Source: a bacterium (lineage in GTDB: Bacteria; UBA8248; JACPRG01; G963555815). Taken from it: DNA of 64,000 nucleotides. The position numbers were made by a program, and so were the translations under genes. This document shows, one piece after another, positions 1-64,000 of the stretch. The notes under the pieces were generated by a model. That model was not told where the DNA came from. It was given only the letters and a program-made list of their open reading frames with translations, and searched no databases. Location: positions 736,001 to 800,000 of the forward strand of contig CBDHDG010000007.1 of the NCBI GenBank assembly GCA_965261595.1, in the 5' to 3' direction. Position 1 is the first letter of the stretch, and each line of letters begins with the position of its first letter.

Positions 1-819
1 GCCGCACTTGTAACGCTCCCAGACGTCGTCCTTCAGCGGCATCACCCCGATGTCGAAGGCCTGGAGCGACTCCTGTTCTCCATCCAGCCGCCAAGGGATG
101 TTCCGGACCCGGTCCTCGTAGCCGGCGAGCTTGTAGGGTCCCCCGACGACGTGGATCTCCAGGGAGGGAAACTCGTCCAGCAGCTCCCGGAAGGTGTCGT
201 CCAGATAGCCCAGGTATTGGGAGGTCGAGTGGCTTCCAATCCAACCGATGACCAAGCCGTCCCGTGTTTTTTCCCCGCCGTCGGGTTGGTAAGTTTCCGT
301 GTCCACGGGCGTGGGGAGGATGTGAACGTTCGGGTTGAGCCGGCGGGCGTATTCGGCGAGGGACTCGTTTCCGGCGATGACCTCCGTGCTCCAGCGGAGG
401 ATCTCCTTCACCTGCTTGGACTGGCCGAGCAGCGAGGAAACATCCCCCAGAACGCCGCCCGGGGCCCCGGCGAGAAATACGGCGTCGTCGAAATCATAGA
501 TGATCGGGCGCCGGATGCGGCGGATCAGGTAACCGGCGAACGGAAACCAGAGTGGAAAGACCCGTCTGTGAATCACAACCAGGTCGTAGCGGTTCGCCCG
601 CAACAGGACGGCCAGACGCCGCGCGAACGAGCCGATCAGGCGAAGGAGCTTTTCGAGAAGAGATCCCTGGCGGTACAGGATGGAGTAAAGCCGCGTAGAC
701 ATGAACGGCCGGACATCCGCCTCCAGGCCGCGCCGCTTCAGGTGGGGCAAGTACTGCTCGATCCGCAGCCGGTTGCTGGCGCCCTCGGTCGGGTAAGGGA
801 CGAGGTAAAGAACCCTCAC
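1..819 (-). CDS. Glycosyltransferase family 4 protein (partial, runs off the window edge)
   Basis: Hand translation from GTG at 819: MRVLYLVPYPTEGASNRLRIEQYLPHL...IIYDFDDAVF...IGWIGSHST...FDIGVMPLKDDVWERYKCG. Typical GT4 motifs, frame open to position 1. Not in the ORF track. Confidence 0.85.
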   Translation of the reverse strand, partial: MRVLYLVPYPTEGASNRLRIEQYLPHLKRRGLEADVRPFMSTRLYSILYRQGSLLEKLLRLIGSFARRLAVLLRANRYDLVVIHRRVFPLWFPFAGYLIRRIRRPIIYDFDDAVFLAGAPGGVLGDVSSLLGQSKQVKEILRWSTEVIAGNESLAEYARRLNPNVHILPTPVDTETYQPDGGEKTRDGLVIGWIGSHSTSQYLGYLDDTFRELLDEFPSLEIHVVGGPYKLAGYEDRVRNIPWRLDGEQESLQAFDIGVMPLKDDVWERYKCG

Positions 820-1025
820 GCCTCATGAACTCCTATGCAATCAGAATCCAGCCCTTATATCACAGCCCCGATCGAACCGCCAATGGGCGCTTGCGCGCCG
901 GCCAAGCGGGGCACTTGCGTGCCGGCCAAGTTGCGGATGGAGGGGGTGTGCTTATGACAACCTCATCTTGCGCACGGTGGTCCGATTATCTGACAAGTCA
1001 GGGGCGCGTAACGTCAAAAAACGTC

Positions 1026-1128
1026 AAAGGGGTCAAGTCTTTTGTTAATAGACAGGGGAAAAAATTACCTTTACCCGCGTTTTGAACTTTCCCAACAAGA
1101 ATTAGCCAACAAAAGATTTGACCCCTTT
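1026..1128. repeat. Small element bounded by 21-bp inverted repeats (REP/MITE-like)
   Basis: AAAGGGGTCAAGTCTTTTGTT (1026-1046) and AACAAAAGATTTGACCCCTTT (1108-1128), 1 mismatch, AT-rich interior. Confidence 0.75.
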
Positions 1129-1193
1129 CCCCCGCTCTAGGGTTTTGTTGGACACTCGATTGATCCATGATTCATGGAGAAAGGGGTGTCGCG

Positions 1194-1580
1194 ATGAACG
1201 AACAAAAGCAAGAGGGGGCTTTGGCGGAGGGCGCCCGCAGGGCGAACGGAGCCAAGGCCCCAGGGCATCGCAGTGAGCGGGGTCGGTTCTCCTGCCAGCG
1301 CAAGCGGGAGGCGGTCCTGCGTCTTTTGCGGGGCGAGAGCCTGGAGACGCTCTGCCGCGAGTTGGGCACGACAGCGGCTCGGCTTTCCGCCTGGCGCGAG
1401 GCGTTCCTTCGCGGGGGCGAGGCGGCGCTCAAAGCTCGCCCGGCGGATGAGCGGGCCGAGGAGAACGCCCGGCTCAAGGCCAAGGTGGGCGAACTCACGA
1501 TGGAGGGCGAGGTCCTGCGGGAGAAGATCGACCGCCTGGAGGCCGGCCGCCCTTTAGCCGGCAGGAGGTGGAGGCGATGA
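1194..1580 (+). CDS. IS3-family transposase OrfA (HTH plus coiled coil)
   Basis: RFSCQRKREAVLRLLRGES...ELG...LSAWR HTH, ENARLKAKVGELTME zipper; stop overlaps the OrfB start (ATGA). Confidence 0.85.
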   Translation: MNEQKQEGALAEGARRANGAKAPGHRSERGRFSCQRKREAVLRLLRGESLETLCRELGTTAARLSAWREAFLRGGEAALKARPADERAEENARLKAKVGELTMEGEVLREKIDRLEAGRPLAGRRWRR

Positions 1581-2485
1581 GTCAGGCCCGCTTCACCTCC
1601 ACGGGCAGAGCCTACGGCCTGAAGCGGGTGTGCGCCCTTTGGGGCTTGGCGCGCTCCACGGTCTACGCGCAACGGCGGCGAGAGGCGGTCCCCGTTCATG
1701 AACGCCCCACGCCCAATAAGCGCGGCCCTGTGGGCCCGTGCACCGATGCGGAACTCCTCGGTCACATCCGGCAGGTCCTGGAGGACTCTCCCTTCCATGG
1801 CGAGGGCTACCGCAAGGTGTGGGCGAGGCTGCGCTTCGCGGGCATCCGCACCAGCAAGGAGCGGGTGCGTCGCCTGATGCGGGAGGCGGGGCTTCAGGCC
1901 CCCCACCGGGTGGGCAAACCCCGAGGTCCCAAGGCCCACAACGGGACCATCCGCACCGAGCGGCCCGACCGAATGTGGGGCACGGACATGACGACGACGG
2001 TGACCACCGAGGAGTGGATGGCCTCGGTGTTCGTGGCGGTGGATCACTGTTCGGTGGACTGCGTGGGGATCCATGCGGCCAAGAGCGGCAACCGCTTCGA
2101 GGCCATGGAGCCGATCCGGCAGGGGGTCGCCGAGCGCTTCGCCGGCTTGGAGGCGGACGTCGCCGAGGGGCTTAAAGTTCGTCACGACCACGGCCCCGCC
2201 TATCTGTCCGATGACTTTCAGCGGGAGATCGCCTACCTGGGCATGACCAGTTCGCCCAGCTTCGTGCGGGCGCCCGAGGGAAATGGCTACTGTGAGTGGT
2301 TCATCCGCATCTTGAAGGAGAATCTCCTGTGGGTGCGCTCTTTCGCCACCGTAGAGGAACTGCGGTGGGCGTTGCTTGAGTTCAAGAACCTGTATAACCA
2401 TCATTGGATTCTCGAGGGCTACGGCTACCGAACGCCGGCCCAGGCAAGGCAGGAAAAACTCGCTCAAGTTGCGGAGGCCGCATGA
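1577..2485 (+). CDS. IS3-family transposase OrfB (integrase core, DDE)
   Basis: GYRKVWARLR, WGTDMT, RHDHGPAY, PEGNGYCE, YNHHW motifs. Confidence 0.9.
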   Translation: MSQARFTSTGRAYGLKRVCALWGLARSTVYAQRRREAVPVHERPTPNKRGPVGPCTDAELLGHIRQVLEDSPFHGEGYRKVWARLRFAGIRTSKERVRRLMREAGLQAPHRVGKPRGPKAHNGTIRTERPDRMWGTDMTTTVTTEEWMASVFVAVDHCSVDCVGIHAAKSGNRFEAMEPIRQGVAERFAGLEADVAEGLKVRHDHGPAYLSDDFQREIAYLGMTSSPSFVRAPEGNGYCEWFIRILKENLLWVRSFATVEELRWALLEFKNLYNHHWILEGYGYRTPAQARQEKLAQVAEAA

Positions 2486-2667
2486 GGTCGAATACCCTCA
2501 CCCGAGTGTCCAATAACCCAGGGGCGGTCCACTCCCTGTCCCAATCCAATGAATTTTTCATGCCGGCAGGTGCAATCCATATAACGAAATTAATACGAAA
2601 TAAATCTCTCGGCAACCATTTTTTTGATCTGAGTGAAGGGGCGGGACCTCATGATCGGATTTAATCG

Positions 2668-2709
2668 GGGGACACCAGACCTAATCCTGAAATTAAGTAT
2701 GGTGTCCCC
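2668..2709. repeat. REP-like hairpin at the break point of the methyltransferase gene
   Basis: GGGGACACCAGACCTAAT / ATTAAGTATGGTGTCCCC, 18-bp arms, 2 mismatches, 6-nt loop. Confidence 0.7.
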
Positions 2710-2715
2710 GTAATT

Positions 2716-3075
2716 CGCCCCCGGCGCCAGCCAACGGAAGCAGTGTTCCCATACCTTATCCAATTCCGCAAGAAATTCTTCGTAGTCTGCAATCGCACCC
2801 AACTGGCCCTCGGAATGATGATAATCCTTCAGTGTCCAATAGGGGGGGGAAGTCAGAATCAGGTGGACGCTACGAGGTTCAAGCATGAACAATTCGCGGG
2901 CGTCGTGAAGGTGCAGGTCGTGGCGGGTGGGAATTCCACGAAGGGTGGCCTCGATAAGCGCCATGAGCCTGCAGTCTTTAGCAATCCGGGGCAACGCTGT
3001 CTGCAGGGACTCAATCTCGCGCAATTCATCCGGGAGGAACTGGGCAACGTCTTCTTTTGCCGAAGAATCGGCCAT
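2716..3075 (-). pseudogene. Truncated N4/N6 DNA methyltransferase (beta-class N-terminal part)
   Basis: SVHLILTSPPYW catalytic motif and YEEFLAELDKVWEHCFRWLAPG; similarity ends at the hairpin and no SAM-binding FxGxG motif follows. Confidence 0.75.
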
Positions 3076-3164
3076 CAGCCTGCCCATCCGTGTTTAATCA
3101 AAATTCGTTGGTTGAACTCCATAACCTCAGCCTATCACAAACCCGCGTGTCGCTCGCCCATCGA

Positions 3165-4028
3165 TCATTGGTCACACCTCGGTTCTCCTGTGTCCGATGA
3201 TTGTTCTCCCGGCGAGCAGTGCACCCAGCTCAGGTCCGCCTGCCGGAAAAATCCGAGGTCCTCGAACAGCCGCTCCGAGGCGTGGTTGCCCTCGACGATG
3301 AAGCAATAAGGCGCGCGGCCGGCGCGAAACCGCTTTTCCACCAGGGCGGACACGACGGCCCTCGCATAGCCCTTCCGCCGGTGAGCCTCCAGCGTGTGGA
3401 CCATCCCGATGGACCCGTCGTAATGGACCAGCGCCCATGCCGCCGGGACGCCCTCGACGCGGACGCATGCCGTGGGGGCGCCATCGATCCGGCTGAGGGG
3501 ATATTCCTCGCCGTCTCCATAGTTCCAGTGGCGGGCGACGAGGGCCGCGTCCTCCCGCCGGAGGGGCTCCACAAGACAGGCGTCGGGACCGGCGGCCCGA
3601 AACGGCCGAAACGCCGCGTGCTCCAACCGGTACATGCCGCAGGGATGTTCGGACACCTCATTCGTCCTGACTTTGAGGAGGGGGAGAAACCTGTGATCCA
3701 GCCCGGAGAACCGGACCTCCCGGCACCAATCAATGCCCTCCAGAAGCCGTTCCGCCGCCTCCTCGTCCGCCGCGAATAACGAGAAGGCCCGGCGGCCCCA
3801 GCACAAAGCCGCCCGGGGGCGGGGCCAGCGCTCCGTCCACCACTGACCGAAGTCCCCGCCCTCTTCCTCGAGTTGGCCGATGAATTTCACGCTCGCGGGC
3901 CAGTACTCCCGCAAGCAGGCATGCATCGCCCCTCCCTCCCCCGGGGTCACCCGGTGAAGGCCCGTCACCCCCGTTTCAGACGCTACGTCGGACGGCACGG
4001 CCTTGACGCTCCCTTTTCCTCGTTCCAT
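3165..4028 (-). CDS. GNAT-family N-acetyltransferase (FR47/glycine N-acyltransferase-like C-terminus); start uncertain
   Basis: IGMVHTLEAHRRKGYARAVV acetyl-CoA motif A; GNHASERLFEDLGF. Confidence 0.8.
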   Translation of the reverse strand: MERGKGSVKAVPSDVASETGVTGLHRVTPGEGGAMHACLREYWPASVKFIGQLEEEGGDFGQWWTERWPRPRAALCWGRRAFSLFAADEEAAERLLEGIDWCREVRFSGLDHRFLPLLKVRTNEVSEHPCGMYRLEHAAFRPFRAAGPDACLVEPLRREDAALVARHWNYGDGEEYPLSRIDGAPTACVRVEGVPAAWALVHYDGSIGMVHTLEAHRRKGYARAVVSALVEKRFRAGRAPYCFIVEGNHASERLFEDLGFFRQADLSWVHCSPGEQSSDTGEPRCDQ

Positions 4029-4038
4029 GCGGCCTTCG

Positions 4039-4848
4039 TTACGTGCCGACGCGCACGGGGTCCACTATGCCGCGTATTGTCGCCAACACGGACAGACCGA
4101 CCAGGTGGCTCGTTTTGGGGTTGTCCGGCGACAGGACGTTCTCGGTCCGGGTGACGAAGCGGCCGAATTCCCCTTCCACCTCGATCTCGTTGACTGTCCG
4201 GTCGGCCGCCGGGTCGACGACGACCCGGGCGATCGTCCGGTCCGGCCCGACGCCGGCCAGGCTCAGCGCGCAGGAGATGTTCACGTTGGCCGGAAACTTC
4301 GTGATGGCCTCGCGGGCCGGCCCCTCGAAAAGGACGCGGGGGGTGTCCAGGCTGTCCAGGTCGATCCCCTGCCGCAGGACCTCCGGGTCGCCTTGAAAAG
4401 ACTTGCTGGATTTCGTGCACGTGAGCACGACCCGATCGATCCGCCCCACCGCCGCGGATTTCACGCTGTCCAGTCCGACAATCGCCCCGGAGGGGACGTG
4501 GATCTTCCGGCGCCGCTCGCGCGCCAGGTCGATGAGCTCCGGATGGTTGATCAACGCGCCGACCGTCAAGACCATGATGTCCCGGTCCGCGCGGAGGATC
4601 TCCTCGATAACGTCCCGGGCCGATTCCGGCGAGACCGCCTCGACGATCAGATCGGAGACGGCCGGCAGGTCCGGCAGGTCCAAAACGGGCGGGGAGGCGT
4701 CCAGCTCGGCGGAAAGGGCCGCCGCGCGTTCCCGCGTCCTCGAGACCAGCCCCGTCACACGGGCGGGAAAATCGTCCCGGTCCACCCCTTTGGCCACTTC
4801 GCGGCCAATCGCGCCGCACCCGACAAGACCGATTCGAAGGTCGTTCAT
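4039..4848 (-). CDS. nadX: L-aspartate dehydrogenase
   Basis: IGLVGCGAIG Rossmann motif, PSGAIVGLD, FEGPAREA..FPANVN, PDNPKTS. Confidence 0.9.
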   Translation of the reverse strand: MNDLRIGLVGCGAIGREVAKGVDRDDFPARVTGLVSRTRERAAALSAELDASPPVLDLPDLPAVSDLIVEAVSPESARDVIEEILRADRDIMVLTVGALINHPELIDLARERRRKIHVPSGAIVGLDSVKSAAVGRIDRVVLTCTKSSKSFQGDPEVLRQGIDLDSLDTPRVLFEGPAREAITKFPANVNISCALSLAGVGPDRTIARVVVDPAADRTVNEIEVEGEFGRFVTRTENVLSPDNPKTSHLVGLSVLATIRGIVDPVRVGT

Positions 4849-4917
4849 CCAACACCTCGCGGGATTTTCGGAACCCTCCGGGGTGAGCGATCCCGAGACC
4901 TGAAATCGGACAATCGC

Positions 4918-6315
4918 TTACTCGGATTCCACGGTGACAAAAGTCGTCCTCGAGCCGCGCTGAATGAGAAGCATCTGGGAGGACCGGCCTGGAAACAGGG
5001 CCTTCCGGTACTCCTCCACGCTCTTCACGGGCTTGCGGTTGACCTCGATGATCACGTCCCCCTTCCGAAGCCCGGCCCGGGCCCCGTGGGCGGCGCCGGC
5101 GACGTCCGTGATGAGGACCCCCCGGCTCGCCGCAACGCCCGACTTGAGCGCAAGCGCCTGGGTCAGCGTCCTTACGGATAGGCCCAGTCCGGGGTCCGGC
5201 CGCAGGTCAGGAGTCACCCGTCTGCCGCCGGACGCCTCCGCCAAGACCACGGTGAGGCCGATTTCCTTCTTGTTCCTGACGAGGCGGATCTGAACCTTTT
5301 GGCCCACCCGGGAACCGGCGACCCCCAGCGGCAAATCGTGGGCATCCACGACCGGGGTTCCGCCGAAGGAGAGGATCACGTCTCCCCGCCGGAGGCCGGC
5401 CGCTTCCGCGGGACTGTCGCCGACCACGGCGGAAAGCAGCGCGCCCTCGGGCTTGCGCAGCCCGAGCAGGCGGATCATCGACGCCGCCACGTTCTGCACC
5501 TCGACGCCCAGATAGGGCCGAACCACCCGCCGGTGGACCTTCAAGTCCTCAACGACCCGCCGGACCCACTTGATGGGAATCGAGAAGCCGATCCCCTGGC
5601 TGCCCCGGCGGATGGCTGTATTGACGCCCACCACCTCCCCCCCCAGGTTGAAAAGGGGCCCGCCGGAGTTCCCCGGGTTGATGGAGGCGTCCGTCTGGAT
5701 GAAATCGTCGAACGTCCCCGCGCCGATGACCCTCCCCTTGGCGCTGACGATGCCGGCGGTGACGGTGTGACCCAGGCCGAAGGGGTTGCCGATGGCCAGG
5801 ACCCATTCCCCCACCTTGAGTTTTTCCGAGTCGCCCAACGCGGCGGCGGGGAGCATGCGGTCCGGCTTGACCTTGAGCAGGGCCAGGTCGGTCCTCCGGT
5901 CAATCCCGACGATCACGGCTTTCAGAACGGTGCGATCCCACAGGCGGACCTGAATCGCGACGGCCTTGCGAATGACGTGCTCGTTGGTCACGACGTAACC
6001 GTCGCCGGTCAGGATGAAACCCGAGCCGCGCGAAAACCGCCGGATGGACGGGGCCGCCCGGTCGGTTTTCTTGCCGCGCAGGAAACGCTCGGAGAATCTC
6101 TCCGGCGCCGTCCGCCTGACGGGCAGGGTCTGCACCCGGACGGCGTAGATGCTGACCACGGTCCGTTTCAACCTGTCGGCCAACTCCACAAACGAAGGAA
6201 CGGCGGAGGGTTGGGCGAAACCGGGGCGCGCCGGCAAGGCCAAGGCGCCTACCCCGAGGGCCAGCGCCAAAATCATCCCTTTTGAGCAAACGTCCGATCT
6301 TGATACGGAAGCCAT
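4918..6315 (-). CDS. degP: Do/DegP (HtrA) family periplasmic serine protease with two PDZ domains
   Basis: Signal peptide, GSGFI..TNEHVI, TDLALLK, IQTDASINPGNSGGPL, two GL.xGDVI PDZ repeats; start placed at MASVS. Confidence 0.9.
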   Translation of the reverse strand: MASVSRSDVCSKGMILALALGVGALALPARPGFAQPSAVPSFVELADRLKRTVVSIYAVRVQTLPVRRTAPERFSERFLRGKKTDRAAPSIRRFSRGSGFILTGDGYVVTNEHVIRKAVAIQVRLWDRTVLKAVIVGIDRRTDLALLKVKPDRMLPAAALGDSEKLKVGEWVLAIGNPFGLGHTVTAGIVSAKGRVIGAGTFDDFIQTDASINPGNSGGPLFNLGGEVVGVNTAIRRGSQGIGFSIPIKWVRRVVEDLKVHRRVVRPYLGVEVQNVAASMIRLLGLRKPEGALLSAVVGDSPAEAAGLRRGDVILSFGGTPVVDAHDLPLGVAGSRVGQKVQIRLVRNKKEIGLTVVLAEASGGRRVTPDLRPDPGLGLSVRTLTQALALKSGVAASRGVLITDVAGAAHGARAGLRKGDVIIEVNRKPVKSVEEYRKALFPGRSSQMLLIQRGSRTTFVTVESE

Positions 6316-6586
6316 TTCTTTCGCCTCCCAAAGCGGAGCCCCCCGGCGGACCGCGGGAACGGCTGGGTCCGGAAATCTGTCTTGAGCGATGAGCGACCCA
6401 TTGATCATATGTACCGCACCGGACAAATCAAGCCGAGGTTGCCGGACGGACGCGTGCTGGGTTAGACTTTCGGAAGAGGTTCCCGCCTGCCCTGCCAATT
6501 GTTCCGGAACCTTGGCCCCCCGCGTTCCATCGGGGGAACCTTTCACCGACAGAGGACGCGGCGTTATCGAATCCGCATCGACCGGC

Positions 6587-7099
6587 TTGATCCTCGGCAT
6601 CGATCCGGGCCTTTCGGTCACGGGATACGGTCTGATCCGCCCGAAGCCGTTCCGCCCGTCCGCCCCCTCGGGGGCCGAGTTCGTCGAGGCCGGCGTGATC
6701 CGGACCTTGGACGCCGATCCCCTGTACAGACGCCTGTTGGAGATCCAGCGGGGCGTCGAGGAGGTCCTGTCCGAGTATTCCCCGATCGCCCTGGCGGTCG
6801 AGGCCCTTTATTCGCATTACGCCCATCCCCGGACGGCGATCCTCATGGGCCACGCCCGGGGGGTGATCTGCTGCGCGGCCGCCGCCCGGGACATTCCGGT
6901 TCTGGACTACGCCGCGACCTACATCAAGCGGTCCCTGACCGGAAACGGCCGGGCGCCGAAGGATCAGGTCCAGCGGGCCGTCGCCTTTTTCCTCGGATTG
7001 CCCTCCGCGCCGGAGCCGCCCGACGCCGCCGACGCCCTCGCCATCGCCCTCACCCATCTCGAGGACCGATCGAGGGAAGCCGCCCTCAACCCGTCATGA
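6587..7099 (+). CDS. ruvC: Holliday junction resolvase RuvC (start approximate)
   Basis: ILGIDPG..TGYG, LAVE, MGHARGV, TGNGRAPKDQV, PDAADALAIALTH. Confidence 0.93.
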   Translation: MILGIDPGLSVTGYGLIRPKPFRPSAPSGAEFVEAGVIRTLDADPLYRRLLEIQRGVEEVLSEYSPIALAVEALYSHYAHPRTAILMGHARGVICCAAAARDIPVLDYAATYIKRSLTGNGRAPKDQVQRAVAFFLGLPSAPEPPDAADALAIALTHLEDRSREAALNPS

Positions 7100-7755
7100 T
7101 CTCGACCATCACCGGAATCTTGGCTCGCGTGGACGAGGATTCCGTCCACCTGCGGGTCGGCGGAATCACTTACCGGATTCTCGTGCCCGCCTCTCTCCTG
7201 GAGCGCGTCCAGGCCCGGTGGAGGAGCGGCGCCGGCCCAGAAGGCGAAGCCGGGGAAGAGATGACCTTTCACACCCTGTACTACATCGAGGGAAGCGCCG
7301 GCATGGGCAACGCCTATCCCCGGCTGGTCGGGTTTCTTCATCCGAAAGACCGCGAGTTCTTCGAGCGCTATACGGCCGTGCCCGGCCTGGGGGTGCGGAA
7401 GGCCCTGCGGTCCCTGACCCTCTCCGTCCGCCGGCTGGCCGAAGCCATCGAGCACGGGGACACGGCCGCCCTGGTCAAGCTCCCCGAGATCGGAAAGCGG
7501 ACGGCGGAGAAGATTGTGGCCGAGCTTCGAGGCAAGGTCTACGAGTTCGCCCTCATCCCGTCCGAGGGAGATGAGGGTCCGGCCGCGCCCGCGCCGGAGG
7601 AGGACGGCCTGCGGCCGCAGGCGATTGAGGTGTTCACCCAGTTGGGCTATAAGGGGGCCGACGCGGACGCGCTGGTTCGGGACGCCCTCGACCGAAACCC
7701 GGCCCTGGATTCGGTGGATGCCATCGTCAAGGAAGTCTTTCGCAAGAGGAGCTGA
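7096..7755 (+). CDS. ruvA: Holliday junction branch migration protein RuvA
   Basis: MISTITG, VGGITY, VPGLGVRKAL, LPEIGKRTAEKIVAELRGK; lies between ruvC and ruvB. Confidence 0.93.
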   Translation: MISTITGILARVDEDSVHLRVGGITYRILVPASLLERVQARWRSGAGPEGEAGEEMTFHTLYYIEGSAGMGNAYPRLVGFLHPKDREFFERYTAVPGLGVRKALRSLTLSVRRLAEAIEHGDTAALVKLPEIGKRTAEKIVAELRGKVYEFALIPSEGDEGPAAPAPEEDGLRPQAIEVFTQLGYKGADADALVRDALDRNPALDSVDAIVKEVFRKRS

Positions 7756-7766
7756 GGGGTTCCCGG

Positions 7767-8888
7767 ATGGTCCGTGAACGACTGGTGATGGGTGAGCCTC
7801 TCTCGGTGGAAGAGGAGGTCGCGAACGCCGCCCTCCGGCCCCGGCGCATGGAAGAGTTTGTCGGCCACCGCAACCTGGTGGAACGGCTCCGAATCGCCGT
7901 CGATGCCGCCCTCCAGCGCGGCGAGCCTATCGATCACATCATCTTTTACGGCCCCCCCGGTCTGGGGAAGACGACCCTGGCCCATATCATCGCCCATGAG
8001 ATGGGCGCCCACCTTGTGACCGCGTCGGGTCCCGCCATCACCCGTCCCGCCGACTTGATGGGGATTCTCACCAACCTGGATGACTCCAGCGTCCTGTTCC
8101 TGGATGAGATCCACCGCCTGCCCGTGACCGTGGAGGAGTTTCTCTTTCCGGCCATGGAGGACTACCAGGTGGACTTCATCATCGACAAAGGGCCTTTCGC
8201 CAAGAAGATCAACATCCCCCTGAAACCCTTTACGCTGATCGGCGCCACCACCCGGGCCGGCTTGCTGTCCGCGCCGCTCCGGGAGCGGTTCGGCATTTTC
8301 CACCACTTGAATTTTTACCCCCCCGAAGACCTGGCGCGGATCATCCGCCGCTCGGCTGGCCTGCTGGATTTCCCGTTCGAGCCGGAGGCGGCCGACCTGC
8401 TGTCCGTCCGGTCGCGGGGCACGCCGCGCGTCGCCAACCGGCTCCTCCGCCGAGTCCGGGATTACGCGGAGGTGAAGTCCGACGGAAGACTGACGCCCGT
8501 CACCGTCACCGATGCGCTCGCCCTGGAGGGGATTGACGAGGCCGGCCTGGATGAGCTGGACCGCCGCGTCCTGAGAACCATGCTGGAGGTCTACCGGGGA
8601 GGGCCCGTAGGCCTCGAAGCCCTGGCGGCCACCTTGAACGAAGAGCCGGACACCCTGTCCGATATGGTCGAGCCCTTCCTCCTCAAGTGCAAGCTCCTCA
8701 TCCGCACGCCCCAGGGCCGGCGCGTCACCGACGCGGGGCGCGGACACCTGGGGCTGCCGCCCATGGATTCCGACGACGTGGGGCGGGACCGCGAAGACCC
8801 GGATCCCCCTTCTCCCTCCCCCCCTCCCCAGGAAAAACTCGCGTTCGGCTCCGAAGCCGCGGGTGGACGGGACATGTCCAACGGATAG
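7767..8888 (+). CDS. ruvB: Holliday junction helicase RuvB
   Basis: LRP, YGPPGLGKTTLA, FLDEIHRL, GATTRAG, RGTPRVANRLLRRVRD. Confidence 0.97.
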   Translation: MVRERLVMGEPLSVEEEVANAALRPRRMEEFVGHRNLVERLRIAVDAALQRGEPIDHIIFYGPPGLGKTTLAHIIAHEMGAHLVTASGPAITRPADLMGILTNLDDSSVLFLDEIHRLPVTVEEFLFPAMEDYQVDFIIDKGPFAKKINIPLKPFTLIGATTRAGLLSAPLRERFGIFHHLNFYPPEDLARIIRRSAGLLDFPFEPEAADLLSVRSRGTPRVANRLLRRVRDYAEVKSDGRLTPVTVTDALALEGIDEAGLDELDRRVLRTMLEVYRGGPVGLEALAATLNEEPDTLSDMVEPFLLKCKLLIRTPQGRRVTDAGRGHLGLPPMDSDDVGRDREDPDPPSPSPPPQEKLAFGSEAAGGRDMSNG

Positions 8889-8940
8889 ACATTTCGCTCG
8901 ACGCGTCGCGAAAGAACCAGGGGAGGGGAGGTCTTCCAGG

Positions 8941-9162
8941 ATGGGATTCGGCGGGATCGGAAAGGCCCTGATGATCCTGGGCGCCGTGCTCTTCGCCCTG
9001 GGGGGACTTCTGGCGCTCGGCGGAAAGATCCCTTGGCTGGGCCAACTCCCGGGAGACATTCACATCAAAAGAGAAAACTTCCAATTCTACTTTCCCCTGG
9101 GAACCGGTTTGGTCCTGAGCGTGGTTCTGTCTCTGCTCCTCTCGGTGTTGTTCCGGAAGTGA
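8941..9162 (+). CDS. DUF2905 small membrane protein
   Basis: LGQLPGDIHIKRENFQFYFPL motif; usual position after ruvB. Confidence 0.85.
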   Translation: MGFGGIGKALMILGAVLFALGGLLALGGKIPWLGQLPGDIHIKRENFQFYFPLGTGLVLSVVLSLLLSVLFRK

Positions 9163-10418
9163 TCCGCGCCTCGAAAATCGTCTCCGGCCCGGCCGGGCCG
9201 GTTTGCCGGTTTCTCGCCCTCGCGGCGCTTCTCGCCGTCTTGGGATTTTCGGGGCCGGCGCGGGCCGGTCTGCCGGTTCGGGTGCTCCTGGTCCGGGGAG
9301 GGTTCTCCGTCCGCGTGTTCGCGGACGCGACGCTGAGAATTTACGCACTGGCGGAAGAGCGTCTTCTCTACGCCGCCGAAGGAGGCGGGCCCCTCCTCGT
9401 GCGCGCCCGGGGAGACCGGGTTCTGATCGGGGAAGCGGGCGGACGCTCTCTGCCCGCCGGCGGGGTCAGGTTTCGCGCGTTCGGCGGCCCGATCCGGATG
9501 AACGGGACACCCTACCGGGGCGCCATCGACGTCGCCGCCTCCGGGGGCAGGCTCTGGGTCGTCAACACGGTTCGGCTCGAGGATTACCTGCGGGGGGTCG
9601 TCGGCCGGGAGATCCCCTCCGGATGGCCGCGGCCCGCTCTTCGCGCCCAGGCCGTGGCGGCGCGCACCTTCACCCTGTTGATCCGGGCGCAAGCGGATAA
9701 AAAGGCGAAAGGGCGCGCCCTGTTCCACCTGACGGCCGGGACCGGAGACCAGGTTTACGGCGGCATACCGGCCGAGAACCCGGCCATCGACGCCGCGGTC
9801 GCCGCGACCGAGGGGCTGGTCGTGACGTATCGAGGGAAGATCGCCCGGGCCTTCTTTCACGCCTCTTCCGGCGGGCGAACGGAAGCGGTCGGGGCCGTCT
9901 GGGCCTCCATCGGGCTCCCTTACCTCCGGGGCGTCTCCGTTCCGCTGGAGCGCGGCGACCCCGCGCAGGAATGGCGGGCCACGGTCGGGTTGGGGGCCCT
10001 TCGCCGGGCGCTGGCGGGGACGGGCCGGTTTGTGGGAAGGATTCGGGCCGTCACCGTCGTGGGGCGCACCGCCTCGGGCCGGGCGTCCCGGGTGCGCATC
10101 GACCACCGCGGCGGGCGGCTCACCGTCCGGGCGGCCCTGCTCCGTCGGGTCCTGGGCTATGCGCGGGTCCGAAGCACGCTGTTTCGGATCGATCGAAACC
10201 GGGATGTCCTGATCTTCCGCGGACGCGGGTTCGGCCACGGCGTCGGGATGTCCCAACAGGGGGCCCGACTCCTGGCGGAAAGCGGCAAGTCTTACACCGA
10301 GATTCTGGCCTTTTTTTATCCGGGCACATCCCTTCTACGGGCCGAAGAAGCCGCCTTTCCCGACGCGGAGCTTCTTGTTCCCCAGGAAATCGACGACCTG
10401 AGCCTGCTTCTTCGGTGA
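9159..10418 (+). CDS. SpoIID/LytB-domain lytic transglycosylase
   Basis: YRGAI, LEDYLRGVVGREIP, ALRAQAVAARTF, DQVYGG, GRGFGHGVGMSQ..ILAFFYPG. Confidence 0.9.
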   Translation: MIRASKIVSGPAGPVCRFLALAALLAVLGFSGPARAGLPVRVLLVRGGFSVRVFADATLRIYALAEERLLYAAEGGGPLLVRARGDRVLIGEAGGRSLPAGGVRFRAFGGPIRMNGTPYRGAIDVAASGGRLWVVNTVRLEDYLRGVVGREIPSGWPRPALRAQAVAARTFTLLIRAQADKKAKGRALFHLTAGTGDQVYGGIPAENPAIDAAVAATEGLVVTYRGKIARAFFHASSGGRTEAVGAVWASIGLPYLRGVSVPLERGDPAQEWRATVGLGALRRALAGTGRFVGRIRAVTVVGRTASGRASRVRIDHRGGRLTVRAALLRRVLGYARVRSTLFRIDRNRDVLIFRGRGFGHGVGMSQQGARLLAESGKSYTEILAFFYPGTSLLRAEEAAFPDAELLVPQEIDDLSLLLR

Positions 10419-10721
10419 AGGCGCGGAGGCGCCATAGACGCGGCCCCGGATGGTTTCACGGATCGGGGCGGCCGTGTTGGCAGGGCGAAAGCTCCGTCCA
10501 GGGGCCTCTCCGCGGGGTGTCCTTTCCCTCGATCCGGCATCCCGGATAAAACAAGGCAGGATTCCCCGCTACGTCCGGAATGACATCAACCGCGATTTTG
10601 CGGACCTTCAAAAATTTTGTTTGGCAACCTGTGGGGGTGAACGGATGGGGACGCCGGTTGGTTTCGGGATCACGGCGCGCGGTTTCCCCGGCCGGTCCCG
10701 TGCGTTCGCGGAGGGTTCCCC

Positions 10722-11762
10722 ATGAATCTTTCGGATCTCGATTTCGACCTGCCGGCGGATCGAATCGCCCAAGCGCCCCTGCCCGAGCGGGACGCGTCAA
10801 AGCTCCTTGTCCTGGACCGGCGTTCGGGAGAGATCGCGCATCACGCCTTCCGGGATCTCCCGGACCTGCTCGACCCGACGGATCTGGTGGTCGTCAACGA
10901 CACGCGCGTGATCCCCGCCAGGCTGTTGGGCCGGAAAGAAAAGACGGGGGGGCGGGTGGAAATCCTGTTGGTCCGGGAGCGGGAAGAAGGGCTCTGGGAC
11001 TGTATGGCCAAGGGAACGGGCCGTCTGCGGCCGGACACGATCCTCGCGTTTGAAGACGGCGTCCGGGGAGTCGTCGAGACCCGACCCGATGCGGACCGGG
11101 TCCAAGTGCGGTTTTCCCCGAAAGCGGATTTTCGCCAATGGGTCGGCCGGCGGGGCCATGTTCCTCTCCCGCCCTACATCCGGCGTCCCGAGGCGCCCGA
11201 GGACCGGGAGCGCTATCAAACGGTTTTCGCGGAGAACGCGGGCGCGATCGCGGCGCCCACGGCGGGCCTTCACTTCACCCCCCGGCTCTTGAAACGGATC
11301 GCGGCTCGCGGAATCGGCCGGGCCGCGCTGACGCTGCACGTCGGACCGGGGACCTTTCGACCCATCCGGACCGCCCGGGCGGAAGACCACGTGATGGAGG
11401 CCGAAGAAACCCACATCCCGCCGGAGACGGCGCGGAAGATCCTGGAGACCCGGGCGGTCGGCGGGAGGATTGTGGCGGTGGGGACGACGGTGGTCCGGAC
11501 ACTGGAAGGCAGGGTCGAGGCGGGCCCGCGTGGGGAGGTTTCCCTCGGGTCCGGTCGATCGGGGGTGTCTCTATTCATCACGCCCGGCCACCGGTTCCGT
11601 CTGGTCGGCGGGCTGGTGACGAATTTCCACCTGCCCGGCTCCACGCTGCTTTTGCTGGTTGCGGCGTTCGCGGGGCGCGAGCGAATCCTCGAGGCTTATG
11701 GTGAGGCGCTTCGGAAGGGTTACCGCTTTTACAGCTACGGCGACGCGATGTGGATCCGCTGA
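10722..11762 (+). CDS. queA: S-adenosylmethionine:tRNA ribosyltransferase-isomerase
   Basis: DFDLP..IAQ.P, NDTRVIPARL, AAPTAGLHFT, VGTTVVRTLE, TNFHLP, YRFYSYGDAM. Confidence 0.97.
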   Translation: MNLSDLDFDLPADRIAQAPLPERDASKLLVLDRRSGEIAHHAFRDLPDLLDPTDLVVVNDTRVIPARLLGRKEKTGGRVEILLVREREEGLWDCMAKGTGRLRPDTILAFEDGVRGVVETRPDADRVQVRFSPKADFRQWVGRRGHVPLPPYIRRPEAPEDRERYQTVFAENAGAIAAPTAGLHFTPRLLKRIAARGIGRAALTLHVGPGTFRPIRTARAEDHVMEAEETHIPPETARKILETRAVGGRIVAVGTTVVRTLEGRVEAGPRGEVSLGSGRSGVSLFITPGHRFRLVGGLVTNFHLPGSTLLLLVAAFAGRERILEAYGEALRKGYRFYSYGDAMWIR

Positions 11763-11826
11763 ACCGTTACGTCCCCGGATCGAGGGACCCGTTGTCCACC
11801 GCGCCGGCGCCGCGAATCCGGCCGGG

Positions 11827-12129
11827 CTAAAGCTCGAAGGAAGAAGCCGATTGATCCCCGTTCACCGCTTCCCTGAAATGCTTTCCCGACTTGAACCGGA
11901 CGACCTTCCGGGCCGGGATGGGGGCCTCTTCGCCTGTCTTCGGGTTTCGGCCGATGCGGTCCGATTTGCTCCGGACCCGGAATGATCCGAACCGCCTCAG
12001 GATGACAGGCTCGCCGTTTTTCAGGGTTGCTTTCACGACATTGATGATGGTCTCGACCGCTTCTTCGGCCTTGACCTTCGTGAGTCCCGTATCCTCCGCT
12101 ACGCGGCTGATAATCTCGATCTTGGTCAC
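11827..12129 (-). CDS. HU/IHF-family nucleoid protein
   Basis: MTK.E, FGSFRVR, GRNPKTGE, IPARKVVRFK. Confidence 0.92.
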   Translation of the reverse strand: MTKIEIISRVAEDTGLTKVKAEEAVETIINVVKATLKNGEPVILRRFGSFRVRSKSDRIGRNPKTGEEAPIPARKVVRFKSGKHFREAVNGDQSASSFEL

Positions 12130-12419
12130 AGAACGCCCCTCCCCTAAAGCCGCTTAAGCACGTGAACACCTCGGATGACTCACCCGGCCCATCCGAAACA
12201 CGTTATTCTCTTCCTGCGAGATGTATGATTTATATCGTAGAACTCGAAAAAAAATCAATGCCTTTCGATCATCTGGAAACGCTTCGCCGGTGCGGCCGCA
12301 AAGGGTCCGGCAACCATGGAGACCAAAAAAGCCCCCCCCCAATTTCCGGAAGTATCCGACAATTCTGAAAAGGCCCGGTCGATTTTTGATGAGCTTATCA
12401 AGATGAAATCGGGCCGCGT

Positions 12420-12453
12420 CACGGGTCAACCGACCCCACGGGTCAACCGACCC
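12420..12453. repeat. Two tandem 17-bp units CACGGGTCAACCGACCC
   Basis: Direct repeat; each unit contains a GGGTC-N4-GACCC mini-hairpin. Confidence 0.7.
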
Positions 12454-12592
12454 GCGCGCTTCGGCCCGAGAATGTCGCTTGCGGAGACCGACACCCCGCA
12501 GGCGGGGGCGCCAGGGGGGGGGAGGGGGGAATCTTCAGACCCCCTCTGGATGAAAACAGCGATTCACCCGCATCCCCGGTTCCAGGAATTGA

Positions 12593-12835
12593 TCAGGATT
12601 CCTCCAGCGGGGCCTGCACCTCGTCGACCGGGAGATCCCCATCCTTGACGTCCCATTTGAGCTTCCCTTCGACGATCTCCTTGAGGGCGATTGTTTCGTA
12701 ATCCTTGTCCTCCGTTTCGATCAGCGGCTCCGAGCCTTTGAGGAGCTGCATGATTCGCTTGGCCAGCAGGTTGGTCAGCAGGAAACGGTTTTGAACACGG
12801 TCCATTGCTTGGGTCAGCAGAGACTGATCCGCCAT
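12593..12835 (-). CDS. rpoZ: RNA polymerase omega subunit
   Basis: NRFLLTNLLAKRIMQL..G..PL, IALKEIVEGK. Confidence 0.9.
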   Translation of the reverse strand: MADQSLLTQAMDRVQNRFLLTNLLAKRIMQLLKGSEPLIETEDKDYETIALKEIVEGKLKWDVKDGDLPVDEVQAPLEES

Positions 12836-12916
12836 CGATGATTGCTCCCTTTCGCCCAGATCTTCTTTTGTGGTGTCGGCTCAAGCGTTCGTCGCGGCTC
12901 GCGTGCGGGGCCGAAA

Positions 12917-13375
12917 TCAGGCCCCTGAAACGGGCGCGGCGGGACCGCCGCTTCCAGCCGAACGCACGACGTCGACAAATCGCATTTTCAACTCGGCCAG
13001 GATCTGCTCGAAAAGCCGATCTTCTTCCTCGGTCAGGTTTCCCTGGGTCTTCTCCCGGAGAATGCCCAGGATGTCGATCATCTGTTTGGCGCCCTCGATG
13101 TTGGCTTCCGGGCGCCCTCCCGCCGGGTCCGGGGCCACGCCCAGGTTGATCAAGGCCGTGTTCGCGAGTGAAAGAATAAATCCTCCGAAATCCGGCTGCG
13201 GGACGCCGCCCGGCGGCGCCTCCCCGGCCTCCGCTTCGGGCGGGGCGGCGGGCTCGGGCTCGGCTTCCGCCCGCTCCGGCCGGGGCGCCTCCTCCGCACT
13301 CTCCTCTTCGTCGCGTTTTGATTGGCGCCGGTCGGTTACGGTAAAGCCTCGACCCTGTTCTTCCTCTTCCGACAT
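12917..13375 (-). CDS. DUF1844 domain protein
   Basis: FGGFILSLA..ALINLG..PDP..AKQMIDILGILREKTQGNLTEEE. Confidence 0.85.
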   Translation of the reverse strand: MSEEEEQGRGFTVTDRRQSKRDEEESAEEAPRPERAEAEPEPAAPPEAEAGEAPPGGVPQPDFGGFILSLANTALINLGVAPDPAGGRPEANIEGAKQMIDILGILREKTQGNLTEEEDRLFEQILAELKMRFVDVVRSAGSGGPAAPVSGA

Positions 13376-13456
13376 TGCCCCTCTCCCCTTCCACCAACGG
13401 TTAATCAGAAGCTTCGCCGCCGATTGTGCGCGATGTGGCCGACCGCCGTCCGAGGG

Positions 13457-14608
13457 TCAGCCGAACAGCTTCCGCTTCTTCCGGCCTATTTCCGGCGCTT
13501 CGCCCTCTTCCCCCGGATGGCCGGCGCCCGAATCCGTTTCGGCCAATTCGATCTCCCGGAACTCCTTCATCAGGTCTCGAGCCCGGGAGGACAGTTTCTT
13601 GGGCGTCTCGACGTAAACTTCCACAACCAGGTCCCCGGGCGACCCCCCGTGGACGTCCGGAATACCCGCTCTTCGCACCCGGAACCGCTCGCCCGATTGC
13701 GTGGCCTCCGGCAGGGTGACCCTTTGGTCTCCGTTCAGCGTGGCGACCTCCACCTTCCCGCCCAGCGCCGCCAGACCGAAAGAGATCGGCACGCGGCAGA
13801 ACAAGATTTTTCCGTCGCGCTGGAAGAAGGAATGGGGCTCGACGGTGACGTAGACGTAGAGATCCCCCGGGGGACCCCCGCCCGCCCCGTCCTCGCCTTC
13901 GTCCTGAATGCGGAGGCGGGAGTCGGTGTCGATGCCGGCCGGAACCTTCACCTTCAAGGATTTGGTTTGTTCCGTCCTGCCCGCCCCGCCGCACTCCCGG
14001 CAGGGATGCTCGAGCACCCGTCCCGCCCCGCCGCATTGCGGACAGGGCGTCGCGATGGAAAAGAAACCGCTCGAATGCTGCACCTTGCCGCGCCCGCCGC
14101 ACGTGGCGCACGTGGCGGGAGAGGTGCCAGGCTCCGCTCCGCCGCCCCCGCAGGGCTCGCACGTCTTCAGCCTGGGAATTTCGAGGGTGATTTCCGTCCC
14201 CAGCGCCGCGTCCTCGAACGGAAGGCTCAAATCGTACCGCAGGTCGTGACCCCGCTGCGGTCCCCCGCGCCCCCGTCTTCGCCGGCCGCCCCCCTCCCCC
14301 CCGCCGAACAGGTCGCCGAAGATGTCTCCGAAGGACGAGAAGATGTCTTCGAACCCCCGAGGACCCTGAAAACCGGACCCTTCGAGCCCCTCGTGGCCGA
14401 ACTGGTCGTAAATCCTCCTCTTCTCCGGATCTTGGAGGACTTCGTAGGCTTCGGAAGCCTCCTTGAACCTGTCTTCGGCTTCCTGGTCGTCGGGGTTCCG
14501 GTCGGGGTGAAACTCCTTGGCCTTACTCCGGTAGGCTTTCTTGATTTCCGGCTGGCCAGCCCCCCGGTCGACCTCCAGGACCTCGTAGTAATCGCGCTTG
14601 GCGTTCAT
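13457..14608 (-). CDS. dnaJ: Chaperone DnaJ (class I, zinc finger)
   Basis: J domain HPD, G/F region, four CxxCxGxG repeats. Confidence 0.97.
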
Positions 14609-15234
14609 GAACTCTTCCGCTCGCGCTCGGGGGGGCCGTCTTTCAATTCCTCAGGGGGTGGACCGGCTGGCTTACCGACCCGTACGCGGGCCGGCCGCAA
14701 CAATCGGCCTTTGAGTAAATAACCCGGAAGCACCTCTTCGGCCACCTGATTTTCCTTCGCCGGGTCATCCACGGAAACGACGCCCACGGCCTCATGGACG
14801 TTCGGGTCAAAAGGCCCGCCCGTGCTTTCCACCCGCTCCAGGCCGTGGGCCTGAAGCGTCCCAACCAGCCGGCCGTGAACAAGCCGGACGCCCTCCAGAA
14901 GGACGGCGGCGCCTCCGGACGCTCCGGTCTCAAGAGCCCTGTCCATGTCGTCCAGGACCCCGATCAGCTCCTCCACCAGGCCGCCCAGGGTTTCCTCGGC
15001 CCGCCGGTCCGCCTCCTTGCGGATTCGCTCCCGAAAGGCCTCGTTCTCGGCGCGCTGGTTCTCGACGAACGTCTTCAGCCGCTCTTCGTTTTCCCGGGCG
15101 CGCGCCTCAATCCGCTCGATGTAGGTGGGGAGGACGGACGGCACCTCCGCGTCTCCATCACCCCTTCCCTTCGCCCAGTGTCTCCGGTCAACGACCGAGA
15201 CCTTGGGCCGCTCCTCTTCTTCCTTTTCCGGCAT
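14605..15234 (-). CDS. grpE: Nucleotide exchange factor GrpE
   Basis: [33 protein letters not shown]. Confidence 0.93.
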
Positions 15235-15239
15235 CTTGA

Positions 15240-15710
15240 TCAGTCCCTTCCGATTTTCGTCTTCTCGCGGTGGACTTCAACCTCCGGAGGCCGCGGGACG
15301 GCCGTCTTGACTGGGTCACGGCCGCTTCTCCGGAAGGGGACGACGCCCTGATGAGCCACCGGCGTCAGGGCCGTCGAGGTCTCCCCGTACTTTTCCTTGA
15401 GCAGGGTCCACATCTCCCGGCGGATGAACTCCTTCATTTCTTCCATGCGCTCCTGTTGGTCTTCCATGCGCTCCAGGAGGTTGAGGATGACCTGGACGCC
15501 GGCCAGGTTGACCCCGAGCTCCCGGGTCAGGTTCAGAATGGTCTCGAGCCGCTCGATGTCCCGCCGGGAGTACATGCGCGTGTTGCCCGGCGTCCGCTGA
15601 GGTGAGACGAGACCTTCCCGCTCGTAGAGGCGGAGGGTCTGTTGGTGGACGCTCAGCATCTCCGCCGCCACGCGGATCGTGAACCGTTCCTTGTCCCCGT
15701 CGGCGCTCAT
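15240..15710 (-). CDS. hspR: MerR-family heat-shock repressor HspR
   Basis: FTIRVAAEMLSVHQQTLRLYEREGL.SPQRTPGNTRMYS..LTRELGVNLAGV; inside the dnaK operon. Confidence 0.9.
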   Translation of the reverse strand: MSADGDKERFTIRVAAEMLSVHQQTLRLYEREGLVSPQRTPGNTRMYSRRDIERLETILNLTRELGVNLAGVQVILNLLERMEDQQERMEEMKEFIRREMWTLLKEKYGETSTALTPVAHQGVVPFRRSGRDPVKTAVPRPPEVEVHREKTKIGRD

Positions 15711-16720
15711 CGGATCACGTCCTCGATTTCCTCTCTCGGATCGGTGGGATTCATCCGCCCCAGCTCCCGGACGAGGGCCTTGGATTCGTCGCTCAGGTCC
15801 TTTGGAACGATGACATGGGCCGTCACATACAGGTTCCCCTGTCCGTTGCCTTTCAGGTGGGGCATGCCTTTTCCCCGAAGCCGGAAGGTCTGGCCGGTTT
15901 GCGTCCCCTCGGGGACGGTCATTTTGGTCTCCCCCTCCATGGTGGGCGCGACGACGCGCGCCCCCAGAACGGCCTCGGGGAAGGTGACGGGCAGCTTGAC
16001 GTAGAGGTTGTCGCCCTTGCGCTCGAACCGGAGATGCGGCCGGACCTTGACGACGATGTACAGGTCCCCGCCCGGCCCGCCGTTGTAGCCGGGCTCGCCC
16101 TTTCCGGCCAGCCGGATCTTCGAGCCGTTGTTCACCCCCTTGGGGATCCGGACCCGCAGGCGCTCTTGCCCGATGCCTCCGTCCTCCCGGCGCCGGTTCA
16201 GGGAGATGCTGACCAGTCGTCCTATGAAGGCGTCGTCCAGGCTGACCTCCAGGGTGTAGTTGATGTCGTTGCCGCGCAGGTTCCGCGGCCGGGGAGGGGC
16301 TTGCTCCCGGGCGGCGCCGAAGATGTCGCTGAAGATGTCGCCGATGCCCCCTCCCCCTGCTCCTCTCCTGCCGGCGCTCCCGCGGCCGCCGCCGAAGATG
16401 CCGCCCAGGATGTCGTCCAGGTCCCCGAATCCCCCTCCTCCCCCCGCCCCCCCCCGGGCGCCGGACCTGAAACCGGCGAAGGGATCGAATCCGGGGCCGA
16501 AGGCGTCGTGGCCCATCAAGTCGTACTTTTTGCGCTGCTCCGCGTCGCTGAGGACGGCGTAGGCTTCGCTGATCTCCTTGAACCGCTCTTCGGCGGCTTT
16601 GTCGCCGGGGTTGACGTCGGGATGGTGCTTCCGGGCAAGCTGGCGGTAGGCCTTTTTGAGATCCGCCTCGGAGACCTTCTTGGGCACCCCCAGGATCTCG
16701 TAGTAATCACGCTTGTTCAC
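15707..16720 (-). CDS. DnaJ class II (CbpA-like, no zinc finger)
   Basis: J domain HHPD, Gly-rich linker, DnaJ C-terminal domain, no CxxCxGxG. Confidence 0.9.
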   Translation of the reverse strand: MNKRDYYEILGVPKKVSEADLKKAYRQLARKHHPDVNPGDKAAEERFKEISEAYAVLSDAEQRKKYDLMGHDAFGPGFDPFAGFRSGARGGAGGGGGFGDLDDILGGIFGGGRGSAGRRGAGGGGIGDIFSDIFGAAREQAPPRPRNLRGNDINYTLEVSLDDAFIGRLVSISLNRRREDGGIGQERLRVRIPKGVNNGSKIRLAGKGEPGYNGGPGGDLYIVVKVRPHLRFERKGDNLYVKLPVTFPEAVLGARVVAPTMEGETKMTVPEGTQTGQTFRLRGKGMPHLKGNGQGNLYVTAHVIVPKDLSDESKALVRELGRMNPTDPREEIEDVIR

Positions 16721-16869
16721 GTTCGCTCACCGCCTTCGGACGTTTCACGCATCGTTCTGTTGAGAACGAACCAAAGTGGTTGATGCCGAAAAACCCCCTG
16801 AGAAAAGATCAAACCGATGGTTGGATGGAACTTCTTTCAATAAAGGGTTCTTCAGCAACTTGGAAGGAT

Positions 16870-17028
16870 TTATTCACCAGATTTCTTCTTCTGCTCCTCC
16901 ATTTCACGATCGGGATTGAGCCCTTTCCCTAAATAGCTCGTCAACCGCGGATCAGGTTGAATCTCCACCGCGGTTTCCGTCTCTTCCGCCTCATCTTGAC
17001 TTTGGTTCTCTTTATCCTTCTCGGCCAT
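16870..17028 (-). CDS. Small acidic hypothetical protein (52 aa)
   Basis: GGAGG RBS, then MAEKDKENQSQDEAEETETAVEIQPDPRLTSYLGKGLNPDREMEEQKKKSGE; below the ORF-track cutoff. Confidence 0.55.
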   Translation of the reverse strand: MAEKDKENQSQDEAEETETAVEIQPDPRLTSYLGKGLNPDREMEEQKKKSGE

Positions 17029-17042
17029 TGTTCAATCCTCCT

Positions 17043-17513
17043 TCACGGGAGCGAAATCCAAATCCAGTTTGCGATGATGAACGCGACACCGACTATCATG
17101 AGATAGATGGACAATTGTACGTAACGTGCTTTAAAGCGGTTCTTTTTGCGAACCTCTTCATAAGACTCCACCATGTTGTCAATCAGCGTAGACAGGACCT
17201 CTCTTTTCTTTTTCTGAGAGTACCATCTGCGAAGTTGTCGGAGATCGGGGTCTCGGCGGTACTTTCCCACTTAAAAAGAGATTCCTCCAGAGACTAAGGA
17301 TAAGAACAGAGCGATCAGACCGACTCGAAAAGGCCATAAGGCATCTCCGGCTTGAACCTGAAAGAGCACGGCGAGAATCACTCCGTTAAAGCCGATTAGC
17401 ATCCCCGCTTTGCTGTCCATGCTGTCCACAGCGCCAATCTCTATATCCAACCGCTCTTTGACCGCCTCATATATGATTTCTATGGTCTCAAGGGCTTCAT
17501 TTTCTTCTGTCAA
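17043..17513 (-). pseudogene. Hypothetical membrane protein interrupted by an in-frame TAA (17271-17273)
   Basis: ORFs 17271-17513 and 17043-17270 are contiguous in the same frame; about three hydrophobic segments; lower GC than flanks. Confidence 0.6.
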
Positions 17514-17620
17514 CGAATGAGGATCCCTTCAGGCGGAAACCCTGGTATGAACAGTTGTAGCGCGGGGGCTTCAGCCCCCGCTCCATCCCCTACCTCAATG
17601 ATGCTGTTCTCAGCGGAGGC

Positions 17621-17671
17621 CAAGGGTCCGCTGACCCCAAGGGTCCACCGACCCCAAGGGTCAACCGACCA
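17621..17671. repeat. Three tandem 17-bp units CAAGGGTC-N4-GACC(C/A)
   Basis: Units start at 17621, 17638 and 17655, just downstream of the dnaK stop; same family as the 12420 repeat. Confidence 0.7.
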
Positions 17672-17706
17672 CCGCTATCGAGCGTGTCTTCAGTTTGAAG
17701 CGGGCC

Positions 17707-19647
17707 TCACTTCTTGTCCGTGTCCTCGAACTCGGCGTCCACGACCTCGCCTTCGACATCCGGTTCACTCGCGCTTTTGGCGTCCGCCGGGCCCGGGCCG
17801 TCGGCCGGGGCGGAGGCGCCGTTGCCGTCCGGGGCCGCGCCGGTCTCGGCGGTCTGCTGGTAGAGGACCTCGGCGAGCTTGTGGCTGGCCGCCATCAACT
17901 CATCCCGGGCCTTTTCGATCGTTTCCTTGTCGTCCCCTTCGAGGGCCTTCTTGGTGTCGGCGATGGCCGACTCCAGCTTGGATACGTCCTCGGCCGGGAT
18001 CTTCTCCTTGTGCTCGCCCAGGTTCTTCTCGGTCTGATAGAGGAGGGAATCGGTCTGGTTGCGGACCTCGATCATATCCCGCTTCTGCTTGTCCTCATCG
18101 GCGTTGGACTGGGCATCTTCCACCATTTGGTCGATCTCCTCGCTACTGAGACCGCTGGAGCTGGTGATGGTGATGGCCTGCTCTTTGCCGGTAGCGTTGT
18201 CTTTGGCGGAGACGTTCACGATGCCGTTGGCGTCGATGTCGAACGTGACCTCCACCTGCGGGATCCCCCGCGGGGCGGGCGGGATGCCCACCAGGTGAAA
18301 CTTGCCGAGGGATCGGTTGTTGGCGGCCATCTTGCGCTCGCCCTGAAGGACGTGGATCTCCACGCTGGTCTGGTTGTCGGCGGCGGTGGAGAAGGTCTGC
18401 GTCTTGCGCGTGGGGATGGTGGTGTTCCGATCGATGAGCGCCGTGCGGACCCCGCCCAGCGTCTCGATGCCCAGGCTGAGGGGCGTCACGTCCAGGAGCA
18501 GGACGTCCTTGACGTCTCCCGCCAGGATCCCGCCCTGAATGGCCGCGCCCACCGCGACCACCTCGTCCGCGTTGACCCCCTTGTGGAGCTCTTGGCCGAA
18601 CAGCTCGGCGACCAGCTCCTGAACCTTGGGGATGCGGGTGGAGCCGCCCACCAGGACCACCTGGTCGATCTGGTCCGGCTGCAAGTCGGCGTCCTTGAGG
18701 GCCCGTTTGCACGGATCGAGCGCCTGCTCCAGAAGATCCATGACCAGTTGCTCGAACTTGGCCCGCGTCAGCTTGAGGTTCAGGTGCTTGGGGCCGGACT
18801 GGTCCGCCGTGACGAACGGCAGGTTGATGTCGGTCTCCTGCGTGCTCGAGAGCTCCACCTTGGCCTTTTCGGCCCCTTCCTTCAAGCGTTGGAGGGCCAT
18901 CGGGTCCTTGCTGAGGTCGATGCCCTGGTCCTTCTTGAACTCATCGACCAGCCATTCAATGATGCGCTGGTCGAGATCGTCCCCGCCCAGGTGGGTGTCG
19001 CCGCTGGTCGCCTTGACCTCGACGATGTTGTCCCCGACCTCCAGGATCGAGATGTCGAACGTCCCCCCGCCGAAGTCGAACACGGCGATGGTCTCGTCCT
19101 TCTTCTTGTCGAGACCATAGGCCAGGGCCGCCGCCGTGGGCTCGTTGATGATCCGCTTCACGTCGAGCCCGGCGATCTTGCCGGCGTCCTTGGTGGCCTG
19201 GCGCTGGCTGTCGTTGAAGTAGGCGGGCACGGTGACGACCGCCTCGGTGACGGGCTGGCCCAGGTAATCCTCGGCCGCGCTCTTGAGCTTCTGGAGGATG
19301 AGGGCCAAGATCTCGGGCGGCGAATTCTCCACGCCCATGATGTCGACGCGGGCGTCCGAGTTGGCGCCGCGAATGACCTTGTAGGGGACCTCCTCGATCT
19401 CGCGGGCGACTTCCTCGTAGCGCCGCCCCATGAAGCGCTTGATGGAGTAAACGGTGTTCGTCGGGTTGGTGATGGCCTGCCGCTTCGCCACCTGCCCCAC
19501 GAGCTTTTCCCCGTCCTTCGTGAACCCGACGACCGAAGGGGTGACGCGGCTCCCCTCGGCGTTGGTGATGACGGTCGGGTCGCCCCCTTCCATCACCGCG
19601 ACGACGGAGTTGGTTGTCCCCAAATCGATGCCGATGACCTTGCCCAT
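17707..19647 (-). CDS. dnaK: Chaperone DnaK
   Basis: [35 protein letters not shown]. Confidence 0.99.
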
Positions 19648-19734
19648 CTTTTCAATCCTCCTCGGGTTTTGAACGATCCGGTTTTTCTTGAGCCTCGGGA
19701 ATGACGCCCCCGGCGATCCATCCGCCGTCCGCTG

Positions 19735-22392
<2,658 letters not shown>

Positions 22393-22536
22393 ATCGGTTG
22401 TCCCGCCGTCCCCATTTCCGGCCTCATCGGGTGTCTCGCATGGTTTGAAACCGCGGGGCGGAAAACCCTTTGGGTCCGCCCCCGGTTTTTCACCGGAGGG
22501 GGAATATGGGAAATCTCGTTTATATTCGCAGATTGG

Positions 22537-22566
22537 AATTTATAATCTTAGTGTATTAATGTCAAG
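22537..22566 (-). promoter_or_regulatory. sigma70 promoter of the clpB-dnaK operon overlapped by a HAIR-like (HspR) operator
   Basis: Minus strand TTGACA-17 bp-TAAATT; plus strand TCTTAGT-N7-TGTCAAG (22546-22566) resembles HAIR CTTGAGT-N7-ACTCAAG. Confidence 0.65.
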
Positions 22567-22975
22567 TAATTTGATTGTGTTTAAATAAAAAAATGTTGTT
22601 GTTTTAGGTTTATAGACATTATTTCAATGTGTTACGGGTGTTTTCGTATTTTAAGTACGGGTGCTGAGTTAATGTCCGGCGGGTTCGCTTTCCCGAAATG
22701 TCCGGTGACAAGCTCCGCGGGCGAGCCGAAAACGTCCACCCCGAGCGGGAATGACAATCGGGGGGCGTTGGGGAATGACAGCGGGCTGTCAAGGCTCAGA
22801 AGATCGCTTCTCAGGGCGGGAATCACGATGGATCCTTCGGGGCCGCGTTTCTTCAAGCGCCGATAACCGGGGAAGACTCGGACTTGCGTCCCCTTGACTC
22901 GACCTTGCGGCTTGATAAAACTGGACACGGGGGGAAAATTCACCCGCGACCGAATCCCGAAGGGACGACTCATTC

Positions 22976-23800
22976 ATGAAGAAGCTCGCCGCTCTTTCAT
23001 CTCTCTGCCTCCTGGCCGCGCTCCTTCCCGCGGCCATTCCGGTTTTGGGGTTTCAAAAAATCCGGGGCGGATACCGGGAGGTCGCCGTTCAAAACGGAGG
23101 CGTCATCTCCGGCGTGGTGAGGTGGTCGGGCCCCCGGCCCGCACTTCCGCCCTTTCCGGTCAACCGTGATGAGGGCGTTTGCGATCGGGATGGGTCCGGG
23201 AAAAAGATTTCCCCGCGGCTCGTGATCGGCCCGGGAGGCGGCGTGGCCAACACGGTCGTTTATCTCTCGAAGATCGCCCAAGGGAAGCCGATGGGGCCGC
23301 GCGGCCTCCGGGACGCCGGAAGGTGGGTCATCCGGGGATGTGAATATCGCCCGCACGTCCTCATCGCGCCCGTGGGCGGCTACCTCTGGATGCTCAACGA
23401 AGACCCCGTGCTTCATAACATCCGGATGTTCGGCGCGGCCGCGTACAACCTGCCCATGCCCGAGAAGGGCACGCTGTTCGTCAAGCGGCTTCCCCGGTCG
23501 GGATTGATTACGGTGCGAAGCGACGCCGGCCACGGCTGGATGAGCGGGGTGATCCATGTGACGGAACACCCCTACTTCGCCGTCACCGACGCCGAGGGCA
23601 GGTTCTCCCTCACGGAAGTTCCCCCGGGGACGTACACCGTCATGGCCTGGCACGAGGGCTGGAAGGTCAAGCGCGTCATACGGAGGGGCGGAAAACCGGC
23701 CTTCTACGAATTTGAAAAGCCCGTTTTTCTCTCAACCGATGTGACGCTTCCGGCCGGGGGCGGACAGAAGATCGAATTCAGGTTTTCAGAAAAGCGCTGA
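22976..23800 (+). CDS. Secreted cupredoxin-like / carboxypeptidase-regulatory-like domain protein
   Basis: Signal peptide, GCEYRPHV, NEDPVLHNI, HGWM..HPYFAVTD..G.F.L..VPPGTY..AWHE. Confidence 0.75.
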   Translation: MKKLAALSSLCLLAALLPAAIPVLGFQKIRGGYREVAVQNGGVISGVVRWSGPRPALPPFPVNRDEGVCDRDGSGKKISPRLVIGPGGGVANTVVYLSKIAQGKPMGPRGLRDAGRWVIRGCEYRPHVLIAPVGGYLWMLNEDPVLHNIRMFGAAAYNLPMPEKGTLFVKRLPRSGLITVRSDAGHGWMSGVIHVTEHPYFAVTDAEGRFSLTEVPPGTYTVMAWHEGWKVKRVIRRGGKPAFYEFEKPVFLSTDVTLPAGGGQKIEFRFSEKR

Positions 23801-23865
23801 ACCGCGTCCGAGCCGTGAGGGGGGGGGGGAAGCGCGTCTCATCTCTCCGGCTCCCCCCCCCCTTC

Positions 23866-24798
23866 TCACCCTCCGGGGCCGACCGCCTTGCGGTGATACG
23901 TCAGGTCGATGTACTTCTCCGCCGAGGGAACGAGCGTCGCCAGATGGCCCATTTCGGCCCTGAGGTCCAGCGCCGCGCCGATGCCCGCAACGTTGAGATC
24001 GGCCCGGGGATAGAGGCCCTCCTCCGGGTCCAGAAGCACCGCCAGCGTCCGCTCCGCGGCCCGCCCCTCGATTCCGCTCTTCTCCGCCAAAAGCTCCAGG
24101 CAGGTGCCCCGGTTGGCCGGATCGAAGCACCACGCCGTGGCCTCGACGTAGGCTCGAATGTACCGGACGAGGGTGTCCACGCTCTCCTTCGCCCAGGTCC
24201 GCCGGGCCGCGCCGCATGTCGCCTGGTAGACGGGCATGATCTCCGACCCCCGGGCCACGACGTGGCAGCCCGCTTCCACGGCTTCGCCCACGAAGGGTTC
24301 GGTCAACAGCGTGCCCGCATGGGTTCCGTCCAGAAGCGACCGGTATCGGCTCTCCCACCCCCCGACCTCGACGAGGTCATACTCGTCCGGGCTGATCCCG
24401 TTCATGCGGAGCATCTTTTCCAGGATGAAGACGAACCCGGTGACCTTCGAGTCCACGGCCAGGGATTTCCCCCGGAAGGACTCGATGTCGGCCGACCCGG
24501 GCGCGCCCACCAAATCCAGAAGACCGCTGTGCAGGCCCATGAAGAGGAAGATGTCCGATCCGCCGGTCAGGCCGAGGGTCCGCCCCTCGACTTCGGCGAT
24601 CACGTCATCGGCCGAGGTGTGGCCGATCTCGAAATCCCCGGCTTCGAGACCGTCGGCCAGAAAGGTGGAGTTCGGGGTGTAGGTGACGTCCACCTCGAGG
24701 CCGTGGCGGGCGAAGCCCCCATGGGAGGCGGCGACGTGGACGGGAAGGTTGTATCCGGCGCCGAACTGGATCAGGCGCAACCGGTTCAAAGGGCTCAT
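23866..24798 (-). CDS. ABC transporter substrate-binding protein (NMT1/THI5-like)
   Basis: FARHGLEVDV, RGKSLAVDSKVTGF, EVGGWESRY..LL.G, TLLTEPF. Confidence 0.8.
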   Translation of the reverse strand: MSPLNRLRLIQFGAGYNLPVHVAASHGGFARHGLEVDVTYTPNSTFLADGLEAGDFEIGHTSADDVIAEVEGRTLGLTGGSDIFLFMGLHSGLLDLVGAPGSADIESFRGKSLAVDSKVTGFVFILEKMLRMNGISPDEYDLVEVGGWESRYRSLLDGTHAGTLLTEPFVGEAVEAGCHVVARGSEIMPVYQATCGAARRTWAKESVDTLVRYIRAYVEATAWCFDPANRGTCLELLAEKSGIEGRAAERTLAVLLDPEEGLYPRADLNVAGIGAALDLRAEMGHLATLVPSAEKYIDLTYHRKAVGPGG

Positions 24799-26510
24799 TC
24801 CTTGGGGAGCGGCTTTCCCGCTTTCAGCGCCTTGCCCTTCTTGCCCAGCGCTAGCGATTCCTCCTCCAGGGCCGAGTCGTCCCGCTGCGTGCCGAGCTTG
24901 TAGAGGATGCCGGACGCCTCCTCATAGGCCTCGTACCGGTTCGGGTTCAGGGCGATCGACTGCTTGTACTTCGCGACGGCTTCCTCGGACTGTTTGTTGC
25001 TAGCCAGCGCGCGCGCGCATTCGAAAAAGATGTCCGGGTTGTTGGGCTGGAGCTTCGCCGCCCGCCCGAAGCGCGGCATGGCCTCATCGAAGCGGTTCAG
25101 CTTGACCAGGGCCTTGGCGAGCTCCAACTGGTAATCGAACCGCTGCCCGTCGAGATCGCCCGCCTTCTTGAAGCTCACCGCCGCGGCCCCCCAGTTGCTC
25201 AGCTTGGCCTGGGCCCGTCCCAGGTCGAAGTGGGCCTGGCTGAGGTTGGGGTTGATCTGCGCGGCCCGGGCAAAAAGCTGCACGGCCCCGGCATAGTTCC
25301 CGTCACGGAATGCGGCGAGTCCTTTTCGGTATTCGCCCATGCCGCTCAAGGGTTTCAGGACAAGCTCCCGCTTTTTCCCCTTCTCGAGCGGGAAGTTCTC
25401 GTTCAGCGTCTCGTATCCTTCCTTCTCCACCCGGACGCCGACAAACTTGCCTTCCAGGAGGGCGGGCACTCGGTCGAACAAAACGCCGCCGTCGCTCTTG
25501 GACCGCTTTCGGGGCGTCCGTTTGTCGGTGTTCAGGGTGACGATCGCTCCCTCGATCTCCTTGCCCTTGGGATCGACGATCCTCGCCCGGATCACCATGA
25601 ACGCCCGCTGGAGGCGGATCTCGAACGGCTCCATGGTGGCGGTCAGTCTTTCTGTCCGGACGAATTCCCGGTAACCCCGCATCTTGATCCGGAGCTTGAC
25701 TTCCTTATTGATGTTGGACTTCAGGGGTTTGAGGAGGAACCGGCCTTCGGATTGGCTCCTCTCGCTCACCACCGGGGTGGTTTCGAGCAGCACCTGCGCC
25801 CCCTTCAGCCACTTGTCGGATTCCGAATCGCGAATCCGCCCTTTCAAGGGAAACCAGTCCCGCTTCGGCTCCAACCCGATTCGGAGCGCGCCGGTGGACT
25901 CGGCCAGGGCGACCTGAGACTTGGTGTACGGCTCGTACTCGCCTTCCTTGGTCACCCGAAGGGTGGGCGCCTTGCCCTCGTCCATGCCCCGGATCGTAAA
26001 GCGGAATGTCCCGTTGGCGTCCGTCGTCGTGTACCGCAGGGGGGCGAGGTTCAACTCGACGGTCGCCCCTTGGATTCGCTTGCTGGTGTTCCCTTTCTCG
26101 AACACGTCTCCGCTCAGGACGAACTTCTTCGCCGCCTGGGCGGGATCGAATGTGCCCGACGCGACGCCCGCGGCCCCGGCCACCATCTGGGCGTACTGTT
26201 CTTTGGTGATGAGCTGGTTGGCATAGGCCTCGCAGATCCGCCAGACGATGATGTCGAAATCGGCCGCCTTCGGAGAGACCTGCCGTATCCGCTGCCACTT
26301 GGTCTCCGCCGAGACGCTGCCCTTGACGATGCTGAGGACGCTTTTGAACGAGCCGCTCACGGCGAAGACGCGCTTGGCCTCCTCGCCGGGAGGGTTGCAT
26401 TTAATCTCTTGACCTTTGACTTGCCTTTTGATGGCTTCCTGCTGGGCGGCGCAGCTCGTCAAAAAAAACAATCCCGCCCATGCGAGGATCAGCGCTTTCC
26501 TTGCGGGCAT
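24795..26510 (-). CDS. Lipoprotein with repeated carboxypeptidase-regulatory-like domains and C-terminal TPRs
   Basis: Lipobox LTSC; three I/L.GA.V.L...G.F repeats; TPR repeats (INPNLSQAHFDLG, LQPNNPD, LNPNRYEAY). Confidence 0.75.
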   Translation of the reverse strand: MPARKALILAWAGLFFLTSCAAQQEAIKRQVKGQEIKCNPPGEEAKRVFAVSGSFKSVLSIVKGSVSAETKWQRIRQVSPKAADFDIIVWRICEAYANQLITKEQYAQMVAGAAGVASGTFDPAQAAKKFVLSGDVFEKGNTSKRIQGATVELNLAPLRYTTTDANGTFRFTIRGMDEGKAPTLRVTKEGEYEPYTKSQVALAESTGALRIGLEPKRDWFPLKGRIRDSESDKWLKGAQVLLETTPVVSERSQSEGRFLLKPLKSNINKEVKLRIKMRGYREFVRTERLTATMEPFEIRLQRAFMVIRARIVDPKGKEIEGAIVTLNTDKRTPRKRSKSDGGVLFDRVPALLEGKFVGVRVEKEGYETLNENFPLEKGKKRELVLKPLSGMGEYRKGLAAFRDGNYAGAVQLFARAAQINPNLSQAHFDLGRAQAKLSNWGAAAVSFKKAGDLDGQRFDYQLELAKALVKLNRFDEAMPRFGRAAKLQPNNPDIFFECARALASNKQSEEAVAKYKQSIALNPNRYEAYEEASGILYKLGTQRDDSALEEESLALGKKGKALKAGKPLPKE

Positions 26511-26767
26511 TTTGCACATGGCCGGCGTCCTTTCCGAATTCGGCATGTCCTCGGAATCCGTGCGAGGAGATGAACGCGAATTATACGTCCCGATGGAAAA
26601 CCTCCGCAAGACCCAATCCGGCCGGGACCCGTGGGGATCGAGGCTCCGCCCGCTCCAATTTTCCTTGCGGGCGCCCGCCGGGATTGCTATACATTGACTG
26701 CCGATAAGATGTTGAATGATCTCACTGGATCGATCCGACCTTTACCGCGCGCTCTCTTTTTCAAGCC

Positions 26768-27481
26768 ATGGAATCTATCGGACAAAACCTGGAGCGTGTT
26801 CGGCAACGCATGGCCGATGCCGCGCTGCGGGCCGGCCGGGACCCTTTGTCCCTCAGGCTTGTCGCCGTGACCAAAACCGTGCCCCCCGAGAGGATGCTGG
26901 AGGCGATTTCGTCCGGCGCGGACCTCCTGGGTGAGAACCGCGTCCAGGAGGCGATGGAAAAGGCCCCGGCTGTCCGGCAGGCCCTCGAATCTTCCAATGC
27001 CGGCGCCGCGGCGCCCCGTTGGCATTTGATTGGACACCTTCAACGCAATAAAGTTCGCCATGTGTTCGGCCTGTTCGAGGCCGTCCATTCGGTGGACAGT
27101 CTCCGGCTCATCGAAGCGCTCGAAACCCGCGCCGCCTCCCGGGACGAGCATATGAGGGTTTTCGTAGAAGTGAACGCCGCGGGCGAGGAGGGGAAGAACG
27201 GCTGCCGGCCCGAAGAAGCCGAGGGCCTGGCCGCCGCCGTGGAGCGCAGTCCTCATCTCACCCTGGAGGGGCTCATGACGATGCCTCCTTTCACCCGGGA
27301 CCCGGAGGACAGCCGTCCGTGGTTCCGGAAGCTCAGAGAGCTGCGGGACAGGCTTGCGGACGCCGGACGCGGCGGGCTTCGGGAATTATCCATGGGCATG
27401 ACGGCCGATTTCGAGGTTGCCATTGAAGAGGGCGCCACGGTGGTCCGCGTGGGGTCCGCGATTTTCGGACCGAGAACTTGA
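26768..27481 (+). CDS. yggS: PLP homeostasis protein YggS
   Basis: LVAVTKT, GENRVQE, WHLIGHLQRNK, LSMGMTADF..AIEEGAT.VRVGSAIFG. Confidence 0.96.
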   Translation: MESIGQNLERVRQRMADAALRAGRDPLSLRLVAVTKTVPPERMLEAISSGADLLGENRVQEAMEKAPAVRQALESSNAGAAAPRWHLIGHLQRNKVRHVFGLFEAVHSVDSLRLIEALETRAASRDEHMRVFVEVNAAGEEGKNGCRPEEAEGLAAAVERSPHLTLEGLMTMPPFTRDPEDSRPWFRKLRELRDRLADAGRGGLRELSMGMTADFEVAIEEGATVVRVGSAIFGPRT

Positions 27482-27513
27482 ATCGTCGAAAGGCGGAGGG
27501 GGGGAAAGCCTCC

Positions 27514-28374
27514 ATGGCCAAAACGCAAAGAACCCGGAAAACCGGCCGCTCCGGCGCGCTGAAGACGGCCGGCATCGCGTTCATCGGGGGGGGGAACATG
27601 GCGGAGGCCCTGATCCGGGGTCTCCTGGAAGCCGGCATCGCCAAGGCGGGGTCCATCTGCGTCTCGGACGTGGCGGCCGGGCGGCTGACGCACCTCCGGG
27701 ATCGATACCGCGTCCGGACAACATCCGATAACGCCGAAGCCGCCGCGCGGGCGGACATCGTTTTCCTCGCGGTCAAGCCCCAGAACATGGAAGAGGCCCT
27801 GGAAGCCGTCGCGCCCGGCCTGAAAGATTCCTGCCTGGTGGTGAGCATCATGGCGGGCGTCCCGACGGGAAAGATCGAGGAACGGCTCGGCGGAAAGGGG
27901 CGCGTCGTCCGCGTGATGCCGAACGCGGCCGCACTGGTGGGGCGGGGGGCGGCCGGCGTCGCCGGGGGGAAGCGCGCGCGCGGACGGGATGTCGAGACGG
28001 TGGTCGGGTTGCTGGCTTCGGTCGGACGGGCCATCGTGGTGAACGAGGCCCAGATGGACGCCGTGACCGGGCTTTCCGGGAGCGGCCCGGCCTACGCGGC
28101 GGTGGTCATCGAGGCCCTGGCCGACGGGGGCGTCCTCATGGGGCTTCCCCGCGAGACCGCCTTGATGCTCGCGGCGCAGACCGTCGCCGGGACGGCGGCC
28201 ATGATCCTGGAAGCCGGCGAGCGCCCGGGGCGCATCAAAGACCAGGTGGCCTCTCCGGGCGGCACCACCATCGAGGGGCTCGCCGTCCTGGAAGACGGCG
28301 GGCTGAGAAGCGCTCTCATCCGGGCGGTCGAGGCAGCGACGTTGCGGTCCAGAGAGCTGGGAAGAAAGGGGTAG
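27514..28374 (+). CDS. proC: Pyrroline-5-carboxylate reductase
   Basis: FIGGGNMA, LAVKPQ, RVMPN, LSGSGPAY, VASPGGTT. Confidence 0.96.
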   Translation: MAKTQRTRKTGRSGALKTAGIAFIGGGNMAEALIRGLLEAGIAKAGSICVSDVAAGRLTHLRDRYRVRTTSDNAEAAARADIVFLAVKPQNMEEALEAVAPGLKDSCLVVSIMAGVPTGKIEERLGGKGRVVRVMPNAAALVGRGAAGVAGGKRARGRDVETVVGLLASVGRAIVVNEAQMDAVTGLSGSGPAYAAVVIEALADGGVLMGLPRETALMLAAQTVAGTAAMILEAGERPGRIKDQVASPGGTTIEGLAVLEDGGLRSALIRAVEAATLRSRELGRKG

Positions 28375-28383
28375 GGGAAAGGT

Positions 28384-28704
28384 ATGTTTGTCCTGGGCAA
28401 TCTTCTGGGGGCCGTCGCCTTCATCCTTGATTGGATTCTCAACATCTTTCTCTGGATGGTCATCATCCGGGTCATCCTCTCGTGGGTCGGGGACCTCCCG
28501 TCGAATGACCAAGTCCGAATCCTCATGCAGACCGTCGCCGAAATCCTGGACCGCTTTACGGAACCGGTCCTGGCCCCCATCCGTTACAAGATGCCGCCCG
28601 GTCTGGGCCTGGACATCTCCCCCATTGTGGTGATGTTGGCCGTTTATTTCCTGCAAATATTTGTGGTGAGATCATTGCAACAAATGGCGGCGAGCCTACA
28701 ATAG
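28384..28704 (+). CDS. yggT: YggT-family membrane protein
   Basis: IIRVILSWV, TEPVLAPIR, LDISPIV. Confidence 0.9.
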   Translation: MFVLGNLLGAVAFILDWILNIFLWMVIIRVILSWVGDLPSNDQVRILMQTVAEILDRFTEPVLAPIRYKMPPGLGLDISPIVVMLAVYFLQIFVVRSLQQMAASLQ

Positions 28705-28770
28705 GAGATGGAGTGGACGGCGTCCGCCGAGCGGCGGTCCGGCCGGATTCCGAGGCAAGGAGGCAGATGG

Positions 28771-29421
28771 ATGAAAATCGCCCCCATCGACATACGCCAG
28801 CAGCGATTTTCAGTCAAATTCCGGGGCTTCGATCCCCGGGAAGTGGACACCTTCCTGGAAATGGTGGCCGATGAGCTGGAAGACATGGTGCGGGAAAACG
28901 ACCGGTTAAAAGAACGGCAAAAGAAGCTGGAGATGCAAGTCGAAGAGCTGGGCGTGAACGAGGCCGGCGTCAGAAAAACCCTCCTCGCCGCCCAAACGCT
29001 CAGAGAAGACATTTCGGTCAACGCCAAGAAGGAAGCGGAGTTGATCATCCGCGACGCGCGCTCCAAGGGCAGTGAGATCATCGGGTCCATGAAGGAAGCC
29101 GCCTCCGGGGCCCGGGAGGATCTGGCCGCCCTGGCGCGCAGGAAGAAACAACTGATGCTGAACATGCGCTCGATGATGGAGACGCATCTGCGCATGCTGG
29201 AGGCGGAAGAGAGGAACGATGTTTCGGTCAACGAAGCACACCCCTCAATCGGGGCCGGCCCCGGCGCCTCCGAAAATCCACCCCCGGGGAAGCCCCGAAA
29301 GGTGGAGGGTCGTGAGGCGGGTTCTTCCTCGCCGCTGAAAGCCGAACAGGCGCTGGGGCCGTCGGGTCCCGAGGCTTCCCTCTCCATGTTCCTCCAGAGC
29401 GACCACCGAGCGGACGACTGA
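28771..29421 (+). CDS. divIVA: DivIVA-domain protein
   Basis: PIDIRQQRFSVKFRGFDPREVDTFL followed by coiled coil. Confidence 0.9.
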   Translation: MKIAPIDIRQQRFSVKFRGFDPREVDTFLEMVADELEDMVRENDRLKERQKKLEMQVEELGVNEAGVRKTLLAAQTLREDISVNAKKEAELIIRDARSKGSEIIGSMKEAASGAREDLAALARRKKQLMLNMRSMMETHLRMLEAEERNDVSVNEAHPSIGAGPGASENPPPGKPRKVEGREAGSSSPLKAEQALGPSGPEASLSMFLQSDHRADD

Positions 29422-29422
29422 G

Positions 29423-29734
29423 ATGTCCCGCGCGGACGTCTCGCCGTCGTTCCTCCAGGAGACGCCGGACGGCGCCATCCTCCTCAGGGTCCGGGTCCAT
29501 CCCAGGGCCTCGAAGGTGTGCGTGGGGCCGGCCGGGGAGGGTGTTCTTCCCGTCCGTCTGACCGCGCCGCCGGTCGACAACGCCGCCAACCGACAGTGCA
29601 TCCGGGCCCTCGCCGACGCCCTGGGGGTTCGGCCCCGACAGCTCGCCATTGTCTCCGGCTACAAAAGCCGTGAGAAGCGGGTCCGGGTGGAAGGCGTCGA
29701 CGCGCGCCGGATTCGAGAAGCGCTGAAGATTTGA
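29423..29734 (+). CDS. yggU: DUF167 (YggU) protein
   Basis: VRVHPRAS, LTAPPVDNAAN, IVSGYKSREK. Confidence 0.88.
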   Translation: MSRADVSPSFLQETPDGAILLRVRVHPRASKVCVGPAGEGVLPVRLTAPPVDNAANRQCIRALADALGVRPRQLAIVSGYKSREKRVRVEGVDARRIREALKI

Positions 29735-29871
29735 TTTTTTTGATTTGAATCCTTGAGCCCGCGATTTTCGCCAGGAAGGACGGTTCAGGGGTGTCCATTC
29801 GAGAAATTCTTTGAAGATCAACTGATTGTCCGAAAGATGGAAACCGAGGCGAGTGGAATACCCTGTCCTTG

Positions 29872-29953
29872 AGGGGCGGGTACAGAGCCCCGCCCCTACA
29901 TTTCAGAGCCCCTACCATCGAATCCGGTGTAGGGGCGGGGCTCTGCACCCGCC
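29872..29953. repeat. GTAG-type REP doublet
   Basis: GGGGCGGGTACAGAGCCCCGCCCCTACA and an inverted copy TGTAGGGGCGGGGCTCTGCACCCGCC. Confidence 0.75.
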
Positions 29954-30042
29954 ATCGATCCGCTGGCCAACAATCCAATGACCGATTCCTACACGGGCCT
30001 GTAATGGAATCGTTGTGAGAAATCCAGGGTGGAGGCTACGGA

Positions 30043-31083
30043 ATGGTCCAAACCATCGCGTTTGAAGACGGGGCGCTCGTTCTCATCGACCAGCGCAAGC
30101 TGCCGTTGGAGGAAACTTACGTCCGCTGCACGAGCCACTTGGAGACGGCCGAGGCCATCCGAAGCATGGTCGTCCGCGGCGCGCCGGCCATCGGTGTGAC
30201 CGCCGCGTTCGGCATGGCCCTGGCCGCACGGGAAATACAAGGATCGGACGCCCCCGGGTTTTTCCAACACCTGGAATCCGCCGGGAAGACCCTCGGGGAA
30301 ACCCGCCCCACGGCGGTCAACCTGTTCTGGGCCATCAAGCGCTGTCTGGACTCCGCCCGCGCGGCGTCGGCCGAAGGCCGGACGCCCTTACAGATCGCCG
30401 AAGGTCTGCTTCAACTGGCCCATCGAATGCATGCTGAAGACATCGCCATGAACCGCCGGATGGGCGATCACGGCGCGGCGCTTCTCCCAGAGAGCGCACG
30501 GGTCCTGACCCACTGCAACGCGGGCGCGTTGGCCACGGCCGGATACGGAACGGCGGCAGGCGTCATCCGCTCGGCCCACGCCCGAAACAAAATTGCGGAA
30601 GTCCTCGTGGACGAGACCCGGCCCTTCCTGCAGGGGGCGAGGCTGACGGCCTGGGAGCTTCACCGGGAAGGCATCCCCGTGACGCTGATCTCGGATAACA
30701 TGGCCGGCCATTGCATGAACCGGGGCAAGGTGGACTGCGTGGTGGTGGGCGCCGACCGCATCGCCCGCAACGGCGACGTGGCCAACAAGATCGGCACGTA
30801 CTCCCTGGCCGTTCTGGCCCGGGAGAACGGCGTCACCTTTTATGTGGCCGCGCCGACCTCGACCATCGACTTCTCGCTGGATTCCGGCGAGGGCATCCCC
30901 ATCGAGGAGCGCAGCCCCGATGAGGTCACGCACTTCGCGGGCCGGCGTGTCGCGCCCGAAGGCATCGGCGTCTTCAACCCGGCCTTCGATGTCACCCCCG
31001 CCCGGCTGGTGGACGCAATCATCACGGAACAAGGCATCGTCCGCCCCGCCAAAGGCGAGACACCGGAAATCTGGATGTCATAG
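30043..31083 (+). CDS. mtnA: S-methyl-5-thioribose-1-phosphate isomerase
   Basis: [53 protein letters not shown]. Confidence 0.96.
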
Positions 31084-31100
31084 AGTCAAGGGCTAAGACC

Positions 31101-31343
31101 TTGGGGGACATTTTGAAAACTGTCCCCCAATACCCCCTCGAAAACTTTCATGAGGCGCAAGAGGGCCGCCCTTACTGGGCGGCCCTCTTGCGCAAAGAGC
31201 TTGAAATGGCTTCTGGGTCCGCGCCGGAAAATCGAGGTATAAGCATTGAACCCCCATGCACGGGTAAGGCCAAGCCGTAGGCTTGGCCACAGAAAGTTTT
31301 GCTGGGGGGTGGTGGGGGGGGCGCTTTACAAAAAGCGCCCCCC
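31101..31343. repeat. ~245-bp multi-hairpin repeated element, copy 1
   Basis: Homologous in inverted orientation to 48531-48781. Confidence 0.85.
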
Positions 31344-31353
31344 GCGAATTTGC

Positions 31354-32712
31354 CTAATCCGGGATTTTGTTCAAGCAGTTTCCAATCCCCGGGTCTGTGA
31401 CCAGCTCGCCTTCCTCTACAACCACCTCGCCGCCCTTCACCACCGTCACCGGCCAGCCCTTCAGCGTCCGTCCTTCCAGAGGCGTGAATTCCGCGCGCGA
31501 GCCGCCGTCGGCCCCGTGGACCACCTTCTCCAAATCCTGGTCGATGACGACCAGGTCGCCGTCCGCGCCGATCTCGAAGGAACCCTTGCGGGGGTAGAGG
31601 CCGAAGATTTCCGCCGGGCGGCGGCTCATCCGGTCGGCCAGGAGGGGGAGCGGCAGGCCGTGCTCGTGGATTCCCATATGCAGGATCTGGGGCGTGTGCC
31701 AGGGAAGGCACGGCATCCCCCCCCGATTCTCCCGGAACGTCCCGGTGAAGTTGTTCTCCTCGGCGTTGGCCGTCACGTTGTCCGTCCCGAGGGTCTCGAT
31801 GGCGCCGTCGGCGACGCCCGTCCAGAGGGCGGCCCGGGCGGCGGGGGTCCGGACGGGTGGTTGGCGTCTGAGCATCATCCCCGCCGGATCGGTGGTCTCG
31901 AAGAACAGGTACGTCGAAGTCGATTCGCAAAAGAGAGGCGCGCCCGCTGCCTTGGCCTCCCGGACGGCTTCCAGGCCCGGGGCGGAGGAGAGATGGACGA
32001 TGTAAACGCGGGCTCCCGTCTTTTGGGCGGCGGCGGCAAGGAACCGGACGGCCTTCCCCTCCGCGCCGTCGGGGGAGGCGCTCATCCAATCGGCGAGGTC
32101 CGTGGAGTTTTCCGCCGCCTTCAGCCGCTTCATTCCTTCCACGCACATCTCGTGATCTTCCGCGTGGACACAGGCCAATCCGGGCCGGGGCAATCCGGCG
32201 ATCACCTCGAATCCCTTTATGAGATTGTCGGGGTCCATGACGGGGATTTCCGGGATGCCGTGCAGGTAGAACTTGAACGCCGGATTCCCGTACCGTTCGG
32301 CCAGCATGGGGATGTCCGGGATCTGCGCGGGCTCCAGGATCACCAGGTGAAAGAGGATGTCGGTGAAGATCCGGCTTTCCGCCCGTTTCGCGAAATCCTC
32401 GACCTTGCCGACGTATGAGCCCTTCTCCCGAAGAAAGCAGCCGACCGTCGTGATTCCGCCCTTGAGGGCCGCCCGCGTTTCGGTCAGGCATTCCTCGTCG
32501 TATCGGTCGCCGCGGACGCCCAGGTGGATGTGCGGGTCGATGATGCCCGGCAGAAGCGCCCTGCCCGCCACGTCGAGCGTCCGCCGGGCCTCGGGCGTTT
32601 GCCCGTCCAGATGCACCCCCGCAATCTTCCCGTCCTTCACGCCGATGGCGCCGTCCCGCACGTCTTCGCGGGGAAAGACGAGCTTCGCGTTTCGCAGAAG
32701 CAGATCAAGCAA
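31354..32712 (-). CDS. Dihydroorotase/allantoinase-family cyclic amidohydrolase
   Basis: PGIIDPHIH, AFKFY, VHAED, IVHLS, GTD, KGSFEIGADGDL. Confidence 0.88.
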   Translation of the reverse strand: MLDLLLRNAKLVFPREDVRDGAIGVKDGKIAGVHLDGQTPEARRTLDVAGRALLPGIIDPHIHLGVRGDRYDEECLTETRAALKGGITTVGCFLREKGSYVGKVEDFAKRAESRIFTDILFHLVILEPAQIPDIPMLAERYGNPAFKFYLHGIPEIPVMDPDNLIKGFEVIAGLPRPGLACVHAEDHEMCVEGMKRLKAAENSTDLADWMSASPDGAEGKAVRFLAAAAQKTGARVYIVHLSSAPGLEAVREAKAAGAPLFCESTSTYLFFETTDPAGMMLRRQPPVRTPAARAALWTGVADGAIETLGTDNVTANAEENNFTGTFRENRGGMPCLPWHTPQILHMGIHEHGLPLPLLADRMSRRPAEIFGLYPRKGSFEIGADGDLVVIDQDLEKVVHGADGGSRAEFTPLEGRTLKGWPVTVVKGGEVVVEEGELVTDPGIGNCLNKIPD

Positions 32713-32960
32713 GAGCGGACCCTCCCGTGAAAGAATTTTCCGGCGCGGCGATTAATGAAGAGGAGCAATCAGCGCATGAAAGCCTAACCCCCGTTTTCAG
32801 GGTGGAAGCCGTCCACCTTCCGCTTTTCCTGATCAGCGGGGGCTGAAGCCTTCCGGCGAGAAGACCCGGCGCCCATAAGGGGATTGACGTGTTGATCGAG
32901 GTTTTGTCCGTCCGGACCGCCTCACCTGGAGCGGTTCCCCGGTCGGGTTTGGCCCTCCGC

Positions 32961-33632
32961 CTATGACGCGCCCGCCACCGCGGCCTGCTCATCCGCCACC
33001 GTCTCCCAGGACGCCTGGACCTCCTTCGCCGTGGAGACCACGCCGAAGTACTCGTCGATGATCCGCTTCGTCCCTTCTTGAAGGGCCGGGTCGAACGTGC
33101 CGCAGCAGTCATCGACCAGGACGACATAGTAGCCCAGGAAGAAGCCGTGGCGCGAGGCGGACTCGACGCAGCACTCGGTCGTGCAGCCGGTCATGAGCAG
33201 GGTGTGGATGCCGTTGGACTTGAGGACCACGTCGAGATTCGTCCCTTCGAAGGCGTCATAGCGGTGCTTCGTGACGATGACCTCGCTCTCCTTTGGCTTC
33301 AAAATGTAGAATTCCTGTCCCCAGGTGTCCGAGAGGCACGGGGCGCGGTTGTGCGTCCGCCGCTGCGTCCTTTCCTTCTGGTTGTTCCCGATGAATACGT
33401 CATCGTAAGCGCAGCGGATCCAGACGACCTGGACGCCGTGCGCCCGGGCCACGTCGATGAACTTCTCCAGGCGAGGGACCATCTCCTGAATGTCCTCCAG
33501 CGGCTGGTCCCGGCCGCCCTTCCCCATCCAGCCGTCGGTGGCGCAGAAGTCGTTCTGGACGTCCACGACGATGATCGCCGAATGGTCGGGAAACACCTTC
33601 TCGTCGAAGGACGTGAAAAGGGGCGCTTGCAT
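32961..33632 (-). CDS. Isochorismatase-family cysteine hydrolase
   Basis: VVDVQNDFC, KHRYDAF, GCTTECCVES (D-K-C triad). Confidence 0.9.
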   Translation of the reverse strand: MQAPLFTSFDEKVFPDHSAIIVVDVQNDFCATDGWMGKGGRDQPLEDIQEMVPRLEKFIDVARAHGVQVVWIRCAYDDVFIGNNQKERTQRRTHNRAPCLSDTWGQEFYILKPKESEVIVTKHRYDAFEGTNLDVVLKSNGIHTLLMTGCTTECCVESASRHGFFLGYYVVLVDDCCGTFDPALQEGTKRIIDEYFGVVSTAKEVQASWETVADEQAAVAGAS

Positions 33633-34038
33633 GGCGGATCTCCCTGTCTTGAACCCTGTGAATGAAATGGCGAGCTCCATGCTGACATAAATTGGGTCCC
33701 GCGAACAAGATCCCGCCGGATGGCGTGAAGGGCGTGATACGGCTTGTCGGAGATTTTCCCCCTTGAAAAAAAGATATGGGGGGGTGAATCTCTAGTGTTC
33801 TGTCTGATAAATTCGTTGAATAATGCCGGCGATGATCCGTGCTCAGGAGCACCTGAGATGAGCAGGAGGGCTCAATGCGTCCGGTCGCCAAACGCCGAAG
33901 CCGGGCGGGCAAGATGCCCGCCCGGCTTCGGCGTTTGCAAATGGCCCCACTGCTCGGTAGGCCGGGCTTCCAGCCCGGCCTCAATTGGCAGACGAATTTC
34001 CTTGAGTTCATCAACGAATTTCTCAATCAGGGCACTAG

Positions 34039-34301
34039 CAGGCTGCGGAAAAACTCCCGAAATTGGGACCGGCGCAACGGATTTCCTAAACGTCCCACTT
34101 TCAGGATGTAGGGGAGCCCCTTGCGGGCTCCCTTGTAGGCTCGATGGGCCATCGAAGGAAGAGTCGAACAATCAATGGGTTATCCTCTCCTCGCAAAAAG
34201 CGGGAGGGCGCAAGGCCCTCCCCTACAACAATTATCATCACGATAGATGAGCATACGAATCGCTCCAACGGTCCTGAGCAAGATCGTTTTTCCGCAACCT
34301 G
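34039..34301. mobile_element. Non-autonomous MITE-like element (IS5/IS1182-type ends) containing a GTAG REP doublet
   Basis: TIRs CAGGCTGCGGAAAAAC / GTTTTTCCGCAACCTG (15/16), flanked by CTAG and ATAG; internal TGTAGGGGAGCCCC...(34107) and ...CCCTCCCCTACA (34227). Confidence 0.7.
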
Positions 34302-34351
34302 ATAGTGGCTGGAGATTCTATATTCAATGATCTCAGCGGAGGAGGGAAGGG

Positions 34352-34723
34352 ATGAAGGACCGAGGGTTTTCTATCGGCGAGTCCGCAAACGTGGCTGGAC
34401 TAACGGTGAGGACTGCACCTGGGAGACCAGTGGCTGCGTGCGGCCGTCGGACGAGACCGTTGGGGAAAATTCCCGTCGGAAAGGGGGAAGTCATGTGTGA
34501 GTATTGTGGATGCGAAGAGGGTTTTCAGAGTGTGAAGGTCATCCTTCTGTCCGGCTCCGTCGTCGTGAGCCGTCATCACCCCAAAACGGCCCTTGGCCTG
34601 GTGGCGGAAAGCGGCAAGAACCCGCCGGAGCGCGTAAAGATGATCAGCCTCTTCACCGATAACGACCAGACCGGCGAGCCGGTGGACGCCTATTACGGCG
34701 CGATACGCGCGGTCCGGGAGTGA
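34352..34723 (+). pseudogene. Mosaic remnant ORF: MerR-like N-terminus, MCEYCGC segment, DUF3047-like C-terminus
   Basis: FSIGESANVAGLTVRT; RBS plus MCEYCGC near 34493; FTDNDQTGEPVDAYYGAI. Confidence 0.4.
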
Positions 34724-34727
34724 CGCC

Positions 34728-35900
34728 ATGCCCGCCTGGCTCAAGCGCAGCCTTCTCAATCTCCGGCGGAGGCCGTTCCGCACCGGTCTCGTTTCGATTT
34801 TTCTCGCCCTTGTGATCGGCCTGTTCACCGTCATGGCGGTCATCAATCGTTTCTCGGCGGAACGTTTCGCCGAGTTGGAAGGGGCCTTGGAATCATCCAT
34901 TGACGTTCGTCCGATTGGCTCTCTGGGGCTCGGCGGCAGGCGCTCCCGGCCGCTGGCTTTTGGTCTTGAGGGCGAAATCCGGAAGCTCTACGCGAATGTC
35001 CAAGTGGACCCGTATCTCATAAGCCGGGAGTTCAAGGGTGACCGAACGGTATTTTATGTCGGCGTTCGGCCGGGCTCGCCTCTTCGGCCGGTGGGCGATC
35101 CCGAGTCCATGAGTGAGCGCCTGGCCGCCGGGCGCGTCTTCCGAGCCGATGAGGCGGACAAGCTTGTGGCCGTCCTGGGTTTGGAGGCGGCGCGCCGCCA
35201 AGGGATCGATCCGTCTACCTTGAACCATCCGGTGATCGTCACAATCCGGGACAAAACGTGGCGGGTCATCGGTCTGTTCGACGGCGGCAACGGTTTTGTG
35301 AATGGCCAGGTCTTTCTTCCGTTTGAATCGATGCGGCGGCGATTCAACGCGGCGGGACTGTCCCGCATTGTCGTTCGGGCTTCCTCGGCGGCTGAGGCGG
35401 AGAAGACGGCCGATGCCTTGCGCATCAAGCTGGCCGGCCAGGCGGATGTTGTGACGAATCGGCCGGCGGTAAAGATTGCCCAGCGATTTCTCGCCGGCAT
35501 CTCCGGGGCGACGCGGACGGGCGCGCTGTTATTTCTGATCGCCGGCGCCCTGGTCGTCATCGGCGCCATGGTGTTGGCCTTCCGTGACCAGCAACGCGAA
35601 ATTGGCGTGGAAAAGGCGCTGGGGGCCTCGAATTCGGTGATCGCCGTACGGCTCCTGGCGGAGTCGGTGTTTCTCACGACGCTCGGCGGGATGGGCGGCC
35701 TGGCCGTCTCCTGGCTCGGGCTGGCGATCTACGCGCGAAGTTGGACGAGCATCAAGTTCGGATTGATCCGCACCCCTTTGCCTCCGCTGACCGTTGCGGT
35801 CATTCTTCTGACGTGCTTGTTGCTGGGCGCGGTGGGGAGTCTCTATCCCATCCTCCGCAGCCGCCGGCTCAATCCGGCTGTCATCCTGCGTGAAGAGTGA
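34728..35900 (+). CDS. ABC transporter permease (MacB/FtsX family)
   Basis: NLRRRPFRT N-terminus, periplasmic domain, REIGVEKALGAS, RRLNPAVILRE. Confidence 0.88.
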   Translation: MPAWLKRSLLNLRRRPFRTGLVSIFLALVIGLFTVMAVINRFSAERFAELEGALESSIDVRPIGSLGLGGRRSRPLAFGLEGEIRKLYANVQVDPYLISREFKGDRTVFYVGVRPGSPLRPVGDPESMSERLAAGRVFRADEADKLVAVLGLEAARRQGIDPSTLNHPVIVTIRDKTWRVIGLFDGGNGFVNGQVFLPFESMRRRFNAAGLSRIVVRASSAAEAEKTADALRIKLAGQADVVTNRPAVKIAQRFLAGISGATRTGALLFLIAGALVVIGAMVLAFRDQQREIGVEKALGASNSVIAVRLLAESVFLTTLGGMGGLAVSWLGLAIYARSWTSIKFGLIRTPLPPLTVAVILLTCLLLGAVGSLYPILRSRRLNPAVILREE

Positions 35901-37200
35901 CCCGGTAATGTTCCGGAAATTCCTTTTGCACTACGCCTGGCGCAACCTCTGGCGCGCGAAAGGACGCACGATTTGGGTCCTCGCCCTCACCGCGCCAATG
36001 TTCCTGTCCGTCTTGATGATGCTCGCCATATCCAGCGCCTTGGACACGCAGGTCCGCCATCTGGGCAGGGGGACCGCCACGTTGATCCAGGTCCGGGCCC
36101 GTGCGGCCTTTGGACATGTCAACCAGGCGGGCGGTCTGAATCGGTTGCTGCCCGCCTCAGCCGAAAGCCGGATCGCACAGATGGATCATGTCGTAAAAGT
36201 TGAGCCGTACCTTGTGGCCATCGAGCCGATCGGGGGTTACTACATGACCCTTCACACCGGTGTGCGGCCGGGCGACGCGCGCCGTCTCGCCACCCATGGC
36301 GAAGTGGGACAGGTGGAAATCGTCGCCGGACGAGACCTGACTTCGGACGATGAGGGAAAGGACATCGCCCTTTTGGGCGTCGCCTATGCCCGGAAGATGG
36401 GGATCACGCCGAAAACATTCCGGCCCGGTGAAACGGTGTTCGTCAAGGCCCCTTTGCACGATGGCGAGCCCGGGGTGATTCAGACGGGGATGCGAACCAT
36501 AGGCGGCCGGCCCTTTCGTCTCGCGGGGCTTTTCACCAGCGGTTACGCCTTCGGCGACAACCAGATGTTTCTCCCCTATGAGACCTTCCAACGCCACTAT
36601 GGCGTCAAGGACAAAATCTCCAAGCTGTTCGTTCGAGTGGATCAGGTTGATCACGTGCCGACCGTGGCCAAAGCCATCCGGGCGAAGTTTCCCGAGCTCG
36701 ACGTAGGGACGCGCAAAGACGGCGCCCGGTTCATGTCGGCCGCCCTCGCGACGATGCGGCGCATCGGGCGAATTTGGGTCGCGGGCATGGTGATTCTCTC
36801 CGGGGCGATTGTTCTCTTTGCCATGCTCCTGGCCGCCGATGAACGCATCCGCGAGTTGGGCACGCTCAAAGCGATTGGCGCGTCCACAAAAGACATGGCT
36901 GTCATTGTCATCGCGGAATCATCGCTGATCGCCGGGATGGGCGCGGCCCTGGGCGGGATGCTGTATGTCTCGTTCGGTCCGGCCCTCGGCCGGGCCTTTT
37001 TCGGCGCGACCCTGGGGGTCTATCTGCCCGGCCAGTACGGGGAAAGCCTCTTGGACAACATGATCTTGCGCTACTCGGTATCCGCCGGATTGATCCTCGC
37101 CCTTGTGATCGCCGCCGCCGCGGTGGGTTTCCTCGGCAGCCTTTATGCCCTATATCGCGCTTACCGGCTGAGCCCGGTCGAGGCCCTGCGACATGGCTGA
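35890..37200 (+). CDS. ABC transporter permease (MacB/FtsX family)
   Basis: AWRNLWR.KGRT, ERIRELGTLKAIGAS, RLSPVEALRH. Confidence 0.88.
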   Translation: MKSDPVMFRKFLLHYAWRNLWRAKGRTIWVLALTAPMFLSVLMMLAISSALDTQVRHLGRGTATLIQVRARAAFGHVNQAGGLNRLLPASAESRIAQMDHVVKVEPYLVAIEPIGGYYMTLHTGVRPGDARRLATHGEVGQVEIVAGRDLTSDDEGKDIALLGVAYARKMGITPKTFRPGETVFVKAPLHDGEPGVIQTGMRTIGGRPFRLAGLFTSGYAFGDNQMFLPYETFQRHYGVKDKISKLFVRVDQVDHVPTVAKAIRAKFPELDVGTRKDGARFMSAALATMRRIGRIWVAGMVILSGAIVLFAMLLAADERIRELGTLKAIGASTKDMAVIVIAESSLIAGMGAALGGMLYVSFGPALGRAFFGATLGVYLPGQYGESLLDNMILRYSVSAGLILALVIAAAAVGFLGSLYALYRAYRLSPVEALRHG

Positions 37201-37905
37201 TTCCCCCCCCCCTCCCCGAGAGCCGGCCCCGTGGTCCGGCTGAGCCGCGTGTGGAAGCGCTACCGCCTGGGGACGACGGTTGTCGAGGCCCTCCGGGGGA
37301 TCGATCTCGTCATCCATCGGGGCGAGGTGATCGGCCTCATCGGTCCCAGCGGCAGCGGAAAATCGACCCTCCTGCATATCATCGGCGGGATGGACCAGGC
37401 CGGCGAGGGCGAGGTGAACGTCGCGGGGGAGGACCTTCATCGACTGACGCCCGCCCGCCTGACCGCTTTCCGGCGGGGGAACGTGGGCTTCGTCTTTCAG
37501 GGCTTCAACCTGATTCCGAACCTGACCGCCCTCGAAAACGTCCTTCTCCCGACGGAGTTCGCCGGCGCGCCGCGGAGCTTCTGGAGCGCGTGGGCCTGGC
37601 CGGCCGGATGCGCCACCGGCCGGGTCAGCTCAGCGGCGGCGAGCAGCAGCGCGTCAGCCATCGCCCGGGCGCTCGTCAACCGCCCGACGCTCGTGATGGC
37701 CGATGAGCCGACCGGGAACCTCGACACGAAGACCGGAGCGGCGATTGTCGAGCTGCTCACCTCGCTTGCCGGCGAGCAGACCGTCCTGGTCGCGACGCAC
37801 GATGAGCGAATCGCGCAAAAGGCCGATCGGGTCATCCACCTGTCCGATGGCGATATCGTGAAGGATGAGGGGGTCGCGGCGAAGGCAGGCCGGGCGGATC
37901 TTTGA
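37193..37905 (+). pseudogene. LolD/MacB-type ABC ATPase, frameshifted (pseudogene or assembly errors)
   Basis: Walker A GPSGSGKS and DEPTGNLD in one frame; signature LSGGEQQRV in another (~37570-37660); ATG 37193 is out of frame across a poly-C tract. Confidence 0.75.
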
Positions 37906-38142
37906 CCGGAATCCGTCATGACCCGCATTTTTCAGGACCCGATTGTTTTGCTGTCGCTCACCCCCGCGATTCCGCCCCCCCCTCCCTCTCCCCCCCCGGG
38001 ACTTCTCGCCGGTCATCAGGGGCGAAGCCGGTTTTGCCTCGCCCTCACCGATGAAATCCGGAAAATACCCCGCCGCGCGAATTTCCCCTTGACCCCGTAT
38101 GTCGGTACGGGATTTATATTCAATGTCCGGGGGGATGCGGTG

Positions 38143-40623
38143 ATGACGGAAGCCGAACGGAAGCCGATGGAAAAGCTCAACCTGAAAATCGGCGGGATGC
38201 AGTGCTCCTTCTGCGTCGATAGCATTCACAAGGCCCTCGCCCGCATGAAAGGCGTGGGCGAGGTCGCCGTGAGCCTGTCGCACGAAGAGGCCCTGGTCCG
38301 GTACGACCCGGAGGAGGCGGCGCCCGCCGAGATCGAAGACACCCTGACGAGCATGGGGTACACCGTCCGGGACCCCCGAAAGGTTTTTTCCTTCGAAGAA
38401 GGAGAGGCCGAAGTCCGCCGGCACAGAAACCTGCTTGCGGTGACGGCGGTGTTCATGGCGGCCTCCCTGGGTCTGATGACGCCGATGTGGCTGGGCGTCC
38501 GGCACCCATGGTTCAAGTGGGCGATGCTCGCCCTCGCCCTGGGAATGGTCTTCGGCGTGGGCCGTTCCATCCTGAAGATGGCCTGGGCCGCGCTGCGCCG
38601 GGGCATCCTGAACCAGCACATCCTCATGGAGTTCGGCGCCTTCGGCGGCCTGGCGGGGGGCGCGGTCGGGTTCTTCAAGGCGCCCTGGCCCACGGGAGAC
38701 TTCCTGGGGGCCGCGGTCTTCATCACCGCCTATCACGTCCTCTCGATGTACGTCTCCACGGTGGTCCGGACGAAGAGCTCCCGGGCCATCCGGAAGCTGA
38801 TGGACCTCCGGCCCGCGACGGCCCGCGTCGTGCGCGACGGCAAGGAGGAGGAGACGCCCGTCGAGGAGGTTCGCCCGGGCGACCTCGTGCGCATCCGTCC
38901 CGGCGAAGGCGTCCCCGTGGACGGCGTGGTCGTGGAGGGCCTTTCCGGGGTGGACAACAGTCTCGTGACGGGGGAGTCCATCCCGGTGGAGCGGACCGCC
39001 GGCGATGAGGTCATCGCCGGCTCTGTGAACCAGACCGGAACGCTCCTGGTGAGGGTCACGAAAGTTGGCGAAGAGAGTTTCCTCCAGCGGGTGGCGCGCT
39101 CCATCCAGGAGGCCCGGGCGCTTAAGCCGGGGGTCCTGCAACTGGTCGAGCGCGTCCTGAAATGGTTCGTCCCGGGGGTCCTCATCGCTGCGGGGACGGC
39201 GTTCGCGCTTTGGACCTTCGGGTCCTGGCTGGTGATTGGAGAGCCCAACTTCGGCCGGGCTGTCTTCGCCGCGCTGGCGACGCTGGTGATGGGCTATCCC
39301 TGCGCCCTGGGGATGGCCACGCCCCTGGCGATGATCCGGGGCGGGGGGATAGCGGCCGAGAAGGGTGTCTTGATGCGCTCCGGCGAGGCCTTCCAGGTCT
39401 TCAAGGACGTGCGGAAGGTCGTTCTGGATAAGACCGGCACCCTCACCCGGGGGAGGCCCCGGGTGGTGGATATCGCGGCCGCGGAGGGTTTCCCGGAAGA
39501 ACGCGTCCTGGCCCTGGCGGCGGCGGCCGAGCGCCCTTCGGAGCATCCCCTGGCCCGGGCCATTGTGGAGCGGGCGGCGGCGGCGGGTTATCCGGAGGCC
39601 CGGGATTTCCAGGCCCTGCCCGGACAGGGGATCAAGGCGACGGTGGAGGGCAGACAAGTCCGGGTGGGCAGCCCCCGCTTTCTGGCGGAGGAAGGCGTGG
39701 ACCTGGGCGCGCTCCGGACGCGCGTGGAAGAGATGGAGGGCCGGGGCCAAACCGTCGTCGGGGTGGCCGAGGACGGGCGGGCGGCGGGGATCCTCGCCAT
39801 CGCCGACACCTTGAAAGATGACGCGGCGGAGACGGTCGCCCGAATGAAGGCGGCCGGTCTGGCGCCGGTCATGATCACCGGCGACAACCGGCGGACGGCG
39901 AATGCGGTGGCCGCTCAGGTCGGCATATCGGAGGTCCTGGCCGAAGTGCTCCCCGATCAGAAAGCCGAGCGGGTGCGGGAGCTTCAGCGTCAAGGCCATC
40001 GCGTGGCCATGGTCGGAGACGGCATCAATGACGCGCCCGCCCTCATGCAGTCGGACGTGGGGATCGCCATCGGCGCGGTGACGGACATCGCCATCGAATC
40101 CGCCGATGTCGTCCTCATGGGCGACCGGCTGGGCGGCGCGATGGACGCATACGCCATCGGCAAGAGCAGCTTCCGCAAGACCGTCCAGAACGTCGTCCTG
40201 GCCTTCGCCTTCAACGGCGTCGGCGTCCCGGCGGCGATGACGGGGATCGTCCACCCGGTCATGGCCATGATCGCCATGGCGGCCAGCGTCAGCGCCGTGC
40301 TGTTGAACTCATTCGGCGGGAGGCTTATCCCCCGTGGAGCGGGAAGGAGAGTCGATTCCGGGGCGTTGGCCCTCAGGCCCGCTCCGGCGTCGGCCGGGTC
40401 TTTCGTCTCCGGCGACGCCCGCCTGCTTGCCGTCACCGTGAAAGGCATGCACTGAGGCGGATGCCTCGCGGCCATCGAGCGGGCGCTCGAACCGATCCCC
40501 GGAGTCCACAAGGTGGAGGGAGACGTGAAGACGAAGCGGGTCGAAGTCCTCATCCAAGGGGAGGAGGACGTGGAGGAGGTTTTCCGGGCGTTGGAGCGGA
40601 GCGGGTTTCCGGCGGAGGTCTGA
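38143..40623 (+). CDS. copA: P1B-type heavy-metal (Cu+) ATPase with a C-terminal HMA domain after an in-frame TGA (probable Sec)
   Basis: N-terminal GMQCSFC, TGES, YPCALG, DKTGTLT, SEHP, GDGINDAP; GMH-TGA(40453-40455)-GGC reads on in frame to TGA 40621-40623. Confidence 0.85.
40456..40490 (+). promoter_or_regulatory. Candidate bacterial SECIS element
   Basis: Stem TCGAGC/GCTCGA (40475-40490) with GGGC loop starting 26 nt after the UGA. Confidence 0.55.
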
Positions 40624-40627
40624 AAAG

Positions 40628-41281
40628 ATGTGGGAGGCCGTTCAGTTCGTGGGCGTCCCCCTGGGGTTCGGCCTGATTGGTTTTGTCGAGCCTTGCTCGA
40701 TGGGGGCGAACTTCGTATTTCTCGCTTATCTTCTGGACCGGCCCGCCGCGGAGCGGGTCCGCCACGCCCTCACCTTCGTTCTGATCCGTTCGCTCTTCCT
40801 CGGGCTTCTGGGCGGCGGCGTCGCCTGGGCGGGGGAATCCATCGCGAAGGGCTCTTACCTCTACAGCGCGGGGCTCGGGGGGATCTACATCCTTCTCGGA
40901 CTGGCCGCGCTGGGGGTTCACTTCGGCCTGTTGCGGCTTCCCGCCGGGGACCCGCGGGGCTGGATCGAAAAAAAATCCGGTCTCGCGCTGCCGATGGGGA
41001 TCCTCTTCGGCCTGAGCGCGCCGATTTGCGCGGCCCCCTTGTTTCTGGCCCTTCTGGGGCAGGCGGGCGTGGCGGGCATGGGGAAGGGGTTTCTCTCCCT
41101 CGGCCTTTTCGGGCTCGCCCTGTCGGCGCCGTTCCTGGTCCTCGCGGCCTCGAAGCGGGCCTCGGATCTGCTCTCGCGGGTGGGAAGGCATGCGCCGCGC
41201 ATGACCCTCGTGGCCGGGGTCGTCCTCATCCTGTTGGGCCTTTGGAGCGTCGTCATCGGCTGGAAGGGCCTGCCGGTGTGA
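40628..41281 (+). CDS. CcdA/DsbD_2-family membrane protein (cytochrome c biogenesis-like)
   Basis: GFVEPC and APICAAP Cys motifs, about six TM segments. Confidence 0.8.
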   Translation: MWEAVQFVGVPLGFGLIGFVEPCSMGANFVFLAYLLDRPAAERVRHALTFVLIRSLFLGLLGGGVAWAGESIAKGSYLYSAGLGGIYILLGLAALGVHFGLLRLPAGDPRGWIEKKSGLALPMGILFGLSAPICAAPLFLALLGQAGVAGMGKGFLSLGLFGLALSAPFLVLAASKRASDLLSRVGRHAPRMTLVAGVVLILLGLWSVVIGWKGLPV

Positions 41282-41511
41282 GCTCGGGAGACGGCATCTT
41301 ATCGAGGCCCAATCTCAATACCACTTCTCGTATTGAATGCTTCCCCGCGCCGCCGACGATTTCGCCGGCGGGTCCGCCATCAAGTCATATCGCGTTTCGC
41401 GGATCTCGATCAGGCCCATGGGGAACACAATGCCGGGATTTGGCCGGCGCCCGTCCGTTGGGCCGATGATTGCAAGCCGACCGGTTCAATCGACCTGCCC
41501 CGTTCCGGCGT

Positions 41512-42810
41512 TTAGGTTGGTGAGAAACCCGGGTGGGCCGCTGATTCGCGGACGGGCGTGATGCGGATGTCGAGCCGCCCGTGGGCCTCGCGCAGCGCGG
41601 CCTCGACCTCGGCGGGGGCGTCCGCCCGGGCGAAGAGGAAGCCCAGGTACTTCGACCCTTCCGGAAGGGGGCGGACCGTCTGTCCGGTGGGGATCATGAT
41701 CACCGCGTCCTCGATGCCGGGGACCGCGCGGGCCTCCTCCATGCCGAGGACTTCATCGAGCCTCCCGGCCCGGGGGATGGGGATCATCATGACCCCGGCC
41801 GCCCGGCCTTCCCGCTCCAGGGACTCGGTTTCCGTTCCCCCCTCCCCCCCCCCTTCCCCCCCCAGGGCGTTGCGGAGGATCAGCTCCTCGAGGGAAATCC
41901 CGGTCCCGAAACGCAACGTCCGGGAGCATAACCCGCCGATGGACCGGGCCGCGATCTCGATGGGCCAAACGCCCCGGCCGTTGATCCGGACCTCCGCGTG
42001 GACGGGCCCCTCCCGGAGCCCGATGGCCTCCGCCGCGCGCGCGGCGCAATCGGAGATCGCCTCCCGGACATCCGCCGGCAGGCGGGAGGGCGTCACGTAA
42101 ATCGTCTCCTCGAAAAAGGGGCCTTCCAGCGGGTCGGGCTTGTCGAACAGCGCCAGGACGCGAAGCCGGCCCCCCGTGAGCATCCCCTCGAGGGCCGCCT
42201 CCCGGCCGGGGAGATAATCCTCGACCAGGATCTTCGTCGCGGCCTCGCGTCCCCGGGAAGCGATTTCGGGATCTTCCAGGAGGGCCTTGACCCGAAGGAA
42301 CGCCTCGACGAACGCCTCCGGGCCGTCCGCCCGGATGACCCCCCGGCTGGCCGAGAGGAAGACCGGCTTGATGACGCAGGGATAGGCGATGTCGGCGGCC
42401 GCTTCCAACGGATCGTCCCGGACCGAGAACAGCTCGAACCCGGGAGAGGGGATTCCGGCCTCGGCCAGCCTTTGGCGGAACCGGTGCTTGTCCCGCGCCG
42501 CCATGACGGCTTCCACCGGATTGTGCGGAAACCCCAGCGCCCGGGAAACCCTCGCCCCGACCAGGGCGGTGTCGTCGTCGACGGGGATCACCGCGTCCAG
42601 GGGATACGTCCGGGAGAACAGCGAGACCTCCCGGGCCGCGCCTTCCGAATCCCCGAAATCGAGGGTGAGGGTGCGGCCGGGCGTGTGTGCGGCGAGGACT
42701 TGGGGAAGATCGGACCCCACCACCACCTCGACCCCCAGCTTGCGGGCCGCCTCCATGAAATCGGTGGTCCGGTAGGATGTGGTGGGGAGCAGAAGGAGAA
42801 CCCGAGGCAT
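41512..42810 (-). CDS. ATP-grasp domain protein
   Basis: ARDKHRFR, PCVIKP..SASRGV, LVEDYLPG.E, HAEVR..IEIAAR. Confidence 0.88.
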   Translation of the reverse strand: MPRVLLLLPTTSYRTTDFMEAARKLGVEVVVGSDLPQVLAAHTPGRTLTLDFGDSEGAAREVSLFSRTYPLDAVIPVDDDTALVGARVSRALGFPHNPVEAVMAARDKHRFRQRLAEAGIPSPGFELFSVRDDPLEAAADIAYPCVIKPVFLSASRGVIRADGPEAFVEAFLRVKALLEDPEIASRGREAATKILVEDYLPGREAALEGMLTGGRLRVLALFDKPDPLEGPFFEETIYVTPSRLPADVREAISDCAARAAEAIGLREGPVHAEVRINGRGVWPIEIAARSIGGLCSRTLRFGTGISLEELILRNALGGEGGGEGGTETESLEREGRAAGVMMIPIPRAGRLDEVLGMEEARAVPGIEDAVIMIPTGQTVRPLPEGSKYLGFLFARADAPAEVEAALREAHGRLDIRITPVRESAAHPGFSPT

Positions 42811-43004
42811 CGAGATCCTCGTCCTTCGCGGAGATCAAGCGGCGCGGAAGGGAGCCTCGGAGATGGGTCGGCAATGAAAACGGAGCCCGCGGAAGAGGGT
42901 CGGCCCCGGGGTTTGGACGCGGGAGACAGATCGGCAAGCCGAGTCCCGGCGCGGCGTCGCCCGCACCCCCCTCCCCCCCCCGGCCGTCCCCGGCCCGGGC
43001 CGGT

Positions 43005-43523
43005 TCACATCAGGGGTGATTCCCCCTTGCCGGGCTGGTAGTAGGGGTTGGCGCCGCCGCGGTGGTCGGTGGTGTCCACCAACTCTTTGATCTCGGGCAT
43101 CATCTCGTTCATTCTGGTCTCGATTCCCTGCTTCAGCGTCACGTTGACCATTCCGCACCCCTGACAGCCGCCGCCCATCTGGACGAACGCGACGTGATCC
43201 TGGATGTCGATGAGCGTCACGATTCCGCCGTGGGCCGCCACGGCCGGGTTGATCTCGTCGTCCAGGAAGGACTGGAACTTCACCTTCAGATTTTCGTCTT
43301 CTTCCGAGGGCCCCTTCCCGTTGGCGCTCTCCGCGGGCGCGGGCTTCAGCGCTTTCACCTCTTCCCGAAGGGCGGCCAACTGTGTTGAGGTTTCGGCGGC
43401 GATGCCGGCGAGTCGGTCCTCCAAAGGCTCGATGGCGTCCTGAAGACGCTTCGTTTGCAGGTGCGACCGGTAGAACAACAACGCGATGACGAGACCTACG
43501 ACGATCCAGGCGGCGATGACCAT
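43005..43523 (-). CDS. NifU/NfuA-domain protein with an N-terminal membrane anchor and coiled coil
   Basis: EINPAVAAHGG..MGGGCQGC..TLKQGIE..DTTDH..GANPYY. Confidence 0.85.
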   Translation of the reverse strand: MVIAAWIVVGLVIALLFYRSHLQTKRLQDAIEPLEDRLAGIAAETSTQLAALREEVKALKPAPAESANGKGPSEEDENLKVKFQSFLDDEINPAVAAHGGIVTLIDIQDHVAFVQMGGGCQGCGMVNVTLKQGIETRMNEMMPEIKELVDTTDHRGGANPYYQPGKGESPLM

Positions 43524-43891
43524 GGTCTTTTCTCTCTCGCTCTCCAAAGGCGCGCCAGCGGCCCCGCCCCTTGCGCGGCCTTCGGATGAATCTGTGGTTT
43601 GAGGTCCCCCGCGGTACGCACACCATCCGTCCGCTCTGGACCCATACAGGCTATTTTATCCCATGACGGCGGAAGGTCAACCGGCTGCGGCGTCTCCGAC
43701 GGCCGAAACTGTGCGTGCGCTTGAGCGGGCAACCGATGTTTCCCGGCGATCTTTCCTTTTATCCCGATCCCGACGCCCGCTTGACGCTGCCTGGCCGATT
43801 GGCCAGCATGTTGTGGCCGACGTCGGAGGAAGGCGTCCGCCCCCGTTGAAATCGACTCCCTCGGATGACTTTTCAAGATTCAAGGAGCCTC

Positions 43892-45238
43892 ATGACTGAC
43901 CTGCTGATTCAAAACGGAACGGTTCTCTGCATGGATGCCGGCGGCGAGGTCCTCCCCGGCGGGGCGGTGGCCGTCCGCGACGGGCGGATCGCCGCGGTGG
44001 GAAAACCCGCCGACCTCAAACGGATGGGGTTCGGTGAAGGCCGAACGCTGAACGCCCGGGGGCAGGTGGTGATGCCCGGACTCGTCAACGCCCACGCCCA
44101 CGTGGCGGGGGGCCTCCTCAAGGCCCTGCCGGAGGGGCCCGGCACGCGGGCGGCCATGCAAAGGGCGTCGAGGCTTCTCTTCACCGAAGCCGATCCGGCG
44201 GAGACGGAAGCCCTGGCCCGGGCCTCTTTCCTGGAGGCGTTGAAGAGCGGTGTGACCTGCGTGGGCGTTCTCGACCGGGCCGCGTCGGCCCTCGGGGATG
44301 TGGCGCGGGAATCGGGTCTGCGGGTGGTGCTGGCCGACGCCTTGGCGGAGGCGGACCCGGTTTCCGCCGCTTCGGGGGCCGCGCCCAAGCTGGACGCGTC
44401 GGCCGGGGCGGCGGCGTTGGAGGCGGCGCTCACGCGGATCGAGGGGCTGGACCCGGATGGCGACGGCCGGGTGACGGCCCGCCTGGGCGTCCATTCACCG
44501 GCGGTGTGCTCGGACGAGACCCTGGAATCCGTGGCCCGGGAGGCCGAGGCCCGAAAGCTCGGGCTGCATTTTCACCTCGCGACCTTCGCCGCGGAGACCG
44601 AGACGCTCCGCGCGCGGGCGGGGGGGGACCTGTTCGGATTCCTCCGCAGGCTGGACCTCCTGCGGTCCAACACCCTGGCCGCGGGCGGATGCGCGTTGAA
44701 GGAGGAAGAGATCGGCGGCCTGCGCGAGTCGGCGGCGCAGCTGGCCGTGGCTTCGCGGGCCGACGCCGCCCGGGGCGTTCGCACGCCGGTGGCCGCGTGT
44801 CTTCGCAACAAGGTTCCCCTGGTGTTGGGAACGAACGGCATCGGCCATGACCTCTTCGCCGTCATGCGGGCGTTCATTCTCTCGGCCCGGCTGGATGGGG
44901 AGAGCGGCGGTCTCGTGGGGCCGGCCGAGGCGCTGCGCATGGGCGCCCGGGACGGGGCGAGGGCGCTCGGGCTTCTCGGAAGCGTCGGGTCCATCGAGAT
45001 CGGAAAGAAGGCCGACCTGATTCTGGTCACGCTCGACCCGGCGAAGGCCCCCCTCGTGGAGTCGGACGATCCGGCCGCGGCCGTGTCCGAGGTGTGCGGC
45101 CCCGGCGACGTGACCGACGTGGTGGTGGACGGCGAGGTGCTGATGGAGGGTGGAAAGGTCAAGTCCGTGGATGAGAAGGCGGTCTTGAATGAGGCCCGGA
45201 AGGCCGCCGCGGCGGTCTGGCGGCGGGCGGCCAACTAA
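43892..45238 (+). CDS. Amidohydrolase-family protein (MtaD/TriA-like) with a degenerate active site
   Basis: [28 protein letters not shown]. Confidence 0.8.
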
Positions 45239-45287
45239 GCCGCGCACGGATATCGAGGCGGGGGGGGGATGGAGAGGAGCAAAAGCG

Positions 45288-45617
45288 ATGCTGGTCCTGA
45301 CAACGCCGAACATCGAGGGGAAGCGGATCGCCCGATACATCGGCCTGGTGACCGGCGAAGCGATCCTGGGGGCGAACGTGTTCAAAGACTTTTTCGCGAG
45401 CATCCGGGACATCGTCGGGGGCCGGTCCGCCGCGTACGAGGAGGAGCTGCGCCGGGCGAAAGACTTGGCCGTCGATGAGATGATAGAGCAAGCCCGCACG
45501 CGCGGCGCCAACGCGGTCATCGGGGTGGACCTGGATTACGAAACCATAAGCACGAGCTCGGGCGGGAACATGCTCATGGTCAGCGTCAGCGGGACGGGCG
45601 TGGTGGTTGAGGACTGA
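45288..45617 (+). CDS. YbjQ/UPF0145 family protein
   Basis: [40 protein letters not shown]. Confidence 0.92.
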
Positions 45618-45698
45618 AACCGGGGGGGCGCTTCCGCGCTTCCGAGGCGCGGGGCGCCCCGAGGCGCTGCTGACGCAATCAAAGGCGAGGGACGAGAC

Positions 45699-46115
45699 AT
45701 GCTTTCACGGATAGACCACATCGGAATCGTCACGGCCGACACGGAAAAGGTTGTCCGGCTCTTTGAAGAGGCCCTGGGCGTCAAGGTGGCGAAGAAAGAA
45801 CACTCCGACACCGGTTTCGCGAAGTGCACCTTCCTTCACCTGGACAACATCCAGATCGAGATCACCGAGCCCTACGACCCGGATCACTTTTACACGGAAA
45901 TGGTCGAACAGCGGGGGACCTGTCTTTCGCATCTGGCCTTCTCGGCGGGGGACGTCGAGGGGGCGTGCGGCGAGATCGAGGGCCGCGGCATCGGCTTCCG
46001 GGAGGGGTTCGGCCCGGGCAGGAAATCGCCCCGGGGATACAGCATCGCCTTCCTGGACCCGGATCAGACCGAAGGCGTCCAGATTCAGCTCATCGCCGAA
46101 CACCCCACCGGGTGA
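45699..46115 (+). CDS. VOC-family protein (methylmalonyl-CoA epimerase-like)
   Basis: IDHIGIV, QIEITEP, LSHLAF, IAFLDP..GVQIQL. Confidence 0.78.
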   Translation: MLSRIDHIGIVTADTEKVVRLFEEALGVKVAKKEHSDTGFAKCTFLHLDNIQIEITEPYDPDHFYTEMVEQRGTCLSHLAFSAGDVEGACGEIEGRGIGFREGFGPGRKSPRGYSIAFLDPDQTEGVQIQLIAEHPTG

Positions 46116-46194
46116 GCACCCAACCGGGTGACGCCCCACGCGGCGGACGCCTGGGGCCTCCGGGGGCGGACGGGGCCGGGGTGGAGGAAGACCG

Positions 46195-46779
46195 ATGAGG
46201 ATGACAAACGCTCAAGCCCGAAGGGTTATCCTGATCCTCCTCATCGTCGGGTGGCTTCCGGGCCGGTCGGCGCGGGCCGAGAAGACGGAGACGGCCGATC
46301 CCGACGTCAAAGCGCTCTATCATTGGCGGAGGGGATACGTCTACCACCACCTGGGACAATTCCCGATGGCCATCGCCGAATACCGGAAATCCATCGCGGC
46401 CAAGCCCACCGCGGAAGGCCATACGTTCCTGGGCTGGTCCCTCAGCATGCTGGAACGCTATCGGGAAGCCATCGCGGAGTGCAAGAGAGCCATTCCCCTC
46501 GACCCGGATTTCGGAAATCCCTACAACGACATCGGCGTGTATCTTGTGGCGCTGGGCCGGGTGGACGAGGCGATCCCCTATCTGAAAAAGGCCATGCGGG
46601 CCACGCGGTACTGCTGCTATCAGTTCGCACACCACAACATGGGACGGGCGCTCGTCCTGAAGGGGAAATACGAGGAGGCGACGCGGTCATTCAAGAAGGC
46701 CTTGGAATATGACCCCGATTACGAGCCTTCCAGGCAGGCCCTTCGGGTTCTTCGGGAGCGCGTGGGGCGGGAACTCTGA
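46195..46779 (+). CDS. Secreted TPR protein
   Basis: Signal peptide; PTAEGHTFLGW, LDPDFGNPYNDIG, YDPDYEP. Confidence 0.82.
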   Translation: MRMTNAQARRVILILLIVGWLPGRSARAEKTETADPDVKALYHWRRGYVYHHLGQFPMAIAEYRKSIAAKPTAEGHTFLGWSLSMLERYREAIAECKRAIPLDPDFGNPYNDIGVYLVALGRVDEAIPYLKKAMRATRYCCYQFAHHNMGRALVLKGKYEEATRSFKKALEYDPDYEPSRQALRVLRERVGREL

Positions 46780-46836
46780 GGGCTTCGCGGGCGTTTCCCC
46801 CTCAACCCATCGGGCCCGCGCCCGGCCGCCCTTCTT

Positions 46837-47217
46837 TCACCGGTGGGCGATCAGCTCGATCTGGACGCGCGCGCCGTGGACGTGCCCTTGGACGGCGTGG
46901 GTCGTCCGCACGGGCGGCTCGGCCGGGAAATATTCGTTGAAGACCTCGTTCATCTCCATGAGCTCGGAGACGTCGGCCATGAAGATGGTCGCTTTGAGGG
47001 AATTGTCCAGGGAGGCGTCGGCGGCGTCGAGGATGCGCTTGAGGTTCTCGCAGCACTGCCGCGTCTCGGGGCCGATCCCCCCCGCGACCAGCTTGCCGGT
47101 CTCGGGGTCGAGGCCGAACTGCCCCGAGCAGAAGATCAAGTCCCCGAACACCATCCCCAGGGAATGCGGGACGATCCCCCGGGCCACGCCCGGCGGATGA
47201 ATCACTTCTTTTTTCAT
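46837..47217 (-). CDS. RidA/YjgF family protein
   Basis: IFCSGQ, NLKRILDAA, MNEVFNEYF, PPVRT, VQIELIA. Confidence 0.9.
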   Translation of the reverse strand: MKKEVIHPPGVARGIVPHSLGMVFGDLIFCSGQFGLDPETGKLVAGGIGPETRQCCENLKRILDAADASLDNSLKATIFMADVSELMEMNEVFNEYFPAEPPVRTTHAVQGHVHGARVQIELIAHR

Positions 47218-47330
47218 GATTCTTTCCTTTTGTGATCCGCGCCCCCCTCGCTCCCGAAAAAATTCTCGCCGGAGGCGTCGAAGTTCTCAGCGGTCCGCGG
47301 GAAAGCCGGTTTTCGGGATCTCGACTCCCC

Positions 47331-48500
47331 TCAACCGCAACGGAAGAGATCCAGCGACAGGTCGTCGTCCAGCACTTCGCACCCCGCCTCCCTGACCAGG
47401 ACGTTGTTCTCGACGTTGAGTCCGTACTGCCCCGCCACATAGTAGGGGGCCTCGATGGCCAGCGTCATCCCGGTCTCCAGCGGCGTGTCGTTGTCGGGCG
47501 TGATAAAGGGCTCTTCATAGTGGCCCAGGCCCAGGCCGTGGCCCATGTTCCCGCGCGCATAGTGTCCGTATCCCGCGGCCTTGACCTTCTCCACGCCGAT
47601 CCGGAACAGTTCGGAGGCGGGGACGCCGGGCCGGCCGGCCGCCATCATCGCCTGCTGGGCTTCGAAGAGCGCGTCGTAAAGCCGCCGGACCTCCGCCGGG
47701 GGATCGCCCACGGCCGCGCATCGGGACAGGTCCGAGAAATAAAATTCGTGAACGGCGGTGACATCGAAGCGCACGGCGTCGCCCGGGCTCAAGACATAAT
47801 CCCCGGCGATGTTGTAGGACTCCCCGCTCTGAGGGCCCGCGCCCAAAGCGGCCGACTCCCAGTCGCAGCCCATCTCCCTGACCTTCGACTTGAACGCTTC
47901 CAGGACGTCCTGTTCGATCGCGCCGCCGCGAATCACGTCCAGCGCCGCGCGGATGGCCGCCGTGTTCACGCGGTTCGCATGGCGCATCCGGCCGATCTCC
48001 GCCCGGGTCTTGACCTGCCGCAGCTTGAAGAACGTAGGCCGCGCGTCGGCGAAGGAGAGGTCCGGAAGCTTTGCTTGCAGGTGTCCGAGGGTGACCGCCG
48101 AGATGGGCGCCGTCTCGATGCCCAGGCGGCCCCGGTCCAGCCCCAGCTCCTTCAGCGTGGCCGAGAGGTTCTCGGCCGGCGTCGGCGCGTTGACCTTGCG
48201 CTCGGTCCCTTCGGGCCAATCGATATGCATCCCGGTTCCGGAATGGCGCGTCTCCATGCCGGGGCTGTGGACATCCGCCAGGCCGGCCAGGCCGACGGTG
48301 CACAGGAGGATCGGCGCCCTCCCCTTGGGCAAGAGGACGGCGACGGCCTCGGAGGTCCGAAGGAGAAGGGAAAGCCCGCGATTGCCCGCCGTCAGCGGAA
48401 CCGGAAACCGGCTGGTGTAGTAGACGTTCTCCGGCGAGGAGGCCAGAAGGGCGTCCAGACCCTCGGCGTCCATCAAGGCGTCAAGTTTCGCTCGGTCCAT
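47331..48500 (-). CDS. Xaa-Pro peptidase (M24) family protein
   Basis: LRQVKT.AEI, YFSDLSR, GHGLGLGHYEEP, LETGMTLAIE, VENNVLV. Confidence 0.9.
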   Translation of the reverse strand: MDRAKLDALMDAEGLDALLASSPENVYYTSRFPVPLTAGNRGLSLLLRTSEAVAVLLPKGRAPILLCTVGLAGLADVHSPGMETRHSGTGMHIDWPEGTERKVNAPTPAENLSATLKELGLDRGRLGIETAPISAVTLGHLQAKLPDLSFADARPTFFKLRQVKTRAEIGRMRHANRVNTAAIRAALDVIRGGAIEQDVLEAFKSKVREMGCDWESAALGAGPQSGESYNIAGDYVLSPGDAVRFDVTAVHEFYFSDLSRCAAVGDPPAEVRRLYDALFEAQQAMMAAGRPGVPASELFRIGVEKVKAAGYGHYARGNMGHGLGLGHYEEPFITPDNDTPLETGMTLAIEAPYYVAGQYGLNVENNVLVREAGCEVLDDDLSLDLFRCG

Positions 48501-48530
48501 GAAAAACCTCTTACAGACGAAGGATGAAGA

Positions 48531-48781
48531 CCAGGGGGACTTTTTTGTAAAACCGTCCCCCTGGACCCCCTGAAAAACTTTCTGCGGCCAAGCCGGAGGC
48601 TTGGCCTTACCCGCGCTTGGAGGTTTGATCGTATCAGGAAACCTTTCAGGCGCGGTCCCATATTCCGGTCAATGAAACTCTTTCCTGCGATATGGCGCGG
48701 CCCGCAAGGGCCGCGCCATATCGCGAAATGAAAGTTTTCGAGGGGGGTCTTGGGGGGACAGTTTTCAAAATGTCCCCCCAA
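48531..48781. repeat. ~250-bp multi-hairpin repeated element, copy 2 (inverted)
   Basis: Homologous to 31101-31343. Confidence 0.85.
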
Positions 48782-48791
48782 GAATCTTGCC

Positions 48792-49268
48792 TCATTCATC
48801 GAACCGATGCATCTCGCAGAAGAACTCGATGCGGTTCTTGTCCGGGTCCAGGAAATAGAAAGAGCGGTTCTCTCCCCAGGAGCCGTCGCCGTCGGGGTGC
48901 GTCGCGCTGTGTTTGAGGGGGCCCATGACGATCTCCACGTCCTTCGCCTTCATCTCATCGAGCATGGCGTCGAAGTCCTCCCGGGTCTCGACCTCGAAGG
49001 CGAAGTGGTGGACCCCGATGTCGAGGTTGTCTTCGCCGCCGGTGTCGCCGCGGCTTTCTCGGCCCGCCCATTCGGGTGAGTGGATGAGGTTCACATGATG
49101 GTGGTCCCGTTCGCAGCGCATCAGACACAGACCGGGGTACCCGGGGGCTTCGCCCGGTTTGTGCCGCTCGGAGACCTTCAGGCCCAGGACGTCCCGGTAC
49201 CAGGCCATCGAGCGCTCGATATCGGACACCTTGATGCCGATGTGTTGAAGCCGCTTCAAACGCCCCAT
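48792..49268 (-). CDS. VOC/glyoxalase family protein
   Basis: LQHIGIKVSD, WYRDVLGL, VHHFAFEV, SFYFLDPD.NRIE. Confidence 0.88.
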   Translation of the reverse strand: MGRLKRLQHIGIKVSDIERSMAWYRDVLGLKVSERHKPGEAPGYPGLCLMRCERDHHHVNLIHSPEWAGRESRGDTGGEDNLDIGVHHFAFEVETREDFDAMLDEMKAKDVEIVMGPLKHSATHPDGDGSWGENRSFYFLDPDKNRIEFFCEMHRFDE

Positions 49269-49473
49269 ATCGTTTCTCCTTCTTTCGCCCGACCGCGAGG
49301 TTCATCCGGATTCAGAGGATAAGGGAGAGGATATCAAACTCCGGGCCGGGGGTGGGAGGGGATTTCCGTTTCATGCCGCGAGGCGGGGCGATGGATCTGA
49401 AAATTATTTGAGGGGATGATTCCATCACCCTATACTGGATAGAAGGGCGGACAGACGTTTCACTCGTACCTTT

Positions 49474-50136
49474 GTGGTGATGGTCCCTGATGAACCCCGG
49501 GAGGGGAATCGATTGGAAGAGCGTCCGCCTCCGCGCCGAATTCCCGTATTCCCGCTGCCCAACGTCATTTTCTTCCCCAACACCTCTTTGCCCCTGCACA
49601 TCTTCGAGGCGCGATACCGCAAGATGGTCTCCGATTGTCTCGAAGGGGACCGCTACCTGGGGATGATGCTGATGAAGCCGGGTTGGGAGAAGGGGAAGAT
49701 CGAGTGTTACGACGTCGGGGGGCTTGGGCGGATTTCGAAAGTCGTCAAACATCCCGGCGGAAACATGGACATCGTCCTGCGGGGACTCAGCCGTTACCGG
49801 GTCCGGGACTACGTGCAACGGGAGCCGTATCTCATCGCCGAAGTGGACGTCCTGGAAGAGACCGGCTGGGAGGATTCCGAGAAGCTTCGCGCGGCCGGAG
49901 AAGAGATGGTGCGGCTCTTCGAGCGGACCCTCTACAGGCAGGACAGCGAGGTGCGCACAGGCATCCTGGCCCGGCTCCGTCTCCTGGAGAGCGCTCTGGA
50001 CATCACCAACTATCTGGGGTCCATCCTGGGCATCCAGCTCGGGTTGAAGCAGCGGATCCTCGAGGCCGACGATCCCGGGGAAAATGTGAAGCTGTTGACG
50101 ACCGTGCTCCGGGGCGAGCTCGCCTCCCTTAACTGA
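49474..50136 (+). CDS. LON peptidase substrate-binding (N-terminal) domain protein
   Basis: IPVFPLPNVIFFP..LPLHIFEARYRKM. Confidence 0.88.
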   Translation: MVMVPDEPREGNRLEERPPPRRIPVFPLPNVIFFPNTSLPLHIFEARYRKMVSDCLEGDRYLGMMLMKPGWEKGKIECYDVGGLGRISKVVKHPGGNMDIVLRGLSRYRVRDYVQREPYLIAEVDVLEETGWEDSEKLRAAGEEMVRLFERTLYRQDSEVRTGILARLRLLESALDITNYLGSILGIQLGLKQRILEADDPGENVKLLTTVLRGELASLN

Positions 50137-50184
50137 TTCCCGGCCGGCGGCGCGGCCGACGGACCCCTGCACCGAAAGAGGCGA

Positions 50185-50631
50185 ATGCGCGCGGTCTTGC
50201 AAAGGGTCCGTGAAGCTTCGGTGACCGTGGACGGAGAAGTCGAGGCGTCCATCGGCCCGGGTTTTCTGATCCTGTTGGGCGTCGGAGAGGAAGACACGGA
50301 GGAAGCCGTCCTCCGACTGGCCGAAAAGACCGTCCATCTCCGGATTTTCGAGGACGAGACGGGAAAATTCAACCGCTCCCTCCTGGACATCGCGGGCTCG
50401 GCCCTGGTGGTCTCCCAATTCACCCTGTTCGCGGATTGCCGGAAGGGAAGGAGGCCGTCCTTCACCTCGGCCGCGAAGCCCGGCCGGGCCGAACCGCTCT
50501 ATGAGGAATTCATCCGGACCCTGCGGGCCAAGGGGGTCCCGGTCAAGACGGGGGTGTTCGGCGCGATGATGGACGTCCGCCTCCTCAATCAGGGACCCGT
50601 CACCATTTGCCTGGATTCGAAAGCTCTTTGA
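50185..50631 (+). CDS. dtd: D-aminoacyl-tRNA deacylase
   Basis: [37 protein letters not shown]. Confidence 0.96.
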
Positions 50632-51497
50632 TGGGATCCCCTCTCAAAAGACAACTGGAGGACCTCTACCGGACCTTCGACATCCGCCGCCTCTCTCCGG
50701 ACCCGCTGGAGGTTGTCCACCAATACCGGACGCCGCGGGACCGGGAGGTCGTTGGATTCATCGCCGCCGCCCTGGCCTACGGGCAGGTGGACCAGATCGT
50801 GCGGAGCGTCAAGCGGCTCCTGGCCCTGATGGAGGCGGACGGGAAGTCCCCTTCCGGATTCGTCCGCGCGTTCGACCCGGCCCGCGACGCGGAGCGGCTG
50901 ATTCCATTCCGCCACAGGTTCAACACCGGAGAGGATCTCGCCTGTCTTTTCTACTGGATGCGCCAGGCGATGGAGGAAGCCGGATCGCTGGGGGATTTCT
51001 TCCTGCGCGGATACCGGCCGGAGGAGCCCGATGTCGGTCCCGCCCTCTCGAGGTTCGTCGGGGGGCTGATGTCGCTGGATCGCGGAAGGTTTTATCCGGG
51101 CGGCCTCCCCGGCGCCGGTCAAGGGGTGCGCTACTTTCTGCCCTCCCCCCGGGACGGCAGCGCCTGCAAGCGTCTCAACCTCTTCCTGCGGTGGATGGTC
51201 CGGCGGGGGGACAGCCTGGATTTTGGTCTCTGGCGCGAAGTCTCGACGGCGAAACTGGTGATTCCGCTCGATGCGCACGTCTCCCGGATCGCCCGCTACA
51301 TCGGCTTGACGGACCGCCCGACCCCCTCCTGGCGGACCGCCCTGGAGGTCACGGCGCGGCTCCGCCTGTTCGATGCCGAGGACCCGGTGAAATACGATTT
51401 CTCTCTATGCCGTTTGGGCATCTTGAAGCTCTGCCCGAAAAAAAGAAACTTGACGAAATGCCGAACTTGTTCTTTAGTGGAGGTCTGCCTGCTTTGA
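50631..51497 (+). CDS. TIGR02757 (DUF2400) family protein
   Basis: SACKRLNLFLRWMVR, IPLDAHV, DPVKYDFSL. Confidence 0.9.
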   Translation: MGSPLKRQLEDLYRTFDIRRLSPDPLEVVHQYRTPRDREVVGFIAAALAYGQVDQIVRSVKRLLALMEADGKSPSGFVRAFDPARDAERLIPFRHRFNTGEDLACLFYWMRQAMEEAGSLGDFFLRGYRPEEPDVGPALSRFVGGLMSLDRGRFYPGGLPGAGQGVRYFLPSPRDGSACKRLNLFLRWMVRRGDSLDFGLWREVSTAKLVIPLDAHVSRIARYIGLTDRPTPSWRTALEVTARLRLFDAEDPVKYDFSLCRLGILKLCPKKRNLTKCRTCSLVEVCLL

Positions 51498-51600
51498 AAT
51501 GATCGTCGGAAACGCCTCCTGAAACGAGAAGGGTCTTGGCTCGGTTGAAAGAGGGCGCGGGCTCGATGTGGAACGGGCGGGGACGGGGAGAAGTCGCCGG

Positions 51601-52041
51601 ATGAATGGGAAGACCACGAGAATTCTTCACCGGAGGGTGCGTCCCGGCGCGACGCTCGGACGGCTTGCCCCGGCCTTGTTCGCCCTGGCGGTGTTGGCCG
51701 GCTGCGCCGCCTCCAAGACCTCCCTCTTTCCTCCTGAGCCGTCGGACCTCACGTACCTGGCGAAACACGCGGCCGGACGCGCGTACGAGATCATCGGCGT
51801 GATTCAGGTGGATGGACACAGTTTCTCGACCGAAAACTCACTGAAGGCCCGGCTCCGGAAGAAGGCCCGGGAGCTGGGCGCGGACAATGTGATGAATGTC
51901 CGGGTGATGTCTCTGTCGAGGGGAAGCGGCTTCGTCAAGTATCACATGCTCACGGCGGAAGGGATCGCCGTCCGCTGGATTTCACCGCCCACGATTCGAA
52001 AGTCCAAGCCCCCCGATAAAACCGCCGAAGTTCTTCCCTGA
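51601..52041 (+). CDS. Lipoprotein, possibly YbjQ-like fold
   Basis: Lipobox LAGC; YEIIG..KARELGAD..AEGIAVRW. Confidence 0.6.
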   Translation: MNGKTTRILHRRVRPGATLGRLAPALFALAVLAGCAASKTSLFPPEPSDLTYLAKHAAGRAYEIIGVIQVDGHSFSTENSLKARLRKKARELGADNVMNVRVMSLSRGSGFVKYHMLTAEGIAVRWISPPTIRKSKPPDKTAEVLP

Positions 52042-52074
52042 GCCCAATGCGCCCGAACTTGAAGGACGGACGCT

Positions 52075-52854
52075 TCAACCCAGGCCCTCGGCGAGGGTGT
52101 CCAGCATTTCCCGCTGAATGTGCGCGTTGGCGGCGACGACTTCCCCGCTATAGATGAAATCCCCGCCGCCCGAGAAATCCGTGACGCGGCCGCCGGCTTC
52201 CTGAACCAGCAATACGCCCGCCGCGACGTCCCAAGGGCTGAGCTTCAGCTCCCAATAGCCGTCCAGACGGCCCGCGGCCACATAGGCCAGATCCAGCGCC
52301 GCCGAGCCCGCGCGTCTCACCCCCTGCGTCCGAAGGGCGAACCGCTGGAAGTGGTCCAGGTTGTTGACGGGGCTTTCCCGTTTGTCGTACGGAAACCCCG
52401 TCGCGATGAGGGACCGGCCGAGGTCGGACGTCCCGGAGACGGAAAGGGAACCCCCGTTCATTGCGGCGCCTTTCCCCGATTCCGCCGTGAAGAGCTCGTC
52501 CCGCAACGGATCGTAGATCGCGCCGAGACGGATGCGGCCCCGTTGTTCAAACGCGATGCTGACGCAAAACATCGGGAACCCGTGGGCGTAGTTGGTGGTC
52601 GCATCCAGGGGGTCCAGGATCCAGAGGTTTTCCGACGCGCGCGCCGGTGGTTCCCGCTCCTCGGCCAGAATGTCGTCCTCGGGGAAGGCCGCTCTCAGGC
52701 GGGAGACGATGTGATCTTCCGAAGCCCGGTCCATGGCGGTGACCAGGTTGACCGCGCCCTTGAACTCGATCTCCTGGGGTTTGCTGAAATTCTCCGCCAA
52801 GAGATTTCCGGCTTCCCGGATGACCTCCTCCAGAATCCGCCGCCTGTGTTCCAA
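52075..52854 (-). CDS. suhB: Inositol monophosphatase family protein
   Basis: LVTAMD, WILDPLDATTNY, RRAGSAALDL, WDVAAG. Confidence 0.92.
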   Translation of the reverse strand: MEHRRRILEEVIREAGNLLAENFSKPQEIEFKGAVNLVTAMDRASEDHIVSRLRAAFPEDDILAEEREPPARASENLWILDPLDATTNYAHGFPMFCVSIAFEQRGRIRLGAIYDPLRDELFTAESGKGAAMNGGSLSVSGTSDLGRSLIATGFPYDKRESPVNNLDHFQRFALRTQGVRRAGSAALDLAYVAAGRLDGYWELKLSPWDVAAGVLLVQEAGGRVTDFSGGGDFIYSGEVVAANAHIQREMLDTLAEGLG

Positions 52855-53020
52855 TCGGGCGCCCTTTCATCGTTCGGTTCGTCTGATCCGCGTTGACCCG
52901 CCCGCCATGAATGCCAAAGAGAGGGTACCCCACAGACCGGCGGATTGCACGGTGGTAGACTGAGGGGAGGCGGCTCTCCCGTGACGCCTTGCTTTCCGAT
53001 GGAATTTTTCGGGTCGGAGG

Positions 53021-54199
53021 ATGATGGCCGTGGGCGGCCGCTTGATCTCGCGCAACTTCGTGTTTCTGGTGGCGGGGAACCTCTTTCTGTTCCTCGCCTA
53101 TCTGAGCTATCAGCTTCTGCCCCTGCACATCAAGGCCTTGGGTGGCGGGGAAACCGACATCGGCTGGGTCATGGGAGCGCCCAACCTGATGTCCGTCGTC
53201 CTCACGCCGGTCTTCGGGATCTTTGTGGACCGATTCGGCCGTAAGCCCTTCCTCCTGATGGGTCAGTGCTGCGTTGCGGTGTCCTGTGGGGGGTTCCTGA
53301 TTGCGGGAGATTCGTTCTTGCTCTTCGCGGCGCTGCGGACGGTGCAGAACGTGGGGGTGGCCATGGCCTTTACGGCTGGCGGGGTGCTCGTCGCCGATAC
53401 GGCGCCCAAAGGCCAATTGGCCCAGGCCCTCGGCGTGTACGGCATGTTCGGCATGGTCGCGCACGCCCTCGCGCCGGCCATCGGCGAGTTTGTGATTTCC
53501 GCGGGAGGCTTCTATTCCCTGTTTGTCTTGACGGTGGCATACGGGGTCGTGGGCCTTTCTCTCGTTTCCAGGGTGAGGGAGGCTGCGCCGCCGGCCGCCG
53601 CCGGGGAATCGGACTCCATATGGCGGGTTTTCATCCGGGCCGGATTCACGCAGATCATGCTCCTGGGTTTCCTGAACGGGGCGGCTTTGGGTACGGTGAC
53701 GACCTACGTCCCCACGTACATCCGGAGCCGGGGCATCCAGTGGATCAGCCTCTTCTTTATCACTTACACCGTGACAGCCATTTTCATCCGGGTGGGTTTC
53801 GGCCGTTTGTCCGACCGGCTTGGACATCGGCGGATCATCGCTCCCGCCTTCTTCGTATTGATCGCGGGGGTTTGGTTTCTGAGCGAGGCCAAGGCCCAAT
53901 GGATGTTCGCGTTGGCGGGCGTTCTCAACGGGACCGCCCACGGGTTCCTCTTTCCAGCCATCAACGCCCTGGCCCTCAATCGTTCCAGCGATGGGAACTT
54001 CGGAAAGGCCCAGTCCCTTTTCGGCGCCGCTTTCAGCGCGGGAATGACATTGGGGGTGTTCTCCCATGGGGTGATCGCGGCCGCCTTCGGCTACAGCGCG
54101 ATGTTCCTTTCCCTGGCGTGCTGGATTCTCGTGGGTCTTCTGATTTTCCTGGTCTGGGATCAGAGAGACCGGCGAGCCTCGGATGGTTACACCGCATAA
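53021..54199 (+). CDS. MFS transporter
   Basis: About 12 TM segments; DRFGRK and GRLSDRLGHR motif A. Confidence 0.9.
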   Translation: MMAVGGRLISRNFVFLVAGNLFLFLAYLSYQLLPLHIKALGGGETDIGWVMGAPNLMSVVLTPVFGIFVDRFGRKPFLLMGQCCVAVSCGGFLIAGDSFLLFAALRTVQNVGVAMAFTAGGVLVADTAPKGQLAQALGVYGMFGMVAHALAPAIGEFVISAGGFYSLFVLTVAYGVVGLSLVSRVREAAPPAAAGESDSIWRVFIRAGFTQIMLLGFLNGAALGTVTTYVPTYIRSRGIQWISLFFITYTVTAIFIRVGFGRLSDRLGHRRIIAPAFFVLIAGVWFLSEAKAQWMFALAGVLNGTAHGFLFPAINALALNRSSDGNFGKAQSLFGAAFSAGMTLGVFSHGVIAAAFGYSAMFLSLACWILVGLLIFLVWDQRDRRASDGYTA

Positions 54200-54277
54200 A
54201 AGAGGTTTCTCATCACCAGGCCGGCGTCCGGCGCCGAGACAAATGTAAAACCTGAGCCACCAGGAATTTGATTTGAT

Positions 54278-54360
54278 CAACAACATCTTGTGTATTTTTG
54301 AAGGTGGGTTCCAAGATATTGTATTTTGTCTTGACAACGTATTCCATAGTAAGTTAAGCT
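54278..54360 (+). promoter_or_regulatory. Tandem NrdR-box-like motifs followed by a sigma70-like promoter
   Basis: Cores CAACATCTTG (54281) and CAAGATATTG (54312), 31 bp apart; TTGACA (54331)-18 bp-TAAGCT (54355). Confidence 0.6.
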
Positions 54361-54368
54361 TCTCCTTA

Positions 54369-54660
54369 GAGCCTGGGCGCCATCGGGACTCGTGAAGTTT
54401 CATCGGTCTGGTGATTTAGTTGGCAGGGGAGGCCTGAAAACGTTGCGGGTTTTGGATGTTGCAGGGCGTCGGAAAGGAGGTGGGGTCTAGGGGAATCTGG
54501 CGTCCCGGTCCGCACGAGGTTTGGTTGCCCGCTTGAACGGGAAACGTTGAGTCGGTTGAATGCGCAGGCCAAGAACCTAGATGAGGTGTTCGGAAATTCG
54601 TCTTCCGGATGAGCGGACAAACGGTGCGGTAGTCGGCGGCAGATAAAGGCGCCCAGGCTC
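54369..54660 (+). ncRNA. Candidate structured ncRNA closed by a 13-bp terminal stem (family not recognised)
   Basis: GAGCCTGGGCGCC ... GGCGCCCAGGCTC; no credible ORF; begins about 8 nt after the putative -10. Confidence 0.45.
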
Positions 54661-54739
54661 GATTCATTTGGTTCGTTTCCCGCCGAAAAAAACGTTGTTT
54701 TCAACCCATTTCTTACCTCTTGGATTCGTGATTATACCC

Positions 54740-54804
54740 TTGACGCAACCGACCACTACATGTAGTAAAACGGACCAAAAAGGCCGAACCACAAGATGTA
54801 GATA
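54740..54804 (+). promoter_or_regulatory. Second NrdR-box-like pair overlapping a TTGACG promoter
   Basis: Cores CTACATGTAG (54756) and CAAGATGTAG (54792); TTGACG at 54740. Confidence 0.55.
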
Positions 54805-54870
54805 TGGAAGACCGAGTTGAGTAGGAGTACTGGAATTGTTGCATGGATTTTTTTATGGAATAGATATTAC

Positions 54871-56538
54871 CCCGCATTTCCCATATGGATCATAAGTTTT
54901 GTCGGACCGAATGCCATTTTCTCGTGTAAGATCAAGGTGTTGGCCTCTCCCTGCCATCATCTTGCGAGGGGACCCAATGGGTGAAGCGAAGAAGGGGGCT
55001 TTGAAGATCCGTTTTGACCGTCGGCTGAGGCTTGAGTTTCACGGAACCAGAATCACTTCGGATGCAGGATTGCTGGCCTGCCGGGAGCTGGATGATGCGC
55101 TGGGTTTGACGGTGAGAGCGCCAGTGCAATTGCAAGAGATCCGTCATGGCCGGAACATCCAGCATGAGTTGGCGCCGCTATTGCGCCAGTCGGTCTATAG
55201 CCGCTTGGCAGGGTATGAAGACACCAACGATGCCGAGCGGTTGGCCCAGGACCCCGCGATGCAAGCCGTGGTCGGCCGCCGAGCGCTTGAGAAGCAGGCG
55301 GCGGGCGCCAACACCCTGAGCCGGTTCGAGACCGAGGTTCTCACCAGGGAGGAGAATCTCAAGGGGCCGGAGCGAGCTGAACCGGGAGTGGGTGGACCGG
55401 GCCATGGCACACTCACCCCATCAGCGAATCATCCTGGACATGGACAGCTCGGAAAGCCCCGTCCATGGGGAGCAGGAAGGTACGGCCTACAACGGCCACT
55501 TTCGTTGCACCTGTTATCACCCTCTTTTTTGCTTTAACCAGTTCGGGGACTGCGAAGGGGCGATGTTGCGCCCCGGCAACGTGCACAGCGCCGATGGCTG
55601 GCGCGAGTTGCTTTCGCCCATCGCGGCCCGGTATGAGCGGGCGGGTGTTCGCCGTTACTGCCGAGCCGATGCCGCCTTTGCGCGCCCGGAGGTCTATGAG
55701 TGCCTGGAAGCGCACAGCTTCCTTTACGCCATCCGCCTTCCCGCCAACGACGTGGTGCAGCGAGAGATCGACTTCCTCCTCACCCGCCCGGTCGGTCGCC
55801 CGCCCAAGAGACCCATCATCTTCTATTACGACTTCCGGTATCAGGCTGGAAGCTGGGACCGTTCCCGGCGGGTCGTGGCGAAGGTGGAATGGCACTCAGG
55901 CGAACTCTTCCCTCGCGTCGGATTCATTGTCACGAACCTGACGGCTCGACCCGAGGGGGTCGTGCACTTCTACAACCAGCGAGGCACAGCCGAGCAATGG
56001 ATCAAGGAAGGCAAGTACGCCCTGAACTGGACACGCCTTTCCTGTCACCGGTTCGTGTGCAACCAGGTGCGGCTCCTTCTCTTCGTCCTGGCGTACAACC
56101 TGGGCAATTTCCTGCGCAGGCTAGCCTTGCCCAGGGGGCTCAAGCACTGGTCGCTGCGAAGCCTCCAGGTCAAGCTCATCAAAATGGGCGGGAGGATTGT
56201 GCGGCACGCCCGGCAGATCATCTTTCAATTGGCCGAAGTAGCGGTATCCAGGGAAGAGTTCGCCATCATCCTGGACCGAATCAACCGATTACGGCCGGTG
56301 CCGGTCTAACCTTGTGCAGAGGGTTCCCGGCAGCATGAGGTGATTGGTTAACGGGTTGAACCGCGAACAAAGGGGACCGAAGGGCGAGGGTCCGCCTTTT
56401 GGGGCAGTCGATGGCCGTCAGCACCTTGTTGCGGAGGGTTGGAAGGCTCTTGACAAACCCATCGGAAGGGGATCAACTGGTTTTCATCGGGAAAGGGGAC
56501 CGGAAACCACCCAAGCAAGTTGATATGGGAAATTCCGG
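54871..56538 (+). mobile_element. IS1380-family insertion sequence
   Basis: TIRs CCCGCATTTCCCATAT / ATATGGGAAATTCCGG (14/16), ~1.67 kb, single transposase gene. Confidence 0.88.
54977..56309 (+). pseudogene. IS1380 transposase, frameshifted near 55370
   Basis: ITSDAGLL, GYEDTND; second frame ILDMDSS, CYHPL, RADAAF, YNQRGTAEQWIKEGK. Confidence 0.85.
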
Positions 56539-56589
56539 TTAAAACAAGCATGAAGGGTATGCCTTTTCTCTAAATGGACTGAAAGACAT

Positions 56590-56900
56590 CAAGGAACGGA
56601 GATGTTTGGACCTGGACCGCTATTTGTGCGGATACCAAACTCGTTCCCTCGTGGATGGCCGGTTATCGGACCCTGAAACACGCAAAAATCTTCTTTGGCG
56701 ATTTGGTGGCTCGGTTAGCGAACCGTGTTCAACTGACAACCGATGGTCACCGCTCCCATCTTCAGGCTGTTGAAGAAACCTTTGGGGCTGATATCGACTA
56801 CGCTCAGTGGGTCAAGATCTACGGCCCTGAGCCTGAGGGTGAGTCGCGGTACAGCCCTGGGAAGTGCAACGGAGCGGAGAGACACAAGATTCAGGATTAC
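56590..56900 (+). pseudogene. IS1-family DDE transposase fragment
   Basis: VWTWTAICADTKLVPSW, LANRVQLTTDGH, FGADIDYAQ.VKIYG, RYSP; lacks both ends. Confidence 0.7.
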
Positions 56901-57270
56901 AGCTGCCCCCCCATTGGGTGAGGGGGACATGATGTGAGGTAGGAATTATCTTGAAGAGGCTCAACGCCCTTCAATATATTCCTTCTCGCAAAATTTACAA
57001 GGCCCAATTTTGGATTGGTGTGTCTTGGTGTCGAGAGGGAACGGTTATGCTTTGGGAGCCAGACTGCATGGATTCTGATCAAAGATACGATCAGACTGAA
57101 CCGACAGAAAAATCCACAGGCCCGGCTGTGGTTACGGTCAACGGAAGCACGATCGCCTACATCCGCTCCCTTTCAGAAGCGATTGGGGAAGCGGCTGTCC
57201 CTCCCTCCACTCGTTCCCTCATTCGTTCCCTTAAGAAATTGGAAGCCGCTTTTGCCACATGTCGCCTGAC

Positions 57271-57321
57271 CCCCTACATCTAGTGGTCAGCCGAGACGCG
57301 GCCGCGATCTACATGTTGTGG
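57271..57321. promoter_or_regulatory. Third NrdR-box-like pair
   Basis: Cores CTACATCTAG (57274) and CTACATGTTG (57309), both followed by TGG. Confidence 0.45.
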
Positions 57322-58007
57322 TCGTCTGCGTCAAGTATATAAGAGCGCTTGGATTTCGTGTAATGCTTGCGGATTGCCTCCTTTTCGCTTGAAAAATCCT
57401 CCCGGTGTTTACTTCTCAGCATCCATTCGTAGTAGCGTCCGCCCGGCAGGTGGTAGACTCTCGTCTTTCTGTTTCCGATGACAGGGGGTCCGAGGGGGGG
57501 GAGGGGGAGGGGGGGAGGGCCTGACCGCCCCCGCTTGGCCGGAAGGCGCGACCAAATGCCCTTTCGAGCGGCCCGGGCCTTTCTTTCCAGCTCGCGAAAC
57601 AGGTCCGCGAATTTCAAGTTGGGCGGATAGGGCGACGCCCTTGCGTATCCCTCCGCCACCAGAAGGGCATTCACAAAAACGCCGTTGGGGAGGTAGACGT
57701 AGGAAAGCAGCCGTCCGTACCTGTCCACGGGGTCGCGGCCGAGCTCAAGCCGGACCGTTTTTCCTTGAATGAGCTTGCGTAGGAACGCGGCGGCCTCTTT
57801 CCCGAAAAACCCGACCGATTTCCTCGGGTGACGGGTTTCAGGGGTGTCGACGCCGATGATGCGCACACTGACGTGGAAGGTGTCGCCATCGACCACGCGC
57901 CTGACTTTTACCGTCTGGGAAAAGGCGGATTCAGCCGCAAGCAAACCAAGAGCGGAAACATGGAAGAGGAAAAATAGGAGAAGCTTGTTTTGGGTCAATA
58001 TGCTCAC
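57309..58007 (-). CDS. Secreted thermonuclease (SNase) family protein with a C-terminal YH-motif domain
   Basis: Signal peptide, VVDGDT, RIIGVDTPE, DRYGRLLSYV, GNRKTRVYH. Confidence 0.88.
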   Translation of the reverse strand: MSILTQNKLLLFFLFHVSALGLLAAESAFSQTVKVRRVVDGDTFHVSVRIIGVDTPETRHPRKSVGFFGKEAAAFLRKLIQGKTVRLELGRDPVDRYGRLLSYVYLPNGVFVNALLVAEGYARASPYPPNLKFADLFRELERKARAARKGIWSRLPAKRGRSGPPPLPLPPLGPPVIGNRKTRVYHLPGGRYYEWMLRSKHREDFSSEKEAIRKHYTKSKRSYILDADDHNM

Positions 58008-58317
58008 GTTCGGACATGGCTAAGATTTTGTTATTCTTTCGTCAGACGTTAAATATAAGGTATATGACCATATTTTCAATAGTAAACTCATTTCTTCTCC
58101 ATACCTGTGTGGATTCGCGGGGCCCGTGGCATCAAATCTCGCGTTTTCCCGGTGGATTCTCCTGATCGCGGAAAAATCCCGTTGATGAGGACCGCGCGGG
58201 AAAATATGTATACCGGGCATACCGGTTGGATGCTTTGTTCAATCTATCCCGGCCCGGTGAATCGAGATTCGCTGAAACGCTCCGCCCGGCGATCGGCCGG
58301 CCATCCTGGGAATCGTC

Positions 58318-60081
58318 ATGGCGAAGACCAAAGGAAACAAGGGCCCCTACTCGATGTGGGAGCTTGCCGGTTATCTGAAAAGTTTTCGGGGCCGTCTTGC
58401 CGGGGGGTTCATCCTGTTGATGGCGGCCAACGCCCTGGCGATCACGATCCCCTGGATCCTCAAAGACGCCATCGAGGGTCTTCGGAAAGGGTCTTCCCCG
58501 GACCTCCTCCTATGGCCCGCTTTGGCCATCGCCGCGGCGGCTGTCTTTCAAGCCGTCGTCCGGATCGCTTCCCGGCACATGTTCCTGGGGGTGAGCCGCG
58601 GCGTCGAGTACGACATTCGCACGGAGCTCTTCCGGCGCCTTCAGTCGCTGTCGCCCTCTTTTTTTCAGAAGACCACGACCGGCGACATCATGTCCCGCGC
58701 CACGAACGACCTGAACGCCGTCCGCATGGTCCTGGGGCCCGGCGTCACGCACGGCTTGAATTCCATCATCATCTACCTCTTCGTGGTTTCGGCCATGGCG
58801 GCCATCAGTCTCCAGCTCACGTTCTTCGCGGTCATCCTGTTCCCGCTCTGGCTTCTGGGGATGAGGCGCTTTTTCCGCAGCCTCAACGAAATCTCTAGGC
58901 GGTCCCAGGAGACCCTGGGCGATATCAGCACTAAAATTCACGAGAATCTCTCCGGGATGATGGTGGTCAAGCTCTTTGTTCAGGAGGACCACGAGCGCCG
59001 CGCGTTCGGAAAGCTGAATGACGCCTACCTCGATCTGACGGCCCGGCACGCAAAACTGCGCGCGTTCATCTTCGCCCTCATGACGGCCCTGGGCGGCGTG
59101 GGGGCGTTGGTCATCCTGTATCTCGGGGGCCGGTGGGTGATCGCCGGCGATATCACGCTCGGGGCCTTTGTGGCCTTCAACAGCTACCTGGCCATGCTGC
59201 TCTGGCCGACCCTCGCCCTGGGCTGGATCCTCGGGCTTTTCCAGCAGGGAAAGGCGTCCTGGGAGCGGTTGAGCTGGATCTTGAAGCAAAAGCCCGACGT
59301 CCGGACGGTGGGGGTCGAGCCGTCCCGGCCGGTTCGCGGAGAGATCGAGGTCCGGGGCCTGCGGTTCGCCTATGACGGCGGGCCAGATGTACTCAAGGGG
59401 CTGAGCTTCCGTCTCTCTCCGGGCGAGAAGGTCGCCATGGTGGGCGGGATCGGGTCCGGGAAATCAACCCTCGTGAGTTTGCTCACCGGGCTTCTGCCGG
59501 CCCCGGTGGAGACGGTCTTCCTCGACGGGATGGACGTGAACCGGTATTCGCATGAAGCCCTCCGCAAGGCCGTCGCCCTGGTTCCCCAGGACCCCTTTCT
59601 TTTCTCCCGGACGGTTCACGACAATGTGGCCTTCGGGGGGGACGCGCCGCCTTTCGAGGCCGTCCGCGCCGCGACGGACGCCGCGCGCTTCACGGTCGAG
59701 ATTGAGCGGTTTCCCGACGGCTTTCAGGCCATGATCGGCGAGCGCGGACTCACCCTGTCCACCGGCCAGCGGCAGCGGACGACCATCGCCCGCGGGATCG
59801 TCGAGAACCACCGGATCCTCATCCTGGATGATGTCCTTTCGAGCCTCGACGCCGAGACGGCCCGGGAGATCCTCGAGGAGATCCGCCGGTGGGGGAAAGA
59901 TCTCACCCTGCTCTTTGTTTCCCACAACCTCTCGGCGGCCCGGCAGGCGGACCGCATCCTGGTCATGGATGACGGCCGCGTCGCCGAGGAGGGGACGCAT
60001 GAAGCGCTGATGGAGCGCGGGGGGATCTACGCGCGGATGCACGAGCGCCAGCGCCTCATGGCTGAATTGGAGACCCTCTGA
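58318..60081 (+). CDS. ABC exporter, fused permease/ATPase (heterodimer subunit 1)
   Basis: TMD with GDIMSRATND; GGIGSGKS; degenerate signature LSTGQRQR; ILDDVLS. Confidence 0.92.
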   Translation: MAKTKGNKGPYSMWELAGYLKSFRGRLAGGFILLMAANALAITIPWILKDAIEGLRKGSSPDLLLWPALAIAAAAVFQAVVRIASRHMFLGVSRGVEYDIRTELFRRLQSLSPSFFQKTTTGDIMSRATNDLNAVRMVLGPGVTHGLNSIIIYLFVVSAMAAISLQLTFFAVILFPLWLLGMRRFFRSLNEISRRSQETLGDISTKIHENLSGMMVVKLFVQEDHERRAFGKLNDAYLDLTARHAKLRAFIFALMTALGGVGALVILYLGGRWVIAGDITLGAFVAFNSYLAMLLWPTLALGWILGLFQQGKASWERLSWILKQKPDVRTVGVEPSRPVRGEIEVRGLRFAYDGGPDVLKGLSFRLSPGEKVAMVGGIGSGKSTLVSLLTGLLPAPVETVFLDGMDVNRYSHEALRKAVALVPQDPFLFSRTVHDNVAFGGDAPPFEAVRAATDAARFTVEIERFPDGFQAMIGERGLTLSTGQRQRTTIARGIVENHRILILDDVLSSLDAETAREILEEIRRWGKDLTLLFVSHNLSAARQADRILVMDDGRVAEEGTHEALMERGGIYARMHERQRLMAELETL

Positions 60082-62017
60082 TGCCTCATGTTTCCGGCGC
60101 GGTCTACTCGGAGGAATCCCCGGGTAAGTTTTATGACGGAAGGCTCCTGAGACGGCTGGTCAGGGGATATGCCGGTCACCATCGGCGTCTGCTTTTCGCC
60201 GCTCTGTTTTGCCTGCCCCTGGCGGCCCTCTTGGAGCTCGTCCAGCCCTATCTGCTGAAGGTGGCGGTGGACGACCATTTGACCAACGGACGGCTGAGCG
60301 GCCTTCTCTCGATTGCCGGGTGGTTCCTGCTGGCGGTGATCCTGCTTGCCTTGGTCCGCTTCGCGCAGACGTACACGGTCCAGCTCCTCGGCCAGCGGGT
60401 GACGCACCGGTTGCGGGAGGAGTTGTTCGCCCGCGTTCAGCGCCTACCCCAGACCTATTTCGACCGGACGCCCGTGGGCAGGCTCCTGACCCGGATGACG
60501 TCGGATGTCGAGGTGATCCAGGAAATGTTCGCCTCCGGGGTGGTTTCGGTGGTCGGGGACGTTTTCCTCCTGGTCGGGATCATGGGGGCCATGTTGTGGC
60601 TCAACGCGGGCCTCGCCCTGTTGACCTTTGCGGCCATCCCCGTCCTGTTGATTTTTACGTTTTGGGTTCGGCCCCGCATCCGGGACGCGTTCCGGCAGGT
60701 CCGGGCCAAGCTGTCCGAGATTAACACCTTCCTCGCCGAACACCTGAGCGGGATGGCCATCGTCCAGCTTTTCCGCAAGGAGAAGGAAACGGGCGTGCTT
60801 TTCGAGGCGCTCTCGGGCGAGTACCGAAAAAAGGCGCACCAGGCGATTCTCTATGATGTGTGCCTGTATGCCCTGGTCGAGGCCACCGGGGCGATCGTGG
60901 TGGCGGGGATGATCTGGTACGGCGGCGGCCGCATCCTGGAAGGGACGCTGACGTTCGGTGTGCTGGTCGCCTTTCTCGGCTACATCCACAAGTTCTTCTC
61001 GCCGCTCATGGACCTGTCCTCGAAATACACGATCATGCAATCCGCCATGGCCGCCCTCGAGCGGATCTTCAGCCTTCTGGACGAAGAGACCGACCACGCG
61101 CTGGCGGGGGCTTCCGGGCGGGAACCGGCCTCGGGCGTCGCCGCCGTTCCATTTTCAGGCGACGGGAGCGATGGCCTCCATGGCGGCAAAGGCCCGGCCA
61201 TCGCATTCGAGGAGGTGGATTTCTCCTACGACGGCCAACAAGAAGTGCTGCGCGGCGTCAGTTTCCGCGCCGAGGCGGGAGAGACCATCGCCCTGGTGGG
61301 GGCGACCGGGGCGGGGAAAAGCTCCTGCCTGAAACTCCTTTGCCGGCTCTACGACCCCCAAGGCGGCCGCATCACGATGGACGGCGTGGACATCCGCGAA
61401 ACTCCCGCCCGGGACCTCCGCCGCCGGATCGGGATGGTGATGCAGGACGTCTTCTGTTCTCGGGGGACATCTACCGGAATATCCGCCTGGGGGACGAGTT
61501 GATCGACGAGGAGACTGTCCGCGCGGCGGCCGAAGAGGTCGGGGTGTGGGGGATGATTCGCAAGTTCCCCAACGGATTTGAGTCCAGTGTCCTGGAGCGG
61601 GGAAGCAACCTGTCGGCGGGCGAGCGCCAATTGCTCTCCCTCGCGAGAGCGGTTGTCCGCCGCCCGGACGTCCTCCTCGTGGACGAGGCCACTTCGAACC
61701 TCGATCCCTCGACGGAGTACGAGATCCAGCGGGTCCTGGGCGCCATCTACGGGAAGACGACCACCCTCGTCATCGCCCACCGCCTCTCGACGGTCAAAAG
61801 GGCCGACCGTATCGTGGTCCTCCACAAAGAGAAAGTCCGCGAGGTGGGCACGCACGCGGAGCTGCTGGCGCGGGGCGGGATTTACGCGCGCCTATACGCC
61901 CTTCAGTACCGTCAGCAGGAGTCGGAGACGGGGATCGGGCTCGAAATCGGTAAATCCGCCAACGGCCGCAACCCCGGAAGTCGCCCGGACGAGGACAAGC
62001 TATTTTCCGGGGAATAG
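60081..62017 (+). CDS. ABC exporter, fused permease/ATPase (heterodimer subunit 2), frameshift near 61455
   Basis: GATGAGKS in frame 1; LFSGDI..LSAGERQL..DEATS..IAHRLST in frame 2. Confidence 0.85.
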
Positions 62018-62103
62018 CGCCGGAGTCTGAGGTGACTGGCATAGGGATTGCTCGGCTATGTGGGCGCCATCGGTGGTAGGTGCGACACCATGTCGTACTT
62101 TCC

Positions 62104-62133
62104 ATTGACAATCGCACCCAAGATGTCAATACT
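62104..62133 (+). promoter_or_regulatory. Promoter with a palindromic operator upstream of the hicB/hicA-like pair
   Basis: ATTGACA-N13-TGTCAAT; the left arm contains the -35 TTGACA, with AATACT 17 bp downstream. Confidence 0.5.
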
Positions 62134-62258
62134 TCATTGTGTTATTCACGATTGAACCCCTTTGCTTGGGAAAGGTGAATAATCCGCCAAGGCGGCAACG
62201 GAGGTTCGAAAATCCTTGCACGCGAAGGGTGGTGTTTGCCAATAAGGGGAGAGATATC

Positions 62259-62720
62259 ATGAGCCGCTGCCCGCTTCTGTTCACATTCAAAGACATAGTT
62301 TCCGGAAACGGTTTTCTTACGGATATTGAGGCGCACGGCCGCATCCTCGGGGTGCAGGAGGGCGGCGGGGTGTGGATGTACGGTGTCCGGCCGGGCGGCC
62401 TCGCGGCTGGCGGAAAGGACGAAGGGGAAGCCTATTTAGAGTTTCGCCAAGCGTATCGGTCGGTTCTATACGACATCGCTGAGGAGGCTTCCGATTTTCC
62501 TGACTTCAAGGGGCGGGTTGAAAGGTTCTTCCGAGAAACCTGCGAAGAGACCGAAAACGAATGGCGAGAGGCCCTGACCGACGTGAGGGAAGGACGTTTG
62601 AAAGTCGAGGGGCTGCTGATTAAATCGGCGGATTCCAAGCCCTACATCAAGGTCAAACGGATGCAGCGATTCACGGCGAAGGACAACGCTCTGGAACCCC
62701 AAAGATCTCTCGCCGCCTGA
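62259..62720 (+). CDS. Hypothetical protein, HicB-like antitoxin candidate
   Basis: RBS AAGGGGAG; QEGGGVWMYGVRPGGLAAGGKDEGEAY resembles the HicB E-x-GG..PG..G.T..EA pattern. Confidence 0.5.
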   Translation: MSRCPLLFTFKDIVSGNGFLTDIEAHGRILGVQEGGGVWMYGVRPGGLAAGGKDEGEAYLEFRQAYRSVLYDIAEEASDFPDFKGRVERFFRETCEETENEWREALTDVREGRLKVEGLLIKSADSKPYIKVKRMQRFTAKDNALEPQRSLAA

Positions 62721-62724
62721 ACCC

Positions 62725-62970
62725 GTGGCTTCTTTTGGACAAATACGTCTGAAGAAGGTCTGGAATATGTTGGATGACCGCGCACCCGGACACACCTTCA
62801 AAGAGACAACGCACAATTTTTGCGTAATGTATAACGGTAGAACCTACCCGTCTTTACCGAAAGGTGGACACGGCAAGAAAAGCCCCGAAATCGAGATAGG
62901 ACACGTCAGACAGATGGTCAGGCACCTTCAAATTGACCGGGATTGTGCAAGGCGATACGTGCAACTTTGA
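62725..62970 (+). CDS. Small basic protein, HicA-like toxin candidate
   Basis: 81 aa; TTHNF..LPKGGHG..EIEIGHVRQMVRHLQI resembles HicA H...P.H..EI..G..R.I. Confidence 0.5.
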   Translation: MASFGQIRLKKVWNMLDDRAPGHTFKETTHNFCVMYNGRTYPSLPKGGHGKKSPEIEIGHVRQMVRHLQIDRDCARRYVQL

Positions 62971-63298
62971 ACCCCCTCCACCCCCCAATCCTCCAGCATT
63001 TTTAGCCCGAAGGCTTCTTCCGGCCCGGTCCCCGGCTCCCGGTACGCTGGACATGGGGTCAAATCTGATACTCTAACATTCTGGTCCATACTGTCAGGCT
63101 GGCTTGAAGTTCCAGTTGTACACCCTCCCCTGGCTTCGCGGCTATAATTTCAAAGGGAATGAAGGAAGATTTTGCGCCCACTGGACGATAGCGGTTACGT
63201 GTGCGTGGGCCGCAAGATCATGATGTCCCGTCCCGCGGGTCAATCCGGCAGTACAGCGGATCAAGAATGGCACGTTGAAGCATCCGATGTTTTTGAGT

Positions 63299-63347
63299 TT
63301 ATCCACATGTTGTGGCAAACTTGTGGATAATTCCCTAGATGTTGACG
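63299..63347. promoter_or_regulatory. DnaA boxes interleaved with a fourth NrdR-box-like pair
   Basis: TTATCCACA (63299-63307), TGTGGCAAA (63311-63319, 1 mismatch to TTWTNCACA), TGTGGATAA (63322-63330); cores CCACATGTTG (63303) and CTAGATGTTG (63335). Confidence 0.6.
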
Positions 63348-63371
63348 CAGTTTCCCGTTTTTGTGTTCATT

Positions 63372-64000
63372 ATGCCTGATTCACCCCAAGCGACTGCTCA
63401 TCCATCGAACAGGACCCGCCAGTCCGGATTGAAGCGGACATTGACTGCGATTTCAAATATTTATGGGAATCCAGCGTGGTTCCCGGATGAATCGGCGGAT
63501 GGCCGGGATGTCCTGAGCGCCCTCATCCTGACGATCCTCTCCCAAGCCACGACGGACGGGAATCGGGACGTTGCCTATGCGCTCCTCCGGCGGCGCTTCC
63601 CCACGTGGGAGAAGGTCCTCGAGGCCGACGTAAACAAGGTCGAGGAGGCGATTCGGCCGGGCGGCCTCAGCCGGCAGAAGAGCGCCCGAATTCAGGCGCT
63701 CCTCGCTTGGCTCAAAAAGACCCGGAATGAGCTTTCCGCCGAGTTCCTCCGCGACCTCGATCTCCCCGAGGCCATGGACCGGATGGGACACCTGCGGGGG
63801 ATCGGCGTCAAGACGCTCGGCGTGGTCCTCATGTTCACCTGCGGCCGGGATGTGTTCCCGGTGGACACGCACGTCCATCGCGTCTGCCGCCGGCTCGGCC
63901 TGATCGATGAGAAGTGCTCCGCCGAGAAGGCCCACGCGGAGATGGCAAATCTCCTGAGACCCGGCGAGAGCTACGCGGCGCACGTGAATTTCTGGAAGTT
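63372..64000 (+). CDS. nth: Endonuclease III / HhH-GPD DNA glycosylase (partial)
   Basis: Hand translation: LILTILSQATTD, IRPGGLSRQKSARI, LRGIGVKT, FPVDTHVHRVCRRLG; runs off the window. Confidence 0.88.
   Translation, partial: MPDSPQATAHPSNRTRQSGLKRTLTAISNIYGNPAWFPDESADGRDVLSALILTILSQATTDGNRDVAYALLRRRFPTWEKVLEADVNKVEEAIRPGGLSRQKSARIQALLAWLKKTRNELSAEFLRDLDLPEAMDRMGHLRGIGVKTLGVVLMFTCGRDVFPVDTHVHRVCRRLGLIDEKCSAEKAHAEMANLLRPGESYAAHVNFWK

Follow-up and report, generated by a model that had tools for sequence, protein, structure and literature searches.

A probable selenocysteine codon in the C-terminal metal-binding domain of a YPC-type P1B ATPase gene

The stretch of bacterial DNA analysed here, 64,000 nucleotides in length and referred to below as the window, holds a gene for a P1B-type ATPase whose frame runs to VTVKGMH, meets a TGA codon at positions 40453–40455, and then continues as GGCLAAIERALEPIPGVHKVEGDVKTKRVEVLIQGEEDVEEVFRALERSGFPAEV to a closing TGA at 40621–40623. 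Is the first TGA the end of the gene, or is it read as selenocysteine (Sec)? All public gene calls end at the equivalent of this codon (P0003 with 770 residues; P0004, P0008 and P0012 with 771), and a preliminary description of the locus proposed a Sec-containing copper ATPase. We consider it very probable that the codon specifies Sec. The evidence is the conservation of the TGA, its pairing with Cys in homologues, an invariant hairpin downstream with frozen synonymous sites, the presence of the Sec machinery and at least 15 other selenoprotein genes in the same genome, and the recovery of the TGA in contigs from three studies.

The pump gene and the frame beyond the TGA

With the TGA read through, the coding sequence occupies positions 38143–40623 of the forward strand and would give a product of 826 residues, with Sec as residue 771 and the true stop at 40621–40623. 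The start is most likely the ATG at 38143 and not that at 37918, in view of the public 770-residue gene call P0003 and a terminator-like site located at 38094–38111 by a pattern scan. The translation matches TIGR01525 with 559.8 bits (cut-off 346.25), as expected for the core of a heavy-metal P1B ATPase, and also matches the Pfam families E1-E2_ATPase and Hydrolase. An N-terminal HMA domain at 38182–38364 (Pfam HMA, 47 bits, residues 14–74 of the translated segment 38143–38400) carries an ordinary Cys site, GMQCSFC, at 38194–38214. The membrane metal-site motif, GYPCALGMATP at 39292–39324, reads YPC where CPC is canonical. A linker of 34 residues (40315–40416), which is poorly conserved and contains indels in the alignment, leads from the last membrane helix to the C-terminal HMA domain at 40432–40608, with its metal site GMH-U-GG-C at 40444–40464. 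All of these features lie on the forward strand.

The preliminary description held that the ATPase frame runs past the TGA to 40621 and thereby completes an HMA domain, and this is borne out by the translation and by Pfam. The 55 codons between the two TGA codons, taken alone, match Pfam HMA (PF00403) with 34 bits (cut-off 24.8) over profile positions 10–61 of 62. Reading through the TGA raises the match to 53.5 bits over positions 2–61, essentially the whole profile, which indicates that the domain straddles the codon. The C-terminal domain also scores 86.3 bits against the CopZ family NF047957 (cut-off 85), and its sequence matches in the PDB are HMA domains of copper pumps and chaperones. 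A product ending at the TGA keeps every core motif of the pump. A separate small gene after the TGA was considered and rejected, since the only open reading frame listed there (40461–40676) is in another frame and any in-frame start further in would miss the metal loop.

The codon, the hairpin and the selenocysteine machinery

Classification of 162 homologous loci, one of which holds two sites, gave 105 with TGC at the aligned codon, 23 with TGT and 9 with TGA (8 of them distinct); the CxxC motif was not found in 18, four had an earlier stop and four lacked the transmembrane motif. The aligned codon is TGA in all eight distinct homologues titled Nitrospinota, Tectomicrobia or Nitrospinaceae, in the context (G/S)MH-TGA-xGC, and TGC or TGT in homologues from other phyla (n = 128). 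The in-frame UGA is therefore the first position of GMH-U-GG-C, in alignment with Cys, and Sec falls at the first Cys of the C-terminal CxxC, as had been proposed together with the alignment itself and its expected outcome of Cys or TGA. In a sample of the phylum, 6 of 51 genomes had a close match (E ≤ 1e-10), and TGA was present in all six. In a quick tree built from 105 rows of pump core sequence, with the careful search unfinished, the Sec forms, as we call the homologues with TGA, fall into two groups of four. A single Sec-form clade was not rejected when a subset of 35 rows was put to an AU test (p = 0.114, for a group that was named after the tree had been viewed).

A SECIS-like hairpin is located at 40475–40490 on the forward strand and is part of the minimum free energy fold. 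Its stem is formed by 40475–40480 and 40485–40490 around the loop GGGC (40481–40484), with a possible lower stem of 3 bp between 40469–40471 and 40492–40494. In this hairpin, TCGAGC-GGGC-GCTCGA, there are 25 nt between the UGA and the loop, and the first loop G is base 26 after the UGA, exactly where it had been described. The suggestion that a SECIS element lies just 3' of the codon gains its main support from the relatives: AUCGAGC-GGGC-GCUCGAU is invariant in all seven Sec forms that are long enough, at 25 nt after the UGA and with energies of −8.1 to −9.2 kcal/mol. A stem of 6–7 bp with the loop GGGC corresponds to the bacterial SECIS form of a stem-loop with an apical G. The best hairpins of the Cys forms have a mean energy of −3.5 ± 3.1 kcal/mol. 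Within the allowed range of distances, −8.1 kcal/mol is attained in just 8 of 124, of which four show a G among the first two positions of the loop. Codons +7 to +11 after the UGA are invariant in nucleotide sequence among the Sec forms. Of the degenerate codons at conserved residues, none of five within the hairpin varies, compared with 11 of 14 outside it (hypergeometric P ~0.005, an approximate value because the sequences are related).

It is this comparative evidence, not the folding energy, that places the hairpin beyond chance. For the single sequence the energy is not unusual for GC-rich DNA (z = −0.82; an equally good fold in 41 of 200 shuffles). The hairpin shows no compensatory covariation, since no position varies in the seven Sec forms, and its conservation could be due in part to the conserved peptide AIERAL. 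An Rfam scan of 40380–40640 (E ≤ 10) gave four chance-level matches, none of them to a SECIS family.

The preliminary description had also proposed looking for the genes of Sec synthesis and insertion, and these are present in the genome of the window. The genes selA (550.5 bits) and selB (389.9 bits) adjoin each other. The selD gene (329.9 bits) has its own in-frame TGA at GG-U-GSK and thus appears to encode a selenoprotein itself. The tRNA-Sec, the product of selC, scores 72.1 bits and is assigned by ARAGORN as SeC with anticodon TCA. Every one of these matches is above its curated cut-off. SelB was found in four of the other five Sec-form genomes and tRNA-Sec in four of the five, with at least one of the two in each.

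At least 15 further selenoprotein genes with read-through were recognized in the genome of the window. They come from a genome-wide scan in which a crude filter left 169 candidates. A Cys/Ser/Thr motif was present in 72, and 20 of these were hand-picked for Pfam analysis; the list is neither complete nor unbiased. In 12 of the 20 a Pfam domain spans the TGA (5 CMD, 4 DSBA, 2 AhpC/Redoxin and 1 OsmC), and in two GrdB genes and one GrdB-like gene the TGA is at the domain end. The remaining five candidates (L218, L219, L220, L221 and L222) were rejected as selenoprotein sites; L221 is the tail of GrdA, followed in frame by the next gene. In 14 of the 15 genes a G is among the first two bases of the hairpin loop, and the distance from the UGA is 16–22 nt in all 15. 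The distance of 25 nt in the pump gene is above that range. Bacterial SECIS elements in general are found at distances of 16–37 nt.

Can the TGA be explained without Sec? A sequencing or assembly error, with TGC or TGT as the real codon, has a negligible probability, and nothing was found that speaks for it. Contigs of runs X1, X4 and X8, from three studies, span the TGA without a difference there, although the sequences of X1 and X8 are almost the same as the window and its source may be among them. The TGA recurs at this codon in seven more independent assemblies, which come from other species. Contigs of the RNA run X15 flank the site (39823–40232 and 40623–41034) with several differences, which suggest that they probably derive from a relative; no contig over 40259–40615, the interval that includes the TGA, was found in that run. 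If the codon is genuine, it might still be a true stop, with the pump ending at residue 770 and the HMA stretch being the decaying remnant of a Cys-form C-terminus after a nonsense mutation. Such a view would fit the public gene calls, the retention of all pump core motifs in the short product, and the use of TGA as the final stop of the gene. It does not fit the eight distinct sequences in which the same TGA and an open, HMA-scoring frame have been kept. The C-terminal regions of five aligned Sec forms are only 55–65% identical to that of the window (95% for L123), none of the eight has a frameshift or a second stop after the TGA, and the downstream HMA is conserved at the protein level while synonymous changes build up. 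We therefore regard a true stop as very improbable.

Read-through without Sec, by near-cognate insertion of Trp or Cys or by some other recoding signal, would make the hairpin a mere stimulator of read-through. The hairpin does lie further from the UGA than in the other Sec genes of this genome, and the identity of the inserted residue is a matter of inference. However, 128 homologues have a metal-ligand Cys at the aligned position, a Sec/Cys pairing of the classic kind; the Sec machinery is complete in this genome and represented by SelB or tRNA-Sec in each of the five others; and Trp in the position of a metal ligand would destroy the site. This explanation is highly unlikely in our judgement, and Sec remains the preferred reading of the UGA.

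Possible function, metal specificity and the neighbour gene

For Sec insertion itself, the metal's identity and what the domain does, we infer the following. By the established bacterial pathway, SelB with Sec-tRNA(Sec) would be recruited by the hairpin at 40475–40490 and would decode the UGA. The product would then be a P1B-type heavy-metal ATPase of 826 residues, in which a C-terminal HMA domain, with a selenolate/thiolate site, GMH-U-GG-C, where CxxC is usual, hangs on the flexible 34-residue linker past the last membrane helix. Cu(I) pumps, with their cytosolic metal-binding domains, offer the analogy: the domain would most likely bind a soft metal, presumably Cu(I), and could regulate the membrane pump or hand metal over to it. 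With Sec, metal might be bound more tightly or faster than with Cys. Termination at the UGA would not be obviously harmful, since the resulting product is a complete pump core.

Is the pump a copper pump? The canonical motifs of Cu(I) P1B-1 pumps are CPC in the membrane site and YN and MxxSS in the last helices. The window's pump has YPC, N(x)6FN(x)4P and MxxSV, and so lacks the motif set of the Cu(I)-exporting CopA type. The NF007952 equivalog model for CopA gives 507.6 bits, far under its cut-off of 1316. The TIGR01511 subfamily model is matched with 465.8 bits (cut-off 397), and the nearest solved structure is 3j09 (462 bits over residues 8–711, compared with 314.5 bits for ZntA and 257.6 bits for a Cd pump). 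From the TIGR01511 match and the Cu(I) pumps nearest among solved structures, the pump probably works like a copper pump, yet it should not be filed as CopA. The label of copper ATPase given to it earlier derives from similarity of this kind; copper is the suggested substrate. Judged by sequence, the pump is a member of a separate subgroup that has YPC instead of CPC and an HMA domain at each end. YPC is present in all 104 loci with a readable membrane site (6 Sec-form rows and 98 others).

As an observation in its own right, the YPC-type P1B subgroup is large and phylogenetically broad; its pumps have an HMA domain at each end and are often partnered by a DsbD-like gene. It is possibly of wider interest than the Sec codon.

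The gene that follows the pump (40628–41281, forward strand; ATG at 40628, 4 nt past the pump stop) encodes a predicted membrane protein of 217 residues with Cys in EPCS and APICAAP. A pattern scan found no terminator-like site between the pump stop and its start. In an Atlas look-alike search 26 of 30 matches share the set DsbD_TM/DsbD_2 (scores 0.96–0.98), with these families on 16–30% of cluster members. PF02683 and PF13386 are not listed by Pfam even at E ≤ 1 (best Pfam E = 0.16), and NCBIfam gives a sub-threshold ArsG-family match only (22.1 bits, cut-off 200). The resemblance to the DsbD/CcdA superfamily is thus taken as a lead only. The gene is downstream of the pump in six of seven distinct readable Sec loci and in several Cys-form loci. 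Since Cys-form pumps are accompanied too, it is a partner of the pump subgroup and not of the Sec site. The earlier proposal of a CcdA-like gene in a copper/thiol-redox module has in its favour the Atlas look-alikes and, to a small degree, the sub-threshold ArsG-family match.

On the Sec reading, some 56 codons of the pump gene are left out of the public calls P0003, P0004, P0008 and P0012, and as a consequence the metal-binding tail of the pump and its relatives, which belong to a selenoprotein-rich lineage, would be missing from protein databases. The pump would also be an added case of Sec as a metal ligand and not a redox catalyst. With Sec so near the end of the protein, failed insertion would leave a whole pump, which makes selenium-dependent regulation of metal transport directly testable. 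What makes a selenium-set ratio of long to short pump plausible is solely that the short product retains the pump core in full. We put forward the UGA as a candidate selenium-dependent switch, a rather unlikely one in our own estimate: with selenium the 826-residue form would carry the Sec-bearing C-terminal domain as metal sensor or hand-over site, and without it a functional, differently regulated pump of 770 residues would be made. If true, the switch would couple selenium status to copper handling in the YPC-type subgroup, where the only look-alike that has been tested, CopAL6, is reported to have increased the copper content of cells and not decreased it, as described below. That Sec sits in the C-terminal and not the N-terminal HMA domain would in that case be adaptive and no accident.

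Comparison with known systems

CopAL6, a synthetic environmental copA-like gene, is likened to the window's pump by description only. As described in passages of its report, E. coli without copA became less resistant to copper when carrying this gene and reached the highest copper content (534.5 ug/g), behaviour not expected of an exporter, and those passages give no hint of Sec (PMC11082258).

The (seleno)proteins of NF041115, 'UxxU_metal_bind', and other stand-alone selenoproteins of the HMA type share with the pump tail the HMA fold and Sec in the metal loop. NF041115-type proteins are small and free-standing with a UxxU motif, whereas the window's domain has UxxC and is fused to the C-terminus of a pump; the HMA domains of the pump score 83.3 bits against NF041115, under its cut-off of 95.

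The best sequence matches of the pump among solved structures are Cu(I) P1B-1 pumps, namely Archaeoglobus fulgidus CopA (3j09), ATP7B (7xuk) and Legionella CopA (3rfu). A. fulgidus CopA likewise has metal-binding domains at both ends. In contrast to these pumps, the window's pump has YPC for CPC, FN for YN, MxxSV for MxxSS, and Sec in its C-terminal site.

The closest known counterparts are Sec-bearing metal pumps that already form a catalogued selenoprotein family. Catalogued members probably carry Sec in the N-terminal HMA domain; the window's pump has Sec in the C-terminal and Cys in the N-terminal HMA domain and belongs to the YPC subgroup. According to passages of the papers concerned, the family was first reported as CHY0860 of Carboxydothermus hydrogenoformans (PMC1287953, PMC1976440, PMC2398784, PMC5029168, PMC9312934, PMC13188914). 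These passages give its motif and an example accession (the example record of the family is ABB15669.1) and do not state the position of Sec within the members; the row for the family in a table of PMC5029168 reads 25 and 32, and the available part of the text of one BSepDB supplement holds no ATPase entry. As the family is presented there, the window's pump shares with it the P1B heavy-metal ATPase architecture, Sec first in a UxxC metal site, homologues with Cys, and a stem-loop after the UGA. The pump gene almost certainly belongs to this catalogued selenoprotein type and has been cut short by automatic annotation.

Reading frame of the pump and the codon in its homologues

In the ORF listing the long ATPase frame ends at 40455, with a TGA (40453-55, plus strand) that follows ...AVTVKGMH and precedes GGCLAAIERAL...SGFPAEV in one frame, which closes at a terminal TGA at 40621-23 on the same strand. 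The pump gene probably starts at ATG 38143, since the public gene call on the same sequence, P0003, has 770 aa and a terminator-like site lies just upstream; from this start the predicted full product has 826 aa, residue 771 being Sec. In the read-through product Pfam recognises E1-E2_ATPase, a HAD hydrolase domain and two stretches of HMA, of which the C-terminal one is the better match. The 55 residues after the TGA alone give an HMA match of 34 bits (profile positions 10-61 of 62), which grows to positions 2-61 and 53.5 bits when pre-TGA residues are included; the HMA domain therefore straddles the TGA codon, which occupies the first Cys position of the GMxCxxC loop. The observation of the preliminary description that the ATPase frame continues past the TGA, completing an HMA domain, is borne out by the frame and the Pfam match.

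The preliminary description had also considered an assembly error concealing TGC or TGT. The assembled contigs of X1, X4 and X8, three sequencing runs from three studies, all have TGA and do not differ from the window at 40453-55; this is a comparison of contigs, and two of the runs, X1 and X8, are almost the same as the window, whose source they may include. Seven independent assemblies of other species also read TGA here; taken with the contigs, they make an error very improbable. The single RNA run gave no contig across the TGA site.

The genomes of relatives were searched with the C-terminal 88 residues of the pump. The best matches, from four other genomes in three families, each lie in an open frame of ATPase size that contains a single TGA, located at the same codon as in the window, (G/S)MH-TGA-xGC. 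A sample of 51 genomes from the window's phylum had a close match (E <= 1e-10) in six, all with TGA; in a seventh, G012, the match is partial, being cut by a contig end. A species-level genome collection and metagenome contigs were scanned with peptide patterns from outside the hairpin described below, and the 162 loci from scans and relatives (one with two sites) were classed by the codon at the TGA position. Cys or TGA had been expected here, and we found TGC at 105, TGT at 23 and TGA at 9 (8 distinct sequences); at the others no CxxC was found (18), a stop came earlier (4) or the TM motif was missing (4). Record titles of the TGA-bearing Sec forms name Nitrospinota, Candidatus Tectomicrobia or Nitrospinaceae, and Cys forms occur in Methylomirabilota, Chloroflexota, Gemmatimonadota, Pseudomonadota and Actinomycetota, in several archaea and elsewhere.

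In the window's family, two genomes (G005, locus L038; G002, locus L040; both ~1490-1790, minus strand) have a small HMA-like ORF with GMVCNL-TGA, a CxxU arrangement with Sec at the second Cys position, and these ORFs are a candidate separate selenoprotein.

Hairpin and selenocysteine machinery

The hairpin claimed 3' of the UGA is present at 40475-90 (plus strand), capped by a GGGC loop (40481-84), and the minimum-energy fold contains it. That fold does not stand out from shuffles (z = -0.82), so the single sequence by itself proves nothing. The hairpin (A)UCGAGC-GGGC-GCUCGA(U) is the same in all seven Sec forms of sufficient length, 25 nt past the UGA, with energies of -8.1 to -9.2 kcal/mol. 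In the codon alignment, positions +7 to +11 (ATC GAG CGG GCG CTC) are invariant in every sequence, and outside the hairpin synonymous variation occurs at 11 of the 14 codons with an invariant, degenerate amino acid. Of the 19 codons compared 8 are invariant, and the hypergeometric probability that the five of the hairpin would all be among them is ~0.005, an approximate value given the relatedness of the sequences. For a control, 124 distinct Cys forms were each searched for their best hairpin in the equal distance range after the Cys codon; these averaged -3.5 +/- 3.1 kcal/mol, and only eight reached -8.1, four of them with G among the first two loop bases. Three points weaken the hairpin evidence: the Sec-form stem is without any variation and hence shows no covariation, its distance of 25 nt exceeds that in the other selenoprotein genes of this genome, and no Rfam family matched the hairpin.

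A quick pump-core tree (105 rows; the careful search was left unfinished) splits the Sec forms four and four, with one of the two groups sitting on a long branch, and in an AU test on a 35-row subset a single Sec-form clade was not rejected (p = 0.114). The hairpin has the same nucleotides in each group, and this speaks for a shared origin of the Sec module.

The window's genome (6.17 Mb, 7 contigs) has all four genes whose presence was to be checked: adjoining selA (550.5 bits) and selB (389.9 bits); selD (329.9 bits; C5:89297-90265), which has its own in-frame TGA at the classic GG-U-GSK site, followed by a hairpin; and selC, a tRNA-Sec (72.1 bits) that ARAGORN calls tRNA-SeC with anticodon TCA. 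The organism is thus predicted to be able to insert Sec. Among five other Sec-form genomes tested, SelB was found in four and tRNA-Sec in four, with at least one of the two in each; the two misses are in MAGs 90-91% complete, of 230 and 740 contigs. In one relative, G032, the tRNA-Sec and the Sec-form pump lie ~14.6 kb apart on contig C154 (2-94 and 14722-14970), probably a coincidence.

A crude scan, which probably misses some selenoproteins, was made of the window's genome for TGA codons flanked on either side by coding signal and followed by a hairpin. It returned 169 candidates, and in 72 the TGA has a Cys/Ser/Thr motif beside it. Twenty hand-picked candidates were run against Pfam, and in 12 a domain spans the TGA (five CMD/AhpD-like, CxxU; four DsbA-like, UxxC; two AhpC/Redoxin; one OsmC). 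In two GrdB genes and a GrdB-like one the TGA comes at the domain end, in a UxxC context, and the other five were not selenoprotein sites. For the 15 accepted genes the distance from UGA to hairpin loop is 16-22 nt, less than the 25 nt of the pump, with G in the first two loop bases in 14. This genome thus has a large selenoproteome and uses Sec decoding heavily, which fits the ranking in a 2026 database paper (PMC13326102), where the excerpted Table 2 has three Nitrospinota/Nitrospinaceae/Nitrospinae-labelled genomes among the ten bacteria richest in selenoprotein genes. A GrdA tail in locus L221 suggests that the genome may also carry a GrdA gene. An amidohydrolase 3 kb downstream of the pump (43865-45238, plus strand) has a sub-threshold match to TIGR03314, 'putative selenium metabolism protein SsnA' (152 bits vs a cut-off of 455.5); its selenium link is doubtful because chlorohydrolase/deaminase models match better.

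Pump subgroup and neighbour gene

The designation as a copper ATPase, CopA, stands in part. The pump clears the curated thresholds of both TIGR01525 (heavy-metal P1B) and TIGR01511 (copper-translocating subfamily), and among solved structures its nearest by sequence belong to Cu(I) pumps (CopA of A. fulgidus and ATP7B, ~462 bits; ZntA, 314.5). However, its score against the CopA equivalog NF007952 is far too low (507.6 bits vs 1316), and its membrane metal site, GYPCALGMATP (39292-39324, plus strand), has YPC where CopA has CPC. The last helices contain N(x)6FN(x)4P and MxxSV. YPC replaces the canonical CPC in all 104 related loci with this region readable, which also have FN and MxxSV in the last helices and HMA at both ends. 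Judged by these motifs, YPC pumps are a distinct P1B subgroup, phylogenetically broad (many bacterial and archaeal phyla) and, it seems, little described.

The gene for a DsbD-like membrane protein (40628-41281, plus strand) starts 4 nt past the pump stop, and a pattern scan listed no terminator-like site in between. It had been called CcdA-like; in an Atlas look-alike search it falls among clusters with partial DsbD_TM/DsbD_2 annotation, whereas Pfam gave nothing usable and NCBIfam only a sub-threshold ArsG-family permease match. The gene follows the pump in six of seven distinct Sec loci with readable downstream sequence, and the two form a conserved gene pair. Because several Cys-form YPC loci (L143, L144, L128, L162, L137) carry it too, at 43-48% identity, it is, on this gene-order evidence, a recurrent partner of the pump subgroup rather than of the Sec site. 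At L044, directly after the DsbD-like gene downstream of a Sec-form pump, a free-standing 140-aa ORF (4097-4519, plus strand) combines a helix like the last one of the pump, a linker and an HMA of Cys type. It may have arisen by duplication of the pump tail, or else encode a small metal-binding protein in its own right, anchored in the membrane.

Comparison with described Sec and copper pumps

On the comparative and genomic evidence, the TGA at 40453-55 is in all likelihood a Sec codon. A Sec-containing cation-transporting P-type ATPase, CHY0860 of C. hydrogenoformans, was reported in 2005 (PMC1287953); the family also appears in excerpts of PMC1976440, PMC2398784, PMC5029168 (whose table row for it reads 25 and 32), PMC9312934 and PMC13188914. 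With the listed TIGR01525/COG2217 core and a predicted UxxC, the window's gene is a new member of this catalogued family. The excerpted descriptions do not say which HMA domain bears the Sec, and our literature search found no account of a P-type ATPase with Sec in a C-terminal HMA; the gene, a YPC-type pump, is possibly a new variant of the known family, in a lineage already known as selenoprotein-rich. Termination at the UGA would still leave a complete pump, so that a selenium-dependent choice between two functional forms is conceivable, and we offer it as a proposal.

By description, the window's pump resembles CopAL6, a synthetic environmental copA-like gene with a YPC site and HMA domains at both ends (PMC11082258). 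According to the excerpted account, CopAL6 made E. coli without copA less resistant to copper and led to the highest copper accumulation. These results hint that the YPC subgroup handles copper, and that its transport direction or regulation may differ from that of CopA.

Follow-up and report, generated by a model that had tools for sequence, protein, structure and literature searches.

A single-copy gene for a large structured non-coding RNA behind predicted NrdR boxes in one family of a marine bacterial phylum

The window—the whole stretch of 64,000 nucleotides that was analysed—carries at 54369-54660 of the plus strand what is almost certainly a single-copy gene for a structured non-coding RNA of approximately 295 nt. 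The gene (54369..54672, plus strand) consists of a structured core at 54369-54660 and a U-rich tail; the RNA would start at approximately 54366-54369 and end at approximately 54664-54672. The best inverted repeat of the region 54200-54800 is formed by GAGCCTGGGCGCC (54369-54381) and its exact complement at 54648-54660, 13 nt with 100% complementarity, and by our own arithmetic only about 0.003 such 13-nt pairs are expected by chance per 600 nt. The perfect 13-bp closing stem of the original prediction is thereby borne out, and so are its G-rich plus strand and its GC-richer island: the GC skew across 54300-54599 is +0.36, and the RNA region has a GC content of 0.56 compared with 0.41-0.50 in the flanks. 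The gene occurs in one copy in the 6.17-Mb genome (G000), the number that had been asked for as a test for a MITE. No tandem repeats are present within 54200-54800, and the sequences before and after the RNA (TCCTTA and GATTCA) contain no flanking direct repeat. The region is regarded as non-coding because no open frame is common to all nine homologues and the alignment gaps are mostly 1-2 nt long (28 of 33); the frame of an ORF on the minus strand contains two to four stops in G006, G002, and G005.

Downstream of the RNA, G000 carries nested mobile DNA (54731..57347) that is not part of the RNA and is found in this genome only. It lies between the RNA and a gene for a secreted nuclease of the SNase family (57309..58007, minus strand; Pfam SNase PF00565, E 6e-26) with a signal-peptide-like N-terminus by our own reading. 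The mobile DNA encodes a DDE_Tnp_1_4 transposase, is bordered by the direct repeat CTTGGATT(T)CGTG at 54719-54730 and 57348-57360, and has terminal inverted repeats that are found again in G000 and G006. G001 lacks this DNA, and homology there ends at approximately 54730. The nuclease gene lies 2.6 kb away from the RNA in G000, behind this element. It is convergent with the RNA in seven of the nine loci, and its stop codon is found 34-72 nt past the RNA end in G001, G003, G006, G002, and G005 and, by reading of the sequence, likewise in the metagenome contig L100. In genus g2, this arrangement is kept though both outer flanks differ. G004 has the RNA without an adjacent nuclease gene and features an ABC transporter gene on the same strand approximately 300 nt on, and in G003b, the 3′ part of the RNA holds the GGAGG and ATG of an outer-membrane β-barrel gene. 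The neighbours across the nine loci are MFS, SNase, ABC, and OMP genes and genes labelled, by our own reading, YkgJ-like and PiT-like. No terminator-like site is called between the RNA and the nuclease gene on either strand. The idea that the RNA inhibits the nuclease inside the cell was considered and rejected, as nothing speaks in its support and G004 keeps the RNA without a neighbouring nuclease gene.

The promoter of the RNA gene (54331..54360, plus strand) features a −35 element TTGACA at 54331-54336, an 18-nt spacer, and a −10 element TAAGCT at 54355-54360. TTGACA is located 36-38 nt before the first base of the closing stem P1 in all nine loci, and a TAnnnT −10 hexamer is kept. A consensus promoter scan did not call this promoter since TAAGCT matches TATAAT at three of six positions only; its assignment rests on conservation and on the start points of the RNA contigs described below, which together support a promoter of its own for the gene. 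A TATAAT on the minus strand at 54731-54736, which had left the strand in doubt, belongs to the end of the mobile element that a sister genome lacks.

Two predicted NrdR boxes, both 16-mers on the plus strand, are located upstream of the −35 element: box 1 at 54278..54293 with the core CAACATCTTG (54281-54290), and box 2 at 54309..54324 with the core CAAGATATTG (54312-54321). The cores are 21 nt apart, the boxes are separated by 31 bp from centre to centre with a linker of 15 bp, and 9 nt separate the box 2 core from the −35 element. In PMC13584703, the NrdR rule is given as two partly palindromic 16-bp boxes with a 15-16-bp linker and with C4/G13 and A/T positions kept; the core expression C.[AT].[AT][AT].[AT].G, applied with a spacing of 20-23 nt between the cores of a pair, was derived from the same paper. 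A matching core is present at the position of box 1 in seven of the nine loci, and a pair with a 21-22-nt core spacer in five, G000 included. In the other four loci, G001 is one base off, G003b retains a single box, and neither G002 nor G005 matches the expression, which the boxes in genus g2 fail to fit. The expression is loose, with 188 matches in the genome compared with approximately 118 expected. The genome contains a gene for NrdR (TIGR00244, 196 bits) and one RNR gene. Similar ATnTTGTG boxes are found in the RNR promoters of six family genomes, and box 1 resembles those of G000. The RNR genes of the family carry one box between the −35 and −10 elements and one downstream, overlapping promoter and transcript start. 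The RNA had originally been described as flanked by NrdR-like boxes. The left pair fits the published rule, whereas the right pair (about 54750-54801) is mobile-element DNA, so the boxes do not flank the RNA. Judged from these sequence patterns, control of the RNA gene by NrdR is reasonably probable, and with two canonically spaced boxes just upstream of the −35 element, a link of its output to the dATP/ATP state sensed by NrdR is probable.

The RNA occurs solely in a single bacterial family, which belongs to a small marine phylum with mostly uncultured members. The covariance model (CM) R1 detects it in seven of the phylum's 51 genomes—6/6 of family f1 besides G000 and 0/44 elsewhere—and conservation in related genomes, which had been proposed as a check, is thus found throughout the family. 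CM R2 recovers the same seven genomes at E ≤ 4e-13. Both models were built on the 5′ domain alone; P1, P3, and the 3′ arm are not part of the search models. R2 gives extra matches in four genomes at E values of 0.07-0.96, among which L177 and L178 look like coding sequence. Scans for exact 17-mers yielded 49 loci in genome contigs, four of them in known family genomes, and 55 in metagenome contigs; R1 applied to the 100 remaining loci returned one real homologue, the contig L100, and nine weak matches (E 0.011-0.93). The RNA was not found beside SNase orthologues of other families (24 loci, 77.5 kb, filters off), where the top score is 16.1 bits and three look-alike matches turned out to be one conserved coding stretch. 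The RNA locus occupies the same syntenic place in four genera.

The curated structure of the RNA comprises 78 pairs, for which 89.6% of the alignment cells are paired compared with 36-42% in slid controls, and 23 pairs are changed on both sides compared with 4-8 in these controls. None of 500 shuffles reaches any of five structure measures. Covariation, proposed earlier as a check, is seen in most helices. The closing stem P1 (54369-54381 with 54648-54660, plus strand, like all helices below) forms with 13 of 13 pairs in six of seven sequences. Six of these 13 pairs are changed on both sides, and the G-U pairs of P1 form on the plus strand only. Its 3′ strand is directly followed by GAUUCAUUU, and every aligned homologue has a U-rich run after P1. 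The 5′ domain (54385..54453) consists of P2 (54385-54395 with 54443-54453; 89.6% paired), which encloses the hairpins P2a and P2b. The sequence of P2 is wholly different in genus g2 with the pairing still kept, as judged by reading of the alignment. Hairpin P2a (54400-54404 with 54410-54414) is 94.3% paired and carries the motif GGUCUGGUGA, which is kept in seven of nine homologues and has one or two changes in the other two. The stretch 54212-54223 is complementary to this motif in G000 only and was therefore treated as a chance match. Hairpin P2b (54419-54424 with 54432-54434 and 54439-54441) features the loop AGGGGAG. The 3′ domain is closed by the long-range helix P3 (54457-54462 and 54465-54467 with 54632-54634 and 54636-54641), whose nine pairs are 93.7% paired. 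It contains a long irregular arm, P5-P9 (54510..54629), with a variable tip that bears a 10-nt insertion in genus g4. The arm is built from P5 (54510-54515 with 54624-54629), with both-side changes in four of six pairs; P6 (54519-54523 with 54618-54622), with such changes in four of five; P7 (54529-54535 with 54610-54616) and P8 (54538-54542 with 54603-54607; 54544-54546 with 54599-54601), which together have them in 4 of 15; and P9 (54551-54554 with 54587-54590; 54556-54559 with 54582-54585). No alternative conserved pairing, for example, an anti-terminator, is seen in the homologue alignments.

The internal architecture differs from the one proposed in the original prediction. The pairs GGCCTG/CAGGCC, TCTAGG/CCTAGA, and GTCCGC/GCGGAC and the hairpins CCCG-CTTGAA-CGGG and CGGAA-N7-TTCCG exist in this sequence but are not kept in the homologues, and their bases belong to other helices backed by covariation. 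The suggested pseudoknot is, likewise, not part of the conserved fold, as its pairs are not kept in the alignments. The doubt about the strand could be settled: 489 of 546 cells are canonical on the plus strand, 97 of them being G-U, compared with 404 of 546 on the minus strand, where the 97 G-U cells turn into C-A. On these grounds, the RNA is assigned to the plus strand.

Between P3 and the arm lies a purine-rich stretch of approximately 40 nt (54468..54509, plus strand) with no conserved partner; by reading of the alignment, no helix within 54468-54509 is kept. It holds GGAAAGGAGGUGG (54471-54483) and AGGGGAA. The GGAGGU within GGAAAGGAGGUGG is Shine-Dalgarno-like and invariant in all nine sequences, and reading of the alignment finds no start codon kept 4-12 nt after GGAGG in the homologues. 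The stretch can form 11-16 contiguous pairs with the 3′ tail of 16S rRNA, G-U included. The observed run is reached by 0-7 of 300 shuffles in eight sequences and by 16 of 300 in G003b, so that this complementarity is only modestly above that of shuffles of a G-rich RNA; runs of 12 or more are found at 142 RGGAGG sites of the genome. Predictions of the accessibility of the platform are mixed, with unpaired probabilities of 0.25-0.65. The energies predicted for its duplexes with the RNR leaders and the SNase 5′ regions, each from six genomes, are within approximately 1-2 sd of shuffles, and there is no shared site. A sequestering role of the platform is conceivable but doubtful. Still less probable is a specific form of it, in which the RNA is an NrdR-gated mimic of a perfect ribosome-binding site and the 16S 3′ tail base-pairs with the exposed GGAAAGGAGGUGG over 13-16 nt. 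Under this reading, NrdR would leave the promoter when deoxynucleotide pools fall, much nuclease-resistant RNA would be made, and 30S subunits would be titrated or the anti-Shine-Dalgarno sequence masked. Translation initiation capacity would then be coupled to DNA-precursor supply, and we know of no bacterial RNA that acts as an NrdR-gated mimic of this kind.

The RNA is present as a discrete piece in RNA libraries. Logan contigs of 290, 257, 289, and 271 nt from four metatranscriptome runs of four studies cover 54375-54664, 54379-54635, 54376-54634, and 54383-54631, with nothing covered outside 54375-54664 and no letters differing from G000. The source studies are independent of each other and are marine and sponge-associated. 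Such contigs carry neither strand nor true ends, DNA carry-over into RNA libraries is possible, and stretches without contig cover are not evidence of silence. All four contigs end by 54664 and none reads on, which, being a matter of contigs, cannot prove the absence of longer transcripts. Their lengths of 257-290 nt agree with the discrete transcript of approximately 290 nt that had been anticipated, as far as strandless contigs can tell. Fourteen other runs contain a fraction of 0.89-1.00 of the words sampled along the entire stretch of 481 nt.

The proposal of an unclassified large non-coding RNA agrees with a scan of Rfam 15 (4227 models), which gives no family at the gathering score in the 64-kb window. 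At E ≤ 10, two chance matches appear, both outside the RNA, and the seven homologous loci give two matches, also both outside the RNA. RNase P RNA, which had been discounted from the outset, is encoded elsewhere in the genome at C7:682827-683217 (307.9 bits), and the 6S RNA of the genome is found at C7:230542-230723 (85.6 bits). A sponge of the CsrB/RsmZ type was rejected given that G000 (96.7% complete) has no CsrA (PF02599) and that the RNA shows neither tandem repeats nor a repetitive architecture. A type III toxin-antitoxin RNA was rejected for the lack of tandem repeats in 54200-54800 and for the convergent orientation of the neighbouring nuclease gene, whose product, as read by us, begins with a signal-peptide-like N-terminus. 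In seven of nine loci, the RNA is followed by a gene of opposite orientation, and no conserved alternative pairing is seen, which argues against a riboswitch; the Rfam models of the ZTP and cobalamin riboswitches, with which the RNA shares short similar words, remain without a match even at E ≤ 10.

Several explanations other than a non-coding RNA of the plus strand were weighed. An origin as a MITE or as a remnant of an insertion-sequence end, with the 13-bp stem as perfect terminal inverted repeats, might be suspected given the real mobile elements that adjoin the locus. This alternative of the original prediction does not hold, however, for an element with one copy in 6.17 Mb, with no target duplication in the form of a flanking direct repeat, and with the same syntenic place in four genera; moreover, the stem shows the covariation of an RNA helix, G-U pairs included, and covariation extends to the internal helices, so that we give this origin virtually no credence. 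An orphan retron-like msr-msd RNA, also named originally, would account for the closing stem as its a1/a2 repeats, which have the right size to pair the ends. It is highly improbable, as no reverse transcriptase gene adjoins any of the nine loci and the fold has several domains where an msr with a single long msd hairpin would be expected. A small protein encoded on a structured mRNA could be read from a 112-codon ORF that spans the RNA on the minus strand (54366-54704) or from a short ORF after the strong Shine-Dalgarno-like site, but no frame stays open in all nine homologues, gaps of 1-2 nt prevail (28 of 33), and a start codon 4-12 nt past GGAGG is not conserved; this reading is next to impossible. 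Very unlikely, too, is a transcript of the minus strand, in which the SNase mRNA would have a structured 3′ UTR or terminator region here. The nuclease gene does run toward the RNA region in most loci, the contigs are without strand information, and the fold z-score is better on the minus strand (−3.35 compared with −1.84 on the plus strand). The conversion of 97 G-U cells to C-A with the drop from 489 to 404 canonical cells of 546, the promoter kept on the plus strand in all nine loci, and the retention of the RNA without a nuclease gene in G004 all stand against it, as does G000 itself, where the nuclease gene is 2.6 kb off behind a mobile element and the contigs, identical to G000, are nevertheless discrete.

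As for its role, the RNA more likely than not acts in trans rather than in cis. Transcription would start from the conserved sigma-70-type promoter and be gated by NrdR, and the 13-bp G+C-rich P1 together with the U-rich run may both end the transcript and protect it. Given its stability, P1 should form constitutively, which points to a finished stable RNA more than to a switch. The RNA would then be a scaffold that presents the purine platform and invariant loops to a partner, which may be a protein or else an RNA rich in pyrimidines, with the 16S rRNA 3′ tail as one candidate. The complete statement—an NrdR-gated, stable, highly folded stand-alone RNA of approximately 295 nt acting in trans, irrespective of the partner—has, in our estimate, a slightly better than even chance of being right. 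Its main rival is a cis-acting sensor or attenuator whose fold decides between a stop at P1 and the U-run and read-through. Read-through would run antisense into the SNase gene in most loci and sense into the next gene in G003b and G004, and nuclease expression would be tied to nucleotide status twice, with NrdR acting at initiation and the RNA at termination. This arrangement is suggested by the SNase stop 34-72 nt past the RNA in five genomes and L100, even in genus g2, by the lack of a called terminator-like site between RNA and SNase gene on either strand, by the GGAGG and ATG of the β-barrel gene within the 3′ part of the RNA in G003b, and by the ABC transporter gene approximately 300 nt away on the same strand in G004. 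In addition, riboswitch-controlled antisense RNAs are reportedly an established kind, with the Listeria RNA AspocR and the S-box antisense RNA of the ubiG operon in Clostridium as examples. A P1 that should form with or without ligand would, on the other hand, make a poor switch, and no alternative conserved pairing such as an anti-terminator is present in the alignments. Not one of the four RNA contigs extends past 54664—with the proviso that contigs cannot prove absence—and G004 keeps the RNA without an adjacent nuclease gene. Furthermore, nearly all aptamers known to us are smaller than 290 nt. We therefore regard action in cis as unlikely, if clearly less so than the explanations of the preceding paragraph, and keep to a stable RNA acting in trans.

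The RNA constitutes a new family of large folded bacterial RNA, and its novelty lies in the RNA family and in its regulatory context. For so few genomes, the evidence is unusually clean, with covariation in most helices and discrete contigs from four independent studies. Although the hosts are uncultured, in vitro production of the RNA, its promoter, and NrdR is feasible, which renders the question of the binding partner directly testable. Its closest counterparts in kind are the raiA motif RNA, OLE, ROOL, and GOLLD, which we take to be orphan large structured bacterial non-coding RNAs with models among the 4227 scanned. Common to all are a stand-alone gene of at least 200 nt, many conserved helices, unpaired bases that do not vary, a narrow phylogenetic range, and abundance in transcriptomes. 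The present RNA differs by lacking any match to them in sequence or structure and by its other host phylum and other neighbours, and to our knowledge, none of the four sits behind NrdR boxes. 6S RNA is abundant and stable, ends in a long closing helix, and sequesters a large cellular machine. The 5′ and 3′ ends of the RNA described here form a long closing helix as well; it is, however, branched instead of rod-shaped, and the canonical 6S RNA is encoded elsewhere in the genome. With AspocR and with EutX/Rli55, said to be a riboswitch-controlled sequestering RNA, it shares a folded domain, a promoter of its own, and a position convergent to a gene that it could regulate; unlike them, it contains no known aptamer, its P1 looks constitutive, and no contig reads through. 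NrdR is described as specific to ribonucleotide reductase genes in PMC9110341 and PMC13584703, and our literature search found no stand-alone structured RNA under NrdR boxes. If the gene is indeed under NrdR, the RNA would add a non-coding output to a circuit that senses DNA precursors. As at the NrdR-repressed RNR promoters described in PMC13584703, PMC9110341, and PMC12176259, two 16-bp boxes with the C4/G13 and A/T positions and a 15-bp linker precede the RNA gene, and they resemble the boxes at the RNR genes of the family itself. The two kinds of promoter differ in their product, a non-coding RNA instead of RNR, and in the placement of the boxes, which are both upstream of the −35 element at the RNA gene and lie over the promoter and downstream of it at the RNR genes of the family.

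Between an MFS transporter gene (53021-54199, +; PF07690) and a transposase gene, the window carries the gene of a discrete, conserved, and folded plus-strand RNA of approximately 295 nt (54369 to ~54670), preceded by a conserved promoter with a pair of NrdR-type boxes upstream. The ends of the RNA are paired in the closing stem P1, in which GAGCCTGGGCGCC at 54369-54381 faces its exact complement at 54648-54660; this perfect 13-bp stem is the top inverted repeat in 54200-54800 (100% complementary). The promoter hexamers are as originally described, TTGACA at 54331-54336 and TAAGCT at 54355-54360 with a spacing of 18 nt, and the plus strand is indeed G-rich (GC skew +0.36). This promoter escaped a consensus promoter scan, its -10 hexamer agreeing with TATAAT in three of six positions only. 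TTGACA lies 36-38 nt upstream of P1 in all nine loci (9/9), and a TAnnnT hexamer is likewise kept in 9/9. No tandem repeats were found at the locus.

The whole window is without a match to any Rfam 15 family at the gathering score, in agreement with the original prediction of an unclassified RNA. At E <= 10, two chance matches occur in 54150-55000 and two matches over seven homologous loci, none of them inside the RNA element. RNase P RNA had been discounted, rightly so, since the copy of this genome (G000) is encoded elsewhere. A 6S RNA identity was also rejected, with the 6S RNA of G000 encoded elsewhere in the genome. A 370-nt query finds itself only in the 6.17-Mb genome and hence is not a repeat, which disposes of the dispersed miniature element raised as an alternative; the 13 further matches span 15-34 nt at E >= 0.16.

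By BLASTN, the region is present in 5 of 61 genomes including G000, with identities of 95% to the same-genus genome and 70-75% to three same-family genomes. The covariance model R1, which represents the 5' domain, has matches in 7 of 51 genomes from the phylum: each of the six further members of the host family is positive, as opposed to 0/44 genomes of three other families. One family member, G003, carries a second, diverged copy (G003b). The model R2, built from nine sequences, recovers the same seven genomes at E <= 4e-13 and four further weak matches at E 0.07-0.96, two of which were inspected and resemble coding sequence. One more homologue, on metagenome contig L100, came from scanning public genomes and metagenomes with 17-mers. 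The homologue set thus comprises nine sequences from four genera, all of uncultured organisms.

RNAalifold predicted 98 pairs from five sequences, 19 with compensatory changes. The curated structure features 78 pairs over a seven-sequence alignment: P1; a 5' domain, in which P2 encloses the hairpins P2a and P2b; the long-range helix P3; a purine-rich stretch of ~40 nt without conserved partner; and P5-P9, a long irregular arm with a variable tip. In this alignment, 89.6% of 546 cells are paired versus 36-42% when the 3' partners are slid by 1-3 columns—a percentage inflated by deriving the structure from the same sequences—and double-sided changes, which are less affected, occur in 23 pairs versus 4-8 in the slid controls. 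All 500 shuffles fell short on each of five structure measures. The two sequences of genus g2, whose 3' half aligns poorly, were left out of the pair count; they have P1, P2, and the invariant motifs in common with the rest. In G003b, most of P1 is lost (7/13 pairs remain). The internal pairs and both small hairpins of the original prediction are absent from relatives, their bases falling in P2b, P5, P7, and P8.

The plus strand is favored by the pairing itself, with 489/546 canonical cells (97 of them G-U) versus 404/546 when read on the other strand, and by the conserved promoter. None of the reading frames stays open throughout the nine homologues, and most alignment gaps (28 of 33) measure 1-2 nt. 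A run index lists 20 runs from 11 studies that contain the stretch: its sampled words are recovered to 0.89-1.00 in 14 runs whose kind is not stated, and to 0.55-0.64, approximately the share of the RNA in the query, in six metatranscriptomic runs. Four RNA runs from four studies yielded one contig each of 290, 257, 289, and 271 nt, spanning 54375-54664, 54379-54635, 54376-54634, and 54383-54631 with zero differing letters and uncovered flanks. As assembled contigs these carry neither strand nor exact ends, and RNA libraries can include DNA; carried-over DNA would not, though, break off at the predicted termini of the RNA in four separate studies. The contig of metatranscriptomic run X19 is circularly permuted (54590-54634, then 54376-54619), as seen in one of the four runs. 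Its join of 54634 to 54376 lies at a 4-nt GGCG microhomology common to both sides and most likely arose by template switching of the reverse transcriptase on a structured RNA of high abundance, the alternative being a circular or ligated RNA form.

To the right of the RNA, homology to the same-genus sister genome G001 stops at ~54730. Nested mobile DNA (54731-57347) is absent from G001; a direct repeat, CTTGGATT(T)CGTG (12/13 bp), lies on either side of it (54719-54730 and 57348-57360), and further copies of its terminal inverted repeats are found in G000 and in genome G006. The right-hand NrdR-like boxes belong to this mobile DNA and not to the RNA, and the minus-strand TATAAT, which had left the strand in doubt, also sits inside it. 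The insertion contains a DDE_Tnp_1_4 transposase with a frameshift (start codon ATG at 54977, ORFs up to 56309), of which a 99.5% identical copy in L021 starts at 54867, and, by sequence reading, a second transposase-like fragment (56655-56921). Its ends (54731-54801 and ~57277-57347) belong to a cassette-like element family of ~0.9-1.2 kb, found also at G000 contig C7:8750-9650 and in at least 10 further places. Each cassette terminal inverted repeat has an inward TTGACG -35-like hexamer and two palindrome-like CCACnAnATGTAG boxes ~35 bp apart, which resemble NrdR boxes and have NrdR or a transposase as candidate binders. The cargo varies, with a 160-residue membrane protein or, as read from three copies, a HicB/HicA-like pair. 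A 193-residue ORF without Pfam match (62139-62720) resembles, by eye, the 213-residue first cargo protein of three HicA-like cassettes.

The insertion hit the final codons of a convergent, secreted SNase-family nuclease gene (PF00565), replacing its stop and making the product 11 residues longer than that of G001. In G001, G003, G006, G002, and G005, this gene ends 34-72 nt beyond P1, and the layout on L100 reads the same; before the insertion, G000 had it too. In genus g2, both outer flanks have changed and RNA and nuclease gene are still side by side. G004 is without the nuclease gene and has an ABC transporter gene ~300 nt downstream on the same strand. The RNA was not found beside SNase orthologues of other families. 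A role in cis, by termination versus read-through as antisense into the nuclease gene, is the main rival and would account for this conserved neighborhood, but P1 should form in any case and a conserved alternative helix is lacking, which makes this role rather unlikely. G003b (L137 1501-2597) retains the 5' domain as well as the promoter and a single NrdR box; its 3' part supplies the GGAGG ribosome-binding site and the ATG of an outer-membrane beta-barrel-like protein gene (274 residues; PF13505 at E 1.3e-4, below cut-off). Here, an mRNA leader may have evolved from the RNA gene, or the RNA gene from a leader.

We favor action in trans, which would proceed via the invariant loops and the purine platform. 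Termination and protection of the transcript would fall to P1 together with the U-rich run present behind it in all homologues. An invariant GGAGGU lies within the platform, which could pair over 11-16 contiguous positions with the 3' tail of the 16S rRNA of G000, the tail against which all nine sequences were measured. This run is equalled by 0-16 of 300 shuffles of the G-rich RNA, and G000 holds 142 RGGAGG sites with runs >=12; binding to 16S is therefore considered improbable. G000 gave no match to CsrA, the protein with which GGA-rich sponge RNAs usually partner.

The level of the RNA would be set by NrdR, which is encoded in G000. Two NrdR-type box cores lie upstream of the promoter at 54281-54290 and 54312-54321, 21 nt apart. 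Both fit the expression C.[AT].[AT][AT].[AT].G used in passages of PMC13584703, and the spacing corresponds to the arrangement published there, two 16-bp boxes and a 15-bp linker. The pair is retained in 5/9 loci; G001 deviates by one base, a single box is left in G003b, and in the two g2 genomes diverged palindromes occupy the corresponding positions. Since the expression is loose (188 matches genome-wide versus ~118 expected), the case for NrdR is based on where the boxes lie, on their conservation, and on their resemblance to those before the single RNR gene in six family genomes. At that gene, the promoter contains three NrdR-type boxes, and the start codon is preceded by a leader of at least ~200 nt (L138 3680-3960 and L170-L174). 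A further pair at 63303-63344 (CCACATGTTG, 22 nt, CTAGATGTTG) immediately precedes and overlaps the start of an ORF (63339) that reads as HhH-GPD-like (endonuclease III-like); the NrdR regulon may extend to DNA-repair genes, or the pair may be a chance match to the loose expression. A literature search of listings and abstracts, together with passages of PMC13584703, returned no stand-alone RNA under NrdR boxes. Both boxes of the RNA lie upstream of the -35 hexamer, so that sign and strength of control are not readable from the layout; in this placement, the RNA differs from the RNR genes of the family.

Follow-up and report, generated by a model that had tools for sequence, protein, structure and literature searches.

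Why should four tandem pairs of NrdR-box-like motifs crowd into positions 54,278 to 63,347 of a bacterial DNA stretch of 64 kb (the window)? The original prediction read them either as an extended dNTP-responsive regulon or as an array with a structural or replication-linked role. Our analysis revealed that the enrichment of boxes is real and has two unrelated causes, pairs 2 and 3 being transposon ends and pairs 1 and 4 conserved operators. On comparative sequence evidence, we consider it likely that pairs 1 and 4 are NrdR operators in an extended regulon and that pairs 2 and 3 are unrelated transposon ends sharing the motif.

Tandem boxes in the window

Across the 64-kb window, the exact core CWANATNTWG was found 8 times, where 0.59 (sd 0.73) would be expected, and 8 or more were reached in none of 100 shuffles, placing motif density above background rather than equal to it. 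Eight boxes in four pairs were recovered at the positions and spacings originally described. Seven of the boxes carry exact cores (54281, 54312, 54756, 54792, 57274, 57309, and 63335), while the core at 63303 in pair 4, CCACATGTTG, has one mismatch, which falls at a non-conserved position of the NrdR box. The eighth exact core, at 33300, lies outside the four pairs. Start-to-start distances between boxes were 31, 36, 35, and 32 bp in pairs 1 to 4, with linkers of 15, 20, 19, and 16 bp, respectively. Scanning the window with a position weight matrix (PWM) yielded no further tandem pair, in agreement with the earlier remark that such pairs had not been noticed in the first 54 kb. No ribonucleotide reductase gene was found inside the window, as had also been noted, and the sole one found in the genome, the single class II gene nrdJ, lies on another contig (C6:121892-124817).

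Read as 16-mers, all eight boxes have C4, A6, A8, T9, T11, and G13, which are given as highly conserved NrdR box positions in PMC13584703, and their AT content between C4 and G13 ranges from 62.5 to 88%, against the value of at least about 63% in the same source. The same motif is present at the genome's own reductase promoter, that of nrdJ. Linker length separated the pairs. In PMC12051234 (section 2.5, Table 5), linkers of 15 and 16 bp are optimal for four NrdR proteins, linkers of 14-18 or 24-27 bp are tolerated, and binding by the four proteins is 7- to 300-fold weaker at 19-20 bp than at 15-17 bp; pairs 1 and 4 have the optimal linkers, whereas those of pairs 2 and 3 fall outside the tolerated ranges. 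The alternative of a structural or replication-linked array gained no support, and neither a cluster of DnaA boxes nor a signal of an origin was seen.

Transposon ends carrying pairs 2 and 3

Pairs 2 and 3 are the two ends of a single inserted transposon, and these ends mimic the NrdR box. This decayed IS1595-family element spans 2621 bp between its inverted repeats (54727-57347), with inverted termini reading CGTGATTATACCCTTGACGC at the left and GCGTCAAGTATATAAGAGCG at the right, and the 8-bp direct repeat CTTGGATT stands on both flanks (54719-54726 and 57348-57355). The site is uninterrupted in the same-genus genome G001, where the element is absent, and this empty site together with the target duplication confirms the insertion. 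Pair 2 (54753-54768 and 54789-54804) lies in the left terminal repeat (54727-54804, plus strand), which is 85-87% identical to four other ends; pair 3 (57271-57286 and 57306-57321) lies in the right repeat (57268-57347, minus strand), which is shared with multi-copy relatives and matches the ends of a family of 11 copies at 94% identity. The original assignment of pair 2 to a promoter interrupted by an insertion sequence and of pair 3 to a nuclease gene's 3' end was therefore not borne out, since both are inverted ends of the same insertion. The staphylococcal-nuclease-like gene concerned (57309-58007, minus strand; Pfam SNase) had its last four codons displaced by the insertion, its stop now lies within the right repeat, and after in-silico excision of the element, its frame runs only four codons beyond the junction.

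Within the element lies a nested insertion sequence (54867-56540, plus strand) with a frameshifted DDE_Tnp_1_4 transposase (Pfam; ORFs at 54899-55537 and 55392-56309). It has 21 other alignments of more than 1.5 kb in the genome, and the seven listed among them are 98.7-99.8% identical. The IS1595-family element inserted at the 3' end of the nuclease gene and was later struck by another insertion sequence. A tblastn search of the window element with the family's transposase returned nothing significant (best E 0.95), and because no significant DDE_Tnp_IS1595 transposase match lies inside, the element represents a non-autonomous or decayed derivative.

About 25 related elements with the same boxes are distributed across the genome. 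They include a 910-bp relative in 11 copies (99.8-100% identity, with identical 8-bp flanking repeats readable at 6 of the 11), a 960-bp relative in about 10 copies (identical 8-bp flanking repeats at five of six among the copies listed), cargo-carrying variants, and a copy at C6:352754-356895, in which a transposase with DDE_Tnp_IS1595 and Zn_ribbon_IS1595 domains adjoins the repeat. Ends of the ISNwi1 type and an 8-bp duplication are presumably traits of the IS1595 family (ISfinder). The element resembles that family in the DDE_Tnp_IS1595 and zinc-ribbon transposase of its autonomous copy, the 8-bp duplication, CGnnATTAT termini, passenger genes, and many non-autonomous derivatives; it differs in its long repeats of ~80 bp, where a pair of subterminal boxes in each repeat fits the NrdR box, and in that the window copy lacks a transposase and contains a nested insertion sequence. 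Among the 69 tandem pairs found by the PWM scan of the genome, 55 are repeated or transposon-type ends at 35, 36, 26, or 38 bp, and element-end linkers genome-wide are 19, 20, 10, or 22 bp, the last two belonging to the 960-bp family. Related ends in G006, a genome of another genus, keep their boxes at 35-37 bp.

Sites for host factors are known in transposon ends, such as the DnaA box in the outside end of IS50 and the IHF site in IS10. The ends described here likewise hold the motif of a host DNA-binding protein within a terminal repeat, but their off-phase linker of 19-20 bp disfavors a host-factor reading. Such a reading would make all four pairs functional NrdR sites, with IS1595-family elements having adopted host boxes, so that a dNTP sensor gates the transposase promoter or transposition and about 50 element ends titrate NrdR. 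All four transposon boxes in the window have the six NrdR positions, at least 75% core AT, and scores of 12.9-18.0 bits on the nrdJ-derived PWM, and weak NrdR binding to them is possible. The outer box of the repeat follows a TTGACA hexamer, an arrangement similar to that at the promoters of nrdJ and dcd, and substitutions among element variants fall mostly at positions 5, 7, 10, and 12, none of which is read by NrdR. The boxes also appear specific to the lineage because none of the 77 homologous transposase loci examined in other phyla has two such boxes upstream, although this comparison is weak, as those 77 loci are without any recognizable repeats. Nevertheless, we regard adoption of host boxes as improbable: the ends have linkers of 19-20 bp, or of 10 and 22 bp where they belong to the 960-bp family, and at 19-20 bp the four tested NrdR proteins lose 7- to 300-fold in binding (PMC12051234, Table 5); no variant, those of G006 included, has moved to a spacing of 31-32 bp. 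Moreover, the left-end outer box of the sole transposase-bearing copy departs from the pattern at C4 and A6, another variant does so at A6 and G13, and the inner box is kept together with a flanking GGCTGA, which is more than an NrdR box requires. The boxes of pairs 2 and 3 may rather be bound by the element's own zinc-ribbon transposase and overlap an inward promoter in the repeat, an arrangement shared by many insertion sequences. Transposon ends can copy the motif of a regulator near-perfectly, and linker length tells the true sites apart.

Candidate NrdR operators at nth and elsewhere

The genome encodes nrdR, as the regulon proposal demanded; its product matches TIGR00244 at 196.3 bits, above the cut-off, and has the Zn_ribbon_NrdR and ATP-cone domains of Pfam. 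We compared seven genomes from four genera (this genome, G000, and six relatives). Boxes upstream of nrdJ are 31 bp apart in G000 and are present in all six relatives, with a spacing of 31-32 bp in five of them and of 42 bp in G005. NrdR is the sole factor known for the motif and spacing of nrd promoters in the cited parts of PMC13584703 and PMC12051234. On the grounds of motif, geometry, and co-occurrence with nrdJ, pairs 1 and 4 may be assigned to this dATP/ATP-sensing repressor as operators, each with two 16-bp boxes in the geometry required by an NrdR tetramer. On a PWM built only from 14 nrdJ boxes of the family, where true nrdJ sites score 10.7-22.4 bits, pair 1 scored well (19.7 and 16.0 bits) and pair 4 low (10.4 and 8.4 bits). 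Neither pair has a second copy in the genome, and both are conserved as footprints across genera.

Pair 4 consists of the candidate boxes TATCCACATGTTGTGG (63300-63315) and TCCCTAGATGTTGACG (63332-63347). It overlaps a promoter-like site, TCCACA-18-GATAAT (63302-63331), with box 1 overlapping the -35-like hexamer, upstream of an nth-like endonuclease III gene (63372-63998, plus strand; Pfam HhH-GPD) that runs off the window. The AT content of box 1 is 5/8 (62.5%), at the limit of the ~63% value. The pair is conserved at nth in G001, G003, and G006 and partly in G002; in the first three, the boxes are followed by an orthologue of nth. TCCACATnTTGTG in box 1 is invariant across the five aligned genomes (G000, G001, G003, G006, and G002), and the linker diverges across genera while the boxes stay. 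G004 has a pair-4-like site that does not adjoin nth. As an NrdR operator overlapping the nth promoter, pair 4 should repress nth when dATP is plentiful.

The low PWM scores of pair 4 leave some room for another protein. Two perfect inverted DnaA-type 9-mers, TTATCCACA, lie at the nth promoter (63299, plus; 63322, minus; 23 bp apart) in a 6.17-Mb genome with only 62 TTWTCCACA sites, and both TTTTCCACA and TGTGGA(T/A)AA are kept in G001 and G003. Pairs 1 and 4 could thus be conserved operators of a non-NrdR protein, either DnaA at nth or a different regulator that also acts at nrdJ. The second 9-mer, however, is lost in G006 (TGTCCATAA) and G002, whereas all six NrdR positions persist in both boxes of G001, G003, and G006; in G002, they persist in box 1 but not in box 2. 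This second 9-mer also overlaps the -10-like GATAAT, an overlap that can account for its conservation. With no DnaA-type box at pair 1 in the relatives, and with NrdR-type boxes at nrdJ in 7/7 genomes, we judge a non-NrdR operator unlikely.

Upstream of pair 4 is a two-gene cassette of no known family (62139-62970, plus strand), which had no Pfam match and is a paralogue of IS1595-family element cargo; its two products are 39% and 46% identical in amino acids to those encoded by the cargo at C7:1038938-1040150. It sits between ABC transporter genes and nth. A region so rich in mobile DNA, with a cargo paralogue at this place, and a core motif that is short and degenerate are what one would cite for pairs 1 and 4 being chance matches or decayed transposon ends that are functionless now. 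In G001, however, the cassette is missing and similarity begins only at 63296, with pair 4 present. Both pairs are genome-unique and conserved across genera with divergent linkers, their spacing is 31-32 bp as opposed to the 35-36 bp of element ends, and the pattern of six positions, at a linker of 15-16 bp, had 28 matches in the seven family genomes versus 1 for a reversed-pattern control. Chance or decay is consequently very hard to credit.

Assignment of pairs 1 and 4 to NrdR gains from their company in the genome. Exactly eight unique tandem pairs have 31-32 bp spacing, and these adjoin nrdJ, dcd (dCTP deaminase), mutL/mazG, hup (HU), smc, vsr, nth, and the RNA beside pair 1; non-transposon pairs at other spacings within 18-48 bp numbered one each at 33, 42, and 45 bp. 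The hup site is conserved in G001, G004, G005, and G006; the smc site in the same four, weakly in G004; and the dcd and mazG sites in G001, G004, and G006. No site was found upstream of smc or mazG in G003 or upstream of dcd or mazG in G005, and the vsr site was found in none of the five relatives searched. Together, these sites would form an extended NrdR regulon in the family, with a scope of DNA-precursor supply, repair, and nucleoid proteins. The dNTP-responsive regulon of the original prediction is accordingly supported for pairs 1 and 4, which share the spacing of nrdJ, cross-genus conservation, and DNA-metabolism neighbors in a genome with nrdR, but not for pairs 2 and 3, which are transposon ends with 19-20 bp linkers.

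The nearest known systems are the NrdR operators at Escherichia coli nrdAB, nrdHIEF, and nrdDG and at Streptomyces coelicolor nrdAB and nrdRJ (cited from parts of PMC9110341, PMC12051234, and PMC13584703). The operators proposed here share with them paired, partially palindromic 16-bp boxes with C4, A6, A8, T9, T11, and G13, an AT-rich core, a non-conserved linker of 15-16 bp, placement at promoters, and an NrdR of the same Zn-ribbon and ATP-cone architecture. Their targets, unlike those of the known operators, are non-reductase loci. Within the window these are the RNA and nth; outside it they are hup, smc, dcd, mutL/mazG, and vsr. In the cited parts of PMC13584703, PMC12051234, and PMC4409342, NrdR is described as a ribonucleotide reductase-specific repressor, with topA of Pseudomonas as the exception. 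As described in PMC4409342, topA of Pseudomonas aeruginosa is likewise a non-reductase DNA-metabolism gene under NrdR, where regulation may be positive; it has a single box, whereas tandem pairs with canonical spacing occur here at about seven non-reductase loci and across genera. NrdR operators at reductase promoters are known, and what is new here points to the use of NrdR in this family well beyond ribonucleotide reductase. The comparative evidence from seven genomes and four genera suggests a regulon joining an abundant RNA with three functions, namely, the supply and sanitation of precursors (nrdJ, dcd, mazG), repair (served by nth, mutL, and vsr), and nucleoid proteins (hup, smc). If confirmed, it would offer a simple model in which a dATP/ATP sensor coordinates replication-linked functions.

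The structured RNA beside pair 1

The candidate boxes of pair 1, CAACAACATCTTGTGT (54278-54293; 75% AT between C4 and G13) and TTCCAAGATATTGTAT (54309-54324), are conserved in G001, G003, G004, G006, and one metagenome contig, with a G at position 8 of box 2 in G001. Their linker diverges while the boxes stay conserved, which identifies the pair as a footprint. It ends 6 bp upstream of the TTGACA (54331-54336) of a putative RNA promoter (54331-54359, plus strand), in which 17 bp separate TTGACA from TTAAGC. The promoter was recognized from invariant alignment columns, TTGACA being invariant and TTAAGC reading TTAnGC in relatives; a sigma-70 consensus scan made no call for it, and its second hexamer is poor. 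The placement of pair 1 ahead of the -35, and not over the promoter, differs from that of known NrdR operators and is atypical for NrdR repression.

A non-coding RNA had been suspected beside pair 1, and both covariation and RNA contigs support a conserved structured RNA at 54367-54670 (plus strand, ends approximate). Its consensus fold has 98 pairs, with 90.4% of cells paired, and compensatory changes occur in 22 pairs versus 11.0 ± 2.4 in shuffles, a value reached by 0 of 500. The ~300-nt RNA matched no Rfam family. RNA contigs of 257-290 nt, 100% identical, span 54375-54664 in four RNA runs of four studies, with zero cover of the flanks. Pair 1, just upstream of the RNA's -35, could repress or activate this abundant transcript. 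We tentatively entertain, as somewhat short of an even prospect, that NrdR is a global regulator of DNA metabolism in the family and that its best-matching operator other than nrdJ gates an undescribed abundant RNA of 260-300 nt. If so, there would be a direct link between dNTP sensing and an RNA of a new class, and confirmation would give this orphan RNA a regulator and a testable condition. The metatranscriptomes in which the RNA contig occurs are mostly labelled marine, and one head-to-tail junction suggests a circular form.

Box pairs in the window and across the genome

The core CWANATNTWG occurs eight times in the window against an expectation of 0.59, a count reached in none of 100 shuffles; seven occurrences fall within 54281-63344 and one lies at 33300, and the box at 63303, the eighth of the original prediction, carries one mismatch to the core. 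The boxes form four tandem pairs, at 54281/54312 (pair 1), 54756/54792 (pair 2), 57274/57309 (pair 3), and 63303/63335 (pair 4), with start-to-start distances of 31, 36, 35, and 32 bp. Read as 16-mers, all eight carry C4, A6, A8, T9, T11, and G13, which a mutational study singles out as highly conserved in the NrdR box (PMC13584703). The core count, the spacings, and the six positions therefore uphold the observation of eight boxes in four pairs, at a density above background. The genome under study (6.17 Mb in seven contigs, 96.7% complete, 5.6% contaminated; the window is C7:736001-800000) encodes NrdR itself, as the prediction had presupposed, and one class II reductase; NrdD and a small subunit were not found in it.

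The promoter of the class II gene, nrdJ, holds the boxes CCACTATATCTAGTGT and CCGCAGGATATTGTGC, 31 bp apart. Boxes also lie upstream of nrdJ in all six family relatives, some near-identical to those of the window (e.g., CCACTACATCTTGTGG and ATACAACATGTTGTGG). A position weight matrix (PWM) built only from these 14 nrdJ boxes, on which true nrdJ sites score 10.7-22.4 bits, gave 19.7 and 16.0 bits for pair 1, 18.0 and 14.7 for pair 2, 17.1 and 12.9 for pair 3, and 10.4 and 8.4 for pair 4. Across the whole genome there are 174 cores and 43 close pairs, nearly all of the latter being identical recurring ends of repeated elements. The genome-wide PWM scan that had been proposed gave a divided answer: 55 of its 69 tandem pairs have spacings of 35, 36, 26, or 38 bp and belong to repeated or transposon-type ends, and exactly eight are unique and spaced at 31-32 bp. 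Other spacings of non-transposon pairs are 33, 42, and 45 bp, with one pair each.

Pairs 2 and 3 and the IS1595-family elements

Inverted termini at 54727 and 57347 are flanked on both sides by the direct repeat CTTGGATT, and the same site is uninterrupted (...CTCTTGGATTTCGTGTAAT...) in the relative of the same genus, G001. Pairs 2 and 3 thus form the opposite ends of a single decayed mobile element and are not promoter operators, which removes the roles first assigned to them at an interrupted promoter and at the 3' end of the nuclease gene. In-silico excision of the element extends the nuclease frame by just 4 codons, so only the very 3' end of the gene was cut off by the insertion. The element contains a nested insertion sequence (54867-56540) with a frameshifted DDE_Tnp_1_4 transposase and 21 other genome alignments of >1.5 kb, followed by a repeated fragment (56541-56897); no IS1595 transposase was recognisable inside it. 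The linkers of pairs 2 and 3 measure 20 and 19 bp, and four tested NrdR proteins bind 7- to 300-fold worse to boxes with a linker of 19-20 bp than to boxes with one of 15-17 bp (PMC12051234).

Similar ends recur throughout the genome. One family of ~910 bp (11 copies, 99.8-100% identity, interior 45% GC) is bounded by inverted repeats of ~87 bp that each contain two direct boxes at 35-bp spacing; AT-rich identical 8-bp flanking repeats are readable at six of the 11 copies. Its sole ORF encodes 160 aa and looks by eye like a two-pass membrane protein. Two 910-bp copies (C6:1667270-1668182 and C7:905605-906514) have exchanged flanking 8-mers, ATCATCCT being the left flank of one and the right flank of the other, with GTTTTTTC in the opposite places, which indicates recombination between copies or an assembly join. 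A second family of ~960 bp (~10 copies) has a box spacing of 26 bp at one end and 38 bp at the other. Cargo is found in larger relatives: it is a DNA methyltransferase in one element, a GmrSD-like nuclease in another, and a two-gene cassette of unknown family in others. In the copy at C6:352754-356895, a transposase with DDE_Tnp_IS1595 and Zn_ribbon_IS1595 domains immediately adjoins the repeat. This copy and those at C5:447437-450659 and C7:1227703-1229432 are IS1595-family elements with defence-like or unknown cargo: a GmrSD_N plus HNH protein in one, a DNA methyltransferase split by an IS3-type element in one, and two unknown ORFs in one. With termini of the form CGnnATTAT... and an 8-bp duplication, the elements presumably belong to the ISNwi1 group within the IS1595 family; a literature search on IS1595/ISNwi1 end structure gave nothing usable.

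That a transposon captured NrdR boxes seems very improbable: although the repeat boxes satisfy all six NrdR positions, their spacing is held at 35-37 bp even in another genus, the inner box is conserved along with flanking bases beyond what NrdR requires, and in the copy that bears the transposase the left end breaks C4 and A6. Instead, the repeat boxes would bind the element's own zinc-ribbon transposase, and they would overlap an inward promoter (TTGACA, 17 bp, TAGATC). A weak alignment links the zinc ribbons of NrdR and the transposase (48 columns at 29% identity, pairwise E 4e-4), hinting at similar zinc-ribbon folds reading similar DNA as a lead for the resemblance of the motifs. Two boxes were found upstream of none of 77 transposase homologues checked (80 fetched; three with <200 bp upstream dropped), a result that says little on transposase binding because no terminal repeats are recognisable at those loci.

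Unique pairs beyond the reductase gene

Pairs 1 and 4 are each unique in the genome. Pair 1 and the next 300 bases recur in four of six family relatives and in none of 34 genomes of the class's other two families; a metagenome contig provides a sixth, closely related example of the pair with its RNA. The alignment retains the boxes as CAAyATsTTG and CwAnATrTTG, spaced at 31-32 bp and followed after 6-7 bp by a TTGACA hexamer and then by the RNA, with free divergence in the linker between the boxes. Relatives with pair 4 upstream of nth are G001, G003, G006, and, in part, G002; TCCACATnTTGTG does not vary and overlaps a promoter-like TCCACA-18-GATAAT. Conservation among relatives holds for pairs 1 and 4; the element bearing pairs 2 and 3 is absent at the G001 site.

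The eight unique sites are pair 1, pair 4, nrdJ, and those at the Vsr gene, the HU gene (hup), smc, dcd, and the divergent mutL/mazG region. The hup site is kept in G001, G004, G005, and G006; the smc site in G001, G004 (weak), G005, and G006, not in G003; the mazG site in G001, G004, and G006, not in G003 or G005; and the dcd site in G001, G004, and G006, not in G005, the gene not being found in G003. A search with the protein of the genome under study found no vsr gene in five relatives. Over the seven family genomes, requiring the six positions in both boxes and a linker of 15-16 bp gave 28 matches versus one for the reversed control. A stricter core gave exactly one match per genome in six of the seven and none in G002; that match is the RNA promoter in the genome under study, G003, G004, and G006. 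NrdR is the best candidate for the protein that would bind the conserved pairs, because the gene set is functionally coherent and the geometry canonical. The proposed extended dNTP-responsive regulon accordingly keeps pairs 1 and 4, unique and conserved in a genome encoding NrdR, and loses pairs 2 and 3; candidate NrdR sites beyond the reductase gene stand here beside ordinary transposon ends.

Rodionov and Gelfand (2005) reportedly mention a few replication-related genes. Our literature search turned up no published NrdR site at hup, smc, dcd, mazG/mutL, or nth or at a non-coding RNA, and a query pairing NrdR with dcd, mazG, nth, or mutL yielded nothing of use. Both the NrdR box and the rules for its spacing have been described in detail (PMC12051234, PMC13584703). 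According to a further report, all described NrdR-regulated genes were reductase genes until topA of Pseudomonas aeruginosa (PMC4409342); topA has a single box, whereas the non-reductase loci here have tandem pairs.

Two observations concern the relatives. The dcd match in G006 (C1:3527749-3528303) has an in-frame TGA and aligns at 55% identity overall, rising to 89% in a core; damage to the gene is possible, with its upstream tandem boxes retained. The family's two small (2.1-Mb) genomes, G005 (locus L051, 1501-1542) and G002 (locus L067), have a single perfect tandem NrdR-like pair, behind a minus-strand TTGACA and followed by a ~330 nt non-coding stretch and a glycosyltransferase-like gene; none of the RNA's conserved blocks was seen by eye in that leader.

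The nth promoter also contains two perfect, inverted DnaA-type 9-mers (TTATCCACA) at 63299-63307 (+) and 63322-63330 (-), 23 bp apart; TTWTCCACA occurs only 62 times in the whole genome. The 9-mer at 63322-63330 lies partly over the -10-like GATAAT and is absent from some relatives. The structural or replication-linked array originally offered as an alternative, considered as an origin or DnaA-box array, was rejected: nowhere in the genome do 600 bp contain four or more relaxed DnaA boxes, and the contig GC skew is weak. Upstream of nth, a two-gene cassette (62139-62970, +; 193 and 81 aa, without Pfam match) is a paralogue of IS1595-element cargo elsewhere in the genome (39% and 46% identity) and may be a toxin-antitoxin-like pair from an older insertion. 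G001 lacks it between the ABC transporter genes and nth, and similarity of G001 to the window at nth starts at 63296; the cassette is therefore an insertion specific to the genome under study. The second ABC transporter gene (60081-62017, +) reads as two overlapping frames (60081-61502 and 60860-62017), the split being a frameshift near 61450 or a sequencing error.

The structured RNA behind pair 1

The conserved structured RNA of ~300 nt (54367-54670, +) has a consensus fold of 98 pairs with 90.4% of cells paired. Compensatory pairs number 22, against 11.0 +/- 2.4 in shuffles (reached in 0 of 500), and slid controls give 4-10. The abundance of G-U pairs assigns the RNA to the plus strand, and a Shine-Dalgarno-like GGAAGGAGGUGA is invariant within it. 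Rfam at gathering thresholds gave no match in the whole window, and at E up to 10 over 54150-54800 only two implausible eukaryotic or viral matches. A metagenome scan with the RNA's invariant 17-mer returned 55 loci; the RNA profile matched L189, from a close relative, over its length, and the other 54 were read as chance, including L205, matched over only 30 positions (E 3e-4).

In fourteen RNA runs, 41-58% of the words sampled from 54200-54760 are present. Four runs from four studies each yielded one contig of 257-290 nt with no letter different (54375-54664, 54379-54635, 54376-54634, and 54383-54631), and the flanks lack cover in all four studies; this therefore shows that the RNA is a discrete, abundant transcript, its ends and levels being imprecise when taken from contigs. 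The contigs are identical across studies and habitats, against an overall difference of ~5% in G001; a widespread strain and a shared contaminant are both possible sources. One contig contains a head-to-tail join of 54634 to 54376, giving a 259-nt unit.
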